Made by a program: the position numbers and the translations under genes
Origin: Candidatus Iainarchaeum sp.
GTDB lineage: Archaea > Iainarchaeota > Iainarchaeia > Iainarchaeales > GCA-2688035
Direction of reading: 5' to 3'
Length of the DNA stretch: 28,232 bases
Assembly: GCA_028713935.1 (NCBI GenBank)
Contig: JAQTNI010000014.1
Span: forward strand, 1-28,232
Part shown: piece after piece, positions 1 to 28,232 of the stretch
How the letters are laid out: each line of letters starts with the position of its first letter
How positions within the stretch are numbered: the first letter of the stretch is position 1
The notes under the pieces: generated by a model
What the model was told of the DNA's origin: nothing
Database searches by the model: none
The model's input: the letters and a program-made list of their open reading frames with translations, nothing else

Positions 1-31
1 TTTTATCAATAAAATCGTTTGTATATTTCAT
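1..31 (-). CDS. 5' end of a CDS that runs off the window (MKYTNDFIDK...)
   Basis: ATG at 31..29 on the minus strand, preceded by AGGAGG (reverse complement of 39-44). Only 10 codons are visible. Confidence 0.3.
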   Translation of the reverse strand, partial: MKYTNDFIDK

Positions 32-75
32 GGGAACTCCTCCTTTTGGGTTCTAACAAAAAGATGGAGTTCCCA
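31..75 (-). promoter_or_regulatory. Perfect 10-bp stem hairpin overlapping the RBS and start codon of the leftmost CDS
   Basis: TGGGAACTCC (31-40) is the exact reverse complement of GGAGTTCCCA (66-75), with a 25-nt loop. The stem covers the A of the ATG and part of the GGAGG. Confidence 0.3.
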
Positions 76-143
76 CTTAAAATAAAGCATTCAAAGTGGG
101 GACATATCCGATGTCACTAAACAGTTAGGTATAAAATTAATGC

Positions 144-668
144 TTATTTTGTCATGCCCTTAATAATTGCCAAATTAAAGATTACGGAAACAATAAAAAC
201 AAATAACATAAGAATAGCAGAACAAAGAGCAACAATATTGGTAGGAGTTTGAATAAAAATTTGAGTATCAAAAAGCATTAGCGCCAGTGAAATTGCTAAC
301 AAAATTGTAGATAACCTATCCAAAAATGCCATTGTCTGTTTTCTAGTGAGCTTGCTATCCCATTTTGATTTGCCCATAGTTAATTTCGCTGCCAAACTCT
401 GTTTGTTTTCACTTTTGCTTGGTGATTTTACAGGACTGCCTTGCTTTTCTTTGATATACAGCGCATCAGCTAGTTTGATTAATACCACTAAAATAACAAA
501 AAAAGCAATTACTGCCGATACAAACAGGATCAAATGAAGCAGTATATTCTGTTCATAAACAAAGTTGAAATAGGGTGCGGCCAACGTTGTCATTATCCCC
601 CCCAACACCCCAAATAGAGCCCCCAGAACAATGCCCAGCAATAGATAAACTTCTTGCTTGTTTTCCAT
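144..668 (-). CDS. Hypothetical integral membrane protein
   Basis: 174-aa ORF with hydrophobic helices at both ends and a Lys/Ser-rich linker. TAA stop. No recognisable family motif. Confidence 0.6.
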   Translation of the reverse strand: MENKQEVYLLLGIVLGALFGVLGGIMTTLAAPYFNFVYEQNILLHLILFVSAVIAFFVILVVLIKLADALYIKEKQGSPVKSPSKSENKQSLAAKLTMGKSKWDSKLTRKQTMAFLDRLSTILLAISLALMLFDTQIFIQTPTNIVALCSAILMLFVFIVSVIFNLAIIKGMTK

Positions 669-775
669 AATTAAAGTTTATCCCAATCCCTGTTTATTTC
701 TTTCTTTTCAGCGGAGGCCATTCTGTTTTTTCGGCTTGTTTTAAATATTTAATTGGTTTTGTTATTATAGTTTTT

Positions 776-1045
776 ATGACTCCACGAAGAAGAAGGCCTG
801 TGAAAAAAGAAAGCCTGGCTGTTTCATGGGAGCATGGAACCATGCAAAAGCGGGTAACTACAGAAGGCTCGCCATTATGGGTGGGAATGAATGAAGCTGC
901 TGCAACAAAGGCATTAAGCGAACACGCCCCAAAACTAGGCCTAAAAAACATTAGAATAGTGCGCTCTTCCACTGGAAGACAAGTAAGTATGCAGCATATC
1001 CCGCAGAAAAAATGGGATGCTATTTTTAAAAAAAAGAAAAAGTAA
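776..1045 (+). CDS. Hypothetical small basic protein
   Basis: 89-aa ORF with an ATG start. It competes with the antisense ORF 694..972. The plus-strand product looks less like low-complexity junk. Confidence 0.3.
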   Translation: MTPRRRRPVKKESLAVSWEHGTMQKRVTTEGSPLWVGMNEAAATKALSEHAPKLGLKNIRIVRSSTGRQVSMQHIPQKKWDAIFKKKKK

Positions 1046-1060
1046 AAACAAAAGCTTTCC

Positions 1061-2026
1061 TTACCTTGCCCTTTTGAATTCTATTTTTATGTTTTCGTCT
1101 GGTTGCCTTGTTGCTGTTATTATCCATCCTAGGTCTGCGAGTGAGTCTGATTCAATTATTGTTTTTGCCTGGGAAGCCAGCATTCTTCTTCCTAAATGCA
1201 GGGCAGTGTCTTTTTTTGCTTCTTCCGGGATTGGAGCTGCAAATACTTGTTGTATAATTGATTTTAGTGTCCTGAAGCGGAGTAATTTGTTTTCAATGAG
1301 TTCAATTGAATCAATTGCAAGAATTACTGCTTTTCTTGTTTTTTGCTGCAATGGAAATTCAAGCCTTGTTTTGTATGCCTCTAAGCAGGTTTTGACTGCT
1401 GTGCTTGTCAGCCTTGGATTTGTTTCAAAATGCGCTCCTAATGAAATCAATTGCTTTACTGAAAACCAGAATTTTCCAAAATCAAAGTTTTTTGAGTTCA
1501 AAACTGTTTTTCTTAGTTTTACAAGTTCTTTTCTTGGCAAAAAAATTTTTCCAAGGCATTGCAATTGTGTTTCCAGCCTTGGATTAATCATTCTGCCGCA
1601 AACAGCTTCTGCAAGCCTTGGCCTTCCAAGCAGTGCTGCAACAAGCTTTTTTTGGGAATTTTTTTCAAGCCTTGCAAAAGAAAATCTTCCTGTTAAACCC
1701 AAGCCGGCAATCAATGTGCCGGCAGTAATATTTCCCGCTGCAATTGAACCAAGCCCGAACCCGCCAATTCCATAAAGAGACTTTTCAGCCAAACCCTGGC
1801 TTTCAGTGGCAATTTTTAAGCGGGCAACAAGCCTGTTAACAGTTTCTTTGGGCCTGGCGCCATTTGTTCTTTGTTGTGTTTGTTTTCCCTGGCCAATGCG
1901 CGCCTGCAAGGCAAGAAGATTGTTTCTTGCAGCCCTGCTCCCTGTTTTTGAAGCTGCCCAGCCAATTGTTTTTGCTGCCCTTGCACGAAGCCTTCCAGCC
2001 ATATGAGAGAAATAGGGGAATGGCAA
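1061..2026 (-). CDS. Hypothetical protein with a Gly-rich hydrophobic segment
   Basis: 321-aa ORF with a basic N-terminus and the segment GIGGFGLGSIAAGNITAGTLIAGLGLTG. Preferred over antisense ORF 1017..1775, whose product is Phe/Ser/Cys-rich junk. Confidence 0.55.
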   Translation of the reverse strand: MPFPYFSHMAGRLRARAAKTIGWAASKTGSRAARNNLLALQARIGQGKQTQQRTNGARPKETVNRLVARLKIATESQGLAEKSLYGIGGFGLGSIAAGNITAGTLIAGLGLTGRFSFARLEKNSQKKLVAALLGRPRLAEAVCGRMINPRLETQLQCLGKIFLPRKELVKLRKTVLNSKNFDFGKFWFSVKQLISLGAHFETNPRLTSTAVKTCLEAYKTRLEFPLQQKTRKAVILAIDSIELIENKLLRFRTLKSIIQQVFAAPIPEEAKKDTALHLGRRMLASQAKTIIESDSLADLGWIITATRQPDENIKIEFKRAR

Positions 2027-2274
2027 TTTATTTTTAATGTTTCAAAAAAATGGCAGTTTTATTTTTTGTAGATGCCTTCCTTGTGGTCTATTTTTATCAC
2101 TAAGTTACAGATCCAGTTCTTTTTTTATCCGCACAAGGGTTTTTACCCTGCCTTCCGCAATGTCTTTTCTTGCTTCCTTTAGTTCGGCTTTTGCTCTTTC
2201 AGACAAGACCAAAAAATCACCTTAAAAAACAAAATTGCTTCTTTTTAAATTTCCTTCTCTTCTTAATTTATTCC

Positions 2275-3117
2275 ATGAATCCCCTCGTTATCCTTTCTTT
2301 TGCAATTGCTGTGTTAGTTGAGATTTGTGTTCCGCTAATAATCGGTTATTGGCTTGTGAAGAGATTCAAGGTTCCCTGGAAACTGTTTGGTTTAGGAGTT
2401 TTATTTTTCATTATTGTGCAGATATTGCATACCCCTTTTGTTGTTTTGGCTCAGACCCCTTTTTCCCAATGGGTTCAGTCAATTGCCCCCGATAAAATAT
2501 TTTTGCTTGCAGGAATTTCAATTTTTTTGGGCTTAATGGCTGGCTTGTTTGAAGAAGTTGGCAGGTTTTTGGTTTTCAAGTATTTTTTCAAGCGCCAAAA
2601 AATTGATTTGAAAAAAGAAAATGCTTTTTTGTTTGGAGCTGGCTGGGGAGGCATTGAAAGCATTGCTGTTGGAATTATTCTTCTTTTGACAATGTTTTCT
2701 TACATGGTGGCGGCTCCCTTGACAGGGCAAAATATTGCAGACATTAATGCGGCTTATGGGGGCCAATTGACGCAGGAACAGGTTGATGCAATTACAAAGC
2801 AGAATGAAGCCCTGATTAATTTGTCTCCTTTTGACACTTTTGTTGGAATGTTTGAACGGCTAATGACCTTTGCTATCCAGATTGCTTTTACACTCATGGT
2901 TTTTGCTTCTGTTGTCACTAGCAAAAAGAAATGGCTGATAATCGCAATTATTTTCCACACTGTTTTGGATGCACTGGCTGTTTTCACTGGCCAGCTTTAC
3001 GGGGTTTTAATTGCGGAGGTAATTGTTTTTATTTGCGCAGTGATTGCCTTGCTTTACATTAAAAAGGAATGGCCTGGCCTTGCAAAGGCACAGGCAAAAG
3101 GAAAATGGGCCGCTTAA
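2275..3117 (+). CDS. YhfC/CPBP-like intramembrane metalloprotease (putative)
   Basis: Polytopic membrane protein with FEEVGRF (EExxR-type motif) and a late FHTVLDALAV (HxxxD) motif. The internal ATG at 2275 (MNPLVILSF...) was chosen over the ORF-track start at 2170. Confidence 0.55.
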   Translation: MNPLVILSFAIAVLVEICVPLIIGYWLVKRFKVPWKLFGLGVLFFIIVQILHTPFVVLAQTPFSQWVQSIAPDKIFLLAGISIFLGLMAGLFEEVGRFLVFKYFFKRQKIDLKKENAFLFGAGWGGIESIAVGIILLLTMFSYMVAAPLTGQNIADINAAYGGQLTQEQVDAITKQNEALINLSPFDTFVGMFERLMTFAIQIAFTLMVFASVVTSKKKWLIIAIIFHTVLDALAVFTGQLYGVLIAEVIVFICAVIALLYIKKEWPGLAKAQAKGKWAA

Positions 3118-3156
3118 TTTGTCAGGCAATAGAAAAATAAGCTTTTAAAAAAAGCA

Positions 3157-3573
3157 TTAATCTTTACGCCGGATTACATACAAAGATTCGCGCTGCTGTC
3201 GAAGTGCTGTTTGAGCCAAATCAATAATTTGCTTAAGAACGTGTTCTGTTTCTCTTGGGGTTTTCACTGCATATAACGCGCTGTGAAATGCACCGATCAT
3301 GGCAGCATTTCGTTCGCGCGGAGAAAAATGAGGATTTTTTGTCACTGCAATAATTCTTTGCACAACTGGTTCTGCAAGCGATGGAAATTGTCTTCTGATT
3401 TCTTTTCTAACGGATTCAGGGTCAAAAGCAACAGCCTGCAAGCCAGGCATAACATTGGCTAATTCTGAAGTCCTAATCTTCAAACCTCTTGTTTCACGAA
3501 GAGCACGCTCAAATTTGTCAGATACTCTTCGTCTGGGTCGTACTGGTTTTGAACTGCGAGGAGCCTTTACCAT
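3157..3573 (-). CDS. Hypothetical protein
   Basis: 138-aa ORF with an Arg-rich N-terminus. It looks more GC-rich than its neighbours by eye. No motif recognised. Confidence 0.5.
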   Translation of the reverse strand: MVKAPRSSKPVRPRRRVSDKFERALRETRGLKIRTSELANVMPGLQAVAFDPESVRKEIRRQFPSLAEPVVQRIIAVTKNPHFSPRERNAAMIGAFHSALYAVKTPRETEHVLKQIIDLAQTALRQQRESLYVIRRKD

Positions 3574-3746
3574 GGTAAAAATAAGATGCCTGGCATATTT
3601 ATTTATATCGCTGATTGTGAAATTACAAAATAGGAAAGAACACCGCCTTAGCAGCAGCGCTCAAAGTCTTTGCAGATTTCTTTGCAAAGCTTTTTTCCTT
3701 CTTCAGTCCACTTGACATTGCAGCCTTTTTCGGGCTTGTAGGTAAT

Positions 3747-4961
3747 TTAAGCCTGAATTGTTATTTGCTTTGTTTCCATGGTTTCTGTAGGTAATTTTTC
3801 TTCAATGTTGTTTTCGAAGTATTCTTGGATTGTTATGCAGAGATTGTGGCAGACTGCTCTTGCGAGTATTTCGTTTTTTTGTGCTTGGAAGGATTTTGTT
3901 CTTAGGCAGGAGCCGAATTTGGATTTTATCATGTTGAAGCTTGATTCAACGTTTGAGCGTTTGTGATAGTGTTCTAAGAATTCTTGTCGATTGTTTTGGA
4001 AGTATTGGAATAGTTTTTTCCAGAGCATGCTTCCTCTTGCTTTTCCTGTTATCCCTTCTTTGAATGGAATGTAAGGCATTGCGTTTAGGTTTACTACAAT
4101 TTCAAGGTTCTTTTTTGAAGAATAAGCCTTGTCTGCTGAAACTTCTTTTACATTGAATTCTTTTGCCGTGCTTGTTACAAGTTTTTCAAATTGTGGAGAA
4201 TCTCCTGAAATTCCAGGAGTAATTTCAATGCTTGTTATTGCGTTTGTGCGAGTGCCAACCATTACGTGCGCTTTGACCCATTCTCTTTTTTCTATTTCTT
4301 TGCCCCATTTGTGGTCAAACCATCTGCCAAACTGGCTTGTTGAGAAGCCAGTGCTGTCAACTGCAAAATCTGCTTCCAGCTGCTTGAGGCTTAGTGCAGC
4401 AAGCTTGTATAATTCATCAAAAATTTGTGTCATTCTATTGTCTCGCAAATAATCCATTAGCACTGTGAAATCGTAAACATTTTCAATGAAGCCTTGTTGC
4501 TTTGCCATTTCCAAATCAGAAATCAATCTTCTGCTTGACAAGCCAGTAAAAGTTTTAAGAATCAAGGAAAATGCCATGTCTTTCAAGTCAACAGAAGGTC
4601 TGCCAATCCTATTGTGTTCTTTAATTACAAGGTAATCAAGCAATTCTCGCAGCATTTGCATTAACAACAATTTTTCATTCTTCTGGGCTTGAGAATAAGC
4701 ACTCCAATTCTGCGAAGGAACAGGCTTTGAAACATACTCAAATGTAGGCTGTTGCCCAACAGGAATTCTTTCTGACTTAAACCTTTTTCCACAAGCCTTG
4801 CAGCTAAACACGTGGCGAAAAAAAGTTCGGGGGCTATTAAAATGGCGGCCATGCTTAATTACAGACTCAGAACCGCAAAACTTGCAAGGAAGTGTTGTAT
4901 TCTTAATTCTAGTGTGTTTTGCGTAGATTATCCCCTCATTAATGTTTATCGGTGAATTCAT
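3747..4961 (-). CDS. DDE transposase (IS4/IS5-type DDE_Tnp_1 fold) with an N-terminal Zn ribbon
   Basis: N-terminal CKFCGS...CKACGK. Catalytic candidates are AVDSTGFS, SADKAYSS and YHKRSNVESSFNMIK, which matches the Y-x2-R-x3-E-x6-K signature. Terminal inverted repeats could not be identified confidently. Confidence 0.85.
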   Translation of the reverse strand: MNSPININEGIIYAKHTRIKNTTLPCKFCGSESVIKHGRHFNSPRTFFRHVFSCKACGKRFKSERIPVGQQPTFEYVSKPVPSQNWSAYSQAQKNEKLLLMQMLRELLDYLVIKEHNRIGRPSVDLKDMAFSLILKTFTGLSSRRLISDLEMAKQQGFIENVYDFTVLMDYLRDNRMTQIFDELYKLAALSLKQLEADFAVDSTGFSTSQFGRWFDHKWGKEIEKREWVKAHVMVGTRTNAITSIEITPGISGDSPQFEKLVTSTAKEFNVKEVSADKAYSSKKNLEIVVNLNAMPYIPFKEGITGKARGSMLWKKLFQYFQNNRQEFLEHYHKRSNVESSFNMIKSKFGSCLRTKSFQAQKNEILARAVCHNLCITIQEYFENNIEEKLPTETMETKQITIQA

Positions 4962-5071
4962 CGATAAATATTAGGTGCAGATGTGTTTATAATACTTATT
5001 GACCGATGAATATATCGATGAACGCATCGAAATATTTAAGTAGGACTTCGGACTTTATTATTCCGATTCCA

Positions 5072-5284
5072 ATGGATGATAGATTAACCAAAGAAATTTT
5101 AAGCATAATCAGCCACTCTGAAAAGCCCCTTGACACAAAAACAATAGTTGACAAAATAAGAATAAAAGATAAAACCGCCACTAGGACAAAAATACTGCTG
5201 CGACTGCGTGAAATGAAGGGAAAAGACATCGAAGGCGAAATGTTTGGCTCGGGCAAGGGTGTTTGGATATGGTGGAAGAAGTGA
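5072..5284 (+). CDS. Small winged-helix protein upstream of the R-M operon (possible controller)
   Basis: MDDRLTKEILSIISHSEKPLDTKTIVDKIRIKD... has a wHTH-like pattern. It lies on the same strand as the first methyltransferase and 65 nt upstream of it. The start could instead be 5006. Confidence 0.45.
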   Translation: MDDRLTKEILSIISHSEKPLDTKTIVDKIRIKDKTATRTKILLRLREMKGKDIEGEMFGSGKGVWIWWKK

Positions 5285-5349
5285 TTACCGGAAAGCTGCT
5301 CTCTCGAAAAGCATTTAAAAGCCAAAATAATGTATTAATAGGGCCAATT

Positions 5350-6303
5350 ATGAGAGTAATATCTTTGTTTAGTGGGGCGGGTGGCATGGATTTAGGATTA
5401 ATCCAAGCAGGGCACCAGATTGTATGGGCAAACGACATAGATGAAGACTGTGTCATGTCCTACAAGAAAAATATCAGTCCTAATATTGTTCATGCAGACA
5501 TTTCAGAAATAAATTTAAACTTGATTCCTGATGCTGACATAGTAGTAGGCGGATTTCCCTGCCAAGGATTCTCTCAAGCAAATCTTAAGCGGTCAAAAGA
5601 TGATAAAAGAAACAAGTTGTATCTTTATTTTCTGAAAGTAATCCAACAAAAGCAGCCTAAATATTTCTTGGCTGAAAATGTAAGAGGCCTTCTTAGCATT
5701 GATGGCGGCAAGGCAATAAAAAGAATAATAAACGATTTTTCAAGTGCAGGGTACAGAGTCAAGCACAAACTTTTTAATTTGGCTGACTATGGTGTGCCTC
5801 AAACTCGAAATCGTGTTATAATAGCCGGGATAAGAAAAGACCTCCCTTGGGAAGCAGATTTTCAGTTTCCAATTCCAACTCACAGCAAAAAGGGAGAGAA
5901 AGAAGGGCTGCTACCGTGGATAACTATCTCTGAAGCACTAAGAGATATTTCGGAACCTGAAAATGAAAAAAATAGCCTTCCAAACAATGTCTTTTCAAAA
6001 TACAAAGTAACAAACAGGAATTTTACAGGACATCGCAAGACAGACCCAAGCAAACCGTCACCAACAATTTTAGCACGAGGCAATGGAAAAGGCGGCGTGT
6101 GCGCAATACAGCATCCAAAAAATCACAGGAGAATGAGCATTAGGGAAAGTGCAACAGTACAAACATTCCCGTTGGAATTTGAGTTTTATGGAAGCATGAA
6201 TTCTTGTTATAGGCAAGTGGGAAATGCTGTTCCAGTTCTTTTTGCAAGAAGGCTTGGAGAGCAATTGAAAATACTTGAAAGGAAAGTGACTGCATGCGCA
6301 TAG
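5350..6303 (+). CDS. DNA (cytosine-5)-methyltransferase, copy 1
   Basis: Motif I FSGAGGMDLG, motif IV GGFPCQGFS, motif VI ENV, motif VIII QTRNRV, motif X GNAVPV. The internal ATG (MRVISLFSGAGG) was chosen as start. Confidence 0.95.
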   Translation: MRVISLFSGAGGMDLGLIQAGHQIVWANDIDEDCVMSYKKNISPNIVHADISEINLNLIPDADIVVGGFPCQGFSQANLKRSKDDKRNKLYLYFLKVIQQKQPKYFLAENVRGLLSIDGGKAIKRIINDFSSAGYRVKHKLFNLADYGVPQTRNRVIIAGIRKDLPWEADFQFPIPTHSKKGEKEGLLPWITISEALRDISEPENEKNSLPNNVFSKYKVTNRNFTGHRKTDPSKPSPTILARGNGKGGVCAIQHPKNHRRMSIRESATVQTFPLEFEFYGSMNSCYRQVGNAVPVLFARRLGEQLKILERKVTACA

Positions 6304-7220
6304 TTTCTCTTTTCTCTGGTGCGGGCGGTCTTGACTGGGGCTTTCTGAAAGCAGGGCACCAGATTGTATGGGCAAACGACAACTTTGAGGTTGCAGTAGA
6401 AACATACAAGCAAAATATAGGGGCCCACATAGTGCTAAAGCCTATTGAGAAAGTCAAAAACAGCGAAATTCCAAGCTGTGATGTTGTTATAGGGGGATTT
6501 CCCTGCCAAGGATTCTCTGTTGCAAACAGAAAACGAACTGCAAAAGATAAGCGCAACACACTTTATCTGCAGTTTTTAAGAATACTCAAAGCAAAAAAAC
6601 CAAAGTATTTTCTTGCAGAAAATGTAAAAGGCTTGCTTTCGCTAGAACAAGGGAAGGTATTCGAAGCAATGATAAATGACTTTAGCAAGGCAGGATACAA
6701 AGTAAAACACACAGTAGTAAACGCTGCTGACTATGGGGTTCCCCAAAAAAGAGAAAGAGTAATAATACTTGGAACAAGAAAAACCGAGGACAAGGAAATA
6801 GATTTTCCAGCCCCCACACATTGCAGTCCAGGCAAAGCTAATTTGAATTATCTTAAGCCTTGGATTTCAATAGGTGAAGCCTTGAAAGGAATACCTGAAC
6901 CAGGTAATGCGGCAAACTTGCCAAACCACACTTGCTCGAAGTACAAGCTTATTTTCAATGGCCACATAGGGCACAGAAGGATAGACCCAACTAAGCCAGC
7001 ACCTACAGTTACTGGGCGGGGGGATGGCAGAGGCGGTGTTGTTGTATTGCACCACCCAAAAAACCATCGAAGGATGTCTGCTCGAGAACTGGCAACTGCC
7101 CAATCATTTCCACTTGATTATAACTTTTATGGAAGTCAAAGTTCGGCTTATCGCCAAATAGCCAATGCTGTTCCACCAAAATTGGCGCTATCTTTGGCAT
7201 TGTCAATTCCGAGGGATTAA
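6294..7220 (+). CDS. DNA (cytosine-5)-methyltransferase, copy 2 (paralog of copy 1)
   Basis: MRIVSLFSGAGGLDWG, GGFPCQGFS, ENV, QKRERV, ANAVPP. Its ATG overlaps the stop of copy 1 (ATGCGCATAG, 10-nt overlap). Confidence 0.95.
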   Translation: MRIVSLFSGAGGLDWGFLKAGHQIVWANDNFEVAVETYKQNIGAHIVLKPIEKVKNSEIPSCDVVIGGFPCQGFSVANRKRTAKDKRNTLYLQFLRILKAKKPKYFLAENVKGLLSLEQGKVFEAMINDFSKAGYKVKHTVVNAADYGVPQKRERVIILGTRKTEDKEIDFPAPTHCSPGKANLNYLKPWISIGEALKGIPEPGNAANLPNHTCSKYKLIFNGHIGHRRIDPTKPAPTVTGRGDGRGGVVVLHHPKNHRRMSARELATAQSFPLDYNFYGSQSSAYRQIANAVPPKLALSLALSIPRD

Positions 7221-8442
7221 ATTGGTAACAGCACCTAAAAAACCATTTCCAGAATATAAATGGCAGTGGGCAACGCTCACATGCACTGAGGGCCTTAATT
7301 CGCCCCCTGTTTTTTTAGGTGTGCTGCGTGCAATGAGGGCACACGAAGGAGAAGCGCCAAGCAGTTCTAGCTTCAATGAAGAATTAAAAAAAATTGAAAA
7401 CCAGACACCATCTTCAGTGCACCTTGCTCGCTCGCCGGATAGAAATATTGTTCGCAATTCAGGACAATATTGGAAAGCACTTGACTTAATTGAGGATGCG
7501 CATGGAAAAATTCAGCTTACTCCTTTTGGGCGCAAAGTTGCTGATAGGAATATAACTAAAACAGAATTTGCAACCACCGTAATAAAAACGCTTGAATTGC
7601 CAAACTTGAGAATAGAACCAAGTCCTGAAAAATGGAAACAGTCTGGCTTGCACATAAAACCACTTGAGCTTATCTTAAGCATTCTTGCAGAACTTGAAAA
7701 AGAAAAAGGAAAAAAGCAAGCGTATATCACGCCTTTCGAGCTCATCAGAATAGTAATTCCGCTTTCAGGAGAAAATGCCCCAATAAGAAATCAAATAGAA
7801 GCAATAATTTTGCACAGGCAAAACAGGCTGGATATATCAAATTGGCCTGACTGTGCAACTTCTGCAAATGACCAGCGCATGGCTCGCGAGTTTTTGTTGT
7901 TTCTTGAAAACTATGGGCTATGCAACAGAGTAAGTGGTAGGACAAGGCTTGATGAAAAGTATTATCTTTGCTCTTTGGAACCTGATGAAGCAGAAAGCTT
8001 GGTAAACATAAAGCCAAAAAATAGCTCCTTGAAAATGCTAGAAGAAGTAAAAGAAAGCCAAATTCCATTTGTTGCAGAAAGAAAAAAAGTTTTCATAGAA
8101 ATAATTGCGAGGTCACAGCAACCGCAATTTCGCAGAAATGTTCTAAGAGCATACAAATCCACCTGTCTGCTAACTGAAGAGAAATTATCTACTGTGCTTG
8201 AAGCTGCGCACATAAAACCCGCTAGCTTAAACGGCAATGACCGAATTGAAAATGGATTTTGCTTTAGGTCAGATATACACATGCTTTTTGATTCAGGCCA
8301 TATTCAAATAGACCCTGAAGGAAACATTAAAATGTCCGAAAGTGCTTTACGCTCAAGAAGCTACAAGGACCTGCCAAAACAAGTTAAAATTCCTAATTTT
8401 GTAAGCAGGAAAAATCTTGAGTGGAGATGGGCATATTGCTAA
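7165..8442 (+). CDS. HNH-family (HNH_2 / COG3440-like) endonuclease; putative restriction endonuclease of the module
   Basis: The C-terminus RSQQPQFRRNVLRAYKSTCLLTEEKLSTVLEAAHIKPASLNGNDRIENGFCFRSDIHMLFDSGHIQID matches the classical HNH_2 pattern. The roughly 330-aa N-terminal region was not recognised. The start is either ATG 7165 (overlapping the copy 2 methyltransferase) or TTG 7222. Confidence 0.8.
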   Translation: MLFHQNWRYLWHCQFRGIKLVTAPKKPFPEYKWQWATLTCTEGLNSPPVFLGVLRAMRAHEGEAPSSSSFNEELKKIENQTPSSVHLARSPDRNIVRNSGQYWKALDLIEDAHGKIQLTPFGRKVADRNITKTEFATTVIKTLELPNLRIEPSPEKWKQSGLHIKPLELILSILAELEKEKGKKQAYITPFELIRIVIPLSGENAPIRNQIEAIILHRQNRLDISNWPDCATSANDQRMAREFLLFLENYGLCNRVSGRTRLDEKYYLCSLEPDEAESLVNIKPKNSSLKMLEEVKESQIPFVAERKKVFIEIIARSQQPQFRRNVLRAYKSTCLLTEEKLSTVLEAAHIKPASLNGNDRIENGFCFRSDIHMLFDSGHIQIDPEGNIKMSESALRSRSYKDLPKQVKIPNFVSRKNLEWRWAYC

Positions 8443-8840
8443 TTTTTTTTATAGGTTGAAGCAATTTTATTGAATGCCTTCGCAGGATTATCTTTCAAGG
8501 AATGCTCCCAAACCCTAACAACTTTCCAGCCAGTTTTTCTTAATTCATTTTCCTTATTTTTCTCGCGTTCTAAATTGCAAGCCATCTTCTTCCTCCAGTA
8601 TCGAAGGTTTGAAGCTGGCATCTGGAAATGCTTTGGGCAGTTATGCCAGAAACAGCCATCCACAAAAATAGCAATTTTTTTGGAAGGAAATGCAATATCT
8701 ATTTTGTGCTTGCCGTAATGAATTCTGTAGCGCAACCCGGCCGCAAACAAAAGCTTCCGTAAAATCAGCTCAGGCTTGGTGTTCTTGCTGCGGATAGCAG
8801 ACATTATTCTTGACCTTGTTTCTATTGGCAGGTTATCCAT
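8439..8840 (-). CDS. vsr: Very-short-patch repair (Vsr) T:G mismatch endonuclease
   Basis: TRSRIMSAIRSKNTKPE...IDIAFPSKKIAIFVDGCFWHNCP...RYWRKKMACNLEREK...GWKVVRVWEH is the canonical Vsr pattern. It is convergent with the HNH gene and overlaps it by 4 nt. Confidence 0.9.
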   Translation of the reverse strand: MDNLPIETRSRIMSAIRSKNTKPELILRKLLFAAGLRYRIHYGKHKIDIAFPSKKIAIFVDGCFWHNCPKHFQMPASNLRYWRKKMACNLEREKNKENELRKTGWKVVRVWEHSLKDNPAKAFNKIASTYKKN

Positions 8841-8934
8841 ACTGAGTTATTGGCTGAAAAAGTTGATTAAAGTTTCTGCCAATAATAATAACTAAAGCCT
8901 TGATTAAAGTGAATACTTAATTTAAAAATTAGCT

Positions 8935-9420
8935 ATGCCTACAATAGTATGGTGGTTTAGCCTGTCTGATGAAAAAAACAAGGAAATTTTTTTGACTTTT
9001 ATTCTAGACAAAGCTTTTAGGAAAGAGGATTACTCAGAAATCGGACGGCTTCAAATAATAAAAATCTGTTTCTTAATAGATAAGCTATTCTCCGAACACA
9101 AATTATCCACAAGTGGCTATGAATACATCCTGGAAAGATTAGGTCCTTACTCGGATGAAATTATTAAACAGTTAGATAAAATGGTCTATGATGGAAAAAT
9201 CCAAAATGGGTCGCAATACTACAATTATCTTATTTTAAATTTGCCAGAGAAAATTAAAGAAGTTGAAAAGTTAAAAGAAACGATAGTAAAAGAAAAATTA
9301 GAAAAAGAAATAGACCAAATATTTGAACTGGCAAAAGATGTTGGCCTTCTTTTGGACTATGTGCATGGCTTGCCTGAAGTTAAATCTATCGAGATGGGTA
9401 AAAAAATTTATTTATACTAA
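8935..9420 (+). CDS. SocA/Panacea (DUF4065)-like small protein, candidate antitoxin
   Basis: GRLQIIKICFLIDKLF...YEYILERLGPYSDEIIKQL resembles the KLQKLLY...w.yGPv..ely core of DUF4065. It has an ATG start and ends 18 nt upstream of the next gene. The family call is by eye only. Confidence 0.5.
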   Translation: MPTIVWWFSLSDEKNKEIFLTFILDKAFRKEDYSEIGRLQIIKICFLIDKLFSEHKLSTSGYEYILERLGPYSDEIIKQLDKMVYDGKIQNGSQYYNYLILNLPEKIKEVEKLKETIVKEKLEKEIDQIFELAKDVGLLLDYVHGLPEVKSIEMGKKIYLY

Positions 9421-9438
9421 TTCTTAATTTGATTACAA

Positions 9439-10449
9439 ATGACCCCCGAAGAACTATTTGATAATCTAGTAAGCAGCAAATCAGAAAATGTTCCAGCATC
9501 AACAGACGAACTTATTTGCGCTTACTGCATATACCTTCTTGATACTCTAGATGACGCCACGCATGCTTTACTAAGTTTCCATGACGGTAAAAAAAACTTT
9601 TTACTGTGGGATACAACTAGAATAAACATTCCGTTCAAAAAAGGAGAAAGAATTTTTTGGAACGAATTTCTAAAAAAAACTAGTGGCCCTTGTAATTATT
9701 GTAAAATGCTGCACCAATTAAGAATTGGCGCGTTTAAATCCAACAATCCTCAAAAATACATCGCTCAAATAAACAAAATCGCTGAAAAACATTCAGATAA
9801 TTGTAGCGCATGTAAACCATCATCCCTATCAGATTATGTTAAAGAAAATCCCTTGCTTTTGGGGTACACTGGAGCACTGATTTTTAATAGCCCAATTAAT
9901 TTAACTCCAGAAAATTCAGAAACCCAATTCAACAGAATTTTAGCCGCACATCTTTCAAAAGAAATACAACAAAAGGACAAAACAATTTTGTGCAAAAGTG
10001 AAATTTCGGCAGACAAACTGTATACAAACGGCGACAAAAACTCGGCAGGAGCATTTGATATTCTTCTCTTAATAAAAACAAAAAAAACCAAATATTTCCT
10101 AATCCAAATTGAAAACAAGTTTGGTCAAGATTTTAAGGGGAAACATATATTAAGGCATATTTTATTAAAACAACAATTGCCAAAAATGGATGCTGAAATT
10201 AGTTGTGAAGTAAAAACAATCTATTTCTCGCCATATAATTTTGAGTTAGACAAAAAACTTAGAGAAAGCGTGGGTCATTTGAGTGAAGAACAACAAACAA
10301 TAATACACGACGACCTAAAAGCAAGCAATATCCTACTTTTTCCTGGAGAATGGAACAAATCATTAAATGATGTCGACAGGGTTTTAGACCATGGAACAAT
10401 AAAAAAGCACGTTGAAAAACTGAAAAATTTCTTAAAAAAAATTGATTAG
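9439..10449 (+). CDS. Zn-ribbon plus PD-(D/E)xK nuclease-like protein (PDDEXK_4-like), candidate effector
   Basis: CNYC-x33-CSAC. ETQFNRILAAHL is followed by GAFDILLLIKTKKTKYFLIQIENKF (D at 10057-10059; E-N-K at 10111-10119), which fits the D...ExK nuclease core. Confidence 0.65.
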   Translation: MTPEELFDNLVSSKSENVPASTDELICAYCIYLLDTLDDATHALLSFHDGKKNFLLWDTTRINIPFKKGERIFWNEFLKKTSGPCNYCKMLHQLRIGAFKSNNPQKYIAQINKIAEKHSDNCSACKPSSLSDYVKENPLLLGYTGALIFNSPINLTPENSETQFNRILAAHLSKEIQQKDKTILCKSEISADKLYTNGDKNSAGAFDILLLIKTKKTKYFLIQIENKFGQDFKGKHILRHILLKQQLPKMDAEISCEVKTIYFSPYNFELDKKLRESVGHLSEEQQTIIHDDLKASNILLFPGEWNKSLNDVDRVLDHGTIKKHVEKLKNFLKKID

Positions 10450-10511
10450 TGTTTTAACCATTTATTTAACTAGCTTGTTAAATTTTTGAGAGTTCCCAGC
10501 CTTAAACAGAA

Positions 10512-11351
10512 CTAAAGTTGCCTATTTTTCATTAGGTCAAATGCTTTTTTTATTTTTTGGAAAAAAATAGTTTCCCACTGTTCCTTAGTAATAATGTCAT
10601 CTTTCATCCAATTTTCTTCGGGGTCTTCAGTTTTGTACCACGCTCTGAATAACTTCCTTTTTGGTTCCAATTCACAAAATTTTCTTCCAGCAATCCAGTA
10701 TTTGAAAACCCAGTTGGACTGTGTTTCTTCGACAGAATCGTTCAAACTTTTTATGTCAGCCATAGCTTTTTTTATTAGCTCCTTGATATTTTGCTCAGAA
10801 CTCTTATTGATTAATTCATCCTTGGTTTTTGGTTTTTCTTCAATTAGTTTTATCCTCGAAAGTTCCTGTTCTAAAAGCTTTATTTCTTTCTGGGAGTTAA
10901 CCTCTAGGCAAAGGTACCTGAACAGCCTTATTTTTATGTCGTCTCGTATAAATCTCGCTTGCATTACCATTGATTCATCAAAATCAGGGGCAATAAGAAA
11001 TATTTGCGGCATTGTATCTTCGATATCAGTTTTGTACGCCTCCTTAATCCAATCAAGGCCTTGTTCCATTATCCAATCATAATATGATAATGCTTGCATT
11101 AACTGCCCTGAATCAACAGCTACTTTTAACTCAACCAAAGTAAGCACTTTTTGAGAATCTATCCCCAAAATATCCATTCGGTCTTGTCCGTGCGCCTTTT
11201 TCTGATGGGTTAGCACTTTGAAGCCATCTTCGATTTGTTCGGGATTCTTTACAAGTATTGATTCCAATTCGGCTTCATCTTTTAGTTTAGCTTCTTTTAA
11301 AACCATAAATAGATTCAACCAGCAAGACATTAAAAACCCTTTTTTGTGCAT
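10512..11351 (-). CDS. NucS/DUF91-like PD-(D/E)xK nuclease domain protein with a DUF5655-like C-terminal region
   Basis: EAELESILVKNPEQIEDGF...RMDILGIDSQKVLTLVELKVAVDSGQLMQALSYYDW follows the DUF91 pattern (D60, E74-x-K76). The start may be the internal Met, giving 10512..11306. Confidence 0.7.
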   Translation of the reverse strand: MHKKGFLMSCWLNLFMVLKEAKLKDEAELESILVKNPEQIEDGFKVLTHQKKAHGQDRMDILGIDSQKVLTLVELKVAVDSGQLMQALSYYDWIMEQGLDWIKEAYKTDIEDTMPQIFLIAPDFDESMVMQARFIRDDIKIRLFRYLCLEVNSQKEIKLLEQELSRIKLIEEKPKTKDELINKSSEQNIKELIKKAMADIKSLNDSVEETQSNWVFKYWIAGRKFCELEPKRKLFRAWYKTEDPEENWMKDDIITKEQWETIFFQKIKKAFDLMKNRQL

Positions 11352-11507
11352 TTTTAGGTAAATATTTGATTTACCTACAGAAGGTTCAATCTTGATTTTA
11401 AAGCGAATTTACCTACAAAGCCGCCTTTTTCTGTCATTTCAAAAACAGCAACAGTCTTGTTTCCGCAGACGAGCTTGCACTCTTTTTCCAAAAAAACACC
11501 TCCTTGC

Positions 11508-11527
11508 AATATTGGTTAACCGATATT
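11508..11527. promoter_or_regulatory. Near-perfect 20-bp palindrome, candidate PadR operator (site 1)
   Basis: AATATTGGTTAACCGATATT. The reverse complement differs only at one symmetric position pair. It lies about 50-65 nt upstream of the PadR ATG. Confidence 0.35.
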
Positions 11528-11553
11528 AGTGTGGCGTAAGGGTTTTTTAAATC

Positions 11554-11571
11554 TATTGGGTAACCGATATT
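11554..11571. promoter_or_regulatory. Degenerate second copy of the operator-like motif (site 2)
   Basis: TATTGGGTAACCGATATT shares ATTGG-TAACCGATATT with site 1. It ends 4 nt before the PadR ATG. Confidence 0.3.
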
Positions 11572-11574
11572 GTT

Positions 11575-11880
11575 ATGGATTGCTGCAATATGAGGGGTTT
11601 TCTTTCTTACCTTATTTTATGGTGCCTGAGCAAGGAAAGCCTTAGTGGGACGGGCCTTGCAAGGGAGCTTGAAAAAAGGAAGGGGTCAAAGCCGAGCCCT
11701 GGCACTATTTATCCTGCCTTGAAAGAGCTTTTGGAAAAGGGCCTTGTGAGCAGGGATACAAGCAAGAATTATTCGCTTACAAAAAAAGGAGAAAAGGAAC
11801 TGAAAACTGCCTGTGGCTTTTTCTGCAGGGCTTTTTATGACATGGAAGAAATGGCAAATTGCTGTGCTGGCAAGTGTTAA
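11575..11880 (+). CDS. PadR-family transcriptional regulator with a Cys-rich C-terminus
   Basis: GFLSYLILWCLSKESLSGTGLARELEKRKGSKPSPGTIYPALKELLEKGLVSRD...YSLTKKGEKEL. It ends in ...EEMANCCAGKC. Confidence 0.85.
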   Translation: MDCCNMRGFLSYLILWCLSKESLSGTGLARELEKRKGSKPSPGTIYPALKELLEKGLVSRDTSKNYSLTKKGEKELKTACGFFCRAFYDMEEMANCCAGKC

Positions 11881-11931
11881 TTCAAAATCCATGCTACAAA
11901 GTCGACCTGTGCAAATGAAACAAAAAATCGT

Positions 11932-12522
11932 TCAGTCCTCGTGTACTCTGAGAAATGTTTTTTTTCTCGCGATTTTTTTCAAAGAGGCAAAAAGACTTCG
12001 AGCCCGTTCTCTTCTTTTTCCCGTCGGCAATCGCATAATGGTTTCTCTTAAACGTGGCAAATTGATATCTTTAAGCTCAAAAAAAACAGGCCTTCCCGTT
12101 GGGGTAATCCCAATATTCATAACATTCTCGTTGACAATCAAGCCGCTTTCGACAAGTTTGTATATTATTGGCACCACGGAATTTGTGGAATTAGCATGCT
12201 TTAAAAAATGCGGATTCTCCCAGGCCGCAAGGCGATTGCTGTAAAATGCTCGAATCCCTTTTTGGGTAGTGCTGTTCACTGGAATGGCTTCGGAAAAAGT
12301 CGTTTTTTTATTTATGCCAGAAGCAATTTGGCGAGGGAAATAATTCGGAAACAAGAGATACGCCAAGGTCATGGCTGCACTGTAGGCCGGATTTGGTTTG
12401 CACCTGGAAGTCCGTTCTACCAATCGCGGAGTCCCAAAACGGAGCGTTCGTTGCTCTTTTTTTGAAAGAGAACGAATACGCGCATGGTCTCCCATTATCC
12501 TGATTTTCCGGTTTCGCACCAT
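11932..12522 (-). CDS. Hypothetical protein
   Basis: 196-aa ORF with a TGA stop. Preferred over the overlapping plus-strand ORFs 11813..12244 and 12208..12465. No motif recognised. Confidence 0.45.
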   Translation of the reverse strand: MVRNRKIRIMGDHARIRSLSKKEQRTLRFGTPRLVERTSRCKPNPAYSAAMTLAYLLFPNYFPRQIASGINKKTTFSEAIPVNSTTQKGIRAFYSNRLAAWENPHFLKHANSTNSVVPIIYKLVESGLIVNENVMNIGITPTGRPVFFELKDINLPRLRETIMRLPTGKRRERARSLFASLKKIARKKTFLRVHED

Positions 12523-12578
12523 TTATGAAAACCCCAATTATTTCACATTTTTTGTTTACCTTTGATTAAATATTTTCT

Positions 12579-13037
12579 TTATGGATTCAAAGCCCAAACT
12601 GCATAATTAAGGATTGCCGCAAAGCTAACCCACAGGATATACGGGGTTAATAGCCAGGCTGCTTTTTGCGAGGTTTTCCTGAATTCCAAAATTGTTGCAG
12701 CAATAGCTATCCAGAGGAATATTATTTCAGCAAAAGCGATCATTGGTGAGTGAAAACCAAAAAACAAGATTGACCAGGCCAAATTCAGGATTAATTGGAT
12801 CCCAAAGAAAACAATTGCTTTTTTTGTCAATCCTTTTTCCAAAGCCAAATAAAGGGAAATTCCCATTAATGCAAAAAGGATTGTCCAGACAGGCCCAAAC
12901 AGCCAGTTTGGAGGGCTGAAAAACGGCTTTTGCAAAGCGGCATACCAGGCGCCAATTGCAGGAAAAGTAAAAAAAGATCCAATTACCCCAATTGCTTCAC
13001 AAAGCAAAATTGAAGCAATTAATTTCAAGGCTTTCAT
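12579..13037 (-). CDS. tspO: TspO/MBR tryptophan-rich sensory protein
   Basis: Five-helix membrane protein with WYAALQKPFFSPPNWLFGPVWTILFALMGISLYL and a Trp-rich C-terminus. Confidence 0.9.
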   Translation of the reverse strand: MKALKLIASILLCEAIGVIGSFFTFPAIGAWYAALQKPFFSPPNWLFGPVWTILFALMGISLYLALEKGLTKKAIVFFGIQLILNLAWSILFFGFHSPMIAFAEIIFLWIAIAATILEFRKTSQKAAWLLTPYILWVSFAAILNYAVWALNP

Positions 13038-13140
13038 GCAGTTGAAATAGGAAAGCCAGGTTTAAAAGCCTTTTTTGTTTACTATTTACAACAATTTGTT
13101 GTGTATTTGCAACATTTTTGGGCTTTTCAAGAGATTAATT

Positions 13141-13338
13141 ATGTATACATGTATGAAGGAGTTTAGGGCGAGGCATGGCTTTACGCAGGAAACCTTGGCA
13201 GCAAAAGTCGGGGTCTGCAGGGAAACAATTGTTTTTCTGGAGAAAGGAAAATACAATCCTTCCTTGAAACTGGCGCATAACCTTGCAAAGGCTTTGCATG
13301 CAAGAATTGACGAGCTTTTCATCTTTGAAGAGGATTGA
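13141..13338 (+). CDS. XRE-family HTH transcriptional regulator (short, YozG-like)
   Basis: [53 protein letters not shown]. The start is ATG 13141 or 13153. TGA stop. Confidence 0.85.
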
Positions 13339-13532
13339 CAATTGTTTCTGCTATTCAAGCCCGCACATAATCCAGGTGCCTTTATGGGGGTTACCCGGCC
13401 TTCAATCCTCGCAGGCTGCTTCTTGCCCTATTTTAACCGGCAGATAGATAATTGCCGTTTCGGCCATTAAAAATAATCCTTTGTGCTTTTGGAACAAAAA
13501 AATAGTTATGTATAAATGTGGCTTGTTTTTTT

Positions 13533-13564
13533 ATAAAAATAAAAATAAAAAAAAATAAAAATAG
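13533..13564. repeat. A-rich low-complexity tract, (ATAAAA)n-like
   Basis: The sequence ataaaaataaaaataaaaaaaaataaaaatag was read directly. Confidence 0.6.
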
Positions 13565-13598
13565 AAATTTTTTCAACTAAAATTTTTTATTCAAAAAA

Positions 13599-13796
13599 TT
13601 AGTAGTCTCTGCTTCTTCCGCCGCGTCCGCCGCCGCCACCGCGCATTGGCTTTTTGTGCTTCTGATAGCAATCTCTGCAGTACACTGGCCTTGAACCGTC
13701 TGGCTGGAATGGAACTTCTGTTTCCTTTCCGCATTCGGAGCAATTCACTTTGAACAGTGCCCTGCCGAATTTATCTTCACTCATTTGCTTTTTCAC
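13599..13796 (-). CDS. CxxC-x17-CxxC zinc-ribbon protein with an RGG-type tail
   Basis: CSECGKETEVPFQPDGSRPVYCRDC followed by MRGGGGGRGGRSRDY. Confidence 0.75.
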   Translation of the reverse strand: MKKQMSEDKFGRALFKVNCSECGKETEVPFQPDGSRPVYCRDCYQKHKKPMRGGGGGRGGRSRDY

Positions 13797-13895
13797 CTTT
13801 TTGTTATTAATATTACTGCTTTAGGATTAGCAAGTAATTATATACTTTTTACTGGGCATTATTTTAAAAACGCTCTGGAAGCAGATTTCCCCTGC

Positions 13896-14552
13896 TTATT
13901 TTGGCCTTCTGGGTTTTCTTTTCAGCCTTTTTTTTGGTTTTATATTCTCATGGGCATTATTTCTTGAGAAAACCAAGAACCTTTTTTCGGCTTGCAGCAA
14001 AAATCGTTCCTGCTCCGGGCTTTCAGGAAAATGTACTTTAAGTGATTCAAAAAAATCCCGGGGATTTTTGCCTTCCTTTCTTAATTTTTCAATAAATTTT
14101 GGATTGCTTGCAAGGGCGTCAAATTGTGCCCTGCGCAATCCCTCAATTATGATTTTGTATGCCTTTTCAAGAAAAACTCCTTTTCTTGCAATTAAATAGG
14201 CTGCTGCCATTGTTCCTGCCCTGCCAACTCCTCCAACACAATGAATCAAAACTTTTTTTGGGGTGCCTGCCCTTGCTTCAGCCATGATTCGCAAAAAATA
14301 GGCAAGCTGGTGTTTTGTTGGAGCTTGCAATTCCGGAATTGCAATTGTGTGAAAAATTAGTCCTGATTTTCTGGCTCTTTCAAGCCGGGTGCCTTGATGA
14401 AATGCCTGTTCCGAATCAGGCACAAGGGAAACAACAATGTCTATGCCGGAATCTTTAATTTCTTGAATTGAAAATGGCATTGCAGATGCTGCGAGTTCTC
14501 CCGGAACAATCCATCTGAAAAAAGGAATTTTTTGGGAAAAATTTAATGGCAT
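13896..14552 (-). CDS. Dual-specificity / Cys-based protein phosphatase
   Basis: The HCVGGVGRAGT P-loop (HCx5R[S/T]) is present. Confidence 0.85.
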   Translation of the reverse strand: MPLNFSQKIPFFRWIVPGELAASAMPFSIQEIKDSGIDIVVSLVPDSEQAFHQGTRLERARKSGLIFHTIAIPELQAPTKHQLAYFLRIMAEARAGTPKKVLIHCVGGVGRAGTMAAAYLIARKGVFLEKAYKIIIEGLRRAQFDALASNPKFIEKLRKEGKNPRDFFESLKVHFPESPEQERFLLQAEKRFLVFSRNNAHENIKPKKRLKRKPRRPK

Positions 14553-14570
14553 ACTTAATTATCCCCTTTG

Positions 14571-15476
14571 TTATTTAAAACATTCTTTTAATTCTGCAAG
14601 ATTTTTTGCCTTTGTTATTCTTAAAGCAAGTTCCCTGTTTTCTTTGCCTGCCAGAAACCTCAAAACCTGCTGTTTCACGTGCCCAAAAAGAGTGAAATTA
14701 AGGGAATTGCACAATTCAAGGTATTTCGCAAGCGCTTCTTTTCTTCCAATCTGCTTTTCCCCTAAAATTTCCGCAAAAACCCCTGGATTTCCAATTGCTG
14801 CTGTTCCAATCATTACTGCATCGCACTTTGTTTTTTCAAGCATCAATTCAAATCCCGCATTGCCCCTAATTCCGCCATGTCCGATTACTGGAATTCCAAG
14901 GCTTTTCTTTATGCGCTTTATTGCAACAAAATCAATTTTTCCGGAATTTTCCTGCTGAATAGTCCTTCCATGGACAATAAGTGCGCTCGCGCCTGCTCTT
15001 TCAATTGTTTTTGCAATTTTTATTGAATGCAAGACATTTGGAGCAATCCTTATTTTTGCAGTTACTGGCTTTCCCAAGTCTTTCCAGGAAGAAATTATTT
15101 CAGAAATCCTTTCAGGCCTTTTAAGGAGAGCAGCGCCTGCTCCCTGGTTCAAAACATTATGGCTTGGGCAGCCTAAATTCAAATCAAGCAATTCGAAACG
15201 CTTTTTTTCAATCAGCAATTCTGCGGCTTTGCGCATGCTTTCAATGCGCGCGCCAAACAACTGCATTCCCAAAGGAAAATCTTCTGCAATTGTTTCTGCA
15301 AGGCACCAATTGCTTTTGTTGTTTCTTATCAGTGCCTCGCAATTAATCATTTCTGAAAAGCAAAGCCCAGCCCCTTGTGCCCTGCAGAGCAGCCTGAAAG
15401 GCAAATCGCTTATCCTGTACATTGGCGCGAGAACAAGCTGGTTCTTTAAAGCAAGGGAGCCAATTTTGAATTGCAT
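14571..15476 (-). CDS. tRNA-dihydrouridine synthase (Dus family)
   Basis: LAPMYRISDLPFRLLCRAQGAGLCFSEMI, DLNLGCP, VTAKIRI, LIVHGRT. The internal Met (MQFKIGSL) was chosen as start. Confidence 0.9.
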   Translation of the reverse strand: MQFKIGSLALKNQLVLAPMYRISDLPFRLLCRAQGAGLCFSEMINCEALIRNNKSNWCLAETIAEDFPLGMQLFGARIESMRKAAELLIEKKRFELLDLNLGCPSHNVLNQGAGAALLKRPERISEIISSWKDLGKPVTAKIRIAPNVLHSIKIAKTIERAGASALIVHGRTIQQENSGKIDFVAIKRIKKSLGIPVIGHGGIRGNAGFELMLEKTKCDAVMIGTAAIGNPGVFAEILGEKQIGRKEALAKYLELCNSLNFTLFGHVKQQVLRFLAGKENRELALRITKAKNLAELKECFK

Positions 15477-15535
15477 ATAAAAAATTTGAAAGAATTTGTT
15501 TTTATGCTGAATTGACAATTTTATTTTTGGTTAAT

Positions 15536-16147
15536 ATGCATGTTCGAGCCGGAAGAAAAACCCCTTTGCCAGGATACAAAACAGCAAGCCAGCAAATTGG
15601 GGAAACCCGGGATATTGCGCGCCTTGAAATGAGCTGGGCAAAATTTGCCAGCACTCCTGGAGTTCTGGCTCCAAATGCCCATTCACGAAAGCCAGGGTCT
15701 GTGCAGAGCTTGCTGGCAATGAATCCAAGCCAAAAATCCGGAGTCCACACTCATCTGGAAGTTGAACAAAAAAATCTTGGATTAAAGGCATGGGGCCTTG
15801 CAAGCCCGACTGATGTTAAAAGCATGTTCAGGAGATTGTGCATGGGGATTAACCCAACAGAGCACAGTGTGAGCATTAATGCCAATGGAAAAGTAATGGG
15901 CTATGTTACTTTTCGCCTTGGAAAAACATATCGGCGGGACTATTTTGGAAAAAGAATGCCAAAAGAAATCTTGGATAAATTCAAAGAAACCTTTGATTCT
16001 GCTCGCGGAGAACAAAATGCAAGCCCAAAAATTCAGGCTGCTGCGCGCAGGCTTCTGATTTGGCTAATCAAGAAAAAGCATGTGAAAGTCAGGGTTACCC
16101 CGATGCAGGGTTACAAATTTTACAGGGGGAGATTTGTTCCAAAATAA
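15536..16147 (+). CDS. Hypothetical protein
   Basis: ORF with ATG at 15536 (the track start at 15512 is TTG). No motif recognised. Confidence 0.5.
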   Translation: MHVRAGRKTPLPGYKTASQQIGETRDIARLEMSWAKFASTPGVLAPNAHSRKPGSVQSLLAMNPSQKSGVHTHLEVEQKNLGLKAWGLASPTDVKSMFRRLCMGINPTEHSVSINANGKVMGYVTFRLGKTYRRDYFGKRMPKEILDKFKETFDSARGEQNASPKIQAAARRLLIWLIKKKHVKVRVTPMQGYKFYRGRFVPK

Positions 16148-16168
16148 TTTTTGAACAAAAAAATAGTT

Positions 16169-16369
16169 TCAGATTTTTTTCATTCCGTCGCACATTGGAA
16201 ATGCCTGGCAGCCCCAGAATTTTCCGTATTTTCCTTCGCGGATTTTCATTTCCAAGCCGCAGTTTGGGCATGAAGGTTTTTTTATTTTTGAATTTGAGTG
16301 TGCGCTGCATGCAGGCAGGCCTTCTTTTGTTAATTTTGTTGCTGTTTTTCCGCAGGCCGCACACTTCAC
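16169..16369 (-). CDS. Small protein with a topoisomerase-type C4 zinc finger
   Basis: CPNCGLEMKIREGKYGKFWGCQAFPMC matches the zf-C4_Topoisom pattern. There is an extra CAAC...C..H at the N-terminus. Confidence 0.75.
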   Translation of the reverse strand: MKCAACGKTATKLTKEGLPACSAHSNSKIKKPSCPNCGLEMKIREGKYGKFWGCQAFPMCDGMKKI

Positions 16370-16429
16370 AAAAAATCACTTGCAAAGATTAACACAATTC
16401 AATTTAAAATGATTTCTTATTGAAAATTC

Positions 16430-16732
16430 TTGAAGGTGAGTTTTTTGAAGGTAAAAGAATTAAAGCCAATGCAGGGAATCAGCGAGATTCAGCTTGAAAT
16501 TGTTTCAAAGGCAGAGCCGAGGCCTTTTGCAACTGAGCGAGGCTCTGGAACTGTCTGCAGCTGTGCCGCAAAAGACGATACTGGAGAAGTGCAGGTTACC
16601 TTGTGGAATGAGCAATGCAACCAGTTTGAAGAAGGCGACAAAATAACAATTACTGAGGGCTGGTGCTCTTTGTTCAAGGGGCAATTGCAGGTAAGCACTG
16701 GGAAAAAAGGAAAAATTGAAAAAAATAAATAA
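16430..16732 (+). CDS. OB-fold nucleic-acid-binding protein (RPA/SSB-like single OB)
   Basis: LEIVSKAEPRPFATERGSGTVCSCAAKDDTGEVQVTLWNEQCNQFEEGDKITITEGWCSLFKGQLQVSTGKKGKI. TTG start. Confidence 0.7.
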   Translation: MKVSFLKVKELKPMQGISEIQLEIVSKAEPRPFATERGSGTVCSCAAKDDTGEVQVTLWNEQCNQFEEGDKITITEGWCSLFKGQLQVSTGKKGKIEKNK

Positions 16733-16793
16733 ATCTGTTTTTAAGAATTTGGCTTTTAATTATTGTAAAATTATAAAAAACGGGGGCATTTTT

Positions 16794-17117
16794 ATGAAAG
16801 CACGGTTTGACCTTGTTGAAATTACACAGTCCTGGACAGGCGGCGGAAAAAAAACTGAAAACAAGAGTTTTGCAGTGGATGAAAATGAGGATTTTGATGC
16901 GCATCCAAAAACACAGAAGCCCTTGTTTACCCTTGTAAAAGCCACTCCTGAAAAGGTTTTAGTGCGTTACAGCAGGGAATTCACTTTGAAGGGGTATGAA
17001 CAGCCCCAGAGCAGGGAAACCTTGCTTGAAAAAGGCGAGACAAAGGAATTTTCCCATTTATGGGGCAACAATGGCCTTACAAAAAAACTGACTTTTGTTG
17101 GAATTGCCACAGAATAA
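16794..17117 (+). CDS. Hypothetical small protein
   Basis: ATG at 16794 (MKARFDLVEITQ...), 107 aa. No motif recognised. Confidence 0.5.
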   Translation: MKARFDLVEITQSWTGGGKKTENKSFAVDENEDFDAHPKTQKPLFTLVKATPEKVLVRYSREFTLKGYEQPQSRETLLEKGETKEFSHLWGNNGLTKKLTFVGIATE

Positions 17118-17430
17118 CCAAAAAAACTAATTCTGGTTAATCAGTAAATAAAAAAAAATTTTTTTGTTTCCAGAAAATTCTTGCCCAACTATCAGGGGGA
17201 TTGCGGATTTTTTGGATTTTTTCAAAAAAAACCTTAAAAAAAAATTCCAAACTAGCTAAGCGGGGTTTTGTAAACAAAAACAACCAAAAACCGCTTCTTG
17301 GGCAAAAAAAGCAAACCATTTTCCTGTTTTTGAAAATGATGTGGGGCATTTTATGCAAAAAGGCATGAAAAACCCAAAATAAAAAAAGAAAAAGATTTTT
17401 TCTTTAAGAAAAAAATTGCAGGAAAATCAG

Positions 17431-17739
17431 TTATGTATATGGTTTCTTTTTATTGTGTATCACAATTGGGCCTTTTGAGACTCCTTGCTTTGCAGTTCTG
17501 TGCTGAAACCCTGCTCTTGGCTTTCTTGGTTTTTCTCCACTGTCGTTTCTAACGACTGCGCGCCAATTGCTAAAAGGATTTGCACTTAATACCCTGAATG
17601 ATGTGGCCAATCTTGAAGTCAGGCTCATTTGCTTTGCTCTGTTGCCTTTGGACCCTGTAGCAACTATTTTTTTTCTTTTTCCGATTAATGTTGGCCTTAC
17701 CATGCAAAACACCTTCAGAATATTCTTGTTTTTTCCCAT
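17431..17739 (-). CDS. Hypothetical highly basic protein (uncertain)
   Basis: 102-aa Lys/Arg-rich ORF. I could not match it to any ribosomal protein family I recall. Confidence 0.3.
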   Translation of the reverse strand: MGKNKNILKVFCMVRPTLIGKRKKIVATGSKGNRAKQMSLTSRLATSFRVLSANPFSNWRAVVRNDSGEKPRKPRAGFQHRTAKQGVSKGPIVIHNKKKPYT

Positions 17740-17753
17740 TAATAATTATTTCC

Positions 17754-18044
17754 CTAATGCAAAAAAAATTCAGGTGCAACAAACAAAAGCACTGCCCCAA
17801 GTATTAACACTAAAAAGCCTTCATCCAGCTTTTGCCACATCACAAAAAGCGCAATTATTGGCAAAGCCAATGCCCATATGCTGTATCCCTGCTTTGCAAG
17901 CCAAAATCCCGCAAACATTCCGATTATTGCAAAAAAAAGCAGTACGCTTGCAACCTTTGCAGCCAGCACAGGAATTGCTTTTTTTGCGCCTGCAATAAAA
18001 TCGCCAAGAAAACTCATAAGTACCAATAATAAGCATTGTTCCAA
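17754..18044 (-). CDS. Hypothetical small membrane protein
   Basis: 96 aa with three hydrophobic helices. Several overlapping alternative ORFs look like junk. Confidence 0.45.
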   Translation of the reverse strand: MEQCLLLVLMSFLGDFIAGAKKAIPVLAAKVASVLLFFAIIGMFAGFWLAKQGYSIWALALPIIALFVMWQKLDEGFLVLILGAVLLFVAPEFFLH

Positions 18045-18086
18045 GATTATAAAAAATTAACTATTTACTGTTATTTTGTTAAATTG

Positions 18087-18596
18087 TCAGCTTATATAGG
18101 TTAGGTTTCCCTTGTCAAAGCCCTGCACAATAAAAATTTCAGGCTCTTTTTTTGGCAGCAAATCAATTCCCGAATAATGCAATCCAGGCAAGAATTTTTT
18201 AATATTTGTTGCAAGGCCTGTTGCCGGATGATTTTTCCCAAGCAGGCCAAGAGAAATTTTTATTGTCAATTCCCTTGTTTTTTGCTCATCAACAAAGCCA
18301 AGCGAATGAATATATTCATGCAGCAAAACATGGAAACAATACGGCTTGAAAAGTTTTGGGTTTGTTTCTTTTATCCTGCGCAGGGGAGTTGAGTTCATTA
18401 CAATCAGGTTTGAATCCAGCTCATGATAGCCCCCTATAAAACCGCCTGAATATTGGCCAAGCTCTGATATCCCCAGCATTAATCCTGCTCTTGCCCTGCC
18501 AAGGGTTTTCTCAGCTGCATCTTTTACTAGTTCAAAAATGTCTGAAAAATCAGAGCATTCCTCAAGCCTTTCCTCAAAATTTTTTTCCAAAATCAC
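18087..18596 (-). CDS. Putative zinc metallopeptidase (HExxH)
   Basis: A HEYIH motif (CFHVLLHEYIHSLGF) is present. The start lies 3 nt after the rhodanese stop. Confidence 0.65.
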   Translation of the reverse strand: MILEKNFEERLEECSDFSDIFELVKDAAEKTLGRARAGLMLGISELGQYSGGFIGGYHELDSNLIVMNSTPLRRIKETNPKLFKPYCFHVLLHEYIHSLGFVDEQKTRELTIKISLGLLGKNHPATGLATNIKKFLPGLHYSGIDLLPKKEPEIFIVQGFDKGNLTYIS

Positions 18597-18599
18597 ACC

Positions 18600-18941
18600 T
18601 TATAATTTTTCAATTGGGTATCCTGCCTGAACCCATTGTTTTTTGCCGCCTGCAAATTCCTTCACGTTTTGATAGCCCATATGCAAAAGAAAATGCGCTG
18701 CTGTTCCGCTTGCCCTGCAGGAAAAATCTGAACAATAAACAATTATTTCCTTTTCTTTTTCCAGTTCTTTTGAAGCCCTTTCAGGAAGCTCGCTGAGCGG
18801 GATGTTTATTGCGTTTGGCAAATGGCCCTGCCCATACTCTTCCCTGCTTAAAACTTCTACAAGCAAAAATTTTTCGCCATTGTCAATTTTTTCTTTGAGT
18901 TCTTCGCGTGAGATGACTGTAATTTGCCCATGCTTGTGCAT
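18600..18941 (-). CDS. Rhodanese-domain sulfurtransferase
   Basis: LVEVLSREEYGQGHLPNAINIP...IIVYCSDFSCRASGTAAHFLLHMGYQNVKEFAGG. Confidence 0.9.
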   Translation of the reverse strand: MHKHGQITVISREELKEKIDNGEKFLLVEVLSREEYGQGHLPNAINIPLSELPERASKELEKEKEIIVYCSDFSCRASGTAAHFLLHMGYQNVKEFAGGKKQWVQAGYPIEKL

Positions 18942-18952
18942 TAAATCACCAC

Positions 18953-19438
18953 TTATTTTGGCTTAAGGTTTTTTTCTCCGGGTTTCCAGTCAACTGGGCA
19001 GAGGCCTTTTGTCTGGAATGCTTTCAGCAGGCGCATTGTTTCTGAAACGCTTCTTCCAACATCCAGATTGTTTATTCCGATTGACTCAATTATTCCTTCG
19101 GGATTGATTATGAAAGTCGCCCTGAAAGCAATTCCTTCTTTTTTTTTCAGAATTCCATAAGCTTCTGAAACTTCTTTTGCCAGGTCGCTCAGCAATGGAA
19201 ATCCTATTTTTCCAAGCCCATCCGCAATCCAGGCCTTGTGGCTGTAAACACTGTCAACGCTCACGCCTAAAACAACTGCCCCTGCTTTTTTGAATTCTTC
19301 GAGCTGCGCATCAAACCCCTTTATTTCCGTTGGGCAAACAGCAGTAAAATCAAGCGGATAAAAAAACAAGACAACCCATTTTCCCCTGAATTCTTCAAGT
19401 GAAAACTTGCTGATTGTTTCTCCCTGGATTCCTTCCAA
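18953..19438 (-). CDS. Peroxiredoxin (AhpC/TSA family, 2-Cys-like); the true start is probably a few codons upstream
   Basis: WVVLFFYPLDFTAVCPTEI. The track start is TTG at 19438, but the conserved IGEKAPDFYLEG codons continue in frame up to the TGA at 19475-19477. Confidence 0.9.
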   Translation of the reverse strand: MEGIQGETISKFSLEEFRGKWVVLFFYPLDFTAVCPTEIKGFDAQLEEFKKAGAVVLGVSVDSVYSHKAWIADGLGKIGFPLLSDLAKEVSEAYGILKKKEGIAFRATFIINPEGIIESIGINNLDVGRSVSETMRLLKAFQTKGLCPVDWKPGEKNLKPK

Positions 19439-19474
19439 ATAAAAATCCGGTGCTTTTTCCCCAATCTGGACTAT

Positions 19475-19669
19475 TCAATCCCCTCTTTTTGAAAAATTTT
19501 TTTTTGCGGAAACACAGCAATTTATTGCCTGTTTTTTGCCGCGATTTGTTTTGCCGCACTTATTGCAGACCAAAGAAATTTTTTTTTCCGCACAACAGTT
19601 ATTGGCTTCCTCTTTATTGTCATAAATGGAAGCGCATATTTCACATTCAAACTCAGGTTCATTGGCCAA
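19475..19669 (-). CDS. Cys-rich mini-protein with two CxxC-x12-CC modules
   Basis: CEIC-ASIYDNKEEANN-CC and CNKC-GKTNRGKKQAIN-CC. The start is TTG at 19669 (behind GGGTGG) or GTG at 19678. Its TGA stop is in frame with the peroxiredoxin gene. Confidence 0.55.
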   Translation of the reverse strand: MANEPEFECEICASIYDNKEEANNCCAEKKISLVCNKCGKTNRGKKQAINCCVSAKKNFSKRGD

Positions 19670-19768
19670 AAAAACCACCCTTTAAAAAATATTCAATTGC
19701 CAAATGATTATACACAATATGCTTTTTGGCGCTTAAATACCCCAAGTTTCCAAAAGGAAAGTGAAAAA

Positions 19769-20119
19769 ATGTCCGAAGCAAAAAAATGCACCTGGTGCAG
19801 TGACTGCCATCCTGGAGACTGCCCGATTGAAACAAGCCTGAAGTTTGTTGGAAAAAAATTTTCAATTCTTATTTTGAGGGAGCTTTTCAAGGAAAACAAG
19901 CCAATAAGATTCAATCATTTTCTAAGGGCAATAAGAAAGATAACCCCAAAAACACTTTCAACAAGGCTCAAAGAAATTGAAAAAAACGGCTTGATTAAAA
20001 AAACTGTTTTTTATGAAAAGCCATTGCGAGTGGAATATTCCCTGACAAAAAAAGGCCTTGGCTTAAGCGAAATAATGGAATCTCTTGCAGCCTGGGGGAT
20101 AAAACAGCACGGGGAATAA
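19769..20119 (+). CDS. HxlR-family transcriptional regulator with an extra Cys-rich N-terminus
   Basis: CPIETSLKFVGKKFSILILRELFKENKPIRFNHFLRAIRKITPKTLSTRLKEIEKNGLIKKTVFYEKPLRVEYSLTKKG, preceded by CTWCSDCHPGDC. It is divergent from the peroxiredoxin operon. Confidence 0.85.
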   Translation: MSEAKKCTWCSDCHPGDCPIETSLKFVGKKFSILILRELFKENKPIRFNHFLRAIRKITPKTLSTRLKEIEKNGLIKKTVFYEKPLRVEYSLTKKGLGLSEIMESLAAWGIKQHGE

Positions 20120-20120
20120 T

Positions 20121-20751
20121 TCAGGCAACACAATTTTTGTAATATGCACAGATTTTTTTCAGGCCGCATTTTTCGCAGAGAGGAGTGCGCGGCAAACAAA
20201 CTTTTTGGCCGAATCTCACCATTAAATGGTTTATTTCAATCCAATATTTTTTTGGAAAAATTTTTTTTAATTCCGCCTCTGTTTTTTCAGGGTTTTTTGT
20301 TTTAACAAGCCCAAGCCTGTTTGAAATTCTATGGACATGGACATCAACAGGCAAATCGGGCTTTTTGAAGCCATAAACAATTACACAGGCAGCTGTTTTC
20401 GGCCCAACCCCCGCAGATAAGCGAAAGCAGGTCTTTTTTTGTGCAAGGCACCCGACCATTGAATTTTTTTAAAAGCAAGGCACTGATTTTCTTAATCCTT
20501 CTTGCTTTTACCCTGTAAAAGCCGGCTTGCCTGATAAGTTTTTCAATTGCCCTGACAGGGGCTTTTGCAAGTGTTTTTGCATCAGGATGCCTTGAAAATA
20601 ATTGTTTTGCGGCTTTTTCTGTGTTTGCGTCTTTTGTCCTTTGTGACAAAATAGTTGAAATCAAAACCTTGAAAGGCGTTTCAAAGCCCACTGCTGGTTT
20701 TTTATCAGAGTATTTTCGCATCTCCTTGATAATCAAAAGAATTTTGTGCAT
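20121..20751 (-). pseudogene. nth: Endonuclease III (Nth) interrupted by a single frameshift
   Basis: ORF 20344..20751 carries LISTILSQRTKD...[31 protein letters not shown] 20121..20459 carries [12 protein letters not shown]...[14 protein letters not shown] and the Fe-S motif C-x6-C-x2-C-x5-C. The frames switch at about 20410-20420. Confidence 0.85.
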
Positions 20752-20830
20752 AAAAAAATTATTTGGCCTTGTTGAAAAAAAGCTATCGCTTGGCAGAAAC
20801 TTTTTATGCCAAACTGATTGCGATTGAAAA

Positions 20831-21037
20831 CTAAACTTGTTTTACAAGGTGCTTTATTGGGCTGCAGTATTCTTCTTTGCAGCTTGTAGAGCAAAACCTT
20901 CTGCTGTACAAATCAGCTTCTTCCATTATAAGGCGCCCGCAATTCATGCAATGTTTTTGCCTTTGCAGGCCAAAATAAGAAACTCTTCTCTGCACTTGTT
21001 GCGGAATTATTGATGTTGCTGTTGTTGTTAATTCCAA
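20831..21037 (-). CDS. Small Zn-ribbon protein (DUF2116-like)
   Basis: HCMNCGRLI...RRFCSTSCKEEY. The start is uncertain (TTG 21037, or ATG 21130 in the ORF track). Confidence 0.45.
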   Translation of the reverse strand: MELTTTATSIIPQQVQRRVSYFGLQRQKHCMNCGRLIMEEADLYSRRFCSTSCKEEYCSPIKHLVKQV

Positions 21038-21162
21038 AAACCCACCCAGATAAGTAAGTTTAATGGGCTTAAAAAGCCTTGCTGGTTTGAAAAACAAAAG
21101 AATAAAGCAAAAAAAACTGTTTTTTAACAATTTTTTTGCCTTACTAAAACAAGAATTTTATT

Positions 21163-21564
21163 TCAAAACTCTTCAGAGTCCTCTTCTTCAGGCTCTTCCA
21201 ATTCTTCTTCAGCCGCGTCTTCAGTTTCTCCAGAGGCTTCTGTTTCTTCCCCTTCCTGGGATTCTTCCGCCTCAGAAGATTCCGATTTTGCTTCTGAATC
21301 CTCTTTTGCCTCTGAACTTTCTTCTGCCTGTTTTGGCTCTCCCTCGCCAACCACTTCTGCAAAAGCAACTTTTCCCCTTACTGCGTTGACTTTTACCTTG
21401 ACATTGTCGCCTTTCTTGACGCCCGGGATTACCAAGACAAAACCCTGGATTTTTCCAATTCCATCGCCTTTTGTCCCGATGCCTTCTATTGTAACATCGT
21501 AGATTCCGCCTTCCTTTACTGGCTTTTCTCCGTATCCCTGATTATTGAATTTTCTGTATGGCAA
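21163..21564 (-). CDS. TRAM-domain protein with a long acidic C-terminal tail
   Basis: PVKEGGIYDVTIEGIGTKGDGIGKIQGFVLVIPGVKKGDNVKVKVNAVRGKVAFAEV followed by a tail of about 55 aa rich in Glu, Ser and Ala. TTG start at 21564, 7 nt after GGAGGTG. Confidence 0.85.
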   Translation of the reverse strand: MPYRKFNNQGYGEKPVKEGGIYDVTIEGIGTKGDGIGKIQGFVLVIPGVKKGDNVKVKVNAVRGKVAFAEVVGEGEPKQAEESSEAKEDSEAKSESSEAEESQEGEETEASGETEDAAEEELEEPEEEDSEEF

Positions 21565-21705
21565 ATTAATACACCTCCAAAGTGTGCAAAAAAATTTTAT
21601 GCAATCAAAAACAATTCTGCAGGGAAAGCACTGCTTAAACCCCCATCCTGCATAATTGAAAATCAATTGCATAAAATTCGTATTTAATTTATTTAAATTT
21701 TATTT

Positions 21706-21861
21706 CTATTCTTCCTTTCTTTTCCTGTTCAGGCCAAAATTTGCATATTTCCTGTATTTTGTCTTTGTCCAAGCCTCTGGCTGCTTTTTCCTGAGCTTGA
21801 ATTCCTCTTCAAGAAGCTTCAGCCTCATAGCTTCATCCATATTATTCAGACCCATGTTCAT
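21706..21861 (-). CDS. Possible 51-aa small protein
   Basis: MNMGLNNMDEAMRLKLLEEEFKLRKKQPEAWTKTKYRKYANFGLNRKRKEE. It is below the ORF-track cutoff and more protein-like than the overlapping plus-strand ORF 21656..21880. Confidence 0.3.
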   Translation of the reverse strand: MNMGLNNMDEAMRLKLLEEEFKLRKKQPEAWTKTKYRKYANFGLNRKRKEE

Positions 21862-21978
21862 ACAAAACCCCTTTTTTTAAGAAACCGATTCGCAAAAATC
21901 AGAAATCAAATCTAAGCTCTGTTCTAACCTATTATATGCCATAAAGTGTTTAAAAATATATTGTAATTCCTATATCAC

Positions 21979-22224
21979 ATGCAGGCAACGCATTTCAAGG
22001 AACCCCAGATAATTTTGGGCAAAGCAATCTTTTTTTTTATAATAGGCGCGGGCCTTGCCACTCTTTTCATGTGGGGCCTGATGCAAGGCATAAAAATGCA
22101 CTGGACAAATGACCAAAGCGCATTTATTTATTATTTTGCGGCCTGGCTAGCAGGAGTGGCAACAATCGCATTTTATGCCCAGGCAAAAAACCTTTTTCAT
22201 TATGCACAAATAACAAAGGAATAA
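21979..22224 (+). CDS. Hypothetical small membrane protein
   Basis: 81 aa with two clear hydrophobic helices. Confidence 0.5.
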   Translation: MQATHFKEPQIILGKAIFFFIIGAGLATLFMWGLMQGIKMHWTNDQSAFIYYFAAWLAGVATIAFYAQAKNLFHYAQITKE

Positions 22225-22242
22225 GAAGCAGCAAAAATAAGG

Positions 22243-22470
22243 CTATTTTTTTTTCTTCGGATTGGGGTTTTCAGTTGGGCCTGTGGCTTCCGATTCCAGA
22301 TTATCAAAAACCTTGTGCTGGTCCCATTCCTCAATGTCTTCCTTGTCAAGGCCAAGCTGGGAAAGCATTTTTTCATGCTCTTTCTTGTCAAGCTTGCCAT
22401 ACCATTCCTGCCAATCCTTGTCTTCCGGCTTTTCAATCTTGCCTTCTTTTTTGGATTTTAATGTGCGCAT
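22243..22470 (-). CDS. Hypothetical small charged protein
   Basis: 75-aa Lys/Glu/Asp-rich ORF. The overlapping plus-strand ORFs are Ser/Cys/Pro junk. Confidence 0.5.
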   Translation of the reverse strand: MRTLKSKKEGKIEKPEDKDWQEWYGKLDKKEHEKMLSQLGLDKEDIEEWDQHKVFDNLESEATGPTENPNPKKKK

Positions 22471-22576
22471 ATAATAAAAATTAAAATCAAAGAATTTAAA
22501 AAGATTCTACAAAGCCCTTTTCAAATAAAAAAACAAAAACCGAAGGTTAAAAAACAGAAAAAACAACTTCTTATTG

Positions 22577-23434
22577 ATGCGCGAAGAAAAAATTCTGGAT
22601 TCAGAAAAAAAAGCGCTTGCTGAAAGATTCAGGCAGGAACTTGTCATTGGGGGCTATTCCGCAAGGACAGCAAAAATGTACTGCCTTTACCTTGAAGAAT
22701 TCCTTTTTCGAACACCAAAAAAAGTTTCTGAAATACAACGCGAAGACATAGTCAATTTTCTTGCGCTAAAAAAAGAAACAGGCATGGCCGGCAACGCAAC
22801 TCTTTCACTGGTTCATTCAGCACTGAAATTCTTTTTTGAAAAATTGTTCAAAAACAAAATAATGGACGAAATAAGCATGCCAAAAAGGGCAAAAACGCTG
22901 CCAAGCGTGCTGACAAAAGCAGAGGTAAAAGCACTCATAAAAGCTGCAAAGAAAAAAAACAAGCGCCTTATAATAGAGCTTCTTTATTCTTCTGGCCTGC
23001 GTGTAAGCGAAGCAGTGAAACTAAAAACAGAAAACCTGAACCTCAAAGAAAGGACTGCGCGTGTTTCGGGCGGAAAGGGAAACAAGGACAGGACAGTAAT
23101 TCTTTCAAAATTCTGGATAAAAAAATTCAAAAAGTACCTGTCTAAAAGAAAAGTAAAAAGCCCCTTTGTTTTTGCAAAAAAAAATGGCTCTCCAATTTCA
23201 ACTGATTCCATTGAAAGGCTAGTAAAAAAAACAGCAAAAAAAGCAGGCATAGAAAAAAAAGTAACGCCCCACACTTTGAGGCATTCACATGCAACACACT
23301 TATTGGAAGCTGGAGAAAACATAAGGACAATACAGGAACTGCTTGGCCATTCCTCGCTTGCAACAACACAGATATACACCCATGTTTCCTCTGAAACCCT
23401 GAAAAAAGTAAAAAACCCCCTTGACAAGCTTTGA
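22577..23434 (+). CDS. xerA: Tyrosine recombinase, XerA/XerC/XerD-like
   Basis: An N-terminal SAM-like core-binding region (GYSARTAKMYCLYLEEFL) is present. The catalytic region contains GLRVSEAVKL...TPHTLRHSHATHLLEAGENIRTIQELLGHSSLATTQIYTHV. Confidence 0.9.
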   Translation: MREEKILDSEKKALAERFRQELVIGGYSARTAKMYCLYLEEFLFRTPKKVSEIQREDIVNFLALKKETGMAGNATLSLVHSALKFFFEKLFKNKIMDEISMPKRAKTLPSVLTKAEVKALIKAAKKKNKRLIIELLYSSGLRVSEAVKLKTENLNLKERTARVSGGKGNKDRTVILSKFWIKKFKKYLSKRKVKSPFVFAKKNGSPISTDSIERLVKKTAKKAGIEKKVTPHTLRHSHATHLLEAGENIRTIQELLGHSSLATTQIYTHVSSETLKKVKNPLDKL

Positions 23435-23517
23435 TGCCTCAAAAAGGCTTAAACGATCAGCCGTGATATTTGGTGTAGAAGGATAAAAAACATAACCACT
23501 ATTTTTTGGCAATTGCT

Positions 23518-23542
23518 GTGGCGCCAGGCAAATATGCGCCAC
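23518..23542. other. GC-rich perfect hairpin (7-bp stem, 11-nt loop)
   Basis: GTGGCGC-caggcaaatat-GCGCCAC, about 85 nt downstream of xerA. Function unknown. Confidence 0.3.
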
Positions 23543-23818
23543 AAGCCAATTTTATTTGCAGTTTCATTCTACAAAAACAAGAGGGGGCATTGTTCCGCTA
23601 ATAACCAAAAGCCATGAAAATGTGCCCTAAAAACAAAAAAACCAGTTATGTATATTACGGTTTTTTCCGGCTTTTAATTAATTTTTTTAAAAATTTAAAA
23701 TACGCGTTATGTATTTCGCACGGTTTTGAAATTTTTTTTTTAACAATAGATTTAAATACTAAAATGGCTTTTATTATTACTATATTTTTTTATTGTAAAA
23801 AATAGGAGGCAGGTTGCG

Positions 23819-24124
23819 ATGAGCACACTTTTATCAAAATTGTTCGGAATGGATATTTATACTGTGGAAGGGGAATATAAGGGAAAAATTTTTGACCTTA
23901 TAATTAACTTGGAAAAAGGCAGAATTGAAACTATAACCACAGAGCCTTTAAAAGCCAAGTCAAAACAGGAAGCCAAAAAAATCATAAGCGAAAAAAGCAT
24001 TCCTTACAGAAATGTCAGGTCTGCAAAAGACATTGTTGTTGTTGGCAGCGGCCCTGTTGCAGTTGAAGAGCCAGAAGAAGAACCTTCAAAGCCGACTCCA
24101 TACAAGTATTATAGAAGAAGATAA
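23819..24124 (+). CDS. PRC-barrel domain protein
   Basis: LFGMDIYTVEGEYKGKIFDLIINLEKGRIETI. ATG is 9 nt after GGAGG. Confidence 0.8.
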   Translation: MSTLLSKLFGMDIYTVEGEYKGKIFDLIINLEKGRIETITTEPLKAKSKQEAKKIISEKSIPYRNVRSAKDIVVVGSGPVAVEEPEEEPSKPTPYKYYRRR

Positions 24125-24299
24125 ACGTTTGTTTTTTGCCCTCTTTGCCTTCTTGCCTAGCTTTCATATTTAATTAAAAAAAACTCGATTTCTGAGAGGG
24201 TTTTAACACAAACCTTTTTATTTTTTTATGTTTAATTATTATACATAAACAGTCGTTAATAGTTATCTTATAATTAATTAGTGGAACAGTGGGGTGCCT

Positions 24300-24887
24300 A
24301 TGTCTGTCAAGGGCTATTTTATCCAGTACAAATTTATTATTCCAGAAAACGTCAAGCATTCTTCTTATACTTACCAGAAACTTTTTCGCGCCTTGTATGG
24401 CTATACACAGGCTGTTTTCAAAGCGAATGGAAAAAATTATCGTTATCACAGGAAAGGAGTTCTTTCCGATGTCCCTTACATAAGGCCTGGAAAAAACTGT
24501 GTTATTGCGCCTTCAAGCTCTTTTTCAAAGCTTCTTGATTTTTTCAAAACAGGCAAGAACCCTGCCCATGCTTGGCGTCTCAAAGGAGATTGGAAAGCTG
24601 TTTATTACATGAATGAAAAGGAAGTTGATGAAAAAGCAGCTTTGATTGCCCTTGAAGAACTGCTTGAAAGGCAGTATGTCTTGTCTTCTGCTCAGGACCA
24701 CGAAAGCCTTGCCAATGAAATGTCTGTTTTGTTAAAAAAAGAGGAATCTTCAATTGACAAAAATTATGCCTCTCTTTTGGCAAAAGAAGCTGAAAAAGTT
24801 GTTTCCACTGAATGGTTCAAGCAGCTTTATTCAAAATCAGAAAAACTCTCAAATTTTTATTCCGCCTACAAAAAACTGAAAAAATAA
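24300..24887 (+). CDS. Hypothetical protein (orphan)
   Basis: 196 aa (MSVKGYFIQYKFIIPENVKHSSYTYQKLFRALYGYTQ...). No family recognised with confidence. Confidence 0.6.
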   Translation: MSVKGYFIQYKFIIPENVKHSSYTYQKLFRALYGYTQAVFKANGKNYRYHRKGVLSDVPYIRPGKNCVIAPSSSFSKLLDFFKTGKNPAHAWRLKGDWKAVYYMNEKEVDEKAALIALEELLERQYVLSSAQDHESLANEMSVLLKKEESSIDKNYASLLAKEAEKVVSTEWFKQLYSKSEKLSNFYSAYKKLKK

Positions 24888-24895
24888 ACTTCTTT

Positions 24896-25252
24896 TTAAT
24901 CTAACTGTATTCCGCTCCCGCTGTTCTCAGCCCTTCTTGGGGTTATTACCTGCTTTTCCTGTGCTCTCCTACGTGATCTTTCTTTCCACCAGCGGCCGTA
25001 TTCGCGACACAATCGGTTAACATATGCCCTTGTTGCAGGGTCTGTTTTAAATCTATTAGATATGCTTAGATACTGATATAACCTTCTTGAACTCAAGGGT
25101 CGCTTGAATTTTTCATATGACCACGAGTTTATTTTTGATATTGCGTCTTCTATTTTTTGTTTTGTGTCCAAAGAAATATCCTGTTCTCTTGTGGCCTTTT
25201 TTTTAATGGCAGTTGTTATCCTGGCTTTTTTTCTTTCCTTAAACCCCGGCAT
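24896..25252 (-). CDS. Hypothetical basic protein (orphan)
   Basis: 118-aa ORF, tightly following 25268..25747 on the same strand. Confidence 0.5.
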   Translation of the reverse strand: MPGFKERKKARITTAIKKKATREQDISLDTKQKIEDAISKINSWSYEKFKRPLSSRRLYQYLSISNRFKTDPATRAYVNRLCREYGRWWKERSRRRAQEKQVITPRRAENSGSGIQLD

Positions 25253-25267
25253 AACATCAAACGAGTC

Positions 25268-25747
25268 TCAATCTTTTTTTATTTCTTCTTGTTTTTCCTT
25301 TGCTTCAACTGGCTTTTCAGTTTCTCCCTGCCTTAGTTCTCCCTGTGTTGTAATCAGGATGTTTTTCCTGCGCCATTTGCGTTTTCCCCCAATATCAGTG
25401 CTTTCAAACAGGCCGCAATCAGTAAAAGTTTTGATATAAGGGTAGAGGCTTCTTTCATTCTGGTATTCCATGCCAAACTGTTCCTTTATTCTGCGCCGGA
25501 TTTCCAGCATTTCAATCCATTCAAAACCAATAACGCTTGCCAGGTGGTGTGCCTGGGTGTTCTCCCTGATTTTAAGGTAATCCCAAACAGAATGGACCTC
25601 TTTGAAAGCGGCCTTTTCCGCTAATAGCTCAATTTTAAGCTCTTTTTTAGGCAATTCTGGACTTGTTGCGGCAGGTTCTTCGCTCCAGTCTTTAACATCT
25701 TTGAAAAAACCCATTATTAGCCTGACAACTCTTTTTAGAACCATCAT
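25268..25747 (-). CDS. Putative winged-helix (PadR-like) protein
   Basis: SLYPYIKTFTDCGLFESTDIGGKRKWRRKNILITTQGE resembles the PadR wing region. The start may be the internal Met at 25714. Confidence 0.5.
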   Translation of the reverse strand: MMVLKRVVRLIMGFFKDVKDWSEEPAATSPELPKKELKIELLAEKAAFKEVHSVWDYLKIRENTQAHHLASVIGFEWIEMLEIRRRIKEQFGMEYQNERSLYPYIKTFTDCGLFESTDIGGKRKWRRKNILITTQGELRQGETEKPVEAKEKQEEIKKD

Positions 25748-25781
25748 AATTATAATGACTGTAATGATATAAATTCTTTAC

Positions 25782-25811
25782 GGTAATTACCAAATCATTA
25801 AGGTAATTACA
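25782..25811. promoter_or_regulatory. Two GGTAATTAC(C/A) boxes 20 bp apart, candidate operator
   Basis: The palindrome GGTAATTACC (25782-25791) and GGTAATTACA (25802-25811) lie 35-65 nt upstream of the ATG at 25747. Confidence 0.3.
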
Positions 25812-26253
25812 GTAATCTGCAATTTTTTTCATTACTGTAACAATTTTGCATCTTGGTAGCACTAGTGAGTTAACTTTATGCCGCAAGTTTTGGCACTTTT
25901 TAGCCTTGTTTGTTATTTTGCCAGTTTGTCTCTTTTGTGAGCCTGTTTTTTTGTGCATTGTTTTTTGTTCTGGCCTGCGCCTCTTGGTTTGTCAGCAGGT
26001 GAGATTGCATTTTAGGCTAGGTTTTTGCCAATAATCTAGAATTTCTTTAAGTTGCCTGTAGTGATGCTTCTTACCCAGTTGGCTTTTGTAAAAATTAGGT
26101 TTTGCTTTGTTTATTTTGCCATGTGAGATAACCAATTTATTGTTGCATGGCGAGCAAATGCAGAATTTGATGCCACTTGTATGTTGTGAGCTGGCTTATT
26201 TTTTGCCATAAAATAGACTTTTTTTGCCTTTAATATATTATTATATATTAGAT

Positions 26254-26328
26254 TAGCGCGGGAAGGATTTGAACCTTCGACCTTCGGGTTATGAGCCCGA
26301 CGGGCACTCCTGGCTGCCCCACCGCGCT
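26254..26328 (-). tRNA. tRNA-Met (anticodon CAT), archaeal initiator-type
   Basis: The cloverleaf was folded by hand: acceptor AGCGCGG/CCGCGCT, D stem GGGC/GCCC, anticodon stem TCGGG/CCCGA, loop CTCATAA, T stem GAAGG/CCTTC, T loop TTCAAAT. It has A1:U72 and three G:C pairs next to the anticodon loop. CCA is not encoded. Confidence 0.9.
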
Positions 26329-26565
26329 ATTTGCTATACTTAACTACTTTTCAAACAATTTTTAAAATCTCGTTTTAATACATTTAAAACTTTTAAAAAA
26401 TTGTAAATGCAAAAGGAAGCCCTTTGGCGGGTTTTTTTGCTTTAAAAACCAATTTTTTTGCTTGCTTTGTGTTTTTTGGCAGTTTTTTTGCTTTATTCTT
26501 TTAGGGGATTAGCGGAAGAATCGTGTCCAATAATTTGTGTTTTTTTGCCTTTGTTTTTGTGCATT

Positions 26566-27096
26566 TTACAGTGTTTTTTCTATTTTTTCGCGTTCTCTTT
26601 TCAGCAATTCCAGCTGGCTTTCAAGGCCTTTTTTTCTTTTTTCGTTGTCCACTGCTTCTAATAGGGCTCCGCATTCAGGGCATTTAAAGAGGTATTCTGT
26701 TGCTATTTCAAATGGAATGTAATCGCAGTTTTTTTTGCAGCTAAAGAGGGCGTAATTTTCTTCAAAGCTTTTTTTCTTTTCAAGTTTTTCTATTCTTTCA
26801 GAATGCTGTTCCAATAGCAGTTCCAGGAGCCTTCTTGTCTTGATTTCCCAGGCATAGGAATACCAGCCTGTTTTGCTGTTTTTTGTCCTGTGGTAACAGG
26901 AAACCCCCCTGTAATGCATTCTGTTAAGTATTGTCCTTACTTCTGTCACTTTGAGCTTTAATTTTTTTGCAACTTCTTCGTCTGTCACTTTTTTATTTTT
27001 TTTTTCATATATTTTTGTAATCTTTACTGCGGATTCCCCGCCTATTGTTTCGAGCAATTCTTTGGCTCCCTGAAATTGCAAAACACTTGAAGGCAT
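26566..27096 (-). CDS. tfe: Transcription factor E (TFE alpha; TFIIE-alpha homolog)
   Basis: Winged helix (VTDEEVAKKLKLKVTEVRTILNRMHYRGV...GWYSYAWEI) plus Zn-ribbon-like C..C...CPECG. The start was chosen at the internal ATG 27096, behind a G-rich RBS. Confidence 0.85.
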   Translation of the reverse strand: MPSSVLQFQGAKELLETIGGESAVKITKIYEKKNKKVTDEEVAKKLKLKVTEVRTILNRMHYRGVSCYHRTKNSKTGWYSYAWEIKTRRLLELLLEQHSERIEKLEKKKSFEENYALFSCKKNCDYIPFEIATEYLFKCPECGALLEAVDNEKRKKGLESQLELLKREREKIEKTL

Positions 27097-27237
27097 CTTT
27101 TTTCCCCCTTTCTTTTCAAAAGCTTTTTTGCAAGGCAAAAAGCCCTGGGAAAACGCTTTGCAAGAAAAGAAAGTGCAAGACTGATGTCAAACTTCTTGGT
27201 GCAAATGGAATAAAAATCATTCGCATATTTTTTTGCG

Positions 27238-27762
27238 TTATTTTTTCATTACTTTTTTTCCTTTTTCCTGCGGAATTATTTTTATTTTTGGATTTTTGAA
27301 TTTTTTTTCAAGCTCTTTCCCTTTCTGAAGCCAGTCAAGCGCAATTGCAAGCGCCGCTATTTCCGAGTGCGGCTGTTGTGTTACGGAAATGTTCTGGTCT
27401 GCTTTCTGGTAAACCTCGGCAGTGACTTTCTGCGACCCGATTATCACAAGAATTTTCTTGTTTTTTCTCATCCTCCTAATTTGCTTTTGCAGTGGCAATC
27501 CGTACATTGTCAGGTGCATTACAAAAAATTTTTTCTTCTTGTATTCAGTTATTGTTTTTCTCCAGGAATCAGTGAATTCAATTTCAAATCCCGAACCCCA
27601 GTTTTTGGTTACTCCCTCAACGCTTTTCCTTATGTTCTGGTCTTCATTGCCTTCAACAATTATTTTGCTTGCCCCCAATGCCCTTGAGACAAGGCAGCAG
27701 TGCGTTGTCACCCTATAATCCCTAATGTCGCGGTGCCCGTACCTTAATACTGCTATTTCCAT
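27238..27762 (-). CDS. trm56: tRNA (cytidine56-2'-O)-methyltransferase aTrm56 (SPOUT)
   Basis: VLRYGHRDIRDYRVTTHCCLVSRALGA...HLTMYG...VIIGSQKVTAEVYQKADQNISVTQQPHSEIAALAIALDWL. Confidence 0.9.
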   Translation of the reverse strand: MEIAVLRYGHRDIRDYRVTTHCCLVSRALGASKIIVEGNEDQNIRKSVEGVTKNWGSGFEIEFTDSWRKTITEYKKKKFFVMHLTMYGLPLQKQIRRMRKNKKILVIIGSQKVTAEVYQKADQNISVTQQPHSEIAALAIALDWLQKGKELEKKFKNPKIKIIPQEKGKKVMKK

Positions 27763-27811
27763 AAGTAATAAGTTTTTATAGATTTTTAGTTAAACTTATG
27801 TGTGTTTTTTT

Positions 27812-28232
27812 ATGATTGACATTGAATTAATCAGGGCTAATCCCGAATTGATGCGTGCAAACCTTGAAAAGCGGGGGGATGCTGAAAAGCTTTCCTTGCT
27901 TGATGAATTAATTGAAAAGGACAGGCTTTGGAGAAAACTGAAGGCTGAAGCCGATTCTTTGCGCAATTGCAGGAATATTTTGTCGCAGCAAATTAATTCC
28001 GCAAAGAAGGCTGGGCAGGATGTTTCTCTTTTTTTGAAGGAAGCCCAGGAAATTCCTGAAAAAATCGATTCTCTGGAAAAAGATGCTGCTGATTTAAGGC
28101 AGCGCTGCAGCTGGATTTTAATGCGCCTGCCAAATATTCTGCATGGTTCTGTGCCAGTTGGAAAAGATGATTCTGAAAATGTTGTTGTAAAAGCATCTGT
28201 AAAGCCGAAAAAGCCTAAATTTGAAATAAGGC
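27812..28232 (+). CDS. serS: Seryl-tRNA synthetase, N-terminal coiled-coil part (truncated by the window end)
   Basis: MIDIELIRANPELMRANLEKRGD...LRNCRNILSQQI...LMRLPNILHGSVPVGKDDSEN. The frame stays open to the window edge. Confidence 0.9.
   Translation, partial: MIDIELIRANPELMRANLEKRGDAEKLSLLDELIEKDRLWRKLKAEADSLRNCRNILSQQINSAKKAGQDVSLFLKEAQEIPEKIDSLEKDAADLRQRCSWILMRLPNILHGSVPVGKDDSENVVVKASVKPKKPKFEIR

Follow-up and report, generated by a model that had tools for sequence, protein, structure and literature searches.

The hallmark of Panacea-domain toxin-antitoxin systems (PanATs) is that a single antitoxin domain is found paired with dozens of toxins that are unrelated to one another. In the survey of Kurata et al. 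2022 (PMC8832971), candidate systems were collected in silico on the basis of a PF13274 (Panacea) partner, location of both genes on one strand with no more than 100 nt between them, and the lack of a conserved operon of more than three genes. Every working PanA-PanT pair tested in that survey behaved as toxin plus neutraliser, and the PanATs examined there formed stable complexes, as is typical of type II systems. Experiments described in the same paper and in Ernits et al. 2023 (PMC10440598) indicate that PanA proteins complex with and neutralise their toxins; the latter authors propose that Panacea is primarily a sensory domain and that activation may take place without dissociation. TA-like loci house only about half of the Panacea proteins surveyed (PMC8832971), and SocA, the founding Panacea protein, is a proteolytic adaptor in Caulobacter (PMC8832971).

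Validated PanAT toxins mainly target translation or membranes, and nuclease-fold partners beyond mRNA interferases are predicted only. Two predicted PanT clusters listed in Dataset S1 of PMC8832971 are of this kind: T70, assigned to HNHc, and T71, from haloarchaea (with WP_124956118.1 and WP_049910555.1), matched by HHpred to VC1899 (95%) and described as EndoMS/NucS-like. Both are marked “notest” in that list, and no nuclease-fold PanT is reported as experimentally validated in that source. The DPANN-type phyla that carry the pair described here appear to be absent from both surveys (PMC8832971, PMC10440598).

Organization of the locus

The window (the whole stretch of DNA analysed) comprises 28,232 nt of a contig from a Candidatus Iainarchaeum MAG (JAQTNI010000014.1, assembly GCA_028713935.1). 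The two genes of interest lie in it on the same strand and in the same frame, with the following features:

8841..8934, + strand: AT-rich intergenic region, read from the sequence; presumed promoter of the two-gene operon
8935..9420, + strand: gene 1 (PHD95_03155), 161 aa, ATG start, predicted antitoxin (ORF list)
9040..9345, + strand: Panacea-like core of gene 1, residues 36-137 approximately (mapped via the ortholog alignment, approximate boundaries)
9421..9438, + strand: intergenic spacer of 18 nt (ORF coordinates); the genes are presumably co-transcribed
9439..10449, + strand: gene 2 (PHD95_03160), 336 aa, ATG start, predicted toxin/effector (ORF list)
9439..9888, + strand: N-terminal domain of gene 2, residues 1-150 approximately (alignments, AF2 secondary structure)
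9691..9813, + strand: Cys4 cluster of gene 2, C85-x2-C88...C122-x2-C125, putative metal site, Zn or Fe-S (sequence positions)
9907..10236, + strand: predicted PD-(D/E)xK-type catalytic core of gene 2, residues 157-266 approximately (AF2 secondary structure)
9919..9921, + strand: E161 in the first core helix, E in six of seven homologs and D in one (alignment)
10057..10059, + strand: D207 at the start of the second core strand, invariant in 7/7 (alignment and AF2)
10111..10119, + strand: E225-N-K227, ExK motif in the third core strand, E and K invariant in 7/7 (alignment and AF2)
10512..11351, - strand: convergent NucS-like gene downstream of the pair (NucS_C match below the cutoff, 21.4 bits)

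An earlier note on this DNA had described two same-strand ORFs separated by 18 nt; its coordinates and lengths proved exact, all the peptide strings quoted in it were present, and the codons that it named for the catalytic residues D207 (10057-10059) and E225-N-K227 (10111-10119) were correct. Both ORFs are real genes and not the product of chance, since distant homologs elsewhere preserve the same arrangement. The AT-rich region at 8841..8934 separates gene 1 from a divergent vsr gene. The restriction-modification (R-M)/Vsr block proposed upstream of the pair was borne out by Pfam matches to two Dcm C5-methyltransferases (PF00145, E 1e-77 to 1e-81), an HNH_2 nuclease (PF13391, E 1.5e-9) and Vsr (PF03852, E 1e-22). 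The downstream gene, previously called a convergent DUF91 nuclease, is indeed convergent; its resemblance to NucS_C (the former DUF91) reached 21.4 bits, under the Pfam cutoff of 24 bits, and it matched the PADLOC candidates PDC-S11 and PDC-S18 (E ~1e-10).

Assignment of gene 1 to the Panacea family

Gene 1 had been read as a DUF4065/Panacea protein, and the lack of a profile hit had been named in advance as grounds for giving up this reading. On its own, gene 1 has no match to PF13274 at E≤1 in the Pfam scan, so taken literally the reading fails at this point; the lack is offset by the scores of its orthologs. The gene 1 orthologs located upstream of the gene 2 homologs, to which gene 1 is 30-39% identical, scored 26.1, 28.9, 32.1, 30.3 and 26.5 bits against PF13274, with one at 16.6, so that five of six passed the gathering score of 25.7 bits. 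The family consensus reached 26.1 bits (model positions 2-95 of 113), and gene 1 matched the profile of five of these orthologs with 135.9 bits (E 6e-44). Because the orthologs match PF13274 and gene 1 matches the ortholog profile, gene 1 is, by transitive homology, a divergent Panacea (PanA) protein.

The core of gene 1 was mapped through the L001 partner, whose residues 45-139 correspond to positions 2-97 of the 113 of the PF13274 model. It carries the invariant motifs I36-x-RLQ-xx-K43, D49, Y62, G70-P71 and Y95-Y96-x-Y98. The protein consists of a single Panacea domain without an extra N-terminal domain (the “noNTD” type), and its single-sequence structure model was unusable (pLDDT 47). Two PADLOC profiles weakly matched the Panacea core: the candidate-defence profile PDC-M19A (L003 partner, E 6.5e-6) and, for gene 1, DarG (E 3.4e-4, 18.2 bits, positions 176-271 of 329). 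The DarG match is confined to the non-macro part of the profile, and neither gene matched Macro or DarT in Pfam or PADLOC; DarTG was rejected as an identity for the pair.

Gene 2 and its relatives

An exhaustive HMMER search of 1.84 billion representatives retrieved five full-length relatives of gene 2 (E 2.5e-13 to 1.6e-6) and one fragment. A further full-length homolog, found in locus L010 by a genome scan based on gene 1, scored 96 bits against the gene 2 profile. Homolog counts out of seven given here refer to gene 2, the five proteins from the exhaustive search and the L010 protein, which share 20-29% pairwise identity. Homolog searches by word index, whether started from either protein or from the alignment, returned self-matches or P0007 only, and locus searches with three-sequence alignments added only L010 and L011, the latter a duplicate of L001. 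No copies of the pair were found in viral contigs, phage records or plasmid records.

Gene 2 had no sequence match in Pfam, NCBIfam, PHROG, PADLOC or PDB, and its family consensus matched no nuclease family in Pfam. Single members of the family gave NOV_C (0.013) and ThaI (0.022) as their only Pfam matches. Judged from these searches, gene 2 is a member of a very rare, previously undescribed family.

Predicted nuclease core of gene 2

The AF2 model of gene 2 (pLDDT 83.4, pTM 0.84) contains a helix at residues 157-175, strands at 181-190, 205-214 and 218-226, a second helix at 235-249 and a last strand at 255-266. This predicted alpha-beta-beta-beta-alpha-beta order is the PD-(D/E)xK signature. 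A glutamate in the helix, an aspartate at the start of a strand and an ExK motif in a strand of such a core make up the canonical PD-(D/E)xK layout. The D...ExK core proposed previously was upheld: D207, E225 and K227 are invariant in all seven homologs and fall on predicted core strands. Gene 2 is thus predicted to carry a PD-(D/E)xK-type nuclease domain with E161, D207, E225 and K227 as catalytic residues.

The more specific likeness to PDDEXK_4 (PF14281) was not sustained by profile searches, the family consensus included. No match to PF14281 was obtained for six members (E≤1) or for the L010 homolog (E≤0.01), nor between PF14281 and the full-length or C-terminal consensus of gene 2 (E≤10). 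The motif style, which we take to resemble that of PF14281 (a helix containing E, then D, then IENK), is retained as a lead only.

Comparison of the model with PDB by Foldseek gave no match at E≤1e-3. The best match, a weak one, was Card1 (6wxw/6xl1; E 0.013, probability 0.69, TM 0.24), and the other top non-spurious fold matches, also weak, were Nt.BspD6I and EcoO109I. Matches in BFVD were weak as well, and included several viral proteins annotated as PD-(D/E)XK. Gene 2 thus shares with known PD-(D/E)xK nucleases (the Card1 nuclease domain, EcoO109I) the E...D...ExK residues on a predicted core, but differs from them in that the fold matches are weak and a sequence-profile relationship is lacking. 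Card1, which gave gene 2 its best fold match in PDB, and VC1899, the HHpred match of T71, are members of one CARF-nuclease group.

N-terminal domain and cysteine cluster

Approximately the first 150 residues of gene 2 form a separate domain with the invariant residues Y29, L33, W57, P138 and L141. Its consensus matched no family, and its fold could be matched to nothing known. The match to Card1 suggested a CARF-like sensor domain in this region; this was rejected because the N-terminus is a beta-hairpin meander plus helices in the AF2 secondary structure and not Rossmann-like, which also sets gene 2 apart from Card1.

The CNYC-x33-CSAC motif reported for gene 2 is present, its cysteines being C85, C88, C122 and C125; the Zn-ribbon inferred from it is not supported by the model, in which residues 84-136 are helical with the cysteines at helix ends, and beta-hairpins are lacking. 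All four cysteines are kept in five of the seven homologs; P0003 has no C122, and the L010 protein, without C85, C88 and C122, retains one of the four. A scan of the gene 2 consensus gave a Fer2_BFD match at E 0.029, which is not significant and falls well below the cutoff. The Cys4 cluster is plausible as a metal site, for either Zn or Fe-S.

Conservation of the pair across lineages

The pair was present in eight distinct lineages at 20-39% identity, and a Panacea gene was located directly upstream of the gene 2 homolog in all eight, which answers in the affirmative the question of whether both genes are conserved together in other genomes. Across the six complete pairs the intergenic gap ranged from -4 to 31 nt, including the 18 nt found here. 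The carriers include the Iainarchaeum MAG, a Nanoarchaeota MAG (L010) and a 540-kb archaeal contig (L004); all members of the gene 2 family known so far come from DPANN-type archaeal MAGs and metagenomes.

Genes on both sides of the pair differ in every locus, with R-M, dnd-like or transposase genes as frequent neighbours. L004 has dnd-like genes and a Cas4-like gene along with a helicase and a transposase, L010 combines a transposase with a D12 methyltransferase, and L008 has an integrase and a recombinase together with a methyltransferase. There were no R-M genes at L001 and L007. Since the flanks differ in every locus, the pair moves as a unit. The GC content of the pair was lower than that of its locus in five of six loci.

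A three-gene system including the convergent NucS-like nuclease was considered and rejected, because what lies downstream of the pair is not related from one locus to another (the convergent genes at this position in the window and in L004 are unrelated) and because the gene 2 profile gave no match to the neighbouring NucS-like protein with hhalign.

In L009, an intact PanA gene lies beside a gene 2 homolog truncated before the nuclease domain. This decayed copy suggests that the nuclease is costly to its carrier, loss of the toxin being the outcome expected if gene 2 is harmful.

Mean identity was 35% for the putative antitoxin and 24% for the putative toxin, whereas in type II systems the antitoxin is usually the less conserved partner. 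The mirror-tree correlation of genes 1 and 2 was not significant (r = 0.31), because the phylogeny is star-like.

Comparison with described systems and interpretation

The pair falls within the in-silico definition of PanATs given above, its Panacea part through transitive homology only. It shares with the known PanATs a Panacea gene in first position, an unrelated partner directly downstream, spacing below 100 nt and unrelated flanks; it differs from them in a toxin family that is matched by no profile, from Pfam or elsewhere, and in a PanA that, in the window itself, is too divergent for PF13274. The earlier note did not recognise the pairing as a named system; this holds in that no PADLOC system matched it, but the pair comes under the PanAT umbrella as drawn in PMC8832971. 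Compared by description, T70 and T71 are similar in being nuclease-fold toxins predicted to be neutralised by Panacea proteins, T71 in archaea; gene 2 differs from both, as they are described in PMC8832971, by its additional Cys-bearing N-terminal domain of 150 aa.

The pair is probably a PanAT-type (type II) toxin-antitoxin module with a nuclease-type toxin, located in a defence/mobile-element island of a DPANN archaeon, and gene 2 is most likely a new, rare toxin partner added to the PanAT family. We infer the PanA-gene 2 complex, the toxicity, the substrate and the trigger as follows. Genes 1 and 2 would be co-transcribed, and PanA would bind the nuclease directly and hold it inactive. Loss, degradation or displacement of PanA (for instance when a virus acts as trigger, under stress or once the island is lost) would free the nuclease, which would then cut nucleic acid, most probably DNA, leading to growth arrest or death. 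The outcome would be abortive-infection-type defence, stabilisation of the neighbouring R-M island, or both. In favour of this reading are the close spacing on one strand, the Panacea affiliation of the gene 1 family, the conserved catalytic motif on a predicted core of restriction-endonuclease type, the co-occurrence of both genes in all eight lineages, the defence and mobile-element neighbours, the precedent of PanA proteins that neutralise their toxins, and the decayed copy in L009. Against it stand the missing PF13274 match of gene 1 itself, the lack of a significant profile or fold match between the gene 2 family and known nuclease families, the better conservation of the putative antitoxin, the non-significant mirror-tree correlation, the status of nuclease-fold PanTs as predictions only, and the location of about half of the Panacea proteins outside TA-like loci.

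A two-component defence nuclease, in which Panacea would be a bound sensor or regulatory subunit that allosterically activates the enzyme against invading DNA, and gene 2 alone would not be generally toxic, is an unlikely alternative for which the gene neighbourhoods nevertheless speak. Three of the six flanked loci have R-M, dnd-like or Cas4-like neighbours, and a fourth has a methyltransferase, an integrase and a recombinase beside the pair. The sensory role proposed for Panacea (Ernits et al. 2023, PMC10440598), the higher conservation of the Panacea partner compared with the nuclease, and the weak PDC-M19A match of the L003 partner are also in its favour. Against it, no PADLOC system model fits the pair, the decayed gene 2 next to an intact PanA in L009 suggests a cost of the nuclease, and the working pairs tested in PMC8832971 were all toxin plus neutraliser. 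This alternative overlaps the PanAT reading, the sole difference being whether the free nuclease harms its host.

A housekeeping or accessory nuclease without toxicity, serving for example repair or the adjacent R-M system, with the Panacea-like protein as a structural partner or a meaningless neighbour, is in our estimation very unlikely. Chance adjacency is excluded by the 8/8 co-occurrence amid unrelated flanks. The position of the pair next to an R-M/Vsr block, and the Panacea proteins, about half, that lie outside TA-like loci (PMC8832971), would suit such a role, but the pair is not consistently accompanied by R-M genes (they are missing at L001 and L007), and the convergent genes downstream share no homology from locus to locus. 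The patchy and very rare distribution, the low GC content and the links to transposases and integrases are, moreover, typical of mobile selfish or defence modules.

A SocAB-like (type VI) arrangement, with the Panacea protein as a proteolytic adaptor that hands the nuclease to a cellular protease and not as an inhibitor, is hardly credible: SocA, a Panacea protein like gene 1, does work in this way, but the PanATs examined form stable type II-typical complexes, there is no SocB-like partner at the pair and no similarity of gene 2 to other families was detectable, and ClpXP, the protease used by SocA, is bacterial and not expected in DPANN archaea.

Significance of the pair

Taken as a PanAT, the cassette is a well-supported candidate for a PanT with a restriction-endonuclease fold. 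Its toxin family escapes sequence searches of Pfam, NCBIfam, PADLOC and PDB and is extremely rare, with about eight lineages found. No concept is overturned, because partner swapping already defines the Panacea family. The practical value is modest but real: a small candidate TA pair whose predicted catalytic residues are named, a new domain (about 150 aa), and an alignment from which a new protein family can be seeded.

The Panacea network is extended by this pair into DPANN archaea (Iainarchaeota and Nanoarchaeota), organisms with minimal genomes whose defence and addiction repertoires are poorly known. A bolder and rather doubtful possibility is that the pair is a DPANN-specific abortive-infection or island-stabilising module, in which a sensory Panacea gates a new class of DNase whose new-fold N-terminus bears a redox- or metal-sensitive Cys4 site, possibly Fe-S. 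If this were true, the N-terminal domain would serve target recognition or trigger sensing, and the pair would be the first case of a functional PanT of the nuclease type and, among TA/defence effectors native to DPANN archaea, the first to be characterised.

The gene pair and its surroundings

The window, a complete contig of 28,232 bp from a MAG listed publicly as Candidatus Iainarchaeum sp., a DPANN archaeon, contains the two same-strand ORFs described in the earlier note, and the ORF listing agreed: gene 1 (8935-9420, 161 aa) and gene 2 (9439-10449, 336 aa), separated by 18 nt and in a common reading frame. All the motifs quoted in that note were found in the two proteins; the CNYC-x33-CSAC pattern of gene 2 was correct, since its cysteines are C85, C88, C122 and C125, and the codons assigned to D207 (10057-10059) and E225-N-K227 (10111-10119) were exact. 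GC content was 0.32 over positions 9000-11000 vs. approximately 0.38-0.43 in the flanks. The proposed R-M/Vsr block (two tandem Dcm methyltransferases, an HNH_2 nuclease and a divergent Vsr) was present upstream of the pair, and a convergent gene was present downstream, but its NucS_C (formerly DUF91) match stayed under the Pfam cutoff.

Features of the window around the gene pair
3747-4961 (-): DDE_Tnp_1 transposase, just upstream of the R-M block
5263-6303 and 6294-7220: Dcm C5-methyltransferase paralogs, tandem and overlapping (R-M-like block, 5263-8840)
Overlapping the second Dcm gene: 425-aa protein with a C-terminal HNH_2 domain and a weak AlwI-like N-terminal region
8439-8840 (-): Vsr gene, convergent, after the HNH_2 gene
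10512-11351 (-): NucS-like protein, 279 aa (NucS_C/DUF91, 21.4 bits vs. cutoff of 24)
22574-23434 (+): tyrosine recombinase/integrase, further along the contig
26253-26329 (-): tRNA-Met gene

The Dcm paralogs had an 88-nt repeat common to their 5' ends (74% identity), and the HNH_2 protein scored 55.8 bits, under the cutoff of 180, against the NCBIfam model “phosphorothioated DNA-binding restriction endonuclease”. The NucS-like protein matched the PADLOC candidates PDC-S11 and PDC-S18 at approximately 1e-10 and is possibly a defence nuclease in its own right, encoded by a single gene; its gene was not kept alongside the pair in other loci. The transposase, the integrase and the tRNA-Met gene fit a mobile or island-like region.

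A PadR-family regulator gene (11575-11880) is directly preceded by a pair of 25-nt direct repeats (11510-11578; TATTGGTTAACCGATATTAGTGTGG and TATTGGGTAACCGATATTGTTATGG, 44 nt apart), which reach into its start and are candidate operator sites. A 65-aa ORF (13599-13796, -), with CxxC...CxxC and a Gly/Arg-rich C-terminal tail (…KKPMRGGGGGRGGRSRDY), resembles small nucleic-acid-binding proteins of the zinc-ribbon type.

Gene 1 as a divergent Panacea protein

Gene 1 had no significant match in Pfam, NCBIfam, PHROGs, PADLOC or PDB sequences, and none at E≤1 against PF13274 (SocA_Panacea), so that its earlier assignment to Panacea was not reproduced directly, but stood through its orthologs, the partners of the gene-2 homologs (30-39% identical to gene 1). 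Five of six reached the PF13274 gathering score of 25.7 (26.1, 28.9, 32.1, 30.3 and 26.5 bits; 16.6 bits for the partner at locus L007), as did the family consensus (26.1 bits, model positions 2-95 of 113), and gene 1 matched a profile of five orthologs built without it at 135.9 bits (E 6e-44). By these scores gene 1 is a divergent Panacea protein, lacking an extra N-terminal domain. Weak matches to PADLOC DarG and PDC-M19A were confined to the part of the profile aligning with the Panacea core; a match to 7rdr, a designed helical repeat protein, was taken as compositional.

In the alignment of gene 1 with its orthologs (A2), Y95-Y96-x-Y98 was invariant and a C-terminal block (E131, D135, L140, V143, E148-V149) was highly conserved. 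Conservation of both at least equalled that of the canonical Panacea motifs RLQ..K and GP, and both are candidate toxin-binding or sensing surfaces.

Gene 2: family, predicted fold and N-terminal region

Gene 2 had no significant match in the same five sources, and no PD-(D/E)xK family was matched in profile searches. Word-indexed searches of 5.8 billion clusters with either protein returned self-matches only, and in public sources the proteins of the pair are unnamed or “hypothetical protein”. Exhaustive HMMER searching of 1.84 billion representatives with gene 2 yielded five full-length proteins judged to be true relatives (P0003-P0007; 322-354 aa long, 24-31% identical, E 2.5e-13 to 1.6e-6) and one fragment (P0010); two other matches were spurious (one repeat protein, one plant kinase). 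A seventh full-length member, from a Nanoarchaeota MAG (locus L010; 96 bits vs. the family profile), was obtained by a gene-1-based scan.

The check on D/E/K conservation suggested in the earlier note was run: D207, E225 and K227 were kept in 7/7 sequences, invariant together with F164, P138, L141, Y29, L33, W57 and H324, and position 161 was E in all but one sequence, which had D. The AlphaFold2 model of gene 2, from a six-sequence alignment, was confident (pLDDT 83.4, pTM 0.84). The canonical PD-(D/E)xK core is alpha-beta-beta-beta-alpha-beta, with catalytic residues in fixed places. Residues 157-266 of gene 2 are predicted to have this layout (helix 157-175, strands 181-190, 205-214 and 218-226, helix 235-249, strand 255-266), with the catalytic residues canonically placed: E161 on the first helix, D207 at the start of strand 205-214, E225 on strand 218-226 and K227 directly past its end.

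Foldseek comparison of the model with the PDB gave nothing at E≤1e-3; the best fold matches were Card1 (E 0.013, prob 0.69), Nt.BspD6I and EcoO109I, and low-probability Hsp70 matches were set aside. BFVD matches were weak and included proteins annotated as PD-(D/E)XK, UL24 and bunyavirus L N-termini. Pfam scans of all the members and the family consensus sequences matched no nuclease family, including PF14281 (PDDEXK_4), to which gene 2 had originally been likened. The nuclease proposal is thus upheld by the conserved motif and the predicted core, but not by a significant match to a known nuclease; a PD-(D/E)xK-type nuclease domain is very probable in gene 2, which, judging from these searches, is outside every described family.

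The N-terminal 150 residues matched nothing. The “zinc ribbon” reading was unsupported, because the Cys pairs are at helix ends of a predicted helical region; a metal site (Zn or Fe-S) is plausible, and a Fer2_BFD match of the family (E 0.029) is a hint at most. The four cysteines were complete in five of the seven homologs; P0003 lacked C122 and the L010 homolog had C125 only, so the putative metal site would be dispensable for the function of the family.

Conservation and genomic context of the pair

Wherever upstream DNA was available for a gene-2 homolog, a co-oriented gene of 153-172 aa came immediately before it.

Upstream genes at the loci holding the pair
L001 (= L002, L011): 846-1337
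L003: 23-490
L004 (= L005, L006): 9493-9969
L007: 1178-1639
L009: 318-836
L010: 3992-4456

The L008 contig starts inside the upstream gene, and the remaining 44-aa tail matched the gene-1 family profile (38 bits); therefore, the co-conservation check gave the pair in 8/8 lineages. Spacing ranged from -4 to 31 nt in the six complete pairs, and the GC content of the pair was lower than that of the locus in 5/6 loci. No copies were found in IMG/VR, INPHARED or PLSDB. At L010 the genes overlap by 4 nt, and the gene-2 homolog (4453-5550) retained E/D/ExK as well as the Y, L and W residues of the N-terminal region. At L009 the Panacea gene was intact; the gene-2 homolog (836-1357) corresponded to profile positions 4-169 (to approximately residue 170), had no nuclease domain, lacked a canonical start codon upstream of residue 84 and continued into unrelated sequence. 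It represents either a toxin that has decayed or a chimeric assembly.

Flanking genes were unlike from locus to locus: R-M, Vsr and NucS-like genes, with the DDE transposase further upstream, in the window; a serine recombinase, an integrase and an N6_N4 methyltransferase at L008; ordinary genes at L001 and L007. At L010 the pair was flanked on one side by a D12 adenine methyltransferase and an unannotated 338-aa ORF that may be its REase, and on the other by a DDE transposase. At L004 (540-kb archaeal contig, GCA_974432145.1) it was inside a dense defence island (1078-12105) with a nearby DDE transposase, PAPS_reduct, DNA_S_mod_dnd_assoc_4 and SMC_N-like genes (a dnd/ssp-like set), a DEAD/SWI2_SNF2 helicase, a Cas4-like PD-(D/E)xK protein and a convergent 355-aa protein matching PADLOC CARF_m1--CARF_PIN (1.9e-7). 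Convergent downstream genes were non-homologous between loci, and therefore there is no conserved third gene; the pair is a mobile two-gene unit.

Discussion

The analysis shows the anatomy of the cassette, the families to which its genes belong, a conserved catalytic motif in gene 2 and the co-occurrence of the pair. PanAT, the pairing of a Panacea antitoxin (PanA) with a toxin (PanT), is a known kind of system, and partner swapping is its defining trait. Nuclease-like PanT clusters already appear, untested, in Dataset S1 of Kurata et al. 2022 (PMC8832971): T70 (HNHc) and the haloarchaeal T71, for which HHpred pointed to VC1899 and EndoMS/NucS. The putative toxin family of gene 2, which no profile matches and whose approximately eight lineages all come so far from metagenomes or MAGs, is new, as is its additional N-terminal domain. 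The DPANN phyla of this pair are absent from the NetFlax text (PMC10440598) and from the examined part of the Kurata dataset (PMC8832971), and within these sources a PanAT-type pair in DPANN archaea is also new.

Several results count against a nuclease-toxin PanAT: gene 1 of the window has no direct Panacea match, gene 2 has no significant match to a known nuclease, the putative antitoxin is better conserved than the putative toxin (35% vs. 24% identity), the mirror-tree test was non-significant, and nuclease-fold PanTs have no validated example. Kurata et al. [quoted passage not shown] PanA neutralises its cognate toxin through a direct complex, using the Panacea core or appended elements, and may serve as a sensor (PMC8832971; PMC10440598). 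Both points make a PanA-silenced nuclease the likeliest mechanism. By this analogy we infer binding, toxicity, substrate and trigger: PanA (gene 1) probably binds and silences the PD-(D/E)xK nuclease (gene 2), and its loss or displacement would free the nuclease, which would cut nucleic acid, probably DNA. The consequent growth arrest would serve abortive defence and/or island stabilisation.
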